Positions 1-64,000 of a stretch of DNA of 64,000 nt are shown here, piece after piece; position 1 is the stretch's first letter; each line of letters opens with the position of its first letter. The notes under the pieces are model-generated. The model did not search any database. It saw only the letters and a list, made by a program, of their open reading frames with translations, and was not told where the DNA came from. The stretch covers positions 1,920,001 to 1,984,000 of the forward strand of contig OZ219802.1 of NCBI GenBank assembly GCA_964291655.2, given 5' to 3'. The translations under genes were made by a program, and so were the position numbers. Source of the DNA: Chloroflexota bacterium. Its GTDB lineage: Bacteria > Chloroflexota > UBA11872 > VXOZ01.

Positions 1-3000
1 GTTGTAGCGCTGGCCGGCGCAGACCTCGCAGGGCACGTAGACGTCAGGCAGGAACTGCATTTCGATTTTGATGATGCCGTCGCCGCGGCAGGCCTCGCAA
101 CGGCCGCCCTTTACATTAAAAGAGAAGCGACCCGGCTTGTAGCCGCGCACGCGCGCCTCCGGCGTCTTGGCGAATATCTCGCGCATGGGCGTGAACGCGC
201 CAGTGTACGTCGCCGGGTTCGAGCGCGGCGTGCGTCCAATGGGCTGCTGGTTGATGTCGATGACCTTGTCGATGTTTTCCAGGCCCAGGATCGCGTCGTG
301 GGGGCCGGGACGCTCGCGGCTGTTGTAGATCTCCTGCGCCAGGCGGCGGTAGAGCACGTCGATGACGAGCGAACTCTTGCCCGAGCCGGAGACGCCGGTC
401 ACGCCGATAAGCCGTCCCAAAGGGAAGTCCACGTCGAGGCTTTTGAGATTATTGGCGCGGGCGCCTTTCACCGTAATTCTTGCTCTTCCCGCAGGCCCCG
501 AGCCTGCCGCAGCCGTTCGTCCTGAGCTTGTCGAAGGACCGTGACCGGACTTTGCCGCGAGCGCCTTTCCTGATTTCCCCGCAGGAGCCCGTGCTGAGCT
601 TGCCGCAGCCACTCGTCCTGACCCTCCTGCCGCAACCGTTTGCCCCGAGCCCCCCACATCCGTTCGCCCTGACCCTCCCGCAGCCGTTCGCCCTGAGCTT
701 GTCGAAGGGCCTTGTCCAGAGCCTGTCGCAGGACCACGCCGTTCCTGCGGCACCGGAATCACCCGCCGGCCGGTCAGGTAAGCCGCCGTCAGGGATTCGT
801 CCACCGCCATCACGTCCTCCAGCGGTCCCGCCGCCACGACGCGGCCGCCGTGCTCACCCGCGCCGGGCCCAATGTCGATCACGTGGTCGGCTGAGCGGAT
901 CGTCTCCTCATCATGCTCTACCACCAGCACGGTATTCCCCAGGTCGCGCAGGCCGCTCAAGGTCTCGATGAGACGACGGTTGTCCCGTTGGTGCAGGCCG
1001 ATGGAGGGCTCATCCAGGATGTAGAGCACACCCACCAGGCCGGAGCCAATCTGGGTCGCCAGGCGGATGCGCTGCGCCTCGCCGCCGGAAAGCGTGGCGG
1101 TGGCGCGATCAAGGGTGAGATAGTCCAGCCCCACGTTCTCCAGGAAGTGCAGCCGCGCCCGAATCTCCTTGAGAATCTGGCGGCCGATCAGGCGTTCCCG
1201 CTCGGTGAGCGGCAGCGCCTGGAACCAGGCGCGGGCGTCCTTCACGGCAAAGGCCGTTACCTGCGCGATAGTGTGAGCGTTGATCGTGACAGAAAGACTC
1301 TCCGGCTTCAGGCGCGCGCCCTGGCAAGCGGGACAGGGCTGCACGGTCATGAAGCGCTCGATTTCCCCGCGCATGTAATCGGAATCGGTCTCTTTGTAGC
1401 GCCGCTGTAAATTGGGGATCACGCCTTCGAAGTCCACCGTAAACGTGCGCATCTCGTCGCGGGCGGCCTTCACCGTTACGGGAACGCGCTCTTCAATGCC
1501 ATAGAGCAGGATATCTACATGCTCTGCTGCCAGCTCCGCCACCGGCACGCGCAAAGAGAAATTGTAGTGCTCTGCCACCGCTTTCACCACCTGATAGAGG
1601 TAGGAATCCTTGGCGGTGAGCCGCGACCACGGCAGAATGGCGCCCTCCATGGGCGAGAGCCGCTTGTTGGGCACGATGAGGTCGGGATCGAACACCATGG
1701 TCGTGCCGATGCCGGTGCACTCCGGGCACGCGCCGTGAGGGCTATTGAAGGAAAACGTGCGCGGCTCCACCTCGCCCAACGAAATGCCGCAGTGCACGCA
1801 GGCGAATTGCTCGGAGAAGAGGAGCTCGACCGGCTCCGTTCTTTCGCCGGAATGACGGGCAGATGGATTGTCGGTTTCTCCAGTATTAAGATCGGATGGA
1901 CTCCCGCTTTCGCGGGAGTGACGGGAAGGGTCTGTCTTTCCGGTCTCAGCAAATTGACCATCGGAGACTGGATTCCGGCTTTCGCCGGAATGACGATCGG
2001 CGGACGGTTTCCCGCTCTTTTCGTCGATTCCGCCTTCTCCGTCATTCCCACTTTGTCCGTCATTCCCGCGCACGCGGGAATCCATCTTCTCTTCGCTGCC
2101 GGTACTTGCGTTCACACGCAGGTTGGACACTGCCGCGTCTCCGCCGGATGGACTCCCGCTCGCGCCGGAGTGACGGGCAGGGTCTGTCTTTCCAGTCTCT
2201 GAGAATTGACCATCGGAGACTGGATTCCGGCTTTCGCCGGAATGACGGTCAGATGGATCCCCGCCTTCTCCGTCATTCCCGTGAAAACGGGAATCCATCT
2301 TCTCTTCGTTTCCGCCTCCGTCACCAACGATTAAATGAGACTCAGTCGAATCCTCTTCGGATGGACTCCCGCTTTCGCGGGAGTGACGGGCAGGGCCCGT
2401 CTTTCCGGTCTCAGCAAATTGACCATCGGAGACTGGATTCCGGCTTTCGCCGGAATGACGGCCTGCCCCGTCAACAATCACAATCCGCACCACACTGGAG
2501 CCCAACCGCAGCGCCGTCTCCAACGAGTCCGCCACGCGCGTCTTATCCGTCTCGCCGCCCCGGTTCACCAAGCGATCCACCACAATCTCGATTGTGTGCT
2601 GCTTATAGCGGTCCAGGGTTGGCGTTTCGTCCAAGTCGTAGACCGTGCCGTCCACGCGCACGCGCACGTAGCCCGCCTGGCGCGCGTCCTCAAACACCTG
2701 CCGGTACTCGCCTTTGCGGTCCTGCACGATAGGCGCCAGGATCATGTAGCGCGTGCCGTCGGGCAGGTCGAGCAGCGTGTCTACCATCTGCTGGACAGTC
2801 TGCTGGGAAATCTCGCGGCCGCATTCCGGACAGTGGGGCACGCCGATGCGGGCAAAGAGCAGGCGCAGGTAGTCATACACTTCCGTGACCGTGCCGACCG
2901 TGGAGCGCGGGTTGCGGCTGGCGCCCTTCTGGTCGATGGAAATGGCGGGTGAGAGACCGTCGATGTGGTCGACGTCCGGCTTTTCCAGCATGCCGAGAAA

Positions 3001-3195
3001 CTGGCGGGCGTAGGCCGAAAGAGACTCCACGTAACGCCGCTGCCCTTCGGCAAAGATGGTATCGAAGGCCAGGCTCGATTTGCCGGAGCCGGAGAGGCCG
3101 GTGATGACCACTAGCTTATCGCGCGGTATGTCGAGGTCGATGTTCTTCAGGTTGTGTTCGCGCGCGCCGCGGATGCCGATGTACTCTTCAGCCAT
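1..3195 (-). CDS. uvrA: Excinuclease ABC subunit A (3'-truncated by window edge) with two in-frame repeat-derived insertions
   Basis: ATG at 3195 reads [55 protein letters not shown]. Second half has [38 protein letters not shown] and the Zn finger [22 protein letters not shown] at the window edge, in the same frame. I translated both insertions by hand with no stops; the ORF track shows no stop-terminated ORF in this frame. Confidence 0.97.
484..732 (-). repeat. In-frame insertion 2 in uvrA: degenerate copies of the CCTTCGACAAGCTCAGG palindromic repeat (PSTSSGRT peptides)
   Basis: Translation [25 protein letters not shown]...[19 protein letters not shown] lies between IPVPQERR and [12 protein letters not shown]. 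The same DNA motif occurs intergenically near 5165, 20480, 30065, 45630, 61940 and 62125. Confidence 0.9.
1831..2466 (-). repeat. In-frame insertion 1 in uvrA: about 9 copies of the GTCATTCCGGCGAAAGCCGGAATCC palindrome (RPE-like)
   Basis: Translation [34 protein letters not shown]...[13 protein letters not shown]... lies between RIVIVDG and [15 protein letters not shown]. The core unit is triplicated. Confidence 0.93.
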
Positions 3196-3477
3196 GGAGT
3201 TTTGGGATCGCCTCTATTGGTGCTATACGGGGCACACAGCTACACGATATTGACCCTACGTAACATTCCGTGCGCAACGTCGAACAATGTTCGTTGACTT
3301 CGTCAAGGACGCGGAATCCGGAGTCTTTGCCACACGTAGTTCGCTGAGTTCAGGCCTCCAGATTCCTCACTGCGCTGCGCTCCGATCGGAATGACATGTA
3401 GGCAGAGCATTGCTGTGCATAGCAGTTTCGCGAATCAGTCTCCATGGTACCACGATGCCTCTCATTGAAGCAGACTA

Positions 3478-3506
3478 TTGACAGTCAACATTACATTGCA
3501 TATACT
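3478..3506 (+). promoter_or_regulatory. Sigma70-type promoter for the solute-binding protein gene
   Basis: TTGACA-N17-TATACT, about 100 bp upstream of AAGGAG and ATG 3608. Confidence 0.8.
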
Positions 3507-3607
3507 AACCGCAAGCGCTGGCGTATGCGGGCACGCCGGTCGTGTGTGTCAATAGACCCGCCGTATGTATAGGTGGTTTCATTCCAAAGACCCCCCTAAA
3601 AGGAGCA

Positions 3608-4990
3608 ATGGTCATGGAAGAGACACGATGTTCACGCCGTACGGTGCTGGCAGCAGTGCCGATAGTTGGCGGTGCAGCTATGCTCGCAGCTTGCGGCACG
3701 GCGCAGGTTGCCGCGCCGATGGAGGAGAAGTCAGCGCCTGAGGAGGAAGCCGAAGCCGCGCCCGCGCCGGCGGAAGACGTTGAGCTCACCTATCTCTCAC
3801 GCGATTCCGATAGCGCCACCCTCAAGGTGCGCGCGCTCTTCGACAAGTTTGAGGCGGCCAACCCCAACATCACCATTACAATCCAGAATATGTCCAGCGG
3901 TGATGAGGCGAAGACGAAGCTGCTCGTACAGGCAGCGTCGGGCGTACCCATTGACTTCCTGCGCACGAGCTGGGGCTCGTTCGCCGACCTCATCGAAGGC
4001 GAAATCCTGTCGCCCTTGGACGACTTCTTCAAGGCCGACGGCCTGGTGCCCGCAGAGCACTTCTTGCCAAACAGTCTGACCCACTGGACCGTCGGAGGGG
4101 TTCTGTACGGGTGGCCCGGCTCCGGTAACTGCGACGCCGTGCTGCTCAACAAGACAATGCTGGACAAGGCAGGCTTGGAGCCGCCGCCCATCGATCCCAC
4201 CGATGCTTCCTGGAATATGGATACGTTCCTTGAGTACGCCCGGGCGATGACGCAAGGCAACGAGCAGTTTGGGCACAATGGCGGCGTTTCCGCTTCCGAC
4301 GGCACGCGCGGCCACCAGCGCGGCGCGTACTTCGGCCAGATTTCTTGGGACGCTGAACGGCAGGTCGCCACGATGGACCATCCGAAGTTCATCGAGGGGC
4401 TGGCCTACTGGGTAGACCTCAAGCTCAAACACCGCGTGGTGCCGAGTGCGGAGGAGGCGGATAGTCTGGGCGCAGCCAATACCGGCAGGCGCGCCATCTG
4501 GGAAACCGGCAAAGTGGGCATGAACATCACCAACGGTTACCGGCAAGTGCCGTTTGAAGCCATCGGCGCGACTCTGCCGTTCAGCGCAGAGGTGAATATC
4601 TCCGGCCGCTCCTGGTTCCCGGCAATCCTCATCGGCTTTAGTCTGAACCCCGATGAGACGTGGCAGGTGAACCGTTGGATGATGGAGCCGGAACCCAATA
4701 CGGAGTTCACGCTAGCCATGGGGCACACGATTTCGGCGGTGCAGACGGCGGTGAATATGCCGGCCGAACAGCTCAAAGAGACTGTCGGGTTCGATGCCAT
4801 CGCCCACGCGGAACAAGCTAAGTTTAGCCCGCCGGCAAGCTACGGCATGAACGCCTACCCCACCTGGGGCGACGTCGGCACCGCTCTACGTCCGCACTTT
4901 GAGGCGTACGATGCCGGCGAACTGACGCCTGCGGAGTACGGCCGCGTGGCCACCGACATTATCAACGAACTCCTGGTTCCGAAGGAATAG
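3608..4990 (+). CDS. Extracellular solute-binding lipoprotein (carbohydrate ABC type), probable Tat signal
   Basis: SRRTVL twin-Arg-like motif and LAAC lipobox, A/P/E linker, FEAANPNITI and NKTMLDKAGL motifs. Start chosen by AAGGAG RBS. Confidence 0.85.
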   Translation: MVMEETRCSRRTVLAAVPIVGGAAMLAACGTAQVAAPMEEKSAPEEEAEAAPAPAEDVELTYLSRDSDSATLKVRALFDKFEAANPNITITIQNMSSGDEAKTKLLVQAASGVPIDFLRTSWGSFADLIEGEILSPLDDFFKADGLVPAEHFLPNSLTHWTVGGVLYGWPGSGNCDAVLLNKTMLDKAGLEPPPIDPTDASWNMDTFLEYARAMTQGNEQFGHNGGVSASDGTRGHQRGAYFGQISWDAERQVATMDHPKFIEGLAYWVDLKLKHRVVPSAEEADSLGAANTGRRAIWETGKVGMNITNGYRQVPFEAIGATLPFSAEVNISGRSWFPAILIGFSLNPDETWQVNRWMMEPEPNTEFTLAMGHTISAVQTAVNMPAEQLKETVGFDAIAHAEQAKFSPPASYGMNAYPTWGDVGTALRPHFEAYDAGELTPAEYGRVATDIINELLVPKE

Positions 4991-5456
4991 GCGGAGGCAG
5001 CAGCGGCCACTTTCCTGGCCTGAGCGTGGTGAGCGTTTAGCATGTTGATCGCCGCAGGGGCACGATATATCGTGCCCCTGCGATGGGTTTGGCAGTATAG
5101 TGTGAACCGTAGCGCGGGGGCTTGTCCCCCGCTAATTGGCTTAGAACTGGGGTTGGCAGCCACCGTTCGCCCCGAGCTAGTCGAAGGGTCGAAACATGAA
5201 CGGTTCGGCACACGCTTCGCTACTGGCTTGTAGCCCTTTTGTCTGGTTGGTCGTCCCAAAAGAATCGCAATCAAGTTATGCGTAGTGCCGCGGATTGCGC
5301 TCGTACTTGGTTGAGGCATACGGAGCGTGTGGGTGGATTTTCGTTCCGGCGCAAGGCGCTGCAAGCCACCCAGAAGCGTCCGTTCCAAGCGATTACGGAG
5401 CCGATGGAAAGCTCAAGAAGAGATGTAGAATGAGGTGGCCCAAGAGGAGGTAAGTC

Positions 5457-6527
5457 ACGTCGGATTCTATCAGCAATCCAGAATACCTTAACCCCGGCTG
5501 GCTCACCAGCCGGTTGTCTGAGCAGGGGCACCTTCCCTCAGGCGAGGTGCTCCGCATTACGCCCGGACAGTCATTTGAATCGACCGCCGCATTCCTCACG
5601 CCGCTCACTGTCACCTACTCGCATGATGCTCCTGCCTCTGCTCCTCATCAACTCGTAGTGAAGATCTATCGTGAGGATTGGTACGGCGGTGGGCTGGCTG
5701 AAGCGGTATTCTATCAGGAGTTCGTCGCCGCCATGCCCGCTGCACCCGTAGTGACCTGCTACGACGTTACAATCGTTCCTGAGCACTACTACTGCCGCTT
5801 TGTGTTTCAAGACATCTCGAAGTCCCATGCTCCGCCGGCCGGCACTCCCAGTCAGGCTCAGCTTGAAGAGATCGTAGATGGACTGCTGCAGTTTCACACG
5901 AAATGGTGGGATCATCCCCGCATCAGCCGAAGCGACTTTTTCGGAAAGGCCGGCGGTCCGCTACGCATGACCCATGCTACCAAGGAGTCGACGTTTCTCG
6001 CCTACTGTCAACACATCGCAAGGGGCTTTAGTGCCTTTGCCGATGATCTTGGGGATGAGCTCCCCGGCGAATGGCGGCAGTTGTGTGAGCGAGCAATCGC
6101 GTCCTGGCCCGGCTTGTTTCTTAACCGGGTCTCGTCAGGCAAGGCCCTCACGTTAATCCACGGCGACTTCGGCCTGTGGAACATCTACCTGCCGCACAAT
6201 TCCAATACACATCGGCTCTGCTTTCTTGACTGGGAAACGTATAAGCGCAGCATCGGCGTCTACGACCTCGCGTATATGCTCATTACGGCTGACTATTCAG
6301 GTGATCTTGACACAAGAAACCGAATGGAAGGCCAGTTGCTGCGCCGGTACCACGATGGGCTGCTCGCACAGGGCATCGCGGACTACGACTGGGACGACTG
6401 CGGCTACGATTACCGGCTCTCCGTCATCGCCAATCTGTTCCCCCCGGTGGGGTGGCAGCGGCTCAGCAGCCTGCAGGCAGCTATCACCGCCTTCCACGAA
6501 TGGGGCTGTGCTGATTTGCTCGACTGA
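5457..6527 (+). CDS. Phosphotransferase (APH/EcKinase-like); probable start at ACG 5457 (ORF track start TTG 5514)
   Basis: VVKI lysine, LIHGDFGLWNI catalytic loop, FLDWE, YDLAY. Family-like N-terminus (NPGWLTSRL) lies upstream of the TTG. Confidence 0.85.
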   Translation, partial: TSDSISNPEYLNPGWLTSRLSEQGHLPSGEVLRITPGQSFESTAAFLTPLTVTYSHDAPASAPHQLVVKIYREDWYGGGLAEAVFYQEFVAAMPAAPVVTCYDVTIVPEHYYCRFVFQDISKSHAPPAGTPSQAQLEEIVDGLLQFHTKWWDHPRISRSDFFGKAGGPLRMTHATKESTFLAYCQHIARGFSAFADDLGDELPGEWRQLCERAIASWPGLFLNRVSSGKALTLIHGDFGLWNIYLPHNSNTHRLCFLDWETYKRSIGVYDLAYMLITADYSGDLDTRNRMEGQLLRRYHDGLLAQGIADYDWDDCGYDYRLSVIANLFPPVGWQRLSSLQAAITAFHEWGCADLLD

Positions 6528-6780
6528 ACTGAAGGGCGGCTTGGTCTGCCGCGAGCGCACAGCCGTTCTATATGGTCAGGAGGACTCGTTGGTCAAAGGC
6601 ATGCACGGGACTGTTCTTCCCGCCGGAAGCGGTGGCTTTCCCCCGCGTGCGCGGGACTGACGGAAAAGAAAACTGCCAGTCTTGGTTAGAATGGTGGTTC
6701 GCACACTGGATTTTGCGACGAAGAATCGAGGCAAAGTTGCTAATTGCTAGTGAATTCATACACGCATAGGTAGGAGATCG

Positions 6781-7599
6781 ATGAAAATCTACGTGATGAC
6801 GGACATGGAAGGCGTGGCGGGGGTTATCGACTCGCCGAATTACTGCTTCCCGGAGTCCCGCTACTACGAGCGCGGCTGCGAGTTGACCACCTTGGAAGTC
6901 AACGCCGCCATCGAAGGGGCGTTGGAAGCCGGGGCTACAGAAATTGTGGTGACGGACGGCCACGGGCACGGGGCGATCACGCCCATGCTGCTGCACCCGG
7001 CAGCGAAACTCTTGACAGGACGCCCACGCCCCATTGGCGCCGTCCTCGACGCATCGTTCGACGTCGCCATCAGCATCGGCCAGCACGCCAAGTCCAACGC
7101 CCCCGGCGGCCATCTGGCCCACTCCGGTTCGTTTACAGTGGAGGAGCTGACCATCAACGGAATCTCCATCGGCGAAAGTGGCCGGAGTTTTATTAGCGCG
7201 GCGTACTTCGGCGTGCCGTACGTCTTTCTGAGCGGCGATCTGGCAGCGGCGGCAGAAGCGCAGGCGCTGGCGCCGGGTATAGAAACGGCGGTGGTAAAGG
7301 AAGGCCTTGACCGTGGTTCGGCCACCGGTCTTGGCATGGACGAGAACCGCGCGTTCAACGGCGCTGCCATTCACCTGCATCCCACCAAAGCGCGGCAGCT
7401 CATCTACGAGGGCGTAAAGCGCGGCATCGCACGCCGTGACGAAATCGGCCGCTTCTGGCTGGAGCCGCCGTACACCCTCGTACACACCCAACGCCCTGAG
7501 AACGGCGTCCCTGGGGGTGAGGCCCGCGTCACCGGCGATGACATTCTAAAGGTATTCAGGACGCCGCTCGAGTTAGGCAAGCACGTCGAAGCGCGTTGA
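6781..7599 (+). CDS. M55 family D-aminopeptidase (DppA-like)
   Basis: MKIYVMTDMEGVAGV, VTDGHG, IGQHA, HLAHS, LSGD motifs; AGGAG RBS. Confidence 0.93.
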   Translation: MKIYVMTDMEGVAGVIDSPNYCFPESRYYERGCELTTLEVNAAIEGALEAGATEIVVTDGHGHGAITPMLLHPAAKLLTGRPRPIGAVLDASFDVAISIGQHAKSNAPGGHLAHSGSFTVEELTINGISIGESGRSFISAAYFGVPYVFLSGDLAAAAEAQALAPGIETAVVKEGLDRGSATGLGMDENRAFNGAAIHLHPTKARQLIYEGVKRGIARRDEIGRFWLEPPYTLVHTQRPENGVPGGEARVTGDDILKVFRTPLELGKHVEAR

Positions 7600-8252
7600 C
7601 GATAGCTGCGCAGTATACTAAGCCCAGTGAGCGCTAGGGTCGGCTAGTTAGCCCCAATCTAACTTGTGGGAATTGTGCGGACAAAGTGACGAATGGACTT
7701 CGTAGCGCAGGTTTGTAACCTGCGTCCAACCGTTACCGGCTTGACTTTGTGTAGGTTCTATCTATCGGGTTTTTGCATGCACTACTTGCAATTGGCCGAG
7801 CAAAGCGACCGCATACGGCTGGCAGGTGATAAAGCCCTCTCCTGGGGGAGAGGGTTTGGGTGAGGGCGACTCTGCGCCGGCAACATGCTATCGCGGCGGC
7901 CCTGAAAGACGATGCGAATACCGTCCGAGATTCCACGCCATCTTTGCTAGACTAGGCTCTGTGGACATTCAGTGTCATTCCGAGCGCAAGCGTCGAACTG
8001 GGTTCGCTGACTTCGTCAAAGACGCGGAATCTCAAGCGTTTGTACGGGATTGTCTCTCGTGTTTCTCCGCAAAGTGGCAAAGATGATACTTGCGCATGTG
8101 GTCGCTCGCCACCCCGCGAAGTAGCACGATCCGGTGTCGCGTGAAGATGGATTCCCGTTTTCACGGGAATGACGGCAAAATGTCCACACAGCCTAGCAGT
8201 CACCGAATAAAAGCCTTCTTTCTACCGCCAAACAACACCGGAAAGGAACAGC

Positions 8253-9458
8253 ATGACCTACACGTTGCTCTGGGGGGATACCCACATCCACGCCGAATAC
8301 TCGCCGTGCTTCAAGCCGGAGGCAATACCGGATGGGTTCGACGGCTCGCCCGCGGACTGCTACCGCTACGCGCGTGACGTGGCGGAGATAGATTTCGCCG
8401 CCGTCACCGATCACACCTGGTCGGGCATGGGGGGAAAAACGCCCATCATGCTTACCGACGACCAATATGGGGTGATCCTGGAGGCGAACCGCGCCTATCA
8501 GGATCCCGGCAGGTTCGTGACCTTCCCGGCATACGAGTGGAATTCACCCAAAGACCGCACCTGGGGTCACCACAACGCGCTTTTCTGCGACGATGAACCG
8601 CCCTTGCTGCCGAGCGGCAGCGCCGTGAGCTCGCTCGATGAGGTGTGGGCGGCGTTTGATGAACTGCCGTATGGGGCGATGTTGATACCGCACCATCTGG
8701 CGCGGGACCGCACGCCCTACGACTGGTCGACTTTCAATCCACGCTACGAGCCGATAGTTGAGATCACGTCCATGTGGGGCAATTACGAGTACAAGGGTAA
8801 CCCGCATGAATGCGATCCCAACTGGTCGCCAAGCGTCCCGGGTTCGTTCCTGCAGGACGGCCTGGCGCGGGGACACCGCCCAGGCGTGATCGGCGGCAGC
8901 GACAACCACACCGGCCACTCCGGGGGACACCATTTCCCGTTTGATCCCATGATTCCAGGTCGCCCTTTGAACGAAATCCTGGCGGCGCGCGGTCCCCAGC
9001 GCCGTAATGCGCTCGGCGCCGGCCTGGCCGGCGTCTACGCGGAGGACTTTACGCGCGAGGGCATCTTTGCCGCCCTGCACGCCCGCCGCTGCTTTGCCGC
9101 TACCGGCCATAAGATCCGCCTCTGGACCGAGACGAACGGCCTGGAAATGGGTGCTGAAGGCGGCGCGCTGCCGGACGAGCCGCGCACGGTTCACATTGCC
9201 GTGAACGGCACCGCGCCCATTGCCCACGTTACGCTGGTACGCAATAACGTGGACGTGCAGAGATTCCGTCCGCAGGAATCGTCGGCTGATGTGACCGTAG
9301 ACCTCGTAGACGACGATCCGATGGAGAAGATCGTGAAAGTCTCACCGCCCGTGGCCGCTGGCGACGACGATTCGCTGGTCTACTATTACGTGCGCGTGGT
9401 GCAAGCTGACGAACGCACGGCGTGGTCCAGCCCGGTCTGGTTCACTGTGCGGGCATAG
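8253..9458 (+). CDS. PHP-fold metallohydrolase (DUF3604 / CehA-McbA-like)
   Basis: WGDTHIH, FAAVTDH, PAYEW, GHHN, IPHH, GGSDNH, C-terminal YYYVRVVQ..AWSSPVW. Confidence 0.85.
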   Translation: MTYTLLWGDTHIHAEYSPCFKPEAIPDGFDGSPADCYRYARDVAEIDFAAVTDHTWSGMGGKTPIMLTDDQYGVILEANRAYQDPGRFVTFPAYEWNSPKDRTWGHHNALFCDDEPPLLPSGSAVSSLDEVWAAFDELPYGAMLIPHHLARDRTPYDWSTFNPRYEPIVEITSMWGNYEYKGNPHECDPNWSPSVPGSFLQDGLARGHRPGVIGGSDNHTGHSGGHHFPFDPMIPGRPLNEILAARGPQRRNALGAGLAGVYAEDFTREGIFAALHARRCFAATGHKIRLWTETNGLEMGAEGGALPDEPRTVHIAVNGTAPIAHVTLVRNNVDVQRFRPQESSADVTVDLVDDDPMEKIVKVSPPVAAGDDDSLVYYYVRVVQADERTAWSSPVWFTVRA

Positions 9459-9864
9459 GCTTCCGTGTTAGACTCCGCACGATTCAGGACATGCAGGCGG
9501 CGCAAGTCAATGGCTTGTTTGGCCCTGTGTCTAACCTCGCCGCCGCTATCGCGCTGGGCTGGGACTCTCTCCTACGAAGCCTCCCCTGCGCTACCTTGAC
9601 ACTGCAGCGAAACCCTTACCATACTGAGAGCGTTGCACGCATTGCGCAGGCAACGAGATGGCGCACCGGTGTCTCGCCTTCTCGCTGTAGCAAGGTCAGG
9701 GTAGGCTTTAGCTCTCTTCTTAGAGATACCCCAGTGCCGGGGTACGGGGTGAAGGGAAACCCCGCAATCTGAGCCACCTTGACCGACCTGGTGCACTTGC
9801 GTAAGAGTCCTATAGGTAGAGAGTACCGGGATAGCAGGAATCCCCTCACCCCGGCCCTCTCCCC

Positions 9865-10151
9865 TGTATAGACCGGGTTGATGGGTAACACATGTTCGGG
9901 TTGATAGGTTACACCATCGAATATGGGAGTTTTCGTTGTATGCAGTGTCCATGCCATGGAAGTTAGACCAACTCAATACCCTTATGGATACGGTTTTTCC
10001 CCTGGCACCAGCTCACGAACTGAACATGAGTATGTCGTGGTGCCTGGAACGTCTATTTCTCTGCCCAACCTAAAGCGCCCGAAGGTGTCAATCAGTACAA
10101 TGTGTAACCTATCAACCCGAACACCTGTTACCTATCAGCCCAGTCTGTACA
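9865..10151 (-). mobile_element. MITE family A (TGTA...TACA ends, IS481-like), diverged copy in reverse orientation
   Basis: 287 bp with long TIRs containing repeated TGTAAC/GTTAC motifs. Flanked by a CTCCCC duplication inside a CCCTCACCCCGGCCCTCTCCC palindrome. Colinear with the copies at 20748 and 30464. Confidence 0.85.
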
Positions 10152-10212
10152 CTCCCCAGGGGAGAGGGGGTATACGTGACAGTTTTTCGGGTCGTGCAGG
10201 GGTCTCCCCAGT

Positions 10213-10472
10213 GAGACTTTTGCATAGCCCTTCAACTTGGAGGGGTAAGGTTGGGATGAGGGTGAAACGGCTTGACATTATGCTATTGTTGGTTGTAAAG
10301 GCATACTGGATTCCGGCTTGCGCCGGAATTGTAAATGTCAGGTAATTCGTTGACAGATTTGGTAGAAGAAACATGGGAGCAGAACTCTGTGCTTGCCTAC
10401 ATACATGTCATTCCGAACGGAGCGTAGCGGAGTGTCGCTCTTAGCGCGGAATCTAGAGTGCTGAGGCCGTGA
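10213..10472. mobile_element. Nested MITE remnants: family D (GAGACTTTTGCA end) interrupted at its internal palindrome by a truncated family B element starting 10330
   Basis: 10213-10329 matches 61478-61616; TGTAAATGTCAGGTAATTCGTTGACAGA begins directly after GGAAT. Confidence 0.7.
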
Positions 10473-10970
10473 AATGGAGCGGTTCCGGTCCCCTCTCCTG
10501 GGGGAGAGGGTTAGGGTGAGGGGATCTTCTCACTTACCGGCTTGAGTGGTGCAAAGGTCTCCGGCGGTAGAGGGTTTGGATGAGGAGGAATCCCCGCAAT
10601 CTAAGCCGCTTTGGTGGATTTGGCACACGTACGTAAAGGTATTTCACGTGGAAAGTCCAGGGGGAGCAGGAATCCCCTCACCCCGGCCCTCTCCCCAGGG
10701 GAAAGGGAGCAGAGTACGGATCCGAGTGAACATGGAGCGGCTCCGGTTCCCTCTCCTGGGGGAGAGGGTTAGGGTGAGGGGATCTTCTCACTTACCGGCT
10801 TGATTGGTGCAAAGGTCTTCGGTGGTAGAGGGTTTGGATGAGGAGGAATCCCCGCAATCTGAGCCGCTTTGGTGGATTTGGCACACGTACGTAAAGGTAT
10901 TTCACGTGGAAAGTCCAGGGGAAGCAGGAATCCCCTCACCCCGGCCCTCTCCCCAGGGGAGAGGGAGCAT
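10473..10970. repeat. Tandem duplication with a 258-bp period; each unit is two inverted CCCTCACC-type palindromes around a spacer
   Basis: Near-identical units; ORFs 10546 and 10804 in the track are 258 bp apart with nearly identical translations. Confidence 0.9.
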
Positions 10971-11273
10971 ACGGGATAGTTTTTCGGGTCGTGCAGGGGG
11001 TCTCCCAGGGGAGAGGGAGTCTATATGCCTATCGATTGGGTCGGAAAGAGGGTTCTCCATGGAGTGGGAGTCTCCTCCCCTGTTGTTCGGGTCGTGTAAG
11101 GGTTTCCCCAGGGAGTGGGGGCTTACTTGCGTCACCTGCCGGAGCGATGAATAGGCAACCTCGGGGAGCGTGGATCGCTTTAGTGCTTGGGTCTTTGATG
11201 GATTTACGCTGATCCGGTGCTAGCTGATGAGAGGCTGACAGACTGAATTTCTGAAGTGAGATAGAGCAATACT

Positions 11274-12350
11274 ATGGCGGATTTGATGGATGCGGTGGTG
11301 TGTTACGGGCCGCAAGATTATCGGGTGGAGCAGGCGCCGATGCCGGTTATGACGGATGCGGCCATGATTCTGCGCACGGCTGCGAGCGGCATTTGCGCCA
11401 GCGACATCAAGTGCTACGATGGCGCGGGGCACTTCTGGGGCAGCGAGACCCGCCGCCCTTACGTGATTACGCCGGTGGTGCCCGGGCATGAGTTTAGCGG
11501 GTACGTGGAGGCCGTTGATCCGGCGGTGGCTGAGCAACACGGCTTGCAAGCAGGCGACCTGGTCGTGGTGGAGCAGATCGTGCCCTGTTGGCAGTGCCGT
11601 TTCTGCACACGCGGCCACTACTGGATGTGCCAGGTCAATTATATTTTCGGATTCAAGGGCGGTATCTGTGATGGCGGCATGGCCACGCACGTACGCGTGC
11701 CGCGCAATGCCATCGTCCACAAGGTGCCGGCAGGACTGACGGCGGAACAGGCCGCTTACGTTGAACCCCTGGGCTGTGCACTCCACGCGGTGGAACGCGG
11801 TGAGATTGAAGTCGGCGATACCGTGGTAGTTGCCGGACTGGGCAACATCGGCCTCTGCATGCTGCAGGCGGCCCGACTCTACTCACCCGGCAAGCTCATC
11901 GGCATCGACCTGCACCCCCGACGCCGGGCGTTGGCCACCGAGTTTGGCGCCGACGTTGTGTTGGACCCCACCGACCCCGGCGCTATGGAGGCAGTGCTCG
12001 ACCTAACGGACGGCTACGGCTGCGACGTGTACATCGAGGCCACCGGCCACCCTTCCGGCGTGACGCAAGGGCTGGACATGGTGCGCAAGCTCGGCACGTT
12101 CGTGGAGTTCAGCGTGTTTGGGGATGACGTGGTAGCCGATTGGACCATCATCGGCGACCGCAAGGAGCTGAACATCCACGGCGCGCACCTCAGTCCCTAT
12201 ACGTATCCATTGGCTATGGACCTCTTGCTGCAGGAGAAGGTCACCGTGGACCCGCTCATCAGCCATACGTTCCCCATCAGCGCGTTTCCGGATGCCATCG
12301 AGGCAGCGCATAATAATGCCGAGGGCATGAAGGTAATGATTGTACCGTGA
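11274..12350 (+). CDS. Zinc-dependent polyol dehydrogenase (erythritol/L-threitol dehydrogenase-like)
   Basis: GICASD, PGHE, CWQCRFC..C structural Zn, GLGNIG. Confidence 0.92.
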   Translation: MADLMDAVVCYGPQDYRVEQAPMPVMTDAAMILRTAASGICASDIKCYDGAGHFWGSETRRPYVITPVVPGHEFSGYVEAVDPAVAEQHGLQAGDLVVVEQIVPCWQCRFCTRGHYWMCQVNYIFGFKGGICDGGMATHVRVPRNAIVHKVPAGLTAEQAAYVEPLGCALHAVERGEIEVGDTVVVAGLGNIGLCMLQAARLYSPGKLIGIDLHPRRRALATEFGADVVLDPTDPGAMEAVLDLTDGYGCDVYIEATGHPSGVTQGLDMVRKLGTFVEFSVFGDDVVADWTIIGDRKELNIHGAHLSPYTYPLAMDLLLQEKVTVDPLISHTFPISAFPDAIEAAHNNAEGMKVMIVP

Positions 12351-12395
12351 GCGGCAGAGGGGTCTTGCCGCCAGTTCACAGTGTATGAAATCTGA

Positions 12396-12762
12396 GTAGC
12401 GCGGGGGCTTGTCCCCCGCTCTGGGTGGGCGAGATCATGTGCAGGGACTGCAGGAGCTTTCCCCGCCGGTAAGGTGATTTCGGCACCCGGTGAGGTGATT
12501 TCGGCACGAAGATAAGATGGATTCCGGTTTTCACCGGAATGACGGGCCGGTCGGGGCCCTATCCGTGTGGCGCGGGGACTTGCCCCCCGCTCTGGGTAGG
12601 CGAGATCATGTGCAGGGACTGTATGAGCTTTTCCCCGCCGGTAAGGTGATTTCGGCACCCTGTGAGGTGATATCGGCACGAAGATAAGATGGATTCCGGT
12701 TTTCACCGGAATGACGGACCGGTGGGCCCTATCCGTGTAGCGCGGGGGCTTGTCCCCCTGCT
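12396..12762. repeat. BIME-like tandem array (about 171-bp period) alternating GTAG-REP hairpin and RPE-like palindrome
   Basis: GT(A/G)GCGCGGGG(G/A)CTTG(T/-)CCCCC at about 12396, 12567 and 12737, with GGATTCCGGTTTTCACCGGAATGAC at about 12520 and 12691. Confidence 0.88.
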
Positions 12763-12909
12763 CTTGGACGGAGAGTCTAACGGTAGCGTGGGTTTCATTT
12801 CCCGCGCTTGGGCGGGCACGCTAAACTGAGAGTGTCGCAGGCCACATCCAAGCCGCAGAGGATATTCTTTTACATAGACACTTCCTAGGAGATAAGGAGC
12901 AGATATCGT

Positions 12910-13701
12910 ATGAAAATCGCCTGTCAGGAGAACAAGGTACCGGGAGAGACGTTTCAGGAGAAGATCGACAACTTGGAGCGCTTCGGCTTTGCAGGCGTGG
13001 AGTTGATGCATGGCCGGTTGGCGGAACGGCTGTCGGAGGTCAAACAGGCGCTCAGCAACAGCAGTGTGCAGGCCAGCACGATCTGCACCGGCTCGGAGCA
13101 CGACCTCCTGGGTGTGACCAAGGACGACCGCGCCGCGCGCATGGAGCGTTTCCGCGGGTTGCTGGCGCTGGCCGGTGAACTGGGTCTCGTGGGCGTCATC
13201 GCGGTGCCGGTGCGGGGGCGCGATCCAATCTTCCCAGATCTTTCACCCTATCAGTCCGGCGCGGACCTGGAGCGCAATCTCTACGTAGAGTTGCTGCGCG
13301 AGGCGGGTGAGAGCGCCGCGCGGGAGGGTACGAATATCCTCGTGGAGCCGCTCAATCGCTATGAAACCCATCTGGCCAATACGCTTGCCGACGGCGCTGC
13401 CCTCTGTGCGGCGGCGGACCATCCCAACGTCAATATCATGGCCGACTTCTTCCACATGAGCATCGAGGAAGCGGACATCGCGGCCAGCATCCGCGATGCG
13501 GCGCAATACGTCAAACACGTCCATCTCGCCGATAGCAACCGCACCCAACCCGGCACAGGCCACACGGAGTTCAATTCCGGCTTTGCCGCCCTGCAGGAGA
13601 TTGGCTTCGACGGCTTCATGGCGCTGGAGTGCGGCATTACCGGCGATCCGGAAGAGTCCTTGCCGGCCACGGCTGCCTACTTGAAGAGCTGCATGGCGTA
13701 G
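12910..13701 (+). CDS. Sugar phosphate isomerase/epimerase (xylose isomerase-like TIM barrel)
   Basis: VEPLNRYE, ADFFHM, HVHLADSNR, PGTGH, ALEC. Confidence 0.92.
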   Translation: MKIACQENKVPGETFQEKIDNLERFGFAGVELMHGRLAERLSEVKQALSNSSVQASTICTGSEHDLLGVTKDDRAARMERFRGLLALAGELGLVGVIAVPVRGRDPIFPDLSPYQSGADLERNLYVELLREAGESAAREGTNILVEPLNRYETHLANTLADGAALCAAADHPNVNIMADFFHMSIEEADIAASIRDAAQYVKHVHLADSNRTQPGTGHTEFNSGFAALQEIGFDGFMALECGITGDPEESLPATAAYLKSCMA

Positions 13702-13881
13702 CGCAACGAGTCCTCGCTTCCCGCTGGGGGCACGTGCAGAGCGACCCCATAACTGTCCGGGGGTCGCTCACGTCAACTCTTGCTCCTGTATGAGGAGTTA
13801 CGCAGATATTTCCAGCGGGTGAGGAGTCTCAATTCGTGAAGCAGAGTGTAACGCGCCCTGCCGGCAAACTAATGGCCCCGC

Positions 13882-15048
13882 TTACCGCGGCATGGCGGCC
13901 ATGATGGCGATGGCGCGTTCAATTTCTTCTTCGCTGTTCATGAAAGCTGTGCACAGGCGCACGCCCTGCATGTCGTCGTGCATCAGCGCGCGGCACCAGA
14001 CCTCATTTTCATGCAGATAGGCGGCGAGGTCAGCGCCTGTAACCCCATCCACGCCGTACGCCACGATGCCTGTGTGCGCATCCGGGTGCTCGGGATCATA
14101 GCAGACTACTTTCGGGTGCTTGAGGAGTTCGCCGCGCAGCCAGCGCGAGAGGTGCTTGCTGCGCCCTTCGATAGCTTCTATCCCGTGTCCTTCTAAGTAC
14201 TCCACGGCGACGCCCAGCCCCGCCATGGTGGGAAAGTTCACCGAACCCCATTCCAACCGTCCTGGATAGGGTTGCCAGTCAACCGCGCCGGTCTCGAAAT
14301 CTATGTGCTTGGCCACGTGGCTGCCGGACCACGAAATCTGCAGCACGTCGCGCATGCGTTCGGCCACGTAGAAGCAGCCGGTCCCATAGGGACCGAGCAT
14401 CCATTTGTAGCCGAGCACCGCGTAGAAGTCAGGATCGATTGCGGCAATATCCACGTCGAGCTGGCCGACAGCCTGCCCGCCGTCAAGGTAGACGAACGCG
14501 CCGCGCTCGCGGGCCAGGCGGCACATCTCAGCCACGGGCAGTTCCGTGCCGCGGTCCTGCGTCACGTGGCTCAACGCCACGAGCTTGGTGCGCGGGGAGA
14601 GCAACGCCGTGAAATTGGCGAGATTCTCTTCCGGTGTCGCGCCCACCGGCATGTGGTGGATCACCGCGCCGTACCGTTTGCGGCCGATGTTATAGAGCGG
14701 CAGCCAAAGGGCGTCGTCCTCCTCATTGCTCGTAATGATCTCGTCACCCGGTAGCAGCGGCAGCCCGGAAACCACCATGCTAATGCTGTTGGAGACGTTG
14801 TTCACCATCGAGATGGTATCGTCAGGCACGTGAAATAACCGCGCCAGCGCCTCCCGGGTGCGTTGCTTGTGCAGAAAGCGCTCATCGCGGCGGCTCTGGA
14901 ACCACGGGCCCTGCTCAAAAAAGAACTGCCAGCGGTCGGTCACTTCATCCAGCACCGGACGGGCGTTCATCCCAATGCCGGCCGTGTGCAGGTAGATGCC
15001 GTGCTGCAGCGCCGGAAAGTCCTCTCGAATGCGCGGAATGTCCAACAT
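13882..15048 (-). CDS. Class V PLP aminotransferase-fold enzyme (cysteine desulfurase/lyase-like)
   Basis: IREDFPAL, LSHV, DGGQAVG, GYKWMLGPYGTG. Confidence 0.9.
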   Translation of the reverse strand: MLDIPRIREDFPALQHGIYLHTAGIGMNARPVLDEVTDRWQFFFEQGPWFQSRRDERFLHKQRTREALARLFHVPDDTISMVNNVSNSISMVVSGLPLLPGDEIITSNEEDDALWLPLYNIGRKRYGAVIHHMPVGATPEENLANFTALLSPRTKLVALSHVTQDRGTELPVAEMCRLARERGAFVYLDGGQAVGQLDVDIAAIDPDFYAVLGYKWMLGPYGTGCFYVAERMRDVLQISWSGSHVAKHIDFETGAVDWQPYPGRLEWGSVNFPTMAGLGVAVEYLEGHGIEAIEGRSKHLSRWLRGELLKHPKVVCYDPEHPDAHTGIVAYGVDGVTGADLAAYLHENEVWCRALMHDDMQGVRLCTAFMNSEEEIERAIAIMAAMPR

Positions 15049-15087
15049 GCCTGATCCTCTTCTGGTTGTTTACCGCCTAAGCGCTTG

Positions 15088-15187
15088 GATTCGGTTCATC
15101 GGACCTAGAGTCCGCATGTTCGGACACCAGTCCGCGCAATCGGACTTTAGTCCGCATATTCGGACTCTCGTCCGCGTGCTCGTGCAC
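15088..15187. repeat. Array of 4-5 mini-palindromes with 20-bp period (GTCCG-N6-CGGAC-type)
   Basis: gagtccgcatgttcggacac / cagtccgcgcaatcggactt / tagtccgcatattcggactc / tcgtccgcgtgctcgtgcac, plus a degenerate unit at 15088. Confidence 0.8.
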
Positions 15188-15318
15188 CGGGAAGCGCAGC
15201 CTCGTTAACAGGCCGTAGCGCGGGGGTTTACCCCCCGCTTCCCCGCTCGGCGTCAATAGCAAGCATTAGCTTAGGCAAGCGCTTACTACTGCTACCGCAC
15301 CGCCTCGCCGCTCAGCGG

Positions 15319-15663
15319 CTAGCCCGACCCGCCAGGCCGGTCGTACGCTGTGCTTTCGGCCGCGAACTTCGTCTTGCCGAGCGCAGCTTGCATTTCATCT
15401 ACGGTAAGCAGCGGTGTAGTCTTAACTGTCTTGACGTGACCCGGCGAAATGGCGGCAATCACTGCGGCCGCGGCGGTCATGCCGTCCGGGGCCTCGAAGA
15501 TCACGACCCCATCGTAGTCGCCAAAGGCATACCACACGCCGATCAGACGGCCGCCGAGGCTCTCCAGCAGCGGCTCGATGGCGTCCCTCCGGTCCTCCGG
15601 ACTATTGGCCAATTGCTTCCAGGTCTCAATGTCATAGGAAAACTGTGACATGAACGTAGGCAT
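15319..15663 (-). CDS. GYD domain protein
   Basis: LGGRLIGVWYAFGDYDGVVIFEAPD...TTPLLT. Confidence 0.88.
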   Translation of the reverse strand: MPTFMSQFSYDIETWKQLANSPEDRRDAIEPLLESLGGRLIGVWYAFGDYDGVVIFEAPDGMTAAAAVIAAISPGHVKTVKTTPLLTVDEMQAALGKTKFAAESTAYDRPGGSG

Positions 15664-16001
15664 TGCGCATCAATCCTTTCTGTTGTGCACTATCCGCGCT
15701 CATCGCCCTTGAGAGCACGCGGTCTAATGCTTTTCCCAGTGCAGGCCACGCTGGAACATAGACTTGGCATTTGCCCAAATCCGCTGTCCGCGGACTACAG
15801 ACCCTCAACCAGCCAAGATTCGCCAGCCTGCCCTGCAAACCATTCGTCTCTAGTATATCCCGTCGGCTCCGTTCTGACCGCCTGCAGCAGCCAGAGAATT
15901 GCCCCACACTTTCATCGTTCCAGCGGGATGCCCGTCGTTCCTCTGCATTGTCATTCATTCCCTCAAGTTGTCCGTCACTTGACTCTCAACACAGATACTC
16001 A

Positions 16002-16254
16002 TGTAAGTGCTGAGTAATTCGTTGACAGAATTCGCTTTCCCGTAGAAAGCGTTACAAGGCCTTGTCATTCCGAGCGTAGCGAGGAATCTAGAGTGCTGAG
16101 GCCGTGAAAGTGTGTTGAGCAGGGACCCTAGATTCCGCGCTAAGAGCGACACTCCGCTACGCTCCGTTCGGAATGACATGTATGTAGGCAAGCACAGAGC
16201 TCTGCTCCCATGTTTCTTATCCCAAATCTGTCAACGAATTACCTGACACTTCCA
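16002..16254. mobile_element. MITE family B (TGTAAGTG...CACTT(A/C)CA ends) carrying two GTCATTCCGAGCG-type palindromes
   Basis: TIRs TGTAAGTGCTGAGTAATTCGTTGACAGA / TCTGTCAACGAATTACCTGACACTTCCA; right flank ATTCC. Confidence 0.8.
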
Positions 16255-16299
16255 ATTCCTGTTGTCAGAACTGCTCGTAGCACATGCGGCGGTTCGCGC

Positions 16300-17427
16300 T
16301 TAGGACAGCCGCCGCACCGCCCGCGCAAGCGCATTCGCATTGCGGCGGTGGAAGTCTTGTTCGCGGGCGCTGATGCCGGTAATCATGAGACGCGGCATCA
16401 GGGACTCCGCCACGGGGCACCAACCCCGCCGATATGGCAGCGGCTGCGACTGTGGATCGCGGTTCACGCCGTACGCGCCGCCCAAACTGAAGACGGGATG
16501 CAGGTACGCCGGCACGCCCACGTAGCCGAAGCTGAACGCGGCTTCCTCCGCTGCACACGCCTCCTTGAATGCCTCCAACGAGAGTCCGTCCGCATGCGGC
16601 GCAAAGGCTGCCACCCAAAGATGGTAGGAGTGGACGCTGTCTGGGCTGGCTGCTTGGGGCTTAAGCCACGTGCAGCCTTCTGCTGCCTCCGCATAGAGCT
16701 GGGCGCTGGCGCGATCTTCCGCCACGTAGTCACGCGCGCGGCGCAACTGCACCCGTGCCACGGCGGCGGTCATTTCGGTCATGCGGAAATTGTGCGCCAG
16801 CCGCGTCGGCGCCGCGCCAAACGTCACGATGGCGCGCACCTGCTCGGCAAGATACGCATCATTCGTGACCGCGATACCGCCGTCGCCGGTGCTCAGGTGC
16901 TTCGACGACTGGAAGCTGAAGACGCCCACAGAGCCGAGCGTCCCCGCATTGCGCCCCTGAAACTCGCCGAACAGCACGTGGGCGCAGTCTTCGATCACGG
17001 GCAGCTTGTGGGCATCCGCCACTGCCAAAATTCCCGTCATATCCGCCGGTTCGCCCCAGTGATGGGTAACGATGATAGCCTTGGTGCGCGGTGTGATGCG
17101 CTCTGCCAGCGAGGCGGGGTCCATGTTGTGGGTGGACTCGTCAACGTCCGCGTACACGGGCATGGCCCCCGTGTAGAGCACCGCCAGACCGCCAAAGAGC
17201 ACCAGCGGGTCGCACACCACCTCATCACCCGCGCCGACACCCACCGCCCAGAGCGCCGCATGCAGCCCGCCCATGGCGGAATTGCAGGAAATCGCATGGT
17301 TCGCCCCCAGCGCCGCCGCAAACTCCTCTTCCAGCGCCGCCGCTTCCGGTCCGGCGCTGAGCACCCCGGATTCCAGCACCCGCGTCACCGCCGCGATGTC
17401 CTCCGCGTCGAAAACTTTCTTGCTCAT
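16300..17427 (-). CDS. DegT/DnrJ/EryC1/StrS family aminotransferase
   Basis: IEDCAH, FSFQSSKHLSTGDGG, NFRMTE. Confidence 0.93.
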   Translation of the reverse strand: MSKKVFDAEDIAAVTRVLESGVLSAGPEAAALEEEFAAALGANHAISCNSAMGGLHAALWAVGVGAGDEVVCDPLVLFGGLAVLYTGAMPVYADVDESTHNMDPASLAERITPRTKAIIVTHHWGEPADMTGILAVADAHKLPVIEDCAHVLFGEFQGRNAGTLGSVGVFSFQSSKHLSTGDGGIAVTNDAYLAEQVRAIVTFGAAPTRLAHNFRMTEMTAAVARVQLRRARDYVAEDRASAQLYAEAAEGCTWLKPQAASPDSVHSYHLWVAAFAPHADGLSLEAFKEACAAEEAAFSFGYVGVPAYLHPVFSLGGAYGVNRDPQSQPLPYRRGWCPVAESLMPRLMITGISAREQDFHRRNANALARAVRRLS

Positions 17428-18126
17428 TGTGCTTGCCCTCTCACGTGCCTATCGCGCAAACCGTCGTATTGGTCTCTTGATGATACTGTATTGAGCGCAG
17501 TTAGTTGCTTGCCCCGCCGCCTGTGGCATCGTCTGCTCTTCAACGTCCCATGCCTCCATGTCCGGCAATACGTAAGGGCACGACATGTCGTGCCTCTACC
17601 ACCTGGATTTCCCAAACAAAGCCCAAAGTGGCAGCAAGATCAAAGGCCGGTCCCAGCTCTCGTCACATTGCAGTTACTTCCCCAACATCATCGAGAATTA
17701 CGGAGTAGGGCGGCGCACCTGAAGGGAAGAGCGCGGTGCTAGGCCTTAGTCACTCCGGCTTTCGCCGGAGTCCAGGAACCAGGAGGAGAAGACTGTTACG
17801 ACGACCTGAAACCCCGCATCAACCAAGTGACATTTCTCGGAAGTCTCACTCTGTTGGCGCAACTGAGCTTGTTGACGAATTCTCTCCTAGACCAAGTCAA
17901 ATTCCAATGAGAATCCTTTGTGCCATGCTCTGGCACGTATCGCTCCCGGCCGTCTGGATTCCGGCTTTCGCCGGAATGACGACTTTGGAGCTTGGACTGC
18001 AGGAAGGTCTCTTGGTGAGCGGGAGTCATCCGGGAGACTGGGAGAGTGTCTCCCCTTGCCGGTCAGTCGGATGACTAGAAAACCCACCAAAGCGGGCATG
18101 CGCGCAAATGTCGCAGCTTCTTCGCC

Positions 18127-20118
18127 TTACTCGACGATTACCGCTTCCTGCTGGCCGGCGCGGATCTCGCGGATTTGGTCGCGGAGGAGCGCGGCGCGCT
18201 CGAAGTCCAGGTCTTTCGCCGCTTTGCGCATCTGCTTTTCAAGCTCCTTGATGAGCTTGGCCGACTCCTTGGCCGAGAGCGGTTTGTGCTCCGCCTGATA
18301 GCTCGATTCCTCTTCCGCCACGGCGCGAATGGTATCGGTAATGTCGCGGATCGCCTTGTGCACGCTCTCCGGCTGGATGCCGTGCTGATCGTTGAAGGCG
18401 ACCTGCTTTTCGCGGCGGCGGTAGGTCTCGTCGATGGCCCGGCGCATAGAATCGGTGACGTTGTCGGCATAGAGGACCACGTGGCCGTGGACATGCCGCG
18501 CGGCGCGCCCGATAGTCTGCACCAGCGAAGTCTCGCTGCGCAGGTAGCCTTCTTTATCCGCATCGAGAATCGCCACCAGCGACACTTCCGGCAGGTCCAG
18601 ACCCTCCCGCAGCAGGTTGATGCCCACCACCACGTCGTAGACCCCCAAGCGGAGGTCGCGCAGAATCTCAACGCGTTCGAGAGTGTCGATTTCCGAGTGG
18701 AGGTAGTGCACCTTGATGCCGATCTCGTTCAGGTATTCGGCGAGTTGCTCGGCCATGCGCTTGGTGAGGGTCGTAACTAATACGCGCTCGTGCTGCTCCA
18801 CCCGCTGACGGATTTGGCTGACGAGATGGTCTATCTGTCCGGCGGTGGGCTGGATCTCGATGGATGGGTCTACGAGGCCGGTCGGTCGAATGATCTGCTC
18901 CACCACCTGGCTGCTGCGTTCGCGCTCATACATGCTGGGCGTCGCGGACACGAAGACTACCTGGTTGAGCCGCTGCTCCAGCTCCTGGAACATGAGCGGC
19001 CGGTTGTCAAGCGCGCTGGGCAAACGGAAGCCGTAGTCCACCAGCACCTGCTTGCGGGAGCGGTCCCCGGCGTACATGCCGCGCAACTGCGGCACAGCCA
19101 CGTGGGACTCGTCGATGAACATCAGGAAGTCTTTGGGGAAATAGTCCAGCAGCGTCCACGAGGGATCCCCGGCGCTGCGGCCGTCCAGATGGCGGCTGTA
19201 GTTCTCAATGCCCTTGCAATGGCCGGTCTCGCGCAACATCTCCAGGTCAAAGTGGGTGCGTTGGAGCAGGCGCTGCGTCTCCAGGAGCTTGCCTTCGCGT
19301 TCGAGCTCGGCAATGCGTTCGTCGAGTTCCACCTCGATGTTCTTGACGGCGGATTCGATGCGCTCCACCGGTGTCACGAAGTGGCTCGCCGGATAGATGT
19401 TGATGGCCTGCCGCTGGTCGAGGATTTCGCCCGTGAGGGGATCGATCTCGATGATGCGGTCCACCTCGTCGCCAAAGAAGTCTATGCGTATCGCCGTGTC
19501 GCCATAGGCGGGAAAGATGTCGAGCACGTCGCCCTTCACGCGGTACGTGCCGCGCTTGAAGTCCACGTTATTGCGCTCGTACTGGATGTCGTTCAAGCGC
19601 CGTAACACGTTCTGGCGGCGGTATTGTTCACCCACGTTCAGCGGGACTACCACCTGCCCATAGTCGTGGGGCGAGCCCATGCCGTAGATGCAGGACACGC
19701 TGGCGACGATAATGACGTCCGGCCGTTCCAGCAAAGACCGCGTGGCCGAGAGCCGGAGTTTTTCTACCTCTTCGTTTACGTCGGAATCTTTCTCGATATA
19801 GGTATCCGTGCGGGGAAGGTACGCCTCAGGTTGGTAGTAATCGTAGTAGGAGACGAAGTATTCGACCGCGTTCTCCGGAAAGAAATCGCGAAACTCCGAG
19901 AAGAGTTGGGCGGCCAGAGTCTTATTGGGCGCTAGTACCAAGGCGGGTCTCTGAATGGCTTGAATGACCTGCGCCATGGTAAGGGTCTTGCCGGAACCGG
20001 TGACGCCAAGGAGGGTTTGAAAGGGATATTCAGCATGGCAACCACTGACCAGTTGGTCGATGGCTTCCGGCTGATCGCCGCGCGGCTCAAGCTCTGTGAC
20101 CAATTGAAACGGAGGCAC
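18127..20118 (-). CDS. uvrB: Excinuclease ABC subunit B
   Basis: [37 protein letters not shown]-terminal UVR domain [11 protein letters not shown]. Confidence 0.99.
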
Positions 20119-20257
20119 GGACTCTCTCCCAAAGCAGCGTGTGAATGACGACTGAGGTAAAGCGCAGAGCGCGCTTGGGGCGACTGGCAGTTGTGCCCAC
20201 TACTCCGTGTATGATACCATAGCATTCGATTCCTCAGAGAAGAGAGGCGGTAGATTC

Positions 20258-20464
20258 GTGCCTAAGATGAAGACGCACAAAAGTACGCGCAAGCGGTTCA
20301 AGGTCAGCGGCACTGGCAAGCTGATGCGGCCGAAAGGGAGCATGAACCACCTGCGCCGCAAGAAGAAGCCGCGTACGCTGCGCATGACGACGCAGTATTT
20401 CGAAGCGCCCGATGGCGAGACAAAGCGCGTCAAGCAACTCCTTCCCGGAGCCGGCATTAAGTAA
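20258..20464 (+). CDS. rpmI: 50S ribosomal protein L35
   Basis: GTG start after GAGG; PKMKTHKSTRKRFKVSGTGK. Confidence 0.96.
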   Translation: MPKMKTHKSTRKRFKVSGTGKLMRPKGSMNHLRRKKKPRTLRMTTQYFEAPDGETKRVKQLLPGAGIK

Positions 20465-20747
20465 GTGCCAGTAGCCGCCGTTCGTCCTGAGCCTGCCTGC
20501 CCTGAGCCGGTCGAAGGGTCGAAGGATGAAAAGGCGGGAGAATACACCTGAAGCGAGACGCAAAGCAACGAATGAGAGTAGCGCGGGGGCTTGTCCCCCG
20601 CCGTTCACGCTAAACCCCACCAAGGGCAAGTAGTCCAATTTGGCTGCTTTGCTGAGTCAGAGCGACGGTAGCACAGGATATTGATGTATGGCGCACTAAG
20701 TCGATTACACCAATCCAGCGCTCCTCTGGTTCCCTCTCCCTGGGGAG

Positions 20748-21035
20748 TGTACAGACCGGGGACATAGGTAACAGTTGTTCGGGGACATGGGTTACACATT
20801 TTACTGATTGACACCTACGAGAGCATTGGGTTGGTCCGGGTTTGATAAGAGACTGGCGACACAGTGCACTCACTTTCAGCCTGTCAGCTTGTGCCAGAGA
20901 AACAAACTGTGTGCATAAGGATATTGAGCGGATCTAACTTTCAAGGCAAGGACATCGCATACTACGAAAATCCCCTCGTTCTATGGTGTAACCTATGTGC
21001 CCGAACATGTGTAACCCATGTACCCGGTCTATACA
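20748..21035 (+). mobile_element. MITE family A, 288 bp, between rpmI and rplT
   Basis: TGTACAGACCGGGGACATAGGTAACA...TGTAACCCATGTACCCGGTCTATACA with 5-bp duplication GGGAG; reads identical to 30464-30751. Confidence 0.93.
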
Positions 21036-21124
21036 GGGAGAGGGCTAGGGTGAGGGGGACCCCTCAAGTCGACTAGGTTGAACCAGTAAAAGAAACATAG
21101 CAAACACCAAAGAGTAGAGAGACT

Positions 21125-21490
21125 ATGCCTCGAGTAAAACGCGGCGTCACCTCCCATAAACGCCATAAGAAAGTACTGAAGCGCGCCTCAGGCTACTGGG
21201 GCGGCCGCCACCGCCTGTTCAAGACGGCAAATGAAGCAGTAATGCGCGGCATGGCCTTTGCCTACCGCCACCGCCGCACCCGCAAGCGCGAAATGCGCCG
21301 CCTCTGGATCGTGCGCATCAACGCCGCCGCGCGCCAGCACGACCTCTCCTACAGCGCCTTCATGCACGGCCTGCGTGAAGCCAACGTCAACTTGGACCGC
21401 AAGATGCTGGCGGACCTGGCCGTGCGAGACAGCGCGGCCTTTGCCGAACTTGCAAACGTAGCCAAAGGCGCCGTCCCGGCTGCTTCGTAG
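21125..21490 (+). CDS. rplT: 50S ribosomal protein L20
   Basis: MPRVKRGV...GYWG...[11 protein letters not shown]...[10 protein letters not shown]. Confidence 0.99.
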
Positions 21491-21624
21491 AGCATCCCGC
21501 GTACGCGCAACCCGATTCGCAGGCAAGCCCTCTTGATTTACCTGCTGTAGCTGCCTACGTCTTCCGCAGCGAGATTGAACATGCAGACTTGGCCGCACCT
21601 ACGCATGCAAGCTCGACCATGCGT

Positions 21625-21960
21625 TCACGCGCTTTGCACCCTGTCTTCTAGTACGAGCTTGATCCACTCGTTGATGCTCATGCCGCTCTGTAGCGCTGTG
21701 GCCGCCACGCGCTGATGCAAGTCCGATCCGAGCCGCAGCGTGAGTTTTCCAGAGAGCGGTTTGCGTGGCTCCACGCCATCTTCCGCGCACGAGGCTAGGT
21801 ACTCCTCGATTGAAATGCGAAACTCGCGTTTCAGTCCTTCTACGTTAGTGGCCTCGAACGTGACGATGGGATAGGGCCCAGCGTTGACGACCTGTCCATG
21901 CAGAAGCCCTACCGAATCGTCATATTCAACCGTGGCGATGTAGCCTTTATATTCCATCAT
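21625..21960 (-). CDS. hicB: HicB family antitoxin (RHH C-terminus)
   Basis: MEYKGYIATVEYD...LHGQV...YLASCAEDGVEPRKPLSGKLTLRL..LH. Confidence 0.9.
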   Translation of the reverse strand: MMEYKGYIATVEYDDSVGLLHGQVVNAGPYPIVTFEATNVEGLKREFRISIEEYLASCAEDGVEPRKPLSGKLTLRLGSDLHQRVAATALQSGMSINEWIKLVLEDRVQSA

Positions 21961-21980
21961 GGCGTCACCCCAATTCGTAG
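21957..21980 (-). pseudogene. Vestigial 3' end of hicA toxin gene
   Basis: Codons LRIGVTP-TGA overlap the hicB ATG (ATGA coupling) and resemble the HicA C-terminus; an in-frame stop lies immediately upstream. Confidence 0.55.
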
Positions 21981-22414
21981 TCAGTCCTTGTGCAGGCGCT
22001 TGTGGTACACTCCCTACCGGGATGGTATAGCATTTCGGAGACTACATGGGAATTCGGTCACTGCTTTACTGGCTAGCCCGGCTGCTCGGCGACGTGAATG
22101 CCGTGCGCAGAGGACGCATCGGGCAACGCATCGCGCGCCGCGTGGCGGGCAAGGCTGCGAGTCGAGCAATGCGCAAGACACTGCGGTAAGCAAGGCCGAC
22201 TTTGCCAGCAACTTGGCAGTCCAACCAGATGCCTACCTGCCGGTGTGCTCTCGCAAAGATTACAGCGCCTTCCGGGAAAGGCGCACTCAGTTCAGTAGCA
22301 TGATAGTCAGGCAAAGCACATGTCTTGCCGTCACTCCCCCCATGCTGGCTCTGGACTCGCTAAGGACTGGGATTCTTCCATCACCTGCAAGTACGGTGAA
22401 GGCACATTCGCCTC

Positions 22415-23044
22415 ATGCGCAGACACCTCGGGTTCCTATCGAACACACGCCGGCAGCGGCCCCTTGCCAGTATTGCCAATCTGATCCTGCTAGGCCTCTG
22501 CGTCAGTGTGCTCGCCTGTGGAGGGGATGAAGAGAGCGACTTGGCTGCTGCCGTAACGCCCACCGCCAATGTGGAAGCTAAGGCCACGCCCGTGCTCCTG
22601 GCTACGCTTACCGCTCCGGCCAAGGCTACGTCAACACCTCCGCCCGCTCCCACAGCTTCTGCTGTTCCGTCACCGATACCCTCCCCTGTGCCTACCGCTA
22701 TCCCATCACCAATACCCTCTCCATCTCCCGTGCCTACCGCTATCCCGTCGCCAATATCCACACCTTCCCCAGTCCCCACCGCCATGCCGTCACCATTACC
22801 TTCGCCTTCTCCCGCGCCTACTTCAATCCCGCTGCCTGCTGCAACTCCTTCGCCACTACCGGCTCCTACGGCAATGCCGCAGGGTGACTTCGACGCGCAA
22901 CAATACGTTGGCAAAGGAGATGCATTCAACTGCGGCGACTTCGAGTATCAGTGGCAGGCCCAGGCAGTGCTGGAAGCGGACAAGTCAGACCCAAACCGAC
23001 TGGATAGAGACAAAGACGGCACCGCCTGCGAGAGCCTCAAGTAG
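22415..23044 (+). CDS. Pro/Thr-rich lipoprotein with C-terminal Excalibur-like Ca-binding domain
   Basis: VLAC lipobox, PSPVPTAIPSPI repeats, NCGDF...DPNRLDRDKDGTACE. Confidence 0.85.
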   Translation: MRRHLGFLSNTRRQRPLASIANLILLGLCVSVLACGGDEESDLAAAVTPTANVEAKATPVLLATLTAPAKATSTPPPAPTASAVPSPIPSPVPTAIPSPIPSPSPVPTAIPSPISTPSPVPTAMPSPLPSPSPAPTSIPLPAATPSPLPAPTAMPQGDFDAQQYVGKGDAFNCGDFEYQWQAQAVLEADKSDPNRLDRDKDGTACESLK

Positions 23045-23198
23045 GGCGAGTTACAGATTTGCCTTAGCCTAGAGTGCGAATTTCACTTAAGTGGTCGCAG
23101 CATCGGCGGGAGAAGGATTTAGAAGCAAATCGAATTGACGATTGAGTCATACGGTATGATGTATGTATGCCGCAATGTGTGCCATTCAGAGGTGTGAT

Positions 23199-23921
23199 AT
23201 GTCGACAAGAAACGATGTCGTCACATTAAAGCTAGATGGAGTAGTGTCATTCCCAGACTTCGCCAGGGCCATTAGCGAACTTAACGAATTGCTGAAGTCC
23301 CTTAGTTCTGAGATTACGGGCAGTGCTGTTTCAGTAGAGTGGAAAGTTATCGAGCTTTCCGCTTCAAGTGCGGCAACTACTTTACAAGGAACTTCCGATG
23401 ACCCAAAGGACGTTCCGTCGCTAATGGCCGCCTACTCCATCGTCGGCCAAGCATTAGAAGATCACTCTGAGATTCCATACTCCGAGGATATCCGCAGACA
23501 TGCTCTTTCAATTGCATCTCTAGTCAATGGCGAGATAACTGCTGTTCACTTCAGCACACCAAGGGCACAGCATATTGTCCGCGAGCCTCCCAAACGGGAA
23601 CAGAAACCAGAAACCGTAGATGCGTTTGGGGCGATAGAAGGACGGATACGGACGCTTTCCGACCGTCAGAACCTCAAATTCACGCTGTATGAGAATCTAT
23701 TTGACGCCCCCGTCATCTGTTACCTTTCTCTTGAAAACGCCGATGAGGCTGCGCGGCTTTGGCGAAAGCAAGTACTTGTCGAGGGGATGATTCGGCGCGA
23801 CCCGAAGACCGGCATTCCGACCCAAATCAGGAGCATCCGAACAATCAATGAGATACCTTCTACTGCTCCTGGCTCTTACCGAGAGGCGCGGGGAGTTTTG
23901 CGAAACGTCGCGAATTCTTAG
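23199..23921 (+). CDS. Hypothetical protein with probable C-terminal OB-fold; partner of the PIN gene
   Basis: Long AT-richer ORF with GAGGTG RBS before ATG 23199. C-terminal IEGRIRTL...VICYL...VLVEGMIRR pattern suggests an OB-like barrel (inference). Confidence 0.75.
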   Translation: MSTRNDVVTLKLDGVVSFPDFARAISELNELLKSLSSEITGSAVSVEWKVIELSASSAATTLQGTSDDPKDVPSLMAAYSIVGQALEDHSEIPYSEDIRRHALSIASLVNGEITAVHFSTPRAQHIVREPPKREQKPETVDAFGAIEGRIRTLSDRQNLKFTLYENLFDAPVICYLSLENADEAARLWRKQVLVEGMIRRDPKTGIPTQIRSIRTINEIPSTAPGSYREARGVLRNVANS

Positions 23922-23929
23922 GGGGCGCA

Positions 23930-24412
23930 ATGCCAGATCTTCCAATCTATATATACTGGGACGCCAACTGTTTCTTGCATTACATCAATGACACGCCAGA
24001 GTACATAAACACGCTACAGGGGATTTTGAGCGAGGTAGAGCAGAGCGAGGGGAAGCGCAAGATTGTCACTTCCATTTTGTCATTAGTAGAGGTGGCACAC
24101 TCGGGCCAAGAACTTATCGACCGAACGCTCGACGAGTCGGCACTTAACAATATTGATAAGCTCTTCTATGACAGCAGCGTGGTGTTGCTTGTAGAGTTTA
24201 CGCCGTTCATCGCGAAACAGGCCCGCGGAATAATGAGAATTGGTTTGGAGGAAAGCCTTAAGCGAGATCCACGCGACTGCATACATCTTGCGACCGCTAA
24301 GTACATGAAAGTGTGTGAGGCCCACACTTATGACAAAGCGCTTTGGGCCTATTCAGACCATCTTGGGATCAAAGTTTGCGAGCCGCGTGTCCAGAATCCA
24401 CGCCTCTTCTAA
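23930..24412 (+). CDS. PIN domain ribonuclease (VapC-like)
   Basis: IYWDANCFL, TSILSLVEV, DCIHLATA, HTYDKAL acidic tetrad. Confidence 0.92.
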   Translation: MPDLPIYIYWDANCFLHYINDTPEYINTLQGILSEVEQSEGKRKIVTSILSLVEVAHSGQELIDRTLDESALNNIDKLFYDSSVVLLVEFTPFIAKQARGIMRIGLEESLKRDPRDCIHLATAKYMKVCEAHTYDKALWAYSDHLGIKVCEPRVQNPRLF

Positions 24413-24433
24413 GTCAGGAATGCGACAACACCC

Positions 24434-25750
24434 CTAACTTGCCGTATCGCGCTTCTGAACCGTCTTTAGTGCCGCCCGGGCGCGGTCGAGAATCTCGCCT
24501 ATGTCCTCATCGCTGTGGGCGAGCGAGAAGTAGAGCTTCTCACCCGGATTCGTAAGGATACCGGAGCGGAGCAGCTCTTGGGCGAATGCGATGCGCTTGG
24601 TATTGTCGGTCTGCAGGCAGTCGCGGTAGCTGCGCAATTCCCCTTCGCCGAAGAAGACCTGCAGCAGCGGCCCTGCGCCGATGGCTTGCAGCGGCTCACC
24701 AAACTCCCTGCCGAGCGCTTCCAGCCCTTCGCGCACTGTATCGCCAATCGCGTGCAGACGCGCAAAGCTGCCTTCTTCCTGCAGCACGCTCAGGGTTGCC
24801 AGGCCGGCCACGGCGCTCAGGGGATTGCCGCTGAACGTGCCGCCCATCCAGACGTAGCGCGGCGTGCCACGGATAGCCGACGAGACCACCTCCATGATTG
24901 CGGCGGGTCCGGCCACCGCGGCCTGCGGATAGCCGCCGCCCAGCGCCTTGCCGAGCACTGCCAGATCCGGCTCCACGCCGTAGTATTCCTGCGCGCCGCC
25001 CCAGGCCAAGCGAAAGCCGGTGACGATTTCGTCGAAGATCAGCAGCGCCCCGACTTCGTGTGCCAGGTCGCGCACGGCGGCCAGGAAGCCCGGCTCCGGA
25101 TTGAGCGCCCGCTGGAGCGGTTCCATGATGATGGCTGCCAGGTCGTCACCGTGTTGGTGCACCAGCTCGCGGGTCAGGTCGAGGTTGTTGAACTCCGAAA
25201 TCAACACCTGCTCTTGCACCTGCGCCGGGATGCCGCTGCTGTCCGGAATGCCGTGGGGATAGTCGCTGGTGCGGGGCGGCGCGGTGCTCAGGGTGGCGTA
25301 ATCATTGCCGCCGTGGAGCGCGCCTTCGAATTTGAGCACCTTGTTGCGGCCGGTATAGGCCCGGGCGATGCGCACCGCGTAGAAGGTGGCCTCCGTGCCG
25401 GTGCTTACGAAGCGGATCTGCTCGGCGCACGGCACGGCAGCGACTACTTGCTCGGCAAGCCGAATTGCCGGTTCGTTCAGGAGAAAGTACGTCGCGCCCT
25501 GCGCGACCTGTGCCTGCACCGCCGCCACCACCGCCGGATGGGCGTGCCCGATGAGCACGGGCCCCGATCCCAGGATGCAGTCGATGTACTCGCGTCCGGT
25601 CATGTCCCACACGTGGCTGCCGCGCCCGTGGGTGACCACAATCTGATATTCGTCCGGCAGCCGCCACAAGCCGGAACTGCCGCCTGGAAAGTGCTGCCGG
25701 CTGGACGCCAAGAGTTCCTGCTGTGTTGCCGCCATTGACAAAGGGTTCAT
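24434..25750 (-). CDS. Class III aminotransferase (glutamate-1-semialdehyde aminomutase-like)
   Basis: STGTEAT, FEGALHG, LIFDEIVTGFR, GKALGGG, GGTFSGNP. Confidence 0.92.
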   Translation of the reverse strand: MNPLSMAATQQELLASSRQHFPGGSSGLWRLPDEYQIVVTHGRGSHVWDMTGREYIDCILGSGPVLIGHAHPAVVAAVQAQVAQGATYFLLNEPAIRLAEQVVAAVPCAEQIRFVSTGTEATFYAVRIARAYTGRNKVLKFEGALHGGNDYATLSTAPPRTSDYPHGIPDSSGIPAQVQEQVLISEFNNLDLTRELVHQHGDDLAAIIMEPLQRALNPEPGFLAAVRDLAHEVGALLIFDEIVTGFRLAWGGAQEYYGVEPDLAVLGKALGGGYPQAAVAGPAAIMEVVSSAIRGTPRYVWMGGTFSGNPLSAVAGLATLSVLQEEGSFARLHAIGDTVREGLEALGREFGEPLQAIGAGPLLQVFFGEGELRSYRDCLQTDNTKRIAFAQELLRSGILTNPGEKLYFSLAHSDEDIGEILDRARAALKTVQKRDTAS

Positions 25751-26170
25751 GTTATTGCTTCCTTACGCGAATTATTGCAGACGCTGAGTGCCTATCACAT
25801 GTGTGGATTCCGGCGCAGGCATCGGCTACTTGCACCGGATTGGTGGGGCTGCACACCAATCGCAACCCTCCGGTCGCAGGCTTGCGCCTGGGCCTTGCGC
25901 AAAGTATCTTACCATGCCGCCAATTGACTCCGGTCTCTGCCCCAAGGAGAGCTATGTCCAAACGCTGGATTTGGGGCGTGGATTGGGTGTATGGCAGAGT
26001 TTCGCCCTCACCCCGGCCCTCTCCCCCCGGGAGAGGGAGAAAGAATCTGTGCCCTTGGATGAGGTTTCGAATTGGTCTGCACAAGCGTCGCTAATGGGTG
26101 TGGTGCGAATGGGTTTCTCGACACGTCTGCGGACCCTGACTCCGCGGACGGCAAGAGGCCCAAGACTATG

Positions 26171-27214
26171 CTACGCAAGCACCTCGTCAGCGTGAGCGAA
26201 GAGCGAGGGAATGCCGCCCGTGTGCACGAAGACGACGCGCTCGCCTGGCTTGAAGGTGCCGTTCCGCACCAGGTCGATGAGGCCGGACATGGCCTTGCCG
26301 GTGTACGTGAGGTCGAGCAGGATGCCTTCGGTGCGCGCCACGGTGTGCACCGCCTCGCGGCCCGCGGCGGTGGTAATGCCGTGTCCGGCGCCGAAGTACT
26401 CTTCGCGTACGTCCACTTCATCAGCAGTTAAAGCGCAGGGGATGCCGTAGTAGTGCGCGGCGGTTTGGGAGAGGGCGGCAATGCGCTCGCGCTGCGGCGG
26501 ATTCTGCGGGCGGATGGAGATGCCAGTGACGTGGTAGGGCAAACCCAACGCCTTCACCGTGGCGGCAATGCCGGTGTGGGTGGAGCCGGAACCGGAGGTG
26601 ACGACAATTGTCGTCGGCTGCTCCGGCAGGTGCTGCAATTGCTCGTGCAGCTCCAGCATGCCGCTCAAGTAGCCCACCACGGACTTGACGGCAAGTTCGG
26701 GATACTTGTTCGTGAAGCGGTAGGGCCGCCTGCCCTGGGCCTTGAGCGATTTCACGCGCTCGTCGATGATGGCCTGCACGCCCACGTCGTCGGCATCGGG
26801 CGCGACCTCCACGTGCGCGCCGAAGAGGTGGTCGAGGAGCAGGTTGCCCTGCACGTCCGCCCGGTGCTTTAGCGCTCCCAGAACGAGGAAACACTCCATC
26901 CCTAGTTTCGCCGCGGCCGCCGCGGTCTGGCGGCACTGGTTCGATTGCGGATACGCGCCGGTAATGATGCAGTCCGCGCCCTGGGCGATGGCTTCACCAA
27001 ACAGAAATTCCAGGTTGCGCGTCTTGTTGCCGCCCAGCGCCAGGCCGGTCAGGTCGTCGCGCTTGATGGAGATGTCGGAACCGCCCAGGTGCGCCGTGAG
27101 GCGTGGGCAATTGTCGAGCGGCGTGGGTACATGCGCCAACTGAGCGCGCGGAAGAGCAGCCAGCATCTCGCGAAAGGTCTCCGTCGTGATCGTCGGCTGT
27201 TCCGGAATAGCCAC
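26171..27214 (-). CDS. D-cysteine desulfhydrase / ACC deaminase family PLP enzyme
   Basis: PTPL, IKRDDLTGLALGGNKTR, QSNQCR, LDLTYTGKAM, HTGG. GTG start chosen by AAGGAGG. Confidence 0.92.
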   Translation of the reverse strand: MAIPEQPTITTETFREMLAALPRAQLAHVPTPLDNCPRLTAHLGGSDISIKRDDLTGLALGGNKTRNLEFLFGEAIAQGADCIITGAYPQSNQCRQTAAAAAKLGMECFLVLGALKHRADVQGNLLLDHLFGAHVEVAPDADDVGVQAIIDERVKSLKAQGRRPYRFTNKYPELAVKSVVGYLSGMLELHEQLQHLPEQPTTIVVTSGSGSTHTGIAATVKALGLPYHVTGISIRPQNPPQRERIAALSQTAAHYYGIPCALTADEVDVREEYFGAGHGITTAAGREAVHTVARTEGILLDLTYTGKAMSGLIDLVRNGTFKPGERVVFVHTGGIPSLFAHADEVLA

Positions 27215-27837
27215 TGAATGCTGCCTCCTTGGGCATTTCGCAACCCTCATTACCGCTTGAGTACTCAACGCACCGCTACTGAGAGTGAGATCCCCGCTCT
27301 CAGTGGTGCCCCGTTTCGGCGTGCGGGGCAGGCATTGTGCCGTTGTAAGGAATACGCCGGCTTCGTCGTAGATGTGGAATTTGGCAGGAGCGGTGAGAGT
27401 CTCCCCTCACCCCAACCCTCTCCCCAGGGAGAGGGAGCAAACCGCGCGCCTTGGGCCCGAGGGGTAGGAGCACTTCGCGTGCCTTTGGCCCGGGGAGTGG
27501 GAGCATACCGTGCGCCAATCAGGCCACTAAATAGGAGTCGCTATGCGCCCTTGGCTCTACCCCGCAAAGCCTGTTCCGTACCTTGATAGGGAGTCTCCCC
27601 AGGGCATGGGGGTCTTCTTGCCTGCCGACCTTTCTTGTGCAAAGCATGCGGGGTATGCAAAACGGGCTCTCCGCTCGGAATTGTCTAGAGTCTGACCCGT
27701 ACTTGAAGCGGAGGGAGGGATATTCCCTGCCAAGACAACCTACACCGGCCCGCTTGACGGAAATTTGCTCCGCTTGCCTCGCGCCGCCAAATTCGAACTT
27801 CAGCTTTCGCGGCACGTAGGGGCGTTAGCGTCGCTGC

Positions 27838-28305
27838 TCACGTAGTAGTGTTCACGGCGACAGCTTGAAGTTCGGCTTCGATCTGCTCCAGCCGTTCCCG
27901 TACGCGCAGGGAACGCTCGTCAAATTGGTCGCGCATTTCAGCCACCTGGCGCATGCGCCCATCCAGCACTTCGACCTGTTGCTCCAGAATTTCCAAACCC
28001 TTCCGCAAGGAATCCCGCTTGGTTTCCAGGTCGGACGCCTGCTTGCTTTCTTGCCGCAGCAGCTTGAGCGACTCCATCGCCTCCACCACCTGTTTGATTT
28101 CGCGCAATGAAAAGCCCAGCAGGCGCTTGAGCTGCACGATATTCTCCAGGCGGTCAATATCCGCAGCCGAATAGAGGCGGAAGCCGCCTTCCATGCGAGA
28201 GGGCGGCGCGAGCAAACCGATTTCTTCGTAATACCGCAGCGTGCGTGGTGTAAGGCTCAGTTGCTCGGCTACCTCGCCGATTTGAAGATAGCGTTCAGCA
28301 GACAT
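27838..28305 (-). CDS. MerR family transcriptional regulator
   Basis: IGEVAEQLSLTPRTLRYYEEIGLL..GGFRLYS..LGFSLREIK. Confidence 0.95.
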   Translation of the reverse strand: MSAERYLQIGEVAEQLSLTPRTLRYYEEIGLLAPPSRMEGGFRLYSAADIDRLENIVQLKRLLGFSLREIKQVVEAMESLKLLRQESKQASDLETKRDSLRKGLEILEQQVEVLDGRMRQVAEMRDQFDERSLRVRERLEQIEAELQAVAVNTTT

Positions 28306-28415
28306 AGCAGTCCCCCAGCAGTTCCCCCGAACATGCGCACCATTCTCTGTTCGCACCGTATACCGTTACAGGCACGCCTTAATCATAGGGGGCAGTTTCC
28401 GTTAAAGTCAACGAC

Positions 28416-29237
28416 TTAGCTGTCCAGTCCTCCCTGGTTGCGGAAAGGCTGCGGCAGGCGTTGCAGCGACCCGTCCAAGAAGCGTGCAACCAAAGGATCG
28501 CTGCCGTGCAAATAGACCGGCCAGACTCTGAAGAAGTTGCCGCCGAGCAGCGCCGCGTCGCCGGCCGCGATCTGGTAGACCAACGCCCGCCGCGGCGTAT
28601 CGCTGTTATTGGGATGGGTGTAGTGCAGCAGATTGCCGTGGTGAATGGTCATGCTCCCGGCAGGTCCTTCCAAGTCGAACAGGTTGCCGTTGGCAACGTC
28701 GGGGGCGTAATCGTCGGCGGTGGAGCAGTGCCCCAGGAACGCGCCGTCCGCGTCGTGGTGACTCACCGGGCCGCGCGTGTGGCTGCCGGGGATGGCCTGC
28801 AACGCGCCGTTCCGCACCGTCGTGTCGTCCAGCAAGAAGGTTACCGCCAGCACGTCGTAATTGGTGAGTGGGTGAAAGGGGTAGTCCTGGTGCCAGTCCA
28901 CGGCGCCCTCACCTTTGGCGATGGGCTTCCAGTGGACCCGCGCCTGAATCAAATGCAGGTTCTCGCCGATGAGCTGCACGGAGGCTCCCACAAGCGCGGG
29001 ATGGTGCGCGGCCTCCATGAAGGCATCCTGCAAGAAGATCACGTCGTGAATAGCAACGGTGCGTTCCTTGCCGCCGCGTCGGAGCCGTTCCTCGTCCAGC
29101 GCGTCGGCGGCTGCCCGCAGCCCGGCGAGCTCCTGCGTCGACAGCACGTTGGGGAGAATCAGAAAACCGTTCTCGTGATAGGACGCGAGCTGCTCGTCGC
29201 TCAGGACCGGTTGGGCAGGGGCCGCCCGATTCGCCAT
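28416..29237 (-). CDS. Phytanoyl-CoA dioxygenase family protein
   Basis: YHENGFL, WHQD, NGALQAIPGSH, HHGNLLH..N..RR. Confidence 0.92.
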   Translation of the reverse strand: MANRAAPAQPVLSDEQLASYHENGFLILPNVLSTQELAGLRAAADALDEERLRRGGKERTVAIHDVIFLQDAFMEAAHHPALVGASVQLIGENLHLIQARVHWKPIAKGEGAVDWHQDYPFHPLTNYDVLAVTFLLDDTTVRNGALQAIPGSHTRGPVSHHDADGAFLGHCSTADDYAPDVANGNLFDLEGPAGSMTIHHGNLLHYTHPNNSDTPRRALVYQIAAGDAALLGGNFFRVWPVYLHGSDPLVARFLDGSLQRLPQPFRNQGGLDS

Positions 29238-29362
29238 AGTGCCGTCCTCCTTCTCGCGTAGTATTGCGGGGGCAAATGCATCTGTCAAGCCGGCTCGCTG
29301 CCGTGCACGGAATCGGCTTTGGTATACTGAGAAAAAGACGCGGCAGTGAAGGATAGCGCCCT

Positions 29363-29659
29363 ATGGCAGAGACGGAGTTGATTACACTGCGGCTCTTCGC
29401 GGTCTTTCGCGAAGCCCTGGGCAGTAGCACGCTGCAACAAGAAGTGCCCGCCGGGACGACGGTTGGCCAGGTGCTGGCCCGGCTCATTGACGAGTACCCG
29501 GCGTTGAGGGGCGCAGAAGCAGCCGTGTCTTTCTCCGTCAACCGCACGTACGCCTCGGCGGAAACGGTACTACACGCCGGTGATGAGGTAGCTTTCATCC
29601 CGCCGGTAAGCGGTGGAGACACTTGCCTGTCTTGGACACTCTCGCTTACCCCGGAATAG
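29363..29659 (+). CDS. moaD: Molybdopterin synthase sulfur carrier with a 13-aa extension after the Gly-Gly motif
   Basis: LRLFAVFREALG...SVN...GDEVAFIPPVSGG followed by DTCLSWTLSLTPE. Confidence 0.88.
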   Translation: MAETELITLRLFAVFREALGSSTLQQEVPAGTTVGQVLARLIDEYPALRGAEAAVSFSVNRTYASAETVLHAGDEVAFIPPVSGGDTCLSWTLSLTPE

Positions 29660-29720
29660 AAGCAAGAAGACTCCCTCTCCCTAAGAAGACCACTGCATTG
29701 ACCTTGGCGAGGCGGGAAAG

Positions 29721-29850
29721 TTCCCTCTCCCGGCAGAGACCTTTGCATTACCCTTGCCGGGTCGGATAGGTCCCCTCTCCCGGAGAGACCCTTGCGTTAC
29801 CCTTGCAGGGTCGGATAAGTCCCCTCTCCCGGCGGAGACCTTTGCGCAAC
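29721..29850. repeat. Three units of about 49 bp: CCCTCTCCCGG-GAGACCTTTGC...
   Basis: Direct repeats of a palindrome arm joined to an IS5/IS1182-like terminal motif. Confidence 0.75.
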
Positions 29851-30024
29851 TCAAGCGGTAGCGATATAGTTCCCTCTCCCTCGACGGGAGAGGGCTAGGG
29901 TGAGGGTGGATCTCCTGAAGTCTCTCCATATGCACACCAAATCTGCCCTGCTACGGCTTGACACTGCCCAGCGTAAAGGGCCATCGTAGCAACAAGACCC
30001 CCCTCACCCTGGCGCACTCCCCAG

Positions 30025-30214
30025 GAGGCCGTCTCATAAACGCATCGCTCCGTGTAGACTTGCCCTTCGACCCTTCGACAGGCTCAGGGCGAACGTAACA
30101 GGCAACAATCCGTTCGTGCTGAGGGCTTCGCGCAGCAGGCTACGCGAAGCCTGCTGCGCGAAGCCCTTGTCGAAGCACGATTTAGCTTATCAAATCGACT
30201 TATGAGACAGCCTC
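30025..30214. mobile_element. MITE family C (GAGGCCGTCTCATAA / TTATGAGACAGCCTC TIRs, IS5/IS1182-like)
   Basis: 15-bp TIRs with CCAG duplication in the loop of a CCCTCACC palindrome; second copy at 45589-45789. Confidence 0.85.
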
Positions 30215-30463
30215 CCAGGGAAAGGGAGTAGCTCTTGCGCCTCCGGCCGGGGTTACGCAGAGGTCCCCGGCGGGAGAGGGCTAGAGCCTGCCCCCTACTC
30301 GATACAGCGTATCGACACGATACGGGGGTGAAGGGGGATTATCTGCAGCCCAGGCACGTATCTCTTCTCAAGGCTCTTTTCACTGCATTGGCGCACTTCA
30401 GTACAGGTCTTGCGGGTAGAATGGACAGGACTAGCAGAAATCCCCTCACCCCGGCCCTCTCCC

Positions 30464-30751
30464 TGTACAGACCGGGGACATAGGTAACAGTTGTTCGGGG
30501 ACATGGGTTACACATTTTACTGATTGACACCTACGAGAGCATTGGGTTGGTCCGGGTTTGATAAGAGACTGGCGACACAGTGCACTCACTTTCAGCCTGT
30601 CAGCTTGTGCCAGAGAAACAAACTGTGTGCATAAGGATATTGAGCGGATCTAACTTTCAAGGCAAGGACATCGCATACTACGAAAATCCCCTCGTTCTAT
30701 GGTGTAACCTATGTGCCCGAACATGTGTAACCCATGTACCCGGTCTATACA
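30464..30751 (+). mobile_element. MITE family A, 288 bp, between moaD and moaE
   Basis: Reads identical to 20748-21035; 5-bp duplication CTCCC. Confidence 0.93.
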
Positions 30752-30931
30752 CTCCCCAAGGAGAGGGAGAATTTCTCGCGCCGTTGGCCAACCTTAAGCC
30801 GTTGGCCAACGTTTCAATGAAGTCGCCTGGGGAGTAGGATTGGGTAAGAGGTGAATCCTTGTCGATGCTGCCTGTCCCGCCAGCTTGACGGAATTGCGCA
30901 CAGGCCACATATTTTTGGGAGAAGCTAACTA

Positions 30932-31408
30932 ATGTCCATAGCCAAGACTACGGCAGAGAAAGTCGAGACCGGTCACTTTCGCATCCTCGAGCGCCCGATC
31001 ACGGCTGACGAACTTATCCCCCATGTGCTCACCGACGCCTACGGCGCCGTGGCGACGTTCTCCGGCACGGTGCGCAACCACGCCCGCGGCAAGCACGTCA
31101 CCGGCCTGACCTACGAGGCCTACCCGGAGATGGCTGAGGCGGAAATGCGCAAGATCGCGGTGGAGGTCTATGCGCAGTGGCCGGAATGCAAAGTGGCTAT
31201 GCTGCATCGCATCGGCAGGCTGGAGATCGGTGACGTCTCGGTGGCGATCGCGGTGGCCACACCTCACCGCAAGGAGTCGTTCGAGGCCTGTGAATTCGCC
31301 ATCAACCGGCTCAAGGAGACCGTACCCATCTGGAAGAAAGAGGCCTACGCCGACGGTGAGGTGTGGGTGGAAGGCGTCTCCCCCGGCGCAGACGGCAACG
31401 CGGGCTAA
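30932..31408 (+). CDS. moaE: Molybdopterin synthase catalytic subunit
   Basis: GAVATFSGTVRN, YEAYPEMA, HRIGRL, PHRKESFEAC, PIWKKE. Confidence 0.96.
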   Translation: MSIAKTTAEKVETGHFRILERPITADELIPHVLTDAYGAVATFSGTVRNHARGKHVTGLTYEAYPEMAEAEMRKIAVEVYAQWPECKVAMLHRIGRLEIGDVSVAIAVATPHRKESFEACEFAINRLKETVPIWKKEAYADGEVWVEGVSPGADGNAG

Positions 31409-31493
31409 GTCCCACGCGCCTTAGGCCAGTGCGTTGGGGAATTGGACTATTAGCTCCTAGGCGAGCACACCCACGCTACGCTTTTGCCGCACG

Positions 31494-32429
31494 TTACGAG
31501 CCTACGGCGCTTGGCTCCCTCATTGGGACCATACTTTCCTTGTGCGGTGCGATATCCGCGTAGGCGCGGGCGTAGAGATCGGCGCGATTCTGGCGCAGCA
31601 TGGTTCGCCGGTGGTCGTACTTCGTGCACCAGCTCGTCCAGCGCTCTTCGTCCAGGTCGAGCGTCGCGGTGGCGTGGCCTGCGCGGTGTCCGGTCTCAGC
31701 CAGGGTAAAGCCATTGAAGTCATAGATCGTCGCATGACTCTGGCGGTACTGCCATCCGAGCGGCCTGTCCTGGAGAAACGTAGACGTGACCAAGAAGCAG
31801 GAGGCATCGTGCGCGCGGGTGCGCAGCATCTCCGAGCGAATGGTCTCGGTCGGCCCGGCGGCTTGGGTGGGATGGAGCAGCACGTCCGTGCCCTTCAAGC
31901 CGTAAATCTGGCAAATCTCCGGAAACGCTTGATCGTTGCAGATGAAGACGCCGTAGCGGACGCCGTCCACTTCGATGGGCTCGATTTCGTCCCCGGGGGT
32001 GATCCCCTTGGTTTCGTACTCGTTTTCGGTGGGTTGCACCTTCCGGTAGCGTCCCAGGACGTGGCCTTGCCTGCCGTAGAACGTCGCTTGGTTGTACAGG
32101 TCTGCGCCGTCTCGGGTCAGGTTGTTTGAGACCACAGTAACGTTGTGGCGCGCGGCGAACTCCAGGAAGCGCTCCGCAACCGGACCATCTTCCGTCATGG
32201 CGAGTTCAAGCGCCCCGGCGAAGCGCGCCTCCGGTTCGCTCCGCTCCTGAATGTGCCGCCACTCCATGCACCCCATGGTCTCGAACATTTCCGGTAGGAG
32301 GATCACGTCGGGTTTGTCTTCCAACGCCGCTTCCAGGTAGCGAAACGCCTGATCGTAGCGAGCGGCCTGGGTAGCCGCTTCGCTGCCGAGAAGATAGGAA
32401 ATGGTAGAAACTCTCACGCGCCGCGCCAT
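31494..32429 (-). CDS. Carbon-nitrogen hydrolase (nitrilase superfamily)
   Basis: LLPEMF, YRKVQP, ICND (E-K-C triad). Confidence 0.9.
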   Translation of the reverse strand: MARRVRVSTISYLLGSEAATQAARYDQAFRYLEAALEDKPDVILLPEMFETMGCMEWRHIQERSEPEARFAGALELAMTEDGPVAERFLEFAARHNVTVVSNNLTRDGADLYNQATFYGRQGHVLGRYRKVQPTENEYETKGITPGDEIEPIEVDGVRYGVFICNDQAFPEICQIYGLKGTDVLLHPTQAAGPTETIRSEMLRTRAHDASCFLVTSTFLQDRPLGWQYRQSHATIYDFNGFTLAETGHRAGHATATLDLDEERWTSWCTKYDHRRTMLRQNRADLYARAYADIAPHKESMVPMREPSAVGS

Positions 32430-32755
32430 GGCTGCCTCACTTTCTCAAGTTTTTGGGTTCTATCGTTTGCCAATGCTCTTGCAGCTTCTACCTTCCCCGG
32501 GGAGGACTTTGCAAAAACCCTCGTCGGAACGCAAGAGCGACCCACTCTCCTAAAGGCTTTCCCCTGCTCCTAAGACTTTCTCCTTCTCCCTGGGAGGCCT
32601 TTGCGTACCTAGAACCTGAGGGAAATGTATTACTCCCTCTCCTCGGTGAGAGGGCCGGGGTGAGGGGAAACTTCGCCAATTCTTCCCAGTCCCGCCAGTT
32701 TGGTCGGGCTTATCCGCAGTCCCCAGCCACGTGAAATCCGTGGCGCAACGGTCGC

Positions 32756-33550
32756 CTAGAGTACCGCGAGGTGGGCGTCCTGCAGGTCCGTCAGGAACAT
32801 GTGACCCGCCGCGTGGGTGATCATCAGGGGCGGTTTGCTGGCCAGCGCCACTGCCTGCGGGGTGACGCCGCAGGCCCAGAAGACAGGCACTTCGCCGTCG
32901 TGCACGTCGGTGCGCGCCCCCCACTGCGGGTTGTCGAGGTCCGTGATGCCGATTTCCCCCGGGTCGCCGATATGTACCGGCGCGCCGTGGACGCCTGGAA
33001 AGCGCGAGGTCGTCTGTACCGCGCGCACGACCTGCGTGTGGTGGATCGGGCGCATGCTCACTACCAGCGGCCCGGAAAAGGCTCCCGCAGGCGTCGTGTC
33101 TCGATTGGTCACGTACACGGGCACGTCGTTGCCCGCCTGCAAGTGGCGGAGCGGAATGCCGGCGGCGAGCATGGCGGATTCGAAACTAAAGCTGCACCCG
33201 AGCAGGAACGAGACGAAATCATCCTGCCAACGGTCCGCGATATCTGTGACTTCAGCCGCGAGCTCGCCGTTCTCATAGATGCGGTAGCGGGGCACGTCGG
33301 TGCGAATGTCCGCGCCGGGCGCCGTCTCACAGGGTTCAAAGGAGCCCGGTTCCATGACCTCCAAGACCGGGCACGGCTGGGAATTGCGCTGGCAGAAGAG
33401 GAGAAAGTCAAACGCCAGATCTTTAGGCACAATGGCAAGATTCGCCTGCACGTAGCCTGGCGCCAGGCCCTCCGTCGTGGTCTGCCACTCTCCGGCGCGT
33501 ATGATCTCCCGTAACGCGTGCGGCTGTTTCGGTAACGCTACTCTATCCAT
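32756..33550 (-). CDS. Putative hydro-lyase (DUF1445 / D-glutamate cyclase family)
   Basis: VQANL, FCQRN.QPCP, DIRTDVPRY, LGCSFSFE, PVFWACGVTPQ. Confidence 0.92.
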   Translation of the reverse strand: MDRVALPKQPHALREIIRAGEWQTTTEGLAPGYVQANLAIVPKDLAFDFLLFCQRNSQPCPVLEVMEPGSFEPCETAPGADIRTDVPRYRIYENGELAAEVTDIADRWQDDFVSFLLGCSFSFESAMLAAGIPLRHLQAGNDVPVYVTNRDTTPAGAFSGPLVVSMRPIHHTQVVRAVQTTSRFPGVHGAPVHIGDPGEIGITDLDNPQWGARTDVHDGEVPVFWACGVTPQAVALASKPPLMITHAAGHMFLTDLQDAHLAVL

Positions 33551-33705
33551 GTTCTGTTTCCTTACCTCGCGATTTTCAGCAGCCTTACGGCAAAGTTTAC
33601 TGGAGTCCTTTCGGATGCAGTGTAGCAGAACCATGCGGCCGGAGGTCTACGGCATTCGTAGAGCTAGACTTGCTAGCTTCGCAGGGCTGCGTTCTGTGTC
33701 ATTCC

Positions 33706-33973
33706 TGTAAGTGTTGACTATTTCGTTGACCGAATCCTCTACCCAATTGGCAGTGTTGACAGATCATGTCATTCCGAGCGAAGCGTCGAACCCTGTTCGC
33801 GGAATCTAGGGCCCATGCAACGTGTCGCCCGATAGGCTCAACATCTTAGATTCCGCGCTCCGAGCGACTCTTCGCTGCGCTCCGTTCGGAATGACATATG
33901 TACTGTTCATGTAGAGTACTGCGTTCAGCTGCTCTTGTTCTCAAATCTGTCAACGAATTACCTGACACTTACA
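33706..33973. mobile_element. MITE family B, 268 bp
   Basis: TGTAAGTGTTGAC.../...AATTACCTGACACTTACA; left flank GTCATTCC, right flank AGAATGAC. Confidence 0.82.
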
Positions 33974-34109
33974 AGAATGACAGATTGAGGAACAGATTCA
34001 GACGCGAGTACGTTCGGCACTTCGCAAACCTGCACGATGTAAGTCCAAACCCACCAATCCCGGAAGTCCTTTTACCTATGCCCGTCAGCGCCAAGCACTC
34101 TCGTCTGCA

Positions 34110-34763
34110 TCAAACCTCGCTTGCGCTCCACTCCTGCAGCACGTCAATGGCCGTGAGCAACGACTCGCATGCGGCATCGGCTGCCGCGATCGTTGTTTCG
34201 CCTTCCGGCACGGCAATACACCGCATGCCGGCCGCTTTCGCCGACCTCACGCCGCGGGGGCTATCTTCCAGCGCCACACACTCGCCCGGCTTCACTCCCA
34301 GCCGCGCCGCCGCCAGCAGATAGAGCGCCGGGTCCGGCTTACCCTCTACGACCTCATCTCCTGTTGCTACTGCCTGGAAGTAGGAGCGGATACCTAGCAC
34401 CTCGAGCACCACGTCAATGTAGACCTTGTCTCCGGATGAGGCCGACCCGCAGCGCCATCCCCGGTCGCGCACCCACTCCAGGGCCTCCCGCAGCCCGGGC
34501 TTCGGCCCCAGCCGTTCTCGGATAAGCGCGATCAGGATTGCGTGGTAGCGGTCCAGCATCTCCTCCGGCTCTGCCGCGAACCGGCCCCGCGCATGGTGCA
34601 GCCGGAAGATATCGATGCTGCGCTTCCCCAGGCTCTCTGCCGCGTCGGTAGGATAGGTTGGAAATCCGCACTCGCGGCCGAGCTCATGCCATGCGGCGCG
34701 GTGGAGCGGTTCGCTGTCTGCCATGAGACCGTCTACGTCGAAGATGACGCCAGCAATATTCAT
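34110..34763 (-). CDS. HAD family phosphatase (beta-PGM/CbbY-like)
   Basis: IFDVDGLMADSE, ASS, GKPDP, EDSPRG. Confidence 0.93.
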   Translation of the reverse strand: MNIAGVIFDVDGLMADSEPLHRAAWHELGRECGFPTYPTDAAESLGKRSIDIFRLHHARGRFAAEPEEMLDRYHAILIALIRERLGPKPGLREALEWVRDRGWRCGSASSGDKVYIDVVLEVLGIRSYFQAVATGDEVVEGKPDPALYLLAAARLGVKPGECVALEDSPRGVRSAKAAGMRCIAVPEGETTIAAADAACESLLTAIDVLQEWSASEV

Positions 34764-34770
34764 CGGCAGC

Positions 34771-35889
34771 CTAGAAGTGGTCAAGGTTCCACATGTACGG
34801 ATGTCCTCCTGGAAAGAGTATGTCGATAATAGCAACATCTTGCTCCGCAACACAGGACGGGAACTCCAAGCGCAACTCCCCAAGGCTGCGGTAGCCCATC
34901 AAGAGCTGCAATAGATTTTCCTGTGGCAGGTTAATTGTGATTGTGCGACCGGCGCCGATTTCCATCTCCGCCCGCTCGGCATCGCAGACGACTGCCACCT
35001 TGCCGACACTACCCTCCAATCCCGACGTTCGAACTCGTTCTTCCAAAGTCTCTTTGAGCGCCACGGCGAGGCCGTCCAGATTGACGATGCGGCCCATGCC
35101 TCCCTGATTGTGCGAGTACTCGATTTCCTGACGAAAGCCGATTGACCGCAAGACTGCCAACATCGGCGCATCCGGCGGCATCTCAAGGTCGATCCACTCC
35201 GCTCGCTGCCGGACTGCCTCAGTTGCAAGCGCTCGGATGAGACTTGAGCCGGCAGTTGCCGCAGTTATCCCAGGCGCCACGAACTCATACGGCCGTGTAT
35301 ACCACATGGACGCAGAGCGCCAACCGTGCTCACCCAAGGCGTATGCGACCGGTTTCCCATTCTCTTCTGCGACCAGAATGCGGCTCGGCTCTTGAAACCA
35401 CTCTTCCGTGGCATCGCGCCAGGGCAGGAATGCACTTTCTGAACGCTTGGCGGCCCCGCTTCGTCCGCGGGTCTCCTCATTGTAGATAGCCAGGAGAGCT
35501 TTCGAGTCAGCTTGCCCGGCTTCACGCACCGGCAACAACTCGCCTAATGCTTCAGCCGCTTGCGTTCTTACTCGTATGAGACTCTTCGCCGGCAGCACGG
35601 TTGCGTAGCCAATGCGGTGGTAGAAGCCAGGGATTCCAAAGAGAATCGAGACCAGATACCCTTCCCGGCACATATACGCAACGGCATCTTCCATGAGCCG
35701 CCGACCATAGCCTCTGCCACGGTGCGCGGGACTAACCCGGACGCTCGCCACTCCCCCCATGCGCAACCACGTTGATCCCAAGCGCATTTCCCGGTCCTCG
35801 ATGGTTAGCCGAGCTACCTCTACCCCGTCTACAACCAGAGCTAATTTCTGGCGATTTCCCTCTGGCGTAGACCGAAGTGACGTCTCCAT
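34771..35889 (-). CDS. Eis-like tandem GNAT acetyltransferase
   Basis: GGVASVRVSPAHRGRGYGRRLM, LFGIPGFYHRIGY. Start chosen by GGAGG. Confidence 0.88.
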   Translation of the reverse strand: METSLRSTPEGNRQKLALVVDGVEVARLTIEDREMRLGSTWLRMGGVASVRVSPAHRGRGYGRRLMEDAVAYMCREGYLVSILFGIPGFYHRIGYATVLPAKSLIRVRTQAAEALGELLPVREAGQADSKALLAIYNEETRGRSGAAKRSESAFLPWRDATEEWFQEPSRILVAEENGKPVAYALGEHGWRSASMWYTRPYEFVAPGITAATAGSSLIRALATEAVRQRAEWIDLEMPPDAPMLAVLRSIGFRQEIEYSHNQGGMGRIVNLDGLAVALKETLEERVRTSGLEGSVGKVAVVCDAERAEMEIGAGRTITINLPQENLLQLLMGYRSLGELRLEFPSCVAEQDVAIIDILFPGGHPYMWNLDHF

Positions 35890-36111
35890 GTAAGTCCTCC
35901 CAAACCTGTCCCGACCTGCACCGGCAGCAATCTCAGCGGGAACCTCTTGGGGCAGTGCTGTCTCATGCCGGCATGCTGAGGGCACACCATAATCCCTGCA
36001 CGCGGACCCCCTGCCGTATTGGACATTGCCCTTTGCTGTGCGAAGACATTTTACTCGCCTGGAAGCTAGGTTACTAGCGGGAGATTGACTTGGCTTCTGG
36101 CTGAGAAAAGT

Positions 36112-36474
36112 CAATTTAAAAGACTATAATCATAATCTTCATAAGGCCTGTTGAGAGTGGGGAAAAGGCCTGAAATCGCTGCGCTGGGGCGCTGCGGCAC
36201 GCAGGATAAGTTCATGGGAAAACAGTCTGAATTGCTGGGCAAAACTGCGAATCCAGGAGAGAGTATGGGGTATCTTTCGTAGGTGGGGAAAAGCCCCAAA
36301 CTTCTCCCCAAGGCTTAGCATGGCGCAGGGCGCGATTAGCGCCTTTTAACCGGAGATTGTCAGTGCTTAACTCACCAAACGGTCAAGTTGTTTGAAAGGC
36401 GGATTCTTAGCTCTAGACCTAGGATATCCCCATTTTGGCTAATTTATCCACTGGTTTAGGGCGAGTTATCCACA
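36112..36474. other. Candidate replication origin (oriC)
   Basis: TTATCCACA (36466), TTATCCACT (36444), ATATCCCCA (36424), TTCTCCCCA (36302), and reverse boxes at 36284, 36236, 36158, 36149. Minus strand reads box-box-GGCC-TTATGAAGATTATGATTA-AT-rich. Confidence 0.65.
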
Positions 36475-36551
36475 GCAGGGCGTTCTTGGGCGCTCATCGG
36501 CAAAGTACATTGGATTATGTAGAGGCAGTAGTCCACTTATGTCAGCTTTTT

Positions 36552-38564
36552 CTAATTGAGTGCTGAATTCGGAGTGGGGATTGCGGACTTTTCGAGTGAT
36601 TCTAGGTGGCGATACTTCTCTATATACGCATTGACGGTCATTACGACGGTAGCGTGGCTCCAGGTAAGCGGAGAGACGCTGAGAGGCGCGTTTGTAAAGG
36701 GATGAACCTGTTCGGCGAGACAGCCGCTCTCAAGGCGTCGCTGCTCGACCCAAAGCAGGATTTCCTTTGCAGGCTGCAGTTCCTCTAGAGAGGTGGCTTT
36801 CGCGATGTACCACTCCGCCAGCCAGAGGGTACAAATAAACCACGGGTTGCCAGGAACGACGGCAATATTGTTGCTGATTTGATGGTAGTAGTCGTTCTCG
36901 TACCGCGCGATGCCACCCACATCGGTCTTCACCCACAAGCGCTCCCGCACCGTCTCCATCATCTTAACCACCAGCGGATCGTCAGGTTCGAGCATGCCGA
37001 AATACCAGAGGGCGTAGGTCGCGCTGTCGATGGTCGTGTCATGGCGAACGGTACCGTCGGGCAGAGGCGTTACCATGCGTGAAAAGAGACCGGTGTCGGG
37101 GTTGATCATGTGCGTGAGAGCCGCTAGCTTAAGTTCCTCCGCGGTACGACGGTAACTATCGGTATAGGTGCTCTCGCCAAACGCCTCCGTAAAGTTAGCC
37201 GCTGCCTGGAGACCGGCATAGACGGTGGCTACCGTATGCGCGTGAACCCCGTGGCGTTCTTCCCAGAGATCGTACGACGGTACCGGCAGGCCGGTGGTAA
37301 GGTCGCGGTAGAGGCTCATGAACTGGGCAGCGGGCTTAATGAATGACGCATAGAACGGCTTTACAAACTCTACGTCCCAGTACTTCTCGAAGTGCTGCCA
37401 CAGCGCCCAGATAACCAGCGCGGTCTCGTCCTCCTGGATCGGGTGCTGGCGGGATCCGTCCGGCGCCGCCCAGGGATGCCAGGAGGAACCGACCGATCCA
37501 TCCGGATTATACTTGTGCATCATGTAGCCCTGGGGCGTGATGGTGCGCAAGCAGAAGCCGAAGAAGCGGCGCGAAATCTCGCCATAGCCGGCGCGGCTCA
37601 GCGCGTAGGCAACCAGCGCGCCGTCGCGCGGCCACATGTAGGAGTAGGTGTCGCGGCCGAACTGGGCAATGTCGTTGTCGTTGGCGGCCAGAATCGCGCC
37701 TTCGTGGTCCGTTTGGGTCTGGATCGTGAGGAGACTGCGATTGAAGAGCGCGCCAATTTCAGTCGGCAGATCGGCTAACGAAAAACCCTCTTTGCGCACC
37801 CAGTGCCGCCAGTATTCCTGCGTGCGGTAGAGCACCGCCGCGGGCCCCACCTGGCGGATGTGGCGCTCGATGTCTTCCACAGCCATAGCATCAGAGCCGA
37901 CTGCCATCCAGTAGTAGACGGTAGCGGATTCGCGCGCGGGAACGGTAACGCATATCGCGCCGGTACTATCCACAGAGCCTTGCGCGATGGGGTTTCCTTC
38001 CAGGCGGCCGTCCTCGGCATCGCGCCAGGTGCCTTCCAGCCCGCCAACGTTCTTGGTGCCGGTCGCGTATGAATCCAGGCCGATGTCGGTCCCACTCATC
38101 GCGTTCATCCAGAAGAAAGTCTTGCCCTTATAGTGAATAAGCGCACGGTGGCGCGGATCGTAATATGCCGTGTCCCCAATGCTGATACCGCCGAGAGAGA
38201 AGTTATGGTGGAAGAAGAGGCGCACCTCGCGCTCGGAATCCGCCTGGTTCTCCACGGTTATACGCCGCAGGAAGACATTCCGGCTATAGTCAACGGCATC
38301 GTTGAGGTTGAGCTTTACGCGGAGGCGGTCGTTCTGCGCCGTGACGTCGGTGACGAGCGTATCTTCCTTGTACCGCAGCGACTTCTGCCAGGACCGGTCG
38401 TGGATCCAAGCGAAAAGTCCATCCACCCAGACGCCGAATTGGAAAGGGTGCCCCTGTGCGTGGTCCTCTTGCCCGACGTGGGGGTAGTACACGTCACGGA
38501 TACGGTAATCGCTATCGAAGCAGACGAGCAGGCGGCCGTTTCCTACTGGTAAGTCACGTGGCAT
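36552..38564 (-). CDS. Glycoside hydrolase family 15 (glucoamylase-like)
   Basis: YSYMWPRDG, QEDETA, DLWEER, LAEQV, PLTWSHA. Confidence 0.95.
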   Translation of the reverse strand: MPRDLPVGNGRLLVCFDSDYRIRDVYYPHVGQEDHAQGHPFQFGVWVDGLFAWIHDRSWQKSLRYKEDTLVTDVTAQNDRLRVKLNLNDAVDYSRNVFLRRITVENQADSEREVRLFFHHNFSLGGISIGDTAYYDPRHRALIHYKGKTFFWMNAMSGTDIGLDSYATGTKNVGGLEGTWRDAEDGRLEGNPIAQGSVDSTGAICVTVPARESATVYYWMAVGSDAMAVEDIERHIRQVGPAAVLYRTQEYWRHWVRKEGFSLADLPTEIGALFNRSLLTIQTQTDHEGAILAANDNDIAQFGRDTYSYMWPRDGALVAYALSRAGYGEISRRFFGFCLRTITPQGYMMHKYNPDGSVGSSWHPWAAPDGSRQHPIQEDETALVIWALWQHFEKYWDVEFVKPFYASFIKPAAQFMSLYRDLTTGLPVPSYDLWEERHGVHAHTVATVYAGLQAAANFTEAFGESTYTDSYRRTAEELKLAALTHMINPDTGLFSRMVTPLPDGTVRHDTTIDSATYALWYFGMLEPDDPLVVKMMETVRERLWVKTDVGGIARYENDYYHQISNNIAVVPGNPWFICTLWLAEWYIAKATSLEELQPAKEILLWVEQRRLESGCLAEQVHPFTNAPLSVSPLTWSHATVVMTVNAYIEKYRHLESLEKSAIPTPNSALN

Positions 38565-39042
38565 GTTCTACAGCCTAAGCAACAGATGATGTAGCGATAC
38601 CGACGAATCAAGGGTTTTCACGTAATGCCCGCGCGCCACCGTGAACGCGCCGGCAAACCCCCGCCGGGAATACGCGACTGCACCGGCGGTGAATTCGCAG
38701 AATTCGGTTAGAGCGACTCTTGCCGGGGTGTTCCCAGCCTGACGACTCCCATTGTACAGACCAATGCGCCACACGCAACCTTGGCGCGTCTGCAAACGAC
38801 CTGCAACCGAAATACCTCTTGCGCCATGCTATCATGGGATGGTGTTGCGTCTCGCCGGGGCTCATGGGGCGGCGCGAGACGAGGCGGGACGCGAAGAGGG
38901 CGACAGCCCTGCCTTCACCTGCGTATTCACGCAATCTACAGCCGTCGGAGCCTTGGCAGGCGGGCAGAGTGCTACTGGCAACGCAGGCTCAGCAGCCTGC
39001 AAGCGGGATACCCTCCGGGACAAGAGTACACGAAGAGAGAAC

Positions 39043-40482
39043 ATGAATACGAGCATGGAAGCGTCCGTGAGTGGTACAAGCGTAGTGCAAGATCTCGTAG
39101 ATGCGCCGGTTCTGCGCGCCCTGGCGGCGCATTTTGCGGAAGCCGGGTACGAGCTCTACCTGGTCGGCGGCTCGGTGCGGGACGCGCTGCTGCACCGCCC
39201 GACCCACGACCTGGACCTGGCTACCGATGCCCATCCTCCCGATATCAAGCGGCTGCTTGCGCTTGCGGGGCCGGACTCCCGTTACGACGTAGGGGAGAAG
39301 TTCGGCACCATCGGCGCGACCTTTGGCGAATGGGTGGTGGAAATAACGACCTACCGCAGCGAACAGTATGCTTTCGCCAGCCGCAAGCCCGCCGTTACCT
39401 TCGGCACGAACCTGGAGGACGACCTGTCGCGGCGCGACTTCACCATCAACGCGATTGCCCAGGAACCGGCTGCCGGCGGCATGCTCGATCCCTTTCACGG
39501 GCTACAGGACTTGCAGCGGGGACTCATCCGGGCCGTGGGAGATCCTGCGGAGCGCTTTCAGGAAGACCCGTTGCGCATGTTGCGGGCGGTGCGGTTTGCG
39601 GCTGAACTCGATTTTCGCATCGATCCGGCTACCCGCGAGGCACTGCAACAGCAGGCTGGCGCGCTGGAGCACGTGAGCACGGAACGTATCGCCGCCGAGA
39701 TGACCCGCATGCTCACGGCGGACCAAACAGTGGTTGGACTCGAAATCCTGTGCGACTCCGGCCTGGCGTCATACGTTATCCCCGAGCTGCTGCCGCTGCG
39801 CAGTACCGGCCAGGACGGGCGCCACAAGGACGTGTTCGGCCATACGCTCAAAGTCGTGGAGAACGTGCCCGCCACGCCGGTGCTGCGCTGGGCGGCGTTG
39901 CTGCACGACATCGGTAAGCCGAAGACGAAGACGGTGCAGGACGGCAAGGTGCACTTCTTCCGGCACGAGATGGTGGGCGCGCGCATGGCGCGACGCATTC
40001 TGCGGCGGTTGCGCTTTGACCGGGAAAGCAGCGAACGCATTCAACGTCTGGTGGCCGAACACCTGCGTCCAAACCTCTACACGCCGGAGTGGACCGACGG
40101 CGCGGTGCGCCGCTTCCTGCGGGAAACGGAAGGCGTCACGGACGATCTCTTCGCCCTCTCCCGCGCCGACATTACCAGCTACCGCCGCTCCCGCGTGGAA
40201 GCGGGCGTGGCGCGCGTCAACCACCTGGAGGCCCGCTGCCGCGAACTCCAGGCCCAGGAAGACGTGGCGCAACTAAGAAGCCCGCTGGACGGCAACGACC
40301 TCATGACCATGTTCGACCGCAGCCCGGGCCCGTGGATAAAGCCGATTAAAGACTATCTCCTGGAGCTTGTAATAGACGGCGAACTGGCGCAGGACGATAG
40401 AGAGACCGCTATCAGACTGGCGCAGGAGTTTGCAGAACATAATCGGGAAGAGCCTTCAGGGAAACCATCTGCTGCTCAATAG
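39043..40482 (+). CDS. CCA tRNA nucleotidyltransferase / poly(A) polymerase family with HD domain
   Basis: LVGGSVRD, DLDLAT, DLSRRDFTINA, EDPLRMLRA, ALLHDIGK. Confidence 0.95.
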   Translation: MNTSMEASVSGTSVVQDLVDAPVLRALAAHFAEAGYELYLVGGSVRDALLHRPTHDLDLATDAHPPDIKRLLALAGPDSRYDVGEKFGTIGATFGEWVVEITTYRSEQYAFASRKPAVTFGTNLEDDLSRRDFTINAIAQEPAAGGMLDPFHGLQDLQRGLIRAVGDPAERFQEDPLRMLRAVRFAAELDFRIDPATREALQQQAGALEHVSTERIAAEMTRMLTADQTVVGLEILCDSGLASYVIPELLPLRSTGQDGRHKDVFGHTLKVVENVPATPVLRWAALLHDIGKPKTKTVQDGKVHFFRHEMVGARMARRILRRLRFDRESSERIQRLVAEHLRPNLYTPEWTDGAVRRFLRETEGVTDDLFALSRADITSYRRSRVEAGVARVNHLEARCRELQAQEDVAQLRSPLDGNDLMTMFDRSPGPWIKPIKDYLLELVIDGELAQDDRETAIRLAQEFAEHNREEPSGKPSAAQ

Positions 40483-40521
40483 GACTTGGAGATTACACGC
40501 TCCCACTTGCGAGGCTGTCAA

Positions 40522-40806
40522 ATTTCGCTAACCTCAATGATCGATAGCAAAGAACATCGGGAGCTATTCAAAGCAATTGCTGCCCCTAAGATGATGTTCC
40601 GTAGTTTGACTGAAGACCCTCCGTTCGCCAAGGCAGAGCCAAGGACGCCAGGGCGCTTTCAATTGCCGGAGTCGGCCTTGATTGGCATGGCGTTCGACTA
40701 TTTGCTCCGAGCGCAAGTAGCCAGATGGAACGAGGTTTCCTGGGAACGAACGGTGCCTTGGGTTGCTACGCATGGGCTGGAATGCGTGTTAACCTCCTCC
40801 TTGTAA
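40522..40806 (+). pseudogene. Probable truncated fragment of a hypothetical protein
   Basis: Protein-like segment SLTSM...IGMAFDYLLR with no convincing start and an early stop. Confidence 0.35.
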
Positions 40807-40851
40807 AGAGATGACCAAGACCAATAGGTGCTCTCAGGGATAGGAATAAGT

Positions 40852-41067
40852 ATGGATAGTTCAGACAACAGTGAAGATGAACGGCGAGCGAGGCTAAGTG
40901 TACTGGCAGAGATGCGAGAGCCGTTTGAAGATGTATCTTCAGAGGAGATAGAACGCGAGGTGGCGCAAGCAATCGCAGAAGTACGGCGAGAGAAACGGTC
41001 TTTGGCAGGTGGGCAGCTTCAACGTTTAGGAACGGAGGAGCAACGTGGCGACGAAATCGAAAAGTAA
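40852..41067 (+). CDS. Small protein resembling the C-terminal half of an antitoxin
   Basis: FEDVSSEEIEREVAQAIAEVRRE helix typical of Phd/AbrB-type antitoxin tails; no DNA-binding domain. Confidence 0.4.
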   Translation: MDSSDNSEDERRARLSVLAEMREPFEDVSSEEIEREVAQAIAEVRREKRSLAGGQLQRLGTEEQRGDEIEK

Positions 41068-41356
41068 TCAGACTGCAGCCACAGTAGAAATCCAGGAGAA
41101 AATCCTGCCCGTTTTGCAGCGGCATGGCATTAAACGTGCGGGAATCTTTGGGTCTGTCGCCCGTGGTGAGGCTTCGCCGGAGAGTGACGTTGACGTTCTC
41201 GTGGAACTAGATCGGCAGGCGAGTTTGCTTGATTTCATTGGGATAAAGCTCGACCTGGAAGACGTGCTGGGGCGGTCCGTTGATCTTGTGGAGTATGCTG
41301 CCATAAAGCCGCGTCTGCGCGACCGAATGCTCTGCGAAGAGGTTCCGATTCTATGA
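41045..41356 (+). CDS. Minimal nucleotidyltransferase (MNT/MntA-type antitoxin)
   Basis: IFGSVARGEASPESDVDVLV...LEDVLGRSVDLV. Confidence 0.93.
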   Translation: MATKSKSNQTAATVEIQEKILPVLQRHGIKRAGIFGSVARGEASPESDVDVLVELDRQASLLDFIGIKLDLEDVLGRSVDLVEYAAIKPRLRDRMLCEEVPIL

Positions 41357-41431
41357 GCAACGAACGGAGCGCCACGTCAGGGCAGCGACTCTAGCGCTGT
41401 TGCAGGAATACCGGATAGAAGAGTACTACCT

Positions 41432-42196
41432 ATGATCGCTCCCCGCTCCCGAGTAACACCGCCTTTTGTGCTCGCCGCTGTTGTGGCGCTGGTGGGGGTG
41501 TGGGCGTTGGCGGCGATACTGGTTGGCAATCCGATCTTGCCGGTGCCGTGGGTGGTGGCGGAGGCCTTCTGGCGCGAGTGGACGAACGGCTTGTGGGAAG
41601 ACCTGCTCGTCAGCGCCTACCGCGTGGTGCTGAGCATCATCATTGCCGTAATCTTGGCGGCGCCGGCGGGCATGGCCGTGGGGCAAGCGCCCATGATAGA
41701 CCGCATTGCCAGCCCGCTCATCTACCTCATCTACCCCGTGCCCAAGATCGTGCTGCTGCCCATCATCATGCTCTTCCTGGGTATCGGCGAGACCTCCAAG
41801 ATCTTCATTATCAGCCTCATTCTGTACTTTCAGATTCTTGTGCTCACGCGTGACGCCGCTTACGCCGTGCGGCCTGAACTCGTGCTCTCGGTGCGTTCGC
41901 TGGGTGCGCGCCGCCGCCACTTGCTGCGCTACGTGTACTTTCCCGCGGTACTGCCGTCTATCCTCAGCGCGTTGCGCATCACCAGCGGTACGGCCATAGC
42001 CGTACTTTTCTTCACGGAGACTTTCGCCACACAGAGCGGACTGGGGTACTTCATCGTGGTGCAGTCATGGGGACGCGTGGACTACCCCGCCATGTACGCG
42101 GGGATTGTGGCGATGGCCGCGCTCGGTCTCAGCCTGTACGCCGTCATCGAGTTCCTCGACCGCCGCTTCTGCGCCTGGGTGCAAGCGGGTGTGTGA
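41432..42196 (+). CDS. ABC transporter permease (SsuC/TauC type), no adjacent ATPase or binding protein
   Basis: PVPKIVLLP, RSLGA (EAA loop), PAVLPSILSALR, SGLGY. Confidence 0.92.
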   Translation: MIAPRSRVTPPFVLAAVVALVGVWALAAILVGNPILPVPWVVAEAFWREWTNGLWEDLLVSAYRVVLSIIIAVILAAPAGMAVGQAPMIDRIASPLIYLIYPVPKIVLLPIIMLFLGIGETSKIFIISLILYFQILVLTRDAAYAVRPELVLSVRSLGARRRHLLRYVYFPAVLPSILSALRITSGTAIAVLFFTETFATQSGLGYFIVVQSWGRVDYPAMYAGIVAMAALGLSLYAVIEFLDRRFCAWVQAGV

Positions 42197-42266
42197 CGCT
42201 GCTGTGGCGGGTGAGAACAAAGCACGCGAATGGTCCATACGATACGCCGATTCGTGTCGTCATTCC

Positions 42267-42534
42267 TGTAAGTGTCAGGTAATTCGTTGACAGATTCTAG
42301 AACAAAAGCAACCTTTCGCAGTGTTAGACATGACTAGTACACATGTCATTCCGAACGAAGCGCAGCGAAGAGTCGCTCTTAGCGCGGAATCTAGTGTGTT
42401 GAAGCCGTTAAAGTGCGTTGAGCAGGGACCCTAGATTCCGCGAACCCTGTTCGGCGCTGCGCTCGGAATGACATGCACGGTCGGCACTGACCAATAAATA
42501 GAAGATTCTGTCAACGAATTACTCAGCACATACA
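42267..42534. mobile_element. MITE family B, 268 bp, inside an RPE-like palindrome
   Basis: GTC-ATTCC|TGTAAGTGTCAGGTAATTC...ACTCAGCACATACA|ATTCC-GGCGCAAGCCGGAATCC: 5-bp duplication ATTCC. Confidence 0.9.
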
Positions 42535-42602
42535 ATTCCGGCGCAAGCCGGAATCCAGCGCCTGCGGCCGCATGATGAACAATGACGCCACCGCGCGCCT
42601 AA

Positions 42603-43400
42603 TCACTTCCTGATGATATAGACCTCCGCCACCAGATTGGGACGCATCGTTTCGAGCGTTTCTTCACCCGCCGGCTGCGCGCGCACCCACGTCTGCACCT
42701 CTGCCAAGATGTGGTCATACGCTCGGTCAGGCACCGCCCAGAACTCCGTATGGAGCTTTAGCCGCAGGTGTTCTAGCGCTGTCCCGTACGTGATGGTCTT
42801 TTCCCAAGTTAGGTCGTGGGTGTCGACGGCGAGCGACGTCGCACTCTTTGCAAGCAGATATTCGCCGAGTTCACTGCGGTCTTTGATACCTACGTAGAGA
42901 TTGGTATAGCCCCGCTCCCGACATCGGGCGGAAAACTGCCTTCTTACCGCATGTTTGAAGGCGCCTTTTTCGTTGATGTGCATAAACAGGCCGCCATTCC
43001 TCGTCACCCGGATAAGCTCATCAACGGCCGATTGCCAGTTGCCGACGTGTTGAAAGAGCTTGGAAACCACAACCGCATCATAGGAATCTTGTGGGTCTTC
43101 TAGTGCACGCACGTCGCCCAGCCTGAACTCTGCACTGTCACCAGGTTCCAGTTTCTGCCGGGCGATCTCTAGCATGGCCGGCGACACGTCCACACCTACC
43201 ACGCTATGGCCACTCTTTATCAGCGGAAGGGAGACTTGTGCGGTGCCGCAGCCGGCATCGAGTATGCGGCCCAGATCGGCGAAGCCAGCTTTCGCGAAAA
43301 TGCGTTCGAAACACGTATGTAAGAGCCCAAAGGGAATGGTGCGCGTTGCGTCATAGTGCGGCGCGACCGGAGTGTAATCAGAGGTGTCTTGAAATCCCAC
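42603..43400 (-). CDS. Class I SAM-dependent methyltransferase
   Basis: ILDAGCGTA, GVDVSPAML, GDV. Confidence 0.9.
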   Translation of the reverse strand: MGFQDTSDYTPVAPHYDATRTIPFGLLHTCFERIFAKAGFADLGRILDAGCGTAQVSLPLIKSGHSVVGVDVSPAMLEIARQKLEPGDSAEFRLGDVRALEDPQDSYDAVVVSKLFQHVGNWQSAVDELIRVTRNGGLFMHINEKGAFKHAVRRQFSARCRERGYTNLYVGIKDRSELGEYLLAKSATSLAVDTHDLTWEKTITYGTALEHLRLKLHTEFWAVPDRAYDHILAEVQTWVRAQPAGEETLETMRPNLVAEVYIIRK

Positions 43401-43702
43401 GTGATGCCTTTCGTCGGCCTAAGCGCCTAGGCTGAGCTAGTGGTTTCTTTGGGCACCAAGAGCGGGGGACAAGCCCCCGCGCTACGACTGAGCTGCTTGC
43501 AGCGGGCGTGCAAGCGATAAGTGAAGAGCAACGTGGCGTGGCGAACAGAATGTCGCTGCTCGCACTCACCGGGCACCTTTTCGGACAAATATCAAATGCG
43601 GGACGAAATCACAATACGAGAAGGAGGAGCAAGGCCAACTACAGAAGGGAGAGTCTGTTCCATGGCGGGAGCAATAAAGGGATGAATCCCCCTGCACTTG
43701 TT

Positions 43703-43954
43703 CTAGAGAGGTATGATCTCGAAAACTCTCCCTAAGATCAGGAGGTTGAGGGCGAATAGGAGACCAAGTACCCACCTGTGAATGCGGAACTCACCGCGCA
43801 TTTCATTAGCAAGCGCGTTCACGATGCCTTCGAGCGCACTCACTTTGGCTTCAAGCGCGACAATTTCATTCTTTGTGCTCGCTAAATCTGCCTTTGTCGC
43901 TAGGTGATCGTAAACGCCTTCTAGGCGAGATAGCCGCTCCTCAGTCGTTGCCAT
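43703..43954 (-). CDS. Small coiled-coil membrane-anchored protein (LATKADL / DUF1640-like)
   Basis: ERLSRLEG..HLATKADL heptads, C-terminal TM helix, GGAGAGG RBS. Confidence 0.7.
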   Translation of the reverse strand: MATTEERLSRLEGVYDHLATKADLASTKNEIVALEAKVSALEGIVNALANEMRGEFRIHRWVLGLLFALNLLILGRVFEIIPL

Positions 43955-44081
43955 TGCCCTCCTCCTTCTCCCTAGACTATAGCACGAATGAAACAATTAT
44001 GGCAGGATGAAGTATTCGCGCTACAGCGCATCGTCAGGGACTTCCTCATGAAGGTGGGTCGGGGGCGCAATGGTGCTGTTG

Positions 44082-45284
44082 CTAGTCTGTTTCGCCAGCA
44101 CGGACGGTCAGCACCGGTTCCCACACGCCGCCTTGGCGCTCATTACCCGCGGCGTCGCGGTGGGCTTGCGGTGCGTCGTGCCAGCGGAGCACGGCCAGGT
44201 CGGCGCAGGCGCCGGGCGTCAGAGCCCCGATCTCGTGCTCCAAGCCGAGGAGCGCGGCGGGACGCGACGTCACGCGGGGCCAGATATCGGCCTCCTGCAT
44301 GCCGGCAGCGCGGAGCTTGGACATCACCAGCGGCAGGTGGTGGCGCGGATTTGCTCCTACATGACGGACGTAGACGTCGCTGGAGATCGTGTCCGGCAGA
44401 AAGCCCTCGGCAATTGCGGTTGCGGCAATATCAAAGCTAAAGGAGTCATAGCCGTGACCGAGATCGAAGAGGATACCGCGTTCACGAGCCTCCCACACGC
44501 AGTCGAGCACGCGGCCGTCAGCCACAGGACTTCCACCCCGCGCGTGAAAGCAGTAGGTCACCACGTCGCCGGGTCGCAGTAAAGCGAACTGCTCCTCCAG
44601 CGACCAGTCGTCGTGGCGGCGCTGGCCGACAAGGAGGGGTTTGCCCGTGCGTTCGGCTGCCTCGAGAGCGCGGGCCATGATCTCGCGGGGATCGTTGCCG
44701 CCACAATTGGTGGGGCCAACATTCAGGGCAATGCCCCAGATGAGATCGGGTTCCTGCATGATTGTAGCCACACAGGCGTCTACGTCGGCGTCGGCCAGAT
44801 CGGCAAAGCAGCCTGCCTCATTGGATTCGCCGGAGGCCGAGAGATTGAGGGCCATGAGAATGCGGGTGCGGCTGCCGGCAATGGTTTCTTCCTTATAGCG
44901 CGCCCAGTTGTTCGCTCCCGCGTCACCCTGCGAGAGCAGCGTCGTCGAGCCGTACGGCAAAATGTGCGTATCGGGCGCGATACCGTACTTGGAGCCCGAG
45001 AGCGCCGGATGCGCATGGGCGTCCACGAGGCCGGGCAGCAAGATGCCATCGGGCAAGGTGAGAATCTGGAGCGCCGAGTCGAGCGGCAGAGCAGCGCCCT
45101 CCGCGGCGTGCGGTGACGAAGTCGGCGTCTGCGACGAAGTCGGCGTCTGCGAGAGTAGCGATACCGCCGCGATGCGGTCGCCGCGCACCGCCACGGCGCC
45201 GGGGCCATCCCGTCCCGTGGCGGGACATAGAACGCGCCCGGCGTGGATTACCAGATCGTACGGAGTGGCGGAAGGTGTGCTCAT
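44082..45284 (-). CDS. Amidohydrolase/deacetylase (dihydroorotase-like) family protein
   Basis: PGLVDAHAH, GDAG, LRPGDVVTYCF, FDLGHG, TISSD, GACADL. Confidence 0.9.
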   Translation of the reverse strand: MSTPSATPYDLVIHAGRVLCPATGRDGPGAVAVRGDRIAAVSLLSQTPTSSQTPTSSPHAAEGAALPLDSALQILTLPDGILLPGLVDAHAHPALSGSKYGIAPDTHILPYGSTTLLSQGDAGANNWARYKEETIAGSRTRILMALNLSASGESNEAGCFADLADADVDACVATIMQEPDLIWGIALNVGPTNCGGNDPREIMARALEAAERTGKPLLVGQRRHDDWSLEEQFALLRPGDVVTYCFHARGGSPVADGRVLDCVWEARERGILFDLGHGYDSFSFDIAATAIAEGFLPDTISSDVYVRHVGANPRHHLPLVMSKLRAAGMQEADIWPRVTSRPAALLGLEHEIGALTPGACADLAVLRWHDAPQAHRDAAGNERQGGVWEPVLTVRAGETD

Positions 45285-45588
45285 GTTTCTCCTTGGGACC
45301 AGTGGGTGGGTGACGTTCACCCTTGAAGCTACCTGTATGATGCCGCCGCCCGGCGGAGCGGTCAATATACGTCCTCGCCTCCATCTCAAGAATTGGAATT
45401 GCGGACTAATCTCCTTCAATCTACCCGGTTTTCACCGGTCTGGTACAGGTACGCGTAATTGCTCCCAGGGAGGGCGACAGAAGAAGCAAAGCACTGCCTC
45501 AGCCCTGTGTAGCAATACCAACTCATGTGTAAAGTATGTCCCCGCACACCTGTAAACTATGTGTCAGGTCTATACACCCTCTCCCCAG

Positions 45589-45789
45589 GAGGCCGTCTCA
45601 TAAATGCATCGCTCAGTGTAGACCTGCCCTTCGACCCTTCGACAGGCTCAGGACAGGCAGGCTCAGAGCCTGCCCCGTACTTGATACGGGGGCGAACGTA
45701 AAAGGCAACAATCCGTTCGTGCTGAGGGCTGCGCGAAGCCCTTGTCGAAGCACGATATGGCTTATCGAGCCGACTTATGAGACAGCCTC
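45589..45789. mobile_element. MITE family C copy, preceded by an isolated family-A-like right end (about 45525-45576)
   Basis: GAGGCCGTCTCATAA...TTATGAGACAGCCTC with CCAG duplication; upstream TGTAAACTATGTGTCAGGTCTATACA. Confidence 0.82.
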
Positions 45790-45792
45790 CCA

Positions 45793-45947
45793 GGGAGAGG
45801 GAGTAATCGGCGGGCTGCTGGTCGACATTCCACAGCGGACAATTGGGAGAGAGGGCGTAATTGGGGCGCTGCTGGTCGAAGTTACGAATTGGACTCTCTG
45901 GGGAGAGAGAGTAAGTGCTGCGCTGCTGGTCGAGATAGTGCAGAGGT
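45793..45947. repeat. Three degenerate units of about 53-54 bp (GGAGAG..GTAA...GCTGCTGGTCGA)
   Basis: GCTGCTGGTCGA recurs three times at regular spacing. Confidence 0.7.
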
Positions 45948-46236
45948 GACCTTGAGGACTCCCTGCACGTCACGTAGGGCGCGCGTCACGAGAGGTTGTT
46001 TGCAGGCTGCATGCCGCCGGCTGAAGGAAAAGCACGTTTGGAGTAGCGTGACGAATCACAGAGCACCCCTCCTGACCGATCAGTCTAGATGAAGGACCAG
46101 GCATAATCGCAGAGTGCCTTCTTTGGGATTCTCGGCAGGCCGGTCAGCCTCGCTCTTGCGGGATGCGGGCGCAGTCCGCGAACTCTGCGACGGACCGTTG
46201 GTTTTCGCAAGCTGCGAGGACATTCGAGAGAAACAA

Positions 46237-46274
46237 TAAGGAGGAGGGTGACGGTTTCGTCATCCTCCTCCTTA
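46237..46274 (-). terminator. Intrinsic terminator downstream of the DksA/TraR-like gene
   Basis: TAAGGAGGAGGGTGACG / CGTCATCCTCCTCCTTA stem, followed on the minus strand by TTGTTTCT. Confidence 0.7.
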
Positions 46275-46312
46275 CGGAGTGAGAGGGTAAGAGACAGCAG
46301 GTAAAATTCTGC

Positions 46313-46699
46313 TTAGCGTGCCCCGAACCAAGCGCGCTCGCGCCGGGTCTGGCACGCGACGCACAACGTAGCTTCCGGCACAAACTCCAGGCGTTCCGCA
46401 GATATGCCCTCTCCGCAGTCTTCGCAGACGCCGTAGGTGCCGGCCTCGGCTTTCTGCCAGGCCTGATCGAAGGCCCTCAGGTCGCGCCGCAGCACATCAA
46501 GCACTGCTTCGCGATCCTCTTGGATGGCGACTTCCTGCGCCAAGTCCACAAAGTCATCATCGTCTGCCGAAGCATCACTGCCACGTTCACGTTCCCGCAA
46601 GTCGGTTGCGATTGAGTTTGCAAGGAGCGCTGCCAGGGCGTCCCTCGCCTCTTGCAACCGCTGCACGCGGTCTACTCTATGCTCTAGCTCTCTGGCCAT
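46313..46699 (-). CDS. TraR/DksA C4-type zinc finger protein
   Basis: DxxDxA (DFVDLA), GTYGVCEDCGEGISAERL..P.ATLCVAC. Confidence 0.92.
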   Translation of the reverse strand: MARELEHRVDRVQRLQEARDALAALLANSIATDLRERERGSDASADDDDFVDLAQEVAIQEDREAVLDVLRRDLRAFDQAWQKAEAGTYGVCEDCGEGISAERLEFVPEATLCVACQTRRERAWFGAR

Positions 46700-47198
46700 G
46701 GTGTACCTCCTTCACTGCACTCCGGCGGCCTTGTGGGCGGCGCCGGTGCCGTGCCACGATGTGGGCTAGGTGGGACGCGGTGTAACTCCTTTGTTACGTT
46801 TTTGCGGCCCACCGGGTCGCAACGAGCTATTTCTGCCAGCATACCACCGGATTTCAAGACTGTGAAGCGATTCTAAGGAACTTCTTAGGATATTCGCCAA
46901 TTATTAAGGATATTCTAAGAATCAAGCTTCTATTCTAATAACTATAGTCTTTATAGTAACGGATGTGGGGCATGGATTTGAAAGATTCTCTTAGGTTGCC
47001 ACTAAAAGGGTTGCAGTCCTGATGAAGAAGGATTAAGAAAAGTGACGTTTGGCAGGAGACTAATCTCACCCACTCTGATCTTACATTCCCCGGCAGGAAC
47101 ACCAATCTGCGCTCGCAGGGCACTATCAGCAATGCCGTTTGGCGGCGCAGAACGCAACATGGCACAATGACGTATACATACCGAGGAGATCACATTCA

Positions 47199-48239
47199 AT
47201 GAGGACGCATCGGATTGCCGTTGCCGGTCTGGGTTCTTTTACGCAACGCGTCCTGCTGCCCGGCCTCTTGAGTTGCGACCGCGTACACGTGGTTGGCGCC
47301 TTCACGCGGAGTCGGGAGCGCGCCGCAGAAATGCAGTCGCAGCACTCGAGTTTGCCGATACACACAGACTTCTCGCGGATGTTGGTTGTTGCCGAGCCGG
47401 ACATCGTATTGGTCGGCACCCCAAATGCCGCACACGCGCCCATGACCATCGAGGCCGCCCAACGGGGCTGTCATGTCATCTGCGAGAAACCCCTTGCGCC
47501 AACACTGCAGGGAGCCGAGGCGATGGCGGCGGCTGTGGGCAAGGCCGGCGTGCGCACGGCGGTAAACTTTACCTTTCGTTCAATCGGCGCCGCGCGCTAC
47601 GCCAAGCACCTGTTGGACGAAGGTCGCGTGGGGCGGATTTCTCATGTTACCGTACTGTACCTGCAAGACATTCGGCATGGCGCGAACCGCCCCAAAGTAT
47701 GGCGCATGGATGGTGAAGTAGCCGGGGCCGGCGCGCTCGGCGACGTGGGCAGCCACGCTATCGATCTGGTGCGGTGGTGGTGCGGTGAGTTTGCTAGTGT
47801 AACAGGTCACGCCTTCACACACAACGTGGAGCGCGACGGCGGCGCGGTTAGCAACGACGATACCGCAGTCTCCCTCGCGCGGCTGGAATCGGGTGTGCCG
47901 GTCACGCTGCACATCAGTCAGGCGGCGGCCGGTCGCTCGAACTCGCTGCGCGTGGAAGTGTACGGCGAGGAAGGAAGCTTGATCTTCACGGCAGAACGCG
48001 GCACGGATCCCACGGTGCGGGTGGCTGAACCGGGTGAAATTGGCTTTACGCAGTTGCCGGTTCCTATGGAATTCACCGTTGCGTATGAGGACTTTCCCGC
48101 CTATCACGCCGCGCGGCTGGTGGGCACCGTCCTCGGTACGGACTTTGTGGCAGACTTTGCCGACGGTCTGGCGGCACAGCGCGTCATCGACGCGGTACAG
48201 CGAGCGGCCGCAGACAGCTCCTGGATTTCACTGACCTGA
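47199..48239 (+). CDS. Gfo/Idh/MocA oxidoreductase
   Basis: GLGSF, TPNAAH, CEKPLA, GALGDVGSHAID. Confidence 0.93.
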   Translation: MRTHRIAVAGLGSFTQRVLLPGLLSCDRVHVVGAFTRSRERAAEMQSQHSSLPIHTDFSRMLVVAEPDIVLVGTPNAAHAPMTIEAAQRGCHVICEKPLAPTLQGAEAMAAAVGKAGVRTAVNFTFRSIGAARYAKHLLDEGRVGRISHVTVLYLQDIRHGANRPKVWRMDGEVAGAGALGDVGSHAIDLVRWWCGEFASVTGHAFTHNVERDGGAVSNDDTAVSLARLESGVPVTLHISQAAAGRSNSLRVEVYGEEGSLIFTAERGTDPTVRVAEPGEIGFTQLPVPMEFTVAYEDFPAYHAARLVGTVLGTDFVADFADGLAAQRVIDAVQRAAADSSWISLT

Positions 48240-48262
48240 GCGGTGGGGTCGGTCTACGACCA

Positions 48263-49462
48263 CTAGGTGCGAGAAGCCTCAGGATCGGCCGGAGGGGCGC
48301 TCTCCGCAGGCGATGGTGCGACTTGTGGCTGCCCATCGTCTTGCTGCGCCGCTTGCTCGGCAGCCGCTGGCTCCGGCTCAGGGTCGTCACTCATTTGGGC
48401 GATGAGCCACGGCACCAGCAGGCGCATTATAAGTACCTGCATTGCAGCCATCAGCGGCACTGCTATCACGATCCCGACTATTCCGTAGAGCACGCCTCCC
48501 GCCAGCACGCCTACCATTACGAGGATGGGATGCAGTCCGACGGCACGTTCCATCACTTTGGGAACGAGGATGTTGTTCTCTAACTGTTGCACGATCACGT
48601 ATAGGATTGCCGTGGCCAGCGCCAGCCAGGGGGAGATTATGAGCGCCACGAGTACTGCCGGAATGGCCCCCAGAAACGGTCCGATGATGGGGATGATCTC
48701 CATGAGGCTGGCCCATGTCGCCAGGGCAAGCGGATACGGCACTCCGAGCACAAAGAGGCCGACAAACGTCACGGTGCCGATGAATACCATGAGAATGACC
48801 TGGCCGCGCACCCACCCGCCGGCGCGTTGGGAGAGTTCGGCGGCCAGGCTGCGGACCGCCGTCGCGCGCCTTGGCGGCAAGAGCGCGATCACGGAGCGAT
48901 TGAGCCGTTCCGTGGCGCTCATCCAGAAGAAGCCAATCACGAGCACAGACACCACACCGAACAAGAACCCTAAGACCTGAAATGGTACAACAGCCAAGGT
49001 ACCGATGAGCTGAGTGATTGTGCTGGTGAGATCCGAGCCAAGTTCCCGCACTTCGTCGTCGAAACCAAAGTCTACCGATATCTGGTAGAGCCTTGGGACT
49101 TCGTCCCGCGCCCAGTCGGCAAGCTCCAATGTTATGTCGTCTACTTCACGTACCTGCACCACAAGTGGAGGGACGAGAATCAGGCCCAGTCCTGTTAGTA
49201 CTAACGCCAACAGGAAATAGACGATCATAACAGCGGCGCCGCGGGGGATCTTCCAGGTCCGCAGCTTGTTGGCGATTGGCCGAATTGATTCCGCCAGGAG
49301 AATACCGAGGAACAGCAGCACCAGCACGCTGACGATGCGCGTGGCAATGATGGCGATGAAAACCACAAGTAAAACCACGCCGGCGCCGAGCACAAAGCTC
49401 ATAGGCGTGATGCGGATATCGCGTGATTCGGGAAGGTTGTCCATAGCAGTGAAATACAGCAT
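48263..49462 (-). CDS. AI-2E family transporter
   Basis: Multi-TM; IPIIGP, VQQLENNILVPKVM..VGLHP, AVPL. Confidence 0.93.
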   Translation of the reverse strand: MLYFTAMDNLPESRDIRITPMSFVLGAGVVLLVVFIAIIATRIVSVLVLLFLGILLAESIRPIANKLRTWKIPRGAAVMIVYFLLALVLTGLGLILVPPLVVQVREVDDITLELADWARDEVPRLYQISVDFGFDDEVRELGSDLTSTITQLIGTLAVVPFQVLGFLFGVVSVLVIGFFWMSATERLNRSVIALLPPRRATAVRSLAAELSQRAGGWVRGQVILMVFIGTVTFVGLFVLGVPYPLALATWASLMEIIPIIGPFLGAIPAVLVALIISPWLALATAILYVIVQQLENNILVPKVMERAVGLHPILVMVGVLAGGVLYGIVGIVIAVPLMAAMQVLIMRLLVPWLIAQMSDDPEPEPAAAEQAAQQDDGQPQVAPSPAESAPPADPEASRT

Positions 49463-50008
49463 AGCACGCCGCCAACGCTGTTAGCAAAGTGACCCATCCC
49501 TGCCTATGGGCCGCTGCGACTAGAACTGCTGGCGTCGGTTGCGATGCTCGCCGTCGGCTACGCGGAGCATAGCGGCCGGTCCTTGGGGACGGTGGGCCCC
49601 TGAACGGACCTCATGACAGTCTGAATCTAGAGGAAGGCTACTCGCACAAACCTGTACGACTTGGCGCCAATGGTTCGGAAACCGGTAAGGTGGCAGGAAG
49701 AGTACATATGTGCTGCTATTGAAGTATTATATTACTGTTATCCTTATTGTGTAGTGTTGATATGAGTAGCCCCAAACCGTGTGAACGAGACTTTCAGCAT
49801 GAAACGCGAGCGGGCCGGCGGGAACGGCTTTTCCCAAGCGTGGAAACTCTCGGGCTACCGCGCCGGTAGCACGGTATGGCTGAACATCCAGTCGCTATAG
49901 ATTGCGCCGCGGCTCTCGCCGTGTATACGGGGCAAGCGCTTTGCATTTCGCTCTCGATGCAAGGCAAAGTCAACATACCAGACGCGCCCGATACCGGAGG
50001 TTGAAACG

Positions 50009-50626
50009 GTGATCGACGGCGAGCAACAGCCAATTCCGGGACAAGGCGCTGGTGATTCCGGCGGTTCGCTCCAATGGCTGGAACGCAACCGCTTGAGCAT
50101 TGTGCTCTTGCTGGTCGTGCTCACTGCTGTTGCGCTGGGACTGTACGCCTTGCAGTTGCGCAATACCGCGCCGATTACGGTGACGCCGGTGCAGACGGAG
50201 TTGCGCGATGTCAAGGTGTACATCACAGGCGCCGTGGCACAGCCGGGTGTCTACGCCGCTACGTCCGGCGAACGGGTTGGGGACGTGGTGGCGCGCGCCG
50301 GGGGTTTTACGACGGAAGCCGATCCCGTAGCGATCAATCTGGCGCGGCGCATACGGGACGAGTTGCACGTTCACGTTCCCGCTAAGGGAGATACGTCGCA
50401 ATTAAGCGTGGACGGCGCGGAACCGTCCACGCTCAGGCCGATCAACATCAATACGGCAACGCAAAGGGAACTTGAAGCGCTGCCCGGCATCGGCGAGGTA
50501 ACCGCGCGCCGCATTCTCGCCGCCCGCGATGCCGACGGCCCGTTTGCCAGCGTGGACGATCTGCGCCGCGCGGGCGTACGCGAATCCGTCATCGAGCAGA
50601 TTCGCAGCCTGGTCGTTGCCGAGTAA
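50009..50626 (+). CDS. comEA: Competence DNA receptor ComEA (SLBB + HhH)
   Basis: TM anchor, VYITGAVAQPGVY, INLA, ININTAT..LEALPGIGEVTA. Confidence 0.9.
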   Translation: MIDGEQQPIPGQGAGDSGGSLQWLERNRLSIVLLLVVLTAVALGLYALQLRNTAPITVTPVQTELRDVKVYITGAVAQPGVYAATSGERVGDVVARAGGFTTEADPVAINLARRIRDELHVHVPAKGDTSQLSVDGAEPSTLRPININTATQRELEALPGIGEVTARRILAARDADGPFASVDDLRRAGVRESVIEQIRSLVVAE

Positions 50627-51134
50627 GCCGGTGTGAGGGCATGGGTGTTGCCCTCGGGTACGAGACTGTTCATTGGCGCTGCGAGGGAACGAATTCGACC
50701 GCAGAACCCACTTGGTGGGCACAGGTTCCAATCTTGTGCTACCCTCTCCAATCAAGGAGACTCTGGTAGATCGCTGGCAAGTAGGCAAGTAAAACGCTGG
50801 CCAGCAAGAGGGATGACCGCCGTCCATTACGAGTCAGTCGCTAAACCACAACCAGAATCCTACGATAACTCCCTCTCCCTCGGGAGACCTTTGCGTTACT
50901 AGGTCCAGAGGGAACTGTTTTGCCCCCTCTTCCTGGGGAAAGGGTTGGGGTGAGGGGAACATTACCCATGGGGCCAACCCTATCGCATTGCACGAACAAA
51001 GTCGCGCCATAGGACCCTGTTGAGGCAGTATGCCCCGTAGGGAGGCGTACTAGGTGGGGAATGTCGGAATCGAAATGTCTTGGCTCCACGAGTAAACGCC
51101 GGATAAGTTCAGTGAAGAAACGAGTGTATGAGTC

Positions 51135-52313
51135 ATGGATGAAATTCGCGTCGGACTGGTCGGATTGGGGCATCGCGGGCTGCACTGGCTGCGCATGCTC
51201 GAGCGCATCGAGGGCTACCGCATCACAGCGCTGTGCGATCCGATTGTGACTCTGCACGAGCGGGCGCTGGATGCCCTGGAATCGCGCGAGGGCGTGAAAG
51301 CCTACGCTAGCTACGAGGACATGCTGGGCGATCCCCAGGTGGACGCGGTGGCGGTGACGGTGCGCTGCAAAGAGCAGGGCGCGCTGGCGGCCATGGCGCT
51401 GGAGGCCGGCAAGCACGTGAATACCGAAGTACCGGCGGCGCATACCCTGGAGGACTGCTGGCGTATCGTGCTGGCGCAGGAGCGGTCGGGGCTGGTTTAC
51501 CAGCTTGGCGAGCAGACGCGCTTCTGGGGCTACATCGACGCATGGCGCAACGTGGTGCGGTCAGGTAAGTTGGGACAGATCACGTTCTGCGAAGGACAAT
51601 ACATCGGTTACTACGGCACGCGGCAGTTTTTTCAGGATCCGGCTTCCGGTGAATTCGCGTCGGTGGATGAGCTATATGAGAAACCGGGGGCGCAGCCGAC
51701 GTGGCTGCACACCATGCCGCCGATTCACTACCTGCCCCACGAGCTGAGCCCGCTGTTGAAGGTGCTGAACGACCGGGTGGTGAACGTGACCGCCATGAGC
51801 ACCGGCACGCCCAGCTACTCGCACCCCGAAATCGGCCAGCCTGATATTCAGGTTGCGCTGATGAAGACGGAGAAGGACGCCATCCTGCGGCTGGTCTGCG
51901 GCTTCACCCAGCCGGCCTCCCACGGCATGGGCCACCACTGGTTTCACATCAGCGGTACCGGCGGCGTGCTGGAGTGGAAGCGCAGCGGCAGCGGCAAGCC
52001 GCTCATGTGGCTGGCCGACGGGCAGATGCACGACCTGGCGCAGATGGACTGGGGCCACGCCCGCACCGACGCCCCGGCCGCCGCTCGCGGCAGCGGTCAC
52101 GGAGACGCCGACTACTACGTCCACGTCTCGTTCCGCGACGCCGTGCTCGGCACAACCCCCCTGGAATTCGACGTCTACCAAGCCATGGATACCGCCGCCC
52201 CCGCCATCCTCGCCGCAGACTCGATAGACCAAGGAACGGAACTGCTAGAAGTCCCCAACTTCCGCCCAGGACCGGAGCGGAGGAAAGGTGAACCGCCGTC
52301 AGTCTGCAATTAA
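51135..52313 (+). CDS. Gfo/Idh/MocA oxidoreductase
   Basis: GLVGLGHRG, GKHVNTEVPA, GHGDAD. Confidence 0.9.
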   Translation: MDEIRVGLVGLGHRGLHWLRMLERIEGYRITALCDPIVTLHERALDALESREGVKAYASYEDMLGDPQVDAVAVTVRCKEQGALAAMALEAGKHVNTEVPAAHTLEDCWRIVLAQERSGLVYQLGEQTRFWGYIDAWRNVVRSGKLGQITFCEGQYIGYYGTRQFFQDPASGEFASVDELYEKPGAQPTWLHTMPPIHYLPHELSPLLKVLNDRVVNVTAMSTGTPSYSHPEIGQPDIQVALMKTEKDAILRLVCGFTQPASHGMGHHWFHISGTGGVLEWKRSGSGKPLMWLADGQMHDLAQMDWGHARTDAPAAARGSGHGDADYYVHVSFRDAVLGTTPLEFDVYQAMDTAAPAILAADSIDQGTELLEVPNFRPGPERRKGEPPSVCN

Positions 52314-52441
52314 GCAACTTGAGGGCGGGCTGACCGGAGGCGGATTAGTTCTGGACCCATAAGCTGATTGCCGGAAAGACTGCTCCAGCCCTTAATAGAG
52401 TTCTCGCAAGGACTGCAAAACAACTCTATTCTTGGTTGGCA

Positions 52442-53596
52442 CTATTCTTCAGAGCCATTGACGTCTTGGGTGTCATCTTCATCGAGGATTACGTCTGCAA
52501 TTCTAGGGTTTAGCAAGCGCCATCGCTGTCCAAGCCTCTCCAAGTCTCCCCTCATTACAACTGGAGCCTTGGCCCCATGTGCTCGCACAGCTCGCTCATA
52601 GTCGGACTGATCCAGAACTGCCACCACTGAGCGGTTGTGCCCGTCAATGGACGCACGAATAGAGACACTCCCTTCGACTTCCTCTTCTTCACGCTTGAGG
52701 GATCGTACAATTCCAAATAGTTGCGTATCCGGTTGCGGTTCACGGTCACGAAACGACCGAGCGGCCTCACGTAGGATTGGTACATCGTCTGCGTCGAAGT
52801 TGACATTCTCGCGCGTAGTAGTCATTGGGCGAGTTCTTGCCCAAACTACGCTTGTATCTAAACTGGGAAACGGTTCAATGAGCTTAACTAGTGCTTCGCA
52901 CAAGTTGGCGCTTACGCCGCGACCAATTGCTCTAGAGAACGCTTCAGCATCTCCTGAGGCAGTTTTTTCAGTAGCCTCGCGAGCAGCCCTCAGGGCACCT
53001 GCGAGGCGCTTTGTCACTCTACGTTCAATCGGATCATCGTCGGGTTCCATTTCCGGCAGTAGGTCTTGTTGAATTCTTGGTGAAACAACGGGAGCAAGTA
53101 ACGTCAGAGCGTAACTACCGTGCTCTGTCTGTCCCAAGCGTACCCGATCCAAATAGTCGCTTGCTTCTCTGTTTGCTCCCGCCCGATACAGTGCTCTTGA
53201 CTCATTCAACGAACATGCCGCAGCTAGGATCATCTCTTGGGCGCCACTCAAGAGATTTAGCCCATCGTTCACTGGAACGTCACCACTACCTTCGCCTTCG
53301 AAAACTCTAACACGAATAACATCGCGATCAGCTGTGACCAGATCGCGATACAATGTATGCTCATCTATTTCTGCGGCCTTAGCGAACACTTGAATCAACC
53401 TCGATACGACTGTGGCGTAGTCGCCAAGTCGCTGTGTCCTCGGCAGTATAATCTCGGGTAGCTCTTCACCTGCGTAAATGTCTGAGTAATCGCCGTAATC
53501 GCCTTCCTTGTCCCAACCTGCAGAGCGCGCATAGGCCGAAAGGGCTGCAGGGGAAACAGCAGCCAACGCTTCGCTATCCTGAATGGTAGCTCTCAT
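52442..53596 (-). CDS. Hypothetical protein coupled to the DUF4365 gene; probable C-terminal OB-fold
   Basis: 384-aa ORF whose start overlaps the DUF4365 stop (ATGA). N-terminal YARSAGW..IILP segment is HicA-like; C-terminal FGIVRSL...VVMRGDL is OB-like (both inference). Confidence 0.8.
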   Translation of the reverse strand: MRATIQDSEALAAVSPAALSAYARSAGWDKEGDYGDYSDIYAGEELPEIILPRTQRLGDYATVVSRLIQVFAKAAEIDEHTLYRDLVTADRDVIRVRVFEGEGSGDVPVNDGLNLLSGAQEMILAAACSLNESRALYRAGANREASDYLDRVRLGQTEHGSYALTLLAPVVSPRIQQDLLPEMEPDDDPIERRVTKRLAGALRAAREATEKTASGDAEAFSRAIGRGVSANLCEALVKLIEPFPSLDTSVVWARTRPMTTTRENVNFDADDVPILREAARSFRDREPQPDTQLFGIVRSLKREEEEVEGSVSIRASIDGHNRSVVAVLDQSDYERAVRAHGAKAPVVMRGDLERLGQRWRLLNPRIADVILDEDDTQDVNGSEE

Positions 53597-54093
53597 TGGA
53601 TTTTCCCTCTTTTAGACTGCTCCATCAAATTGCGCAAACTCTCGACGTCGAAGACGTTTTGCAATGGAATCGGCACCGTAATGGACTCTCTGTTCTCTGT
53701 TTCCTCAAGTCCATATAGATTTAGCCAATAGGCTCGGCGTCTCAAAACAAGCTTCTCTTTCGTGATCGTCAACCACTGTTCCTCTTCCTTTGGTAAGTCT
53801 AAAACGACTAACAGCCTTGGAGTTTGAGTGGGTCTGCGAAGTAAGTCATAGTTCCTACGTTTCAGACTAAACCGGAACAGTCCCTCCCTTGGCTTTCCCA
53901 AGTTTACAGTTGCTTTGAGCTGCAGTTCGAGAGCAGGACGCATCGCGCCACCAGCCTGGATTCGTAGGTCTATACCATCACGGTCTAGATCATATTCGGC
54001 AGTAACATAGCCGGCACGCGCGGCCACGGCTTGAACATAGGCTCGGGAAAGACCTTCTTCCTGGTCGGCAACTGTCAGAAGTGCGTCGGTCAT
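53593..54093 (-). CDS. DUF4365 family PD-(D/E)XK nuclease-fold protein
   Basis: QEEGLSRAYVQAVAARAG, DRDGIDLRI, ELQLKAT, NYDLLR, PRLLVV. Confidence 0.88.
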   Translation of the reverse strand: MTDALLTVADQEEGLSRAYVQAVAARAGYVTAEYDLDRDGIDLRIQAGGAMRPALELQLKATVNLGKPREGLFRFSLKRRNYDLLRRPTQTPRLLVVLDLPKEEEQWLTITKEKLVLRRRAYWLNLYGLEETENRESITVPIPLQNVFDVESLRNLMEQSKRGKIQ

Positions 54094-54186
54094 ACGGTAA
54101 GCTCCGTCTGCTTCTCAGTGTTCTCCTAAGGTACATCTATCCAAATTGACTTCAGCACTGTTAGTAGAGTGCCTGGCGGCTTCACA

Positions 54187-55014
54187 TCACTCACGCTCTC
54201 CTGAGAGATCAGCTAGCGCCGCCTTGAGGACCTGAAAACACACCTTAGCTGTGTGTTCATCAGGCGTGAAACTAGTGCTGAGCTGTTGATAGGGATGGAT
54301 GTAGTTTCGGAAGTCACGAAGGCCATGGCAAAACTTTTGCACATCGGGCTTAAGTAGCTCAATGGAGCAGGCTACGTTTATGAATTCCGCTAGAGTCCAT
54401 TGGTAGAAAGGCTTGACCTTACCATCTTGCTTTGGACTAATCGCTGACCTATTGAACTTTGCCGGATTTTGCTGAGCAGCACCAAGCAAGACTGCTTCAA
54501 GTACACTCCCGCAGAGAATTATCACTGACAAATGAGCTCCCGCGGATAGGGTAACTTGTGCTTCGCTTAAGCGTGACTCAATGATTTCTGCGACCTGCGC
54601 CTCAATCGGCAGCAGCTGAACGTTTGGAATGCTAAATTCCTTGCTTAGGAAGTACTCTCTGCCGAACCCTTCGTCAGGTTGAGAATCACCACTTAGCCTT
54701 GAGACGACTTGTCTACTCTCCTGCAAGAGGCTAGAGTCTACAGAATTTCCACTGATTGCACAGCTAGCCTCGTAGCGGTCAATCATCTCCTTAAGAACTT
54801 CAGCCACAATGTTGTCAGACTCGAGCATCCAAAAGGAGCGAAGCTTCTTGGCCTTTGAAGTCCCATAGGTTTGAAATTTCTTAGAATGGATGTCTATCTC
54901 ATGTGTTTGAAACAGCACGCCAAAAGTGTCGTCTGTATAATCAAGGACGTAACCGCCGCCCATCGACAAGATGCTCTCAAGATAGAGTCTCTCTACGTCC
55001 GTTAGACTGCTCAT
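54187..55014 (-). CDS. Putative HEPN ribonuclease with Abi-type N-terminal module
   Basis: C-terminal GSVLEAVL...LAEFI...LRDFRNYIHP (Rx4H). N-terminal MGGGYVLD...GTSKAKKLRSFW resembles modules I recall fused to Abi/restriction effectors. Confidence 0.75.
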   Translation of the reverse strand: MSSLTDVERLYLESILSMGGGYVLDYTDDTFGVLFQTHEIDIHSKKFQTYGTSKAKKLRSFWMLESDNIVAEVLKEMIDRYEASCAISGNSVDSSLLQESRQVVSRLSGDSQPDEGFGREYFLSKEFSIPNVQLLPIEAQVAEIIESRLSEAQVTLSAGAHLSVIILCGSVLEAVLLGAAQQNPAKFNRSAISPKQDGKVKPFYQWTLAEFINVACSIELLKPDVQKFCHGLRDFRNYIHPYQQLSTSFTPDEHTAKVCFQVLKAALADLSGERE

Positions 55015-55311
55015 ACTTTGATTTTCGCCTAATTCCCATGACCTTAAGTACTTGACTCTGCGTGCTGCACACTCGGCGTTGAAATCTTACAGATTCATGC
55101 TATGCATGATTCTTCCTAGCCCCTAAGATTCTATCCTATAGTCCCCCCTTTGTCGCTAGGAAACAGAATGCGATCTGAAGTCTCGCCAAGACTCTGCACT
55201 TAGTAAAGTATGGGTAGCTAGGTCGTAGGTACCACTTGGCCCATTCGACTTTAGAATGCAGGGTGAAGCCACTACATGACCCCGATACATTCATGAGGAC
55301 TAATGGCAATG

Positions 55312-56526
55312 CTACTCGGTTACCTTGCCAAATTTCCGCTTGCCGACTTGGAAGATCTGGCCCGGCTGGGCGGTGTAGGGCGTGTTGGTGTCGGTGATGC
55401 GGGTGTTGTCCAGGCGGACGCCGCCTTGTTGGACGAGGCGGCGGGCTTCGGAGCGGCTCTTGGCGAGGTTGGCGGCGATGAGGGCGTCGACGATGGTCTG
55501 TGCACTCCGTAGTGCGTCATCGAGGGCAATTATAGGAATGTCGGTTGGTAATGCGCCCTGGCGGAACATGCGCACGAACTCGGCCTCGGCGGACTGCGCG
55601 GACGCCTCATCGTGGAACTGGGTCACGATTTCGCGGGCGAGGTGGGCTTTCACATCGCGGGGATTGCGCTTTTCGGCTTCCATCTCCGTGAACATCTCGT
55701 CCAGTGTTGGCGTCGGAATGTCCGTGAGCGTTTCAAAGTAATCGCGCATCACCTCGTCGGAGAGCGACATCACCTTGCCGTACATGTCATTGGGCGCGTC
55801 GGTGATGGCCACGTAGTTGTCGTAGCTCTTGCTCATCTTGCGGGTGCCGTCGGTGCCGACGAGCAGCGGCCAGGTGAGGAACTGCTGCGGCGGCAGGTCG
55901 TGGGCGGGCATGATGTCGCGGGCCACCTGAAAGTTGAAGTACTGGTCGGTGCCGCCGAGCTCCACGTCGGCCTCGATTGCCACCGAGTCGTATGCCTGCA
56001 ACAGCGGATACAAGAATTCCACCACCGAGACCGCCTGTCCGCTGCCGTAGCGGGTGGCGAAGTCGGCACGGTCGAGCATGCGGTTCACGGTGTACTTGGC
56101 GCAGAGGCGCACCACGTCTTCCAGGGTAAAATCTTCGAACCACGACGTCTGCCAGGCCACCTCGATCTTGTCCACGTCCACGATCTTGCCCATCTGGTCG
56201 AGGTACGTCTGGGCGTTGGCGTGCACTTCCGCGGCGCTGAGCATCTGGCGCGTGTCGGAGCGTCCCGACGGATCGCCAATGCGGGCGGTCCAGTCACCGA
56301 TGATTATGATGACGTGGTGTCCCAACTCCTGGAACTGCCGGATTTTGCGGAAGCCCACCGCATGGCCCAGGTGCAGGTCGGGACGGCTGGGGTCCACGCC
56401 GAACTTTATGCGCAGCGGCTTGCCGGACCGCAGCATGCGTTCCAGGTCGGCGCGCACCACCGCATCCACCACGCCGCGGTTAAGAAGCCTTTCCAACGCC
56501 GCTTCCGATGTCTGTACCGTCGCCAT
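55312..56526 (-). CDS. tyrS: Tyrosine--tRNA ligase
   Basis: GVDPSRPDLHLGH, YPLLQAYD, GGTDQ, KMSKS, C-terminal S4 domain. Confidence 0.99.
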   Translation of the reverse strand: MATVQTSEAALERLLNRGVVDAVVRADLERMLRSGKPLRIKFGVDPSRPDLHLGHAVGFRKIRQFQELGHHVIIIIGDWTARIGDPSGRSDTRQMLSAAEVHANAQTYLDQMGKIVDVDKIEVAWQTSWFEDFTLEDVVRLCAKYTVNRMLDRADFATRYGSGQAVSVVEFLYPLLQAYDSVAIEADVELGGTDQYFNFQVARDIMPAHDLPPQQFLTWPLLVGTDGTRKMSKSYDNYVAITDAPNDMYGKVMSLSDEVMRDYFETLTDIPTPTLDEMFTEMEAEKRNPRDVKAHLAREIVTQFHDEASAQSAEAEFVRMFRQGALPTDIPIIALDDALRSAQTIVDALIAANLAKSRSEARRLVQQGGVRLDNTRITDTNTPYTAQPGQIFQVGKRKFGKVTE

Positions 56527-56770
56527 TGCGTACTCCTCAGGTCTCGAAGGTCACATGAAAGAAATCATTAGCCGTGAAGGATTCAGATGCGATTATATAC
56601 CGCACGAGGGATTTAGCAGAATTCGCGCTTTTGCCATTGCGCGGGCCACTGCCAGTCCAGGCCGCTTTAGACTGTCGGGACCGTCGACAATCTTGCATGC
56701 CGGACAGTTGTACGGGGGACGCCATGAAGCTGACCGAACCCAATACTCGGTTGCCTGAGTTGCCAGCGGT

Positions 56771-57181
56771 CTACTTCGCCCGCCCGCGTCGTGCCGCAAC
56801 GCCGCCAAGATAGGTGGAGACCATGAACGCCACGAGCATCCCAATGGGGAACCACAGCCGCGCCGGATAGAAAACATAGAATGAATAGGCGGCCCAAATT
56901 GAAAGGAGCCCGCCGATGGCGCCGGTGACCGCGACGACTTTGCCGCGTGCGACTTTAGCCCCAACAAAGCCGCCCACCAGTCCGCCCAGGGCGCCGGCAA
57001 GTATCACCAGCACCAGGCCGTTCGTCTCAGCGGAAGCCACGCGTAGCGCGGTGGCTTCAGGCGTTTCGGGGTCCATCAATTCCGCTGGCGTGGGATAGAA
57101 CCGGTCTGCCGCCACGCTGCCAAGAAAGAATACAACGTTGGCGACGATCACGCCGAGGACTACTGCCAGAATGTTACGCAT
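56771..57181 (-). CDS. Hypothetical 4-TM membrane protein
   Basis: MRNILAVVLG, four hydrophobic segments, P.WF motif. Confidence 0.75.
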   Translation of the reverse strand: MRNILAVVLGVIVANVVFFLGSVAADRFYPTPAELMDPETPEATALRVASAETNGLVLVILAGALGGLVGGFVGAKVARGKVVAVTGAIGGLLSIWAAYSFYVFYPARLWFPIGMLVAFMVSTYLGGVAARRGRAK

Positions 57182-57434
57182 GAGGGCCTCTTTTCCCGAT
57201 GGAAGTAGTTTCCTCCATTATATCTGTTGCAGGCATCTCCCCTTTGAGACCCTAGCGCAACTAGCTCCTGAGGGAAATGTGTTTACCCCATAGCGGGTGC
57301 ATCTCGAAGGTACCCTCGGACAGCCTGGTTGCCAAGCGGGGGACAAGACCCTAATCCGGCACATTTCCCGTTACGAGACAGTGACCAGGTGGTGCTGCCA
57401 CTTTCGCCAAAGCGCCGGGCTCGGTGAGACAGAG

Positions 57435-57468
<34 letters not shown>

Positions 57469-57699
57469 AGCCCCCGCGCTACAAGACAGAGAGGTCTTTG
57501 CGATGGTCTAGTCCTTCGACATGCAGGGTTCTTTGGCGCAGGTTGCAAACCTGCGCTACCGGAATCGGACTGCCCGGAGCCACACGCGTACAACTGATGG
57601 AGCGCCTGTGCCAACTATATCTATGTGAAGGACTGAAACTGCCATAGCTAGCGTACTGCGCCTGCACCTCATGTCTTCAAGTTTAGGACAGAACCCGCC

Positions 57700-58770
57700 T
57701 CACACTTCGCGCAGCGCCTGCACCACAGCGTCGGTGACATCCTGGGTGGTGGCGGTCCCGCCCAGGTCGGGGGTGCGTACCGTGCCGTTGGCCGTGACTG
57801 CTTCCATGGCGTCCATCACGAGTTGTCCGGCCTCGTGCTCGCCCAGGAAGTCCAGCATCATCGCGCCCGCCCAGAAAGCAGCGAGTGGATTGGCGATGTT
57901 CTGGCCGTGAATGTCCGGCGCGGAGCCGTGCACCGGCTCGAACATGGCAGGGTAGCGCCGCGTGGGATCGATGTTCGCGCTGGGCGGCAAGCCCAAGCTG
58001 CCCTGCAGCGCGCCGCCGAGGTCGGTGAGAATGTCGGCAAAGAGATTCGAGGCGACCACCACGTCAAACGACTCAGGACTGGTCACGAACCGCGCTGCGG
58101 CGGCGTCAACATGGTACTTGCTCGTTGCGATGTCGGGATACTCCTGGGCCACAGACGCAAAAACCTCGTCCCAGAAGACCATGTTGTACTGCATGGCGTT
58201 CGACTTCGTGATGCTCGTGACGCCGCTGCGCCCGTGGGACTGGGCGTAGTCGAATGCGTAGCGGATGATGCGCTCCACCGCCGTGCGGGTAAAGACGATA
58301 TTCTGCAACGCCACCTCGTGGTCGGTGCCCACGTGCACGCGCCCGCCCACGCCGGAGTACTCGCCCTCGGTATTCTCCCGCACGCAGACGAAGTCCACTT
58401 CCTCCGGCCCCTTGTCCCGCAGCGGGCCGTCAATGCCCCGCAGCAGCTTGATTGGCCGCAGGTTGACGTATTGTCGGAAGGCCTTGCGTATCGGCAGCAA
58501 CAGGCCCCACAGCGAGACGTGATCGGGCACCGTGGGATAGCCCACCGCGCCCAGATAGATGGCCTGGAACTGTTCCAGTGTCTGTAGCGCGTCGGCAGGC
58601 ATCATGAGGTCGTGCTGCAGGTAGTACTCGCAGCCCCAGGGGAAGTCGGTGTAGTTGAGCCGGTAACTGCCGGTCACGTCACCGGCGGCAGCGAGCACCT
58701 GCTGGCCGGCCGCGATTACGTCCGGCCCAATGCCATCGCCGCCGATGACGGCTATTTCGTACGTCTGCAT
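57700..58770 (-). CDS. Tartrate dehydrogenase / D-malate dehydrogenase (decarboxylating)
   Basis: GDGIGPDV, PDHVSLWGLL, RENTEGEYS, NLFADILTDL, EPVHGSAPDI. Confidence 0.93.
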   Translation of the reverse strand: MQTYEIAVIGGDGIGPDVIAAGQQVLAAAGDVTGSYRLNYTDFPWGCEYYLQHDLMMPADALQTLEQFQAIYLGAVGYPTVPDHVSLWGLLLPIRKAFRQYVNLRPIKLLRGIDGPLRDKGPEEVDFVCVRENTEGEYSGVGGRVHVGTDHEVALQNIVFTRTAVERIIRYAFDYAQSHGRSGVTSITKSNAMQYNMVFWDEVFASVAQEYPDIATSKYHVDAAAARFVTSPESFDVVVASNLFADILTDLGGALQGSLGLPPSANIDPTRRYPAMFEPVHGSAPDIHGQNIANPLAAFWAGAMMLDFLGEHEAGQLVMDAMEAVTANGTVRTPDLGGTATTQDVTDAVVQALREV

Positions 58771-58839
58771 ACGGGGTAGTCCTCCTCATCAGGTTGTCGG
58801 ATGGTATTCAGAATCGGTTTCAAAAGCGCTCGTCATTCC

Positions 58840-59106
58840 TGTAAGTGTTGAGTAATTCGCTGACGAAAACTTCTACTCACTGGACTGTGTCGAACGTACA
58901 TGTCATTCCGAGCGAAGCGTCGAACCCTGTTCGCGGAATCTAGGGTCCATGCTTCACACAGTACACTGGCTTCAGCACTCTAGATTCCGCGCTAAGAGCG
59001 ACACTTCGCTGCGCTCCGTTCGGAATGACTTGTATGCAGGCAAGCGCAGAGTCTTGCTCCTGTGATTCTTCTATCAAATCTGTCAACGAATTACCTGACT
59101 CTTGCA
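58840..59106. mobile_element. MITE family B, 267 bp, inside an RPE-like palindrome
   Basis: GTC-ATTCC|TGTAAGTGTTGAGTAATTC...CCTGACTCTTGCA|ATTCC-CGCGCAAGCGGGAATCC. Confidence 0.88.
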
Positions 59107-59316
59107 ATTCCCGCGCAAGCGGGAATCCATCTTCGCCGCGCACACCCTGGATTCCGGCTTTCGCCGGAATGACGATCAGAAAGCTGACCACAAACGAGGC
59201 AGCGCATAATTCCAGCGCACATCACTGCGTCGGTCAAATCAGTCCATGCTATTCTATACGAGACATTGAACCGCCCGATCACGATTGGCCCACTTGCAGC
59301 CGCGAGCAGCCGCCCT

Positions 59317-59994
59317 ATGGATAAACACACTCCCTATTATGAACTCTTGGAGGCCATCCGTGACTCCGGTTGTCCCATCTGTCGTTTGGCGATTCGCAGC
59401 GGCGACCGCTTCTTGGAGACGTACTCTTACGAACACGTCAACGACATAGAGATCCGGGACCTTGTGCGCGCGGCCAAAGGCTTCTGCCACAATCACACCT
59501 GGCGGCTCTTCCACGAACACAGCCCGCTGGGCACCGCATTGACCTACTATGACATTCTCGGCGAAGCCTCGCAGCAAATCGCCGCAGTGAGAGAACAGCA
59601 AGGCTTTCTAAGCAGCCTGGCCGGGCGCGTGCGCAAAGCGCTCACGCCGCAGGGCACGTGTCTCGGCTGCGACGCACAGAGCAACGCCGAGCAACGGCAC
59701 ATGGGACTGCTGCTGGAAACGCTGCGCGGCGACCGTGAAGCCCAAGACACGTATGGGATGTCCGACGGCCTCTGCTTGCTCCACTTGCGGGCCGCTTTGC
59801 GGTCCCGCCCCCCGCGCGACTCGACGGAAATCCTGCTGCGGGTGCAGGAAAAGCGCATCGCCGCCGTGCGTGAGCAAATGAGCGAGATCGTGCGCAAGGC
59901 CGATTATCGTGTGAAAGACCGCGTGACGCCGGAGGACATCGACAGCTTGCCCGCCGCTCTGGCGCAGGTAGTGGGTAAAGAAGCCTTGGAATAA
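59317..59994 (+). CDS. DUF6062-like protein with two CxxC...CxxH motifs
   Basis: GCPIC..YEHVND..GFCHNH; CLGC..GLCLLH. Confidence 0.75.
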   Translation: MDKHTPYYELLEAIRDSGCPICRLAIRSGDRFLETYSYEHVNDIEIRDLVRAAKGFCHNHTWRLFHEHSPLGTALTYYDILGEASQQIAAVREQQGFLSSLAGRVRKALTPQGTCLGCDAQSNAEQRHMGLLLETLRGDREAQDTYGMSDGLCLLHLRAALRSRPPRDSTEILLRVQEKRIAAVREQMSEIVRKADYRVKDRVTPEDIDSLPAALAQVVGKEALE

Positions 59995-60034
59995 GACCGC
60001 CCTGGCTTGCACCCGCAAGAGAAAGGACCGCACC

Positions 60035-60721
60035 TTGAAATACGAACGGATGTTTCCCGCCGAAGTAGAAGAACAACTCAAGACGCGGCCGATCGCCATT
60101 CTGCCGTGGGGCGCGTTGGAGTGGCACGGCTACCACCTGGCGATCGGCCAGGACGCTCTCAAGGCACAGGGCATTGCCGACCGCTGCGCCGAGGCGGCCG
60201 GCGCCATCTCGCTGCCGGTCGTGTGGTGCGGCTTCCAGACCATGAAGCCCCACGCCGGATTCAAACATACGTTGGAATTCCGCGATGAGACCGTGCGCAC
60301 GCTGGCGCGGGAGTACCTGGAGCAACTGGACGATGAGGGTTTCAAGGTCATCGTCATCATCACCGGGCACTACGGCGGGCTGCACGTGCGGGGATTGAAA
60401 GAGGTGAGCGAGTGGTACCAGCAACGACACCCCCACCTGAGAGTATGGGCCCTGCCGGAGCATGAGGTGGTGCACGACCTGGGCTACACGGGCGATCACG
60501 CCGGTAAATGGGAGACCTCGATCTTCTGGCACCTGCACCCCGAACTCACCGACGTTAGCCGCTACCGCACGGACCTTACCATGAAGGAGCAGGGCGTCGG
60601 CGGCGAAGACCCCTCCGTGCACGCGTCGCCTGAGCTTGGCGAGATGATTGTGAACGCAATCGCTGAGCGGGTGGCTGCCAGGTGCGGCGAGTTGCTGGCG
60701 GAAGTAGTGACCGACACATAG
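60035..60721 (+). CDS. Creatininase family amidohydrolase
   Basis: GALEWHGYHL..D, TGHYG, DHAGKWETS. Confidence 0.92.
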   Translation: MKYERMFPAEVEEQLKTRPIAILPWGALEWHGYHLAIGQDALKAQGIADRCAEAAGAISLPVVWCGFQTMKPHAGFKHTLEFRDETVRTLAREYLEQLDDEGFKVIVIITGHYGGLHVRGLKEVSEWYQQRHPHLRVWALPEHEVVHDLGYTGDHAGKWETSIFWHLHPELTDVSRYRTDLTMKEQGVGGEDPSVHASPELGEMIVNAIAERVAARCGELLAEVVTDT

Positions 60722-60726
60722 GCGCG

Positions 60727-61278
60727 CTAGAACTCGCCGTTGCACGTTTCAGCGTCCCAGAGCCCGCGCCCTGCGGCGCGCGCCTCCGCCTCAGCCGCTT
60801 TGAACGTCGCCTGGTACCGATACGGCGCGCTGTAGGTAAACTCGCGCGCGTAACCCTGGCGGATCACCCACTCGTTGTAGAGCACGTCGTCCACCCACGC
60901 GTACGCCAGCAGACGGTCGAAACGATCACGCCGGCCCTGCGACTCATCATATTCCAGCCGCACGGCCTTGCCGGCCAGCAACTCCTTGGCTTTGGCGGTG
61001 GCTTCCGGGCCAAAGCACTGTACGGGCCGTCCCGGCGCATTCGTTTCCGGCGCGTCTATGCCGATGAGGCGCACGGACTCGAGTCTGCCGCTCATACGCA
61101 CTTTGACGGTGTCGCCGTCTACGACGGAGACGACCGGGTAGCTGCCGTCGGCATCGCCCCACGTGGTGAATGCCCTGCCAAGCAGAATCCCTGCGATGAG
61201 AACAAGGAGCAAGAACCGCCAGCCGAAGAGCCGTCCTTTGCTCCTTGGCGCAAAGCGCCGTCTGCGTGTCACTGGCAC
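60727..61278 (-). CDS. Thermonuclease (SNase) family, membrane-anchored or secreted
   Basis: VVDGDT, VRLIGIDAPE, DRFDRLLAY, EAEARAAGRGLW. Confidence 0.95.
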   Translation of the reverse strand: MPVTRRRRFAPRSKGRLFGWRFLLLVLIAGILLGRAFTTWGDADGSYPVVSVVDGDTVKVRMSGRLESVRLIGIDAPETNAPGRPVQCFGPEATAKAKELLAGKAVRLEYDESQGRRDRFDRLLAYAWVDDVLYNEWVIRQGYAREFTYSAPYRYQATFKAAEAEARAAGRGLWDAETCNGEF

Positions 61279-61477
61279 TCGCTACTCTTTCCACGAAGTC
61301 ATTTCACCTGCCAATACTAGCAGCACTCCCCCCTGAAGACGTGACTTAGCCGCGATAGCCCCAGCTTAGAATCCGGCATAGATCGGATTACGGGAATCTC
61401 CCCCTCACCCCGACCCTCTCCCGCCGGGAGAGGGAGGTTTTCTCGCCTGCAGGTGCGTTTCGCAATGGTCTCCCCAG

Positions 61478-61616
61478 AAGGCTTTTGCATAACTCTTCAC
61501 CTTTGAGGGGGAAGGTTGGGATGGGGGTGAATTGACTTGACATTATGCTTTCTTTAGTTGTAAAGGCGCTCTGGATTCCGGCTTTCGCCGGAATGACGGA
61601 GTTACGCAAAAGTCTC
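61478..61616. mobile_element. MITE family D (about 139 bp; GAGACTTTTGC-type TIRs)
   Basis: AAGGCTTTTGCATAACTC / GAGTTACGCAAAAGTCTC with CCCAG duplication; homologue at 10213. Confidence 0.7.
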
Positions 61617-61739
61617 CCCAGGGAGAGGGAGTAAGACTTTTCCTTCAGGATATTGTCATGCAAGGGTGTCCTAGGAGGCTGTCAGATGAGTTGACTCTAT
61701 AGGTCGAATCTTGCTGCAATCGGGGCTCTACGAAGCCCA

Positions 61740-62160
61740 CCCAGCACGAACGGTAGATGAAACTCGCCAGAAGCAACAGACCAGAGACTGCAGACCTGAA
61801 GCAATTGGGCGAAAGCAACAGACCAGAAGCAACAGAGCAGAACCAGCAGGACGAAACCAACTGGCCAGAACTAACAGAGCAGAATCAGCAGGGCATTACC
61901 AGCGCGGCAGAAACCGCACTGAACTGAAAGAGACTGTATCCGTTCGTCCTGAGCTTATCGAAGTACTCAAGACAGGCAAACCCAGCACGAACGATTTTGG
62001 AAACCCGACAGAAGCATCAGGCCAGAACCGGCAGGACGAAACCAACAGGGCAGAACTAATAGAGCAGAATCAGCAGGGCACTTCCAACGCGGCAGGAACC
62101 GCAATGTACTGAAAGAGACTGTATCCGTTCGTCCTGAGCTTGTCGAAGGATGAACGGATA
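61740..62160. repeat. Duplicated block (about 240 and 180 bp) made of degenerate 15-bp minisatellite units ending in a CCTGAGCTTGTCGAAG palindrome
   Basis: CAGAAGCAACAGACC-like units; CTGAAAGAGACTGTATCCGTTCGTCCTGAGCTT occurs twice. Confidence 0.75.
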
Positions 62161-62177
62161 CCTTTGGCGCAGCCCAC

Positions 62178-63182
62178 TTAGGCCATACGGTCGTACGTCT
62201 CCTCAGTAATGGGGTAGCGCAGCGGTTCGTTGTTGAGGGACCGCTCAAGCTCATCCACCATGGCGGCGCCTTGGCGCAGGCGCGTATCGTCTGACTGCCC
62301 GGCCATGTGCGGGGTCAAGAACACGTTTTCCATCCCGCGCAGCGGGCTATCCTCGGTCAGCGGTTCCGGGTTGAACACGTCGAGCACGGCGCGGATGCGG
62401 CCGGTAGCCAACTCAGCAATCATGTCATCCTGGTTCACAGCGCGCGCCCGCGCGTTATTGATGAACACCCCGCCATCCTGGAGCAGCTTGAAGTGCTTTG
62501 CCGTCACCATGCCGTCCGTTTCCGGCGTGGTGGGCGCGTGATTGGCGATGACGCGGCAGGTGCTGAAGAGTTCTTCCAGGGAGACGCGGGTTACGTTGAG
62601 CGCAGCGGCGCGTTCGTCCGGCAAGTAGGGGTCGTAAACCGCAATCGGCATGCCGAAGCCCTGCAGCTTCCGGATGACGCGTTGGGCTACATAGCCGCAG
62701 CCGATCAGTCCCACTCGTTGGGCTTCCAGCAGATTGCCGCCGGTGGCGCGGCACTCCGACCAGGGCTTTCCCGCGTGTATCCAGGCATTTTGCCGGTGCG
62801 GCCAGCGCAAGCCCAGCAGCATGCCGAACACCGTGAATTCCGCTACCGCTTCCGCAATCATGGGCGCGGCGTGGGTGACGGCGATGCCTTGTTCCAGCGC
62901 GGCTTTTGGGATAAGTCTTCTGATACTTCCCGCGCTGTGGGCGATGATGCGCAATTCAGTAGCGGCAGCCAAGACCTCCGGAGTAATCTCCGGCGTTCCC
63001 CAGCCGGTAATCAGCGCCGTGCAGCCGCCAATCCGACCCGCGACATCCGCGCTCGTTAGCCTTTCGTCATGATCGCCGCCACACACCGTGAAGAGTCCGT
63101 CGAGGCGCTCTTCACTCTCCGACGAGAAGAGACTTGAACGCAGTGTTTTGGTAATTGCGATGAAGAGTTCTGGTTTCGGCAC
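62178..63182 (-). CDS. D-isomer specific 2-hydroxyacid dehydrogenase
   Basis: ITGWG, HSAGS, GLIGCGYVA, INNARA, LDVF.PEP, LTPHMAG. GTG start after GGGAG. Confidence 0.93.
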   Translation of the reverse strand: MPKPELFIAITKTLRSSLFSSESEERLDGLFTVCGGDHDERLTSADVAGRIGGCTALITGWGTPEITPEVLAAATELRIIAHSAGSIRRLIPKAALEQGIAVTHAAPMIAEAVAEFTVFGMLLGLRWPHRQNAWIHAGKPWSECRATGGNLLEAQRVGLIGCGYVAQRVIRKLQGFGMPIAVYDPYLPDERAAALNVTRVSLEELFSTCRVIANHAPTTPETDGMVTAKHFKLLQDGGVFINNARARAVNQDDMIAELATGRIRAVLDVFNPEPLTEDSPLRGMENVFLTPHMAGQSDDTRLRQGAAMVDELERSLNNEPLRYPITEETYDRMA

Positions 63183-63373
63183 TGAAAGTCTCCCTTTGCA
63201 TTGCCTGGTCAACAATACCGTCAACTCTCCCGTATGCTACCAGACCCGAATGCGCGGTGCGGTTTTGCCGGTGCTGCGGGGCTGAAAGAGGCTGCGTAAG
63301 TCTTGACGATACGAATGTACCTTTATAATATACGTCTAAGTAGGTTTCAAAGTGGAAACAAGGAGGAAGGGTT

Positions 63374-64000
63374 GTGTCTCGAGTTTTGCGAGCGTTGTTA
63401 TTGTTCATTGTGGCTGGTTCACTTGTGCTGCTTGCATCAGCCTGCGCAACGGAGCCGGCCGCCGAGCCGGAGATGGCCGAAAAGGAAGAGATGGCAGCCG
63501 CGCCCACGGTGAAGATCGGCGTGCTGTTGCCTTTTACCGGGCCTCTAGGCGAGTTTGGCGCGGCCTTTGAGAAGGCGGCAGCCCTCGCCGAAGAGCATCT
63601 GGCCGCAGGCGGCTATCCGGTAGAGATCGTCTACGGCGACACCGAGACGAATCCCACGGCGGCCGTCGAGGCGGCTCGCAAGCTGGTGGACGTCGACCAG
63701 GTGCACGCGGTCATTGGCGCCGCGGCCAGTAGTTCCAGCTTGGCCGTTGCCGAGTCGGTAACGATCCCCAAGGGCGTGCCGCAGATTTCGTACGCGTCCA
63801 CGTCACCGCTGCTCACCATTCTGCCCGCTGACGAGGGCCAGGACTTCCTCTTCCGCACCGTCCCCTCGGATGCGTTGCAGGGTGTTGTGCTGGCGGGCGT
63901 CGCTGTGGAGCAGGGCTACACAAACGTGGCCATCCTCTACGTCAATAACCCATACGGCCAGGGCCTGAAGGACAACTTCCAGGCCGCGTTCGAGGCTGCG
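63374..64000 (+). CDS. Branched-chain amino acid ABC substrate-binding lipoprotein (3'-truncated by window edge)
   Basis: AGGAGG RBS, GTG start, ASAC lipobox, VKIGVLLPFTG, GAAASS, ISYASTSP, FRTVPSD. Not in the ORF track because it has no stop in the window. Confidence 0.92.
   Translation, partial: MSRVLRALLLFIVAGSLVLLASACATEPAAEPEMAEKEEMAAAPTVKIGVLLPFTGPLGEFGAAFEKAAALAEEHLAAGGYPVEIVYGDTETNPTAAVEAARKLVDVDQVHAVIGAAASSSSLAVAESVTIPKGVPQISYASTSPLLTILPADEGQDFLFRTVPSDALQGVVLAGVAVEQGYTNVAILYVNNPYGQGLKDNFQAAFEAA

What the first reader, a model, noticed from the sequence alone, without database searches (positions are those of the whole stretch)
1831..2466. UvrA carries an in-frame insertion of about 212 aa made entirely of selfish palindromic repeats
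Seen: hand translation shows about 9 copies of the GTCATTCCGGCGAAAGCCGGAATCC palindrome, in both orientations and internally triplicated, with no stop. All are read in the hydrophilic frame (RHSGESRNP forward, MDSRFxGND reverse), giving an S/G/E/D-rich tract between the UvrB-binding region and the next CxxC. Known: single Rickettsia palindromic elements insert in-frame into genes. Inference: a whole expanding repeat array is tolerated or exapted as a disordered loop in a repair ATPase. Frame preservation over 636 bp implies selection for full-length UvrA. An alternative is removal of the highly structured segment at RNA level.
Basis: partly seen in the sequence, partly recalled or inferred. 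Interest (0 to 1): 0.82.

Follow-up and report, generated by a model that had tools for sequence, protein, structure and literature searches.

The report
Repeat arrays translated inside the UvrA repair protein
The DNA-repair gene uvrA of this sponge-associated Chloroflexota bacterium carries, in frame, a 213-residue tract made of short selfish DNA hairpins, an unusually large example of a kind of insertion already reported in the uvrA genes of a few other bacteria.

Summary
uvrA lies on the minus strand and is 1245 aa, intact and single-copy. It holds an in-frame 213-aa tract (window 1828-2466) with 8 full and 1 truncated copies of a ~30-nt palindrome that occurs 173 times in the genome.

The tract replaces one residue at the end of the UvrB-binding domain, just before the next CxxC. 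A second 84-aa tract (478-729), built from another dispersed repeat, sits in the linker between the two ATPase halves.

All 17 genomes of the genus keep uvrA open. The 16 full-length ones have an identical 938-aa core, while site 1 spans 59-345 aa and site 2 spans 25-119 aa. Relatives outside the genus lack both inserts.

Core dN/dS is 0.02-0.10. Substitutions in the insert show little or no codon periodicity. The array grew by tandem duplication in place.

Best reading: tolerated selfish repeats in two permissive surface loops, filtered only for an open, hydrophilic frame. Exaptation, RNA-level removal, gene decay and misassembly are not supported.

The element fits the published CGTC-tagged REP class, already reported in frame in uvrA of other taxa (PMC3733652). 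This is therefore an extreme new member, not a new kind.

The parts
1..3195 (-). uvrA coding sequence, first 1065 codons. The gene runs 543 nt beyond the left window edge (537 nt of coding sequence plus the stop codon). The whole gene is G000:C2:1919458-1923195, 1245 aa.
2473..2802 (-). UvrB-binding (UvrA_inter) domain, aa 132-241, directly upstream of insert 1.
   Evidence: Pfam PF17760, E 1.6e-38.
1828..2466 (-). Insert 1: in-frame 213-aa repeat array (aa 244-456). It replaces 1 residue of solved UvrA.
   Evidence: PDB alignment boundaries; translation; absent from relatives outside the genus.
2436..2457 (-). REP core 1, read RHSGESRNP.
2364..2385 (-). REP core 2 (ACTCC variant), read [10 protein letters not shown].
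2274..2295 (+). REP core 3, opposite orientation, read [10 protein letters not shown]. Its loop is inverted in the sister species G008.
2223..2244 (-). REP core 4, read RHSGESRNP.
2151..2172 (-). REP core 5 (variant), read [10 protein letters not shown].
2104..2123 (-). Unrelated 8-bp-stem hairpin, read [10 protein letters not shown]. Not a member of the REP family.
   Evidence: offset 355 of the insert; sequence
2061..2082 (+). REP core 6, opposite orientation, read [10 protein letters not shown].
1971..1992 (-). REP core 7, read RHSGESRNP.
1899..1920 (-). REP core 8 (variant), read [10 protein letters not shown].
1842..1860 (-). Truncated ninth REP copy, read [10 protein letters not shown], at the 3' junction of the insert.
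   Evidence: D3, I13; the same terminus occurs in relative P0015
1874..1996 (.). Copy 1 of the 123-nt composite unit (REP, 48-nt spacer, REP). The other copies are at 2126-2248 and 2339-2461.
   Evidence: D1. The 48-nt spacer occurs only 3 times in the genome, all inside this insert.
1789..1800 (-). CxxC (C466, C469) that follows the insert.
   Evidence: C466 invariant in 48 UvrA sequences
1354..1689 (-). UvrA DNA-binding (insertion) domain, aa 503-614.
   Evidence: Pfam PF17755, E 1.5e-34
478..729 (-). Insert 2: in-frame 84-aa G/A/S/R-rich tract (aa 823-906) in the linker between the two ATPase halves. It is built from a second, non-palindromic dispersed repeat read as PSTSSGRT, plus 24-nt tandem derivatives.
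   Evidence: PDB alignment: 822 matches 629 and 907 matches 634; repeats; dispersed copies

Best explanation
Short REP-type DNA hairpins colonised two permissive surface loops of UvrA in the ancestor of this Chloroflexota genus. The hairpin has a CGTC tag, an 8-bp stem, a 4-nt loop and a CCA tail. One loop is the turn at the end of the UvrB-binding domain; the other is the linker between the two ATPase halves.

The arrays then grew and shrank in place, through tandem duplication and deletion between repeats and through further insertions. Because the cell needs full-length UvrA, only variants survive that keep the reading frame (lengths in multiples of 3, no stop) and that are read in a hydrophilic frame.

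The result is a translated, length-hypervariable tract, probably disordered, that is tolerated rather than used.

Shown: the anatomy, the in-frame state, variability across species, purifying selection on the core, and duplication in place.
Inferred: that the tract is translated and disordered, that it is neutral for repair, and how the elements insert.
For: 1. uvrA is intact (1245 aa) and is the only gene in the genome with a UvrA_DNA-bind match. uvrB and uvrC are present and open.
2. The palindrome is a dispersed family. There are 173 cores in 3.47 Mb, with consensus TCCGTCATTCCGGCGAAAGCCGGAATCCAG. 115 are single copies, and the uvrA cluster of 8 is the largest.
3. All 17 of 17 genomes of the genus have an open uvrA with no stops. 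In 16 of 16 full-length genes the core is exactly 938 aa, while site 1 is 59-345 aa and site 2 is 25-119 aa.
4. 14 further protein clusters show the same picture. 11 of them have a 938-aa core. P0015 came out at 939 aa with an anchor one residue off.
5. At site 1, 36 of 37 UvrA sequences from outside the genus have only a short turn of 15-28 residues between the anchors, and one has 53. These 37 include five from other genera of the same class. Those five also lack site 2.
6. Core dN/dS is 0.018-0.101 in 15 pairs.
7. Insert substitutions fall 7/9/8 over the three codon positions (24 in 426 nt, G000 versus G008), against 10/1/90 in the core. For G004 versus G005 the figures are 5/9/17 against 12/1/91.
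8. Sister species differ in insert length in every pair on the tree.
9. Duplication happened in place. The 48-nt spacer of the composite unit occurs only 3 times in the genome, all in this insert. The unit spacings are 252 and 213 nt.
10. The uvrA frame has 0 stops in 17 of 17 genomes. The two other sense frames hold 26 and 135 stops in total and are open in 3 and 0 of 17. Mean hydropathy of the read frame is -0.9 to -1.7.
11. In G011 a different palindrome family occupies site 1. That family has 126 strand matches in G011, against 11 in G000 and 15 in G010.
12. At least five other Pfam-recognisable genes of G000 carry copies in frame: HerA/DUF87, GT2, Eco57I methylase, MoeA and APH.
13. Contigs with 0 mismatches from run X1 bridge both junctions (1500-1921 and 2435-2800). 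X1 may be the source sample.
Against: - There is no direct evidence that the tract is translated or present in the mature protein.
- The insert diverges less (5.6-6.5% per site) than core third positions (9.6-9.7%). Some constraint, stem maintenance or gene conversion therefore acts, and the G004/G005 pair shows a mild third-position excess.
- The hydrophilic-frame preference inside uvrA is not a set of independent events, because much of the array arose by duplication. Two other genes (MoeA, GT2) tolerate the hydrophobic VIPAKAGIQ frame.
- No mobilising enzyme was found. The one RAYT gene is flanked by a different palindrome.
- G020 has 100 strand matches of the same palindrome but no insert at site 1. 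Repeat load alone does not explain why uvrA is the target.
Confidence: 0.8

Rival explanations
1. The arrays are exapted. The acidic, disordered tract at the UvrB-binding domain and the basic tract in the inter-half linker tune UvrA-UvrB hand-off, DNA binding or repair fidelity. One version is the mutator effect proposed for REP-tagged repair genes.
For: - Inserts are retained at both sites in 17 of 17 genomes and are never fully lost; the minima are 59 and 25 aa between the anchors.
- The net charges are opposite: site 1 is -17 and site 2 is +10.
- The insert diverges more slowly than core third positions.
- PMC3733652 argues that REP insertions in UvrABCD/RecBCD genes are unlikely to be fortuitous (passage read).
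Against: - There is no codon periodicity in the closest pair: 7/9/8 against 10/1/90 in the core.
- Length varies 6-fold and sister species differ.
- A different repeat family fills the site in G011.
- The core is under strong purifying selection, which does not fit a degraded mutator allele.
- The same repeats sit in unrelated enzymes.
Confidence: 0.13
2. The structured segment is removed after transcription or translation, by an intron-like or intein-like process, so mature UvrA is of canonical size.
For: The sense RNA of the insert is far more structured than shuffles: -308.6 against -232.5 +/- 8.0 kcal/mol, z = -9.5.
Against: - No Rfam family reaches its threshold. The best match is MIR8670 at 30.7 bits against a gathering score of 150.
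- There is no intein or Hint Pfam match.
- The content next to the boundaries differs among species.
- Removal would make frame and hydrophilicity irrelevant, yet 17 of 17 genomes keep an open frame while the other sense frames hold 26 and 135 stops.
Confidence: 0.03
3. The gene is a decaying copy, or the insert is an assembly artefact.
For: Repeats are a classic cause of misassembly, and short-read contigs break inside the array (table 8).
Against: - The gene is single-copy and its core dN/dS is 0.018-0.101.
- 17 independent genome assemblies and 14 further protein clusters show inserts at the same two sites.
- Exact contigs bridge both junctions.
Confidence: 0.02

Closest known systems
CGTC-tagged REPs, including intragenic ones in uvrA of Thioalkalivibrio and Opitutus terrae (Di Nocera et al. 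2013, PMC3733652; passages read)
   Same: The element has the published anatomy: a CGTC tag, an 8-bp stem starting with AT, a 4-nt loop and a CCA tail. It is dispersed, with tens to hundreds of copies. It is found in frame inside genes of known function, including uvrA at two sites. No RAYT gene is flanked by it.
   Different: - Scale: 8 full plus 1 truncated units giving 213 aa here, and site 1 up to 345 aa between the anchors in G009. The paper reports 20-30 aa as typical and 43-82 aa for the largest clusters.
- Phylum: the paper lists CGTC repeats in five phyla, not Chloroflexi.
- Here the array is a composite that duplicated in place and varies among 17 species.
- I could not check whether the insertion sites coincide, because the paper's Additional file 3 is closed.
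Rickettsia palindromic elements (RPEs; Ogata et al. 2000 and 2002, seen only as cited in PMC10969869 and PMC3733652)
   Same: Selfish palindromic DNA inserted in frame into genes that still encode functional proteins and tolerated at surface positions. PMC3733652 equates RPE-4 and RPE-6 with CGTC REPs.
   Different: RPEs are described as about 150 bp (PMC10969869), each encoding one conserved peptide, usually as single insertions, in an obligate intracellular alphaproteobacterium. Here the units are about 30 nt, form multi-unit arrays and occur in a sponge-associated Chloroflexota.
REPIN/RAYT systems (REP doublets moved by a REP-associated tyrosine transposase)
   Same: The genome encodes one RAYT (NF047646, 82.2 bits against a cut-off of 80). 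Some REP pairs are convergent doublets with a 21-22 nt spacer, at 4 loci.
   Different: The RAYT is flanked by a different palindrome: 3 copies on one side and 1 inverted copy on the other. No CGTC-type core lies within about 1.5 kb of it. No link to the uvrA palindrome is shown.

Membership tests
Class I UvrA (excinuclease ABC subunit A) | UvrB-binding domain and insertion (DNA-binding) domain set inside the first ATPase half | tested here: met
   PF17760 at aa 132-241 (E 1.6e-38) and PF17755 at aa 503-614 (E 1.5e-34)
Class I UvrA (excinuclease ABC subunit A) | Full-length collinearity with solved UvrA, including both ATPase halves and the CxxC zinc modules | tested here: met
   The alignment to 9gxk_A covers chain 21-261, 263-629 and 634-792 for the window part. 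The rest of the gene is intact. C466 is invariant in 48 sequences.
CGTC-tagged REP (PMC3733652) | Terminal CGTC tetranucleotide | tested here: met
   The consensus of 173 copies reads ..TCCGTC-ATTCCGGC..
CGTC-tagged REP (PMC3733652) | Stem of 8-9 bp with A and T in the first two positions, and a loop of 4-5 nt | tested here: met
   ATTCCGGC / GAAA / GCCGGAAT. The ACTCC variant departs at stem position 2.
CGTC-tagged REP (PMC3733652) | Short unpaired 3' tail close to CCA | tested here: met
   The consensus ends ..GGAATCCAG
CGTC-tagged REP (PMC3733652) | No dedicated transposase gene flanked by the repeats | tested here: met
   The only Y1 transposase/RAYT match has 0 cores within the 3.2-kb locus and is flanked by another palindrome
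Rickettsia palindromic element (RPE) | In-frame insertion into genes that remain functional | tested here: met
   Open frame in 17 of 17 genomes; core dN/dS 0.018-0.101. Function itself was not assayed.
Rickettsia palindromic element (RPE) | Element of about 150 bp encoding one conserved peptide | tested here: not met
   The conserved unit is about 30 nt. The longest matches outside uvrA are 43 nt or less.
REPIN/RAYT system | Cognate RAYT gene flanked by the same REPs | tested here: not met
MITE | 70-300 bp element with terminal inverted repeats | tested here: not met
   The unit is a single hairpin of about 30 nt. Target-site duplications were not examined.
Intein | Hint/intein domain within the insert | tested here: not met
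   No such Pfam family at E <= 0.01 on the protein. Splice-junction residues were not analysed.

The most novel reading that the evidence does not exclude
The two UvrA loops are preferred landing pads where hairpin repeats are repeatedly inserted and amplified. The resulting length-polymorphic tracts are acidic next to the UvrB-binding domain and basic in the inter-half linker. Under this reading they are a selected, evolvable tuning element of damage hand-off or repair fidelity in these sponge symbionts, a natural case of a functional disordered region born from selfish DNA.
Probability: 0.1. Interest if true: 0.75.

Novelty: new member of a known kind. Interest (0 to 1): 0.5.

Why it matters
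This is the largest translated REP array I could document. Site 1 spans 217 aa between the anchors here and up to 345 aa in a congener; the largest figure in the passages I read is 82 aa.

It also comes with a ready comparative series: about 30 natural alleles with an identical 938-aa core and freely varying inserts at two fixed loops.

That series bears on a question left open in PMC3733652: whether REP insertions in nucleotide-excision-repair genes are fortuitous or functional. Here the core is under strong purifying selection and the insert evolves with little protein-level constraint, which argues for tolerance.

The series also marks two positions in UvrA that accept hundreds of extra residues, which is useful for tagging or engineering. 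It shows as well how selfish hairpins can seed disordered protein segments.

Tried and rejected
- Rfam scan of window 1-4000 at E <= 1. Only three sub-threshold matches to a plant microRNA family (30.7 bits or less against a gathering score of 150), which I treat as hairpin noise.
- The search of protein representatives with the 212-aa tract. Only 6 hits at E <= 0.001. The five I fetched (P0003-P0007) read as repeat read-through ORFs. Four have no Pfam match and one has a sub-threshold match. P0002 (5670 aa) was not fetched. This says nothing about distribution, probably because of composition filtering and 50% clustering.
- Sequencing runs. All four laid runs are Logan contigs.
  - The RNA run X21 gave only 35-41-nt pieces on the palindromes and one 236-nt piece (1502-1737, 18 mismatches) from a relative. 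It therefore says nothing on transcription or removal of the insert.
  - The listed joints between repeats carry unrelated letters in between and probably come from other loci or organisms.
  - No listed piece spans the whole stretch.
- Structure prediction to test disorder was not possible.
- Literature. A search for five peptide strings of the repeat found 0 papers. A search for sponge + Chloroflexi + repeat + symbiont + palindromic found 21 papers; I scanned the 12 listed titles and abstract openings and none concerned such repeats. The 'inserted in-frame' search gave nothing relevant among the 12 listed.
- The supplement of PMC3733652 (Additional file 3, positions of intragenic REPs) is closed. 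I could not compare insertion sites with Thioalkalivibrio or Opitutus uvrA.
- A link between the RAYT gene and the uvrA palindrome was considered and rejected.
- Terminator scan. No minus-strand terminator-like site lies inside the insert. The total of 4 sites against 2.6 expected is not above chance.
Full report
OBSERVATION

The window's left end carries uvrA on the minus strand, starting at 3195 and running off the edge. Canonical UvrA in relatives of the same class is 954-982 aa.

Pfam places the UvrB-binding domain at aa 132-241 and the DNA-binding (insertion) domain at aa 503-614. In the alignment to solved UvrA 9gxk_A, query 1-243 matches chain 21-261, query 457-822 matches chain 263-629, and query 907-1065 matches chain 634-792.

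There are therefore two insertions:
- aa 244-456 (window 1828-2466, 213 aa), replacing one residue of the solved protein;
- aa 823-906 (window 478-729, 84 aa), replacing four residues.

For Mycobacterium tuberculosis UvrA, the UvrB-binding domain (residues 129-255) and the insertion domain (290-411) are described as joined by a stem bearing zinc modules 1 and 2 (PMC3167621, passage read). Our residue 457 aligns to residue 269 of that chain. The insert therefore sits at the exit of the UvrB-binding domain, nine residues before C466-x2-C469.

ANATOMY OF INSERT 1

The degenerate palindrome pattern hits 18 times in the window against 0.07 expected (0 of 100 shuffles reach 18). Eight of the hits lie within 1899-2457.

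In the uvrA sense, six copies read RHSGESRNP or [10 protein letters not shown], and two copies in the opposite orientation read MDSR(F/V)(H/R)GNDG. A truncated ninth copy forms the 3' junction.

The tract is not pure palindrome:
- A 123-nt composite unit (REP, 48-nt spacer, variant REP) occurs three times at 82-85% identity, spaced 252 and 213 nt apart.
- The 48-nt spacer occurs nowhere else in the genome.
- An unrelated hairpin lies at 2104-2123.

The array therefore grew by segmental duplication in place, in steps that are multiples of three.

The sense RNA is very structured (z = -9.5 against 20 shuffles). No Rfam family reaches its threshold.

WHAT THE PALINDROME IS

The genome holds 173 cores. 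115 are single copies and the uvrA cluster of 8 is the largest. Only about 30 nt are conserved, with consensus TCCGTC-ATTCCGGC-GAAA-GCCGGAAT-CCAG. Matches outside uvrA are 43 nt or less.

This is the anatomy published for CGTC-tagged REPs: a CGTC tag, an 8-9 bp stem starting with AT, a 4-5 nt loop and a CCA tail (PMC3733652, passages read).

That paper also states the following:
- Such REPs lack a dedicated transposase.
- REPs occur in frame in replication and repair genes. These include uvrA of Thioalkalivibrio (two sites) and both uvrA genes of Opitutus terrae.
- The largest REP-encoded regions it found were 43-82 aa.

In line with this, G000 has one RAYT gene (NF047646, 82.2 bits). It is flanked by a different palindrome and has no CGTC-type core nearby.

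The strict pattern is present in 17 of 17 genomes of the genus, with 19-96 strand matches each and 0 for the reversed control. It is present in 3 of 5 outgroup genomes tested. One of these is G020, with 100 matches, whose UvrA has no insert at site 1.

COMPARATIVE EVIDENCE

All 17 genomes of the genus have an open uvrA without internal stops. One of them, G014, is cut by its contig end.

With fixed sequence anchors, 16 of 16 full-length genes have a core of exactly 938 aa. Site 1 spans 59-345 aa and site 2 spans 25-119 aa. The outgroup L018 has 6 aa between the same site 1 anchors.

In a 48-sequence alignment, 36 of the 37 sequences from outside the genus have 15-28 residues in the window that holds 227 in G000. 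One Chthonomonadales sequence has 53, so the turn is permissive elsewhere too.

A word-based search restricted to the tract returned 22 proteins, all with UvrA domains. Eight are identical to sequences already in hand and 14 are new. Of the new ones, 11 have a 938-aa core, 2 are truncated, and one (P0015) needed a separate anchor.

On a tree of the core, every pair of sister species differs in insert length.

In G011, site 1 holds a different palindrome family, read as HPNPLPRGEG-like peptides. That family is about ten-fold more abundant in G011 (126 strand matches) than in G000 (11) or G010 (15). The site appears to take up whichever family is abundant in the genome.

SELECTION

Core dN/dS against G000 is 0.018-0.101 in 15 pairs. 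There is only one UvrA_DNA-bind match in the genome. uvrB and uvrC are present and open. The gene is not decaying.

Inside the insert, the closest pair (G000 versus G008) shows 24 substitutions in 426 alignable nt, spread 7/9/8 over the codon positions. The core shows 10/1/90. G004 versus G005 shows 5/9/17 against 12/1/91. Four of the 24 changes are a single event: an inversion of a hairpin loop (TTTTCA to TGAAAA). This suggests the hairpin forms in DNA.

The read frame has 0 stops in 17 of 17 genomes. The other two sense frames carry 26 and 135 stops in total. The read frame is strongly hydrophilic.

Against a purely neutral view, the insert diverges less per site (5.6-6.5%) than core third positions (9.6-9.7%).

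THE PHENOMENON IS GENOME-WIDE

Scanning stop-free frames around all 173 cores found copies deep inside long frames. Pfam confirms five host genes: a HerA/DUF87 ATPase, a family-2 glycosyltransferase, an Eco57I-type methylase (with an array), MoeA, and an APH-type kinase. In MoeA the MoCF_biosynth match spans aa 201-453 for a 144-position profile. A sixth host has only weak NapH-like matches.

The HerA-like ATPase, the Eco57I-type methylase, the APH-type kinase and the NapH-like host use the hydrophilic frame. MoeA and the glycosyltransferase use the VIPAKAGIQ frame. The frame preference is therefore a tendency, not a rule.

ASSEMBLY AND EXPRESSION

Runs labelled as sponge metagenomes are among those that hold parts of the stretch. 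In run X1, contigs with 0 mismatches cover 1500-1921 and 2435-2800 and tile most of the array. X1 may be the source sample. An independent study (X6) has a relative's contig reaching 34 nt into the array from the right flank.

The palindrome bins reach summed depths in the thousands in all four runs, including a metatranscriptome. The family is therefore abundant in these communities. No RNA contig informative for this uvrA was found.

VERDICT

The 'tolerated selfish array under selection for frame' reading is supported, while 'exapted' and 'RNA removal' are not.

The element belongs to the published CGTC-REP class, and REPs inside uvrA are already on record. The finding is therefore a new and extreme member of a known kind.

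It is made more useful by the second insert, the roughly 30-allele natural series and the turnover of repeat families at one site.

The record title of the closest named relative (94% identity over the first 243 aa) reads 'MAG: Chloroflexota bacterium'.

Noticed in passing
window 478-729 (-): A second in-frame insert of 84 aa sits in the UvrA inter-half linker. It is built from a different, non-palindromic dispersed repeat (copies at 513-535 and 684-706, read PSTSSGRT) plus a 24-nt tandem array (636-698). It varies from 25 to 119 aa across the genus.
   Followed up: yes
G000 loci L033-L038 (C1:95331-97214, C1:488888-490060, C2:91593-94574, C2:389818-391449, C2:2267718-2269460, C2:2625192-2626553): Other genes carry the same palindromes in frame: HerA/DUF87, GT2, Eco57I-type methylase (with an array), MoeA (about 110 extra residues inside MoCF_biosynth, in the VIPAKAGIQ frame), a NapH-like protein and an APH-type kinase.
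   Followed up: partly
L039:1399-2079 (-), flanks 1270-1296 and 2026-2187: The genome's single RAYT gene (NF047646) is flanked by a different palindrome, with three copies on one side and one inverted copy on the other. This REPtron-like layout is unrelated to the uvrA palindrome.
   Followed up: partly
L012 (G011 uvrA, site 1): In this one species site 1 is filled by another palindrome family (CTCTCCCTNNGGGAGAG). That family has 126 strand matches in G011, against 11 in G000 and 15 in G010.
   Followed up: yes
window 2274-2295 versus L009: The hairpin loop is inverted between sister species (TTTTCA versus TGAAAA) while the stems are unchanged. This changes [10 protein letters not shown] to MDSRENGNDG.
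   Followed up: partly
L023 (G020 uvrA 3' end); G020 chromosome: The outgroup G020 has 100 strand matches of the same palindrome but no insert at site 1. Its UvrA C-terminal tail reads SFPRKRES, which looks like read-through of a palindrome. The listed copies switch from mostly + to mostly - strand near 3.1 Mb, a possible replication-strand bias.
   Followed up: no
G017, G019, G025, G027 (rows; L026, L028-L030): Outgroup genomes show uvrA-like open frames of 1938-2021 aa, each with two sets of matches to the query. These look like tandem or fused double UvrA.
   Followed up: no
window 8150, 10309, 12520, 12692, 17751, 17957, 42534, 59106, 59150, 61574: Ten further copies of the palindrome lie elsewhere in the window. 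Their genic or intergenic status was not examined.
   Followed up: no
L089 (Chthonomonadales MAG), UvrA site 1: An unrelated lineage has 53 residues in the site 1 window, where most UvrA have 15-21, and the extra residues are hydrophilic. The turn therefore tolerates insertions more generally. Some Caldilineaceae and Ktedonobacterales UvrA have 9-53 extra residues after the positions matching G000 aa 215 and 661.
   Followed up: no
window 1896-2467 in runs X1, X5, X6, X21: Bins over the palindrome reach summed contig depths in the thousands in all four laid runs (one labelled sponge metagenome) including a metatranscriptome. The repeat family seems shared by many members of these communities.
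   Followed up: no
window 19378-19644 (-): uvrB (UvrB_inter match, 690-aa open frame) lies about 16 kb from uvrA in the same window.
   Followed up: no
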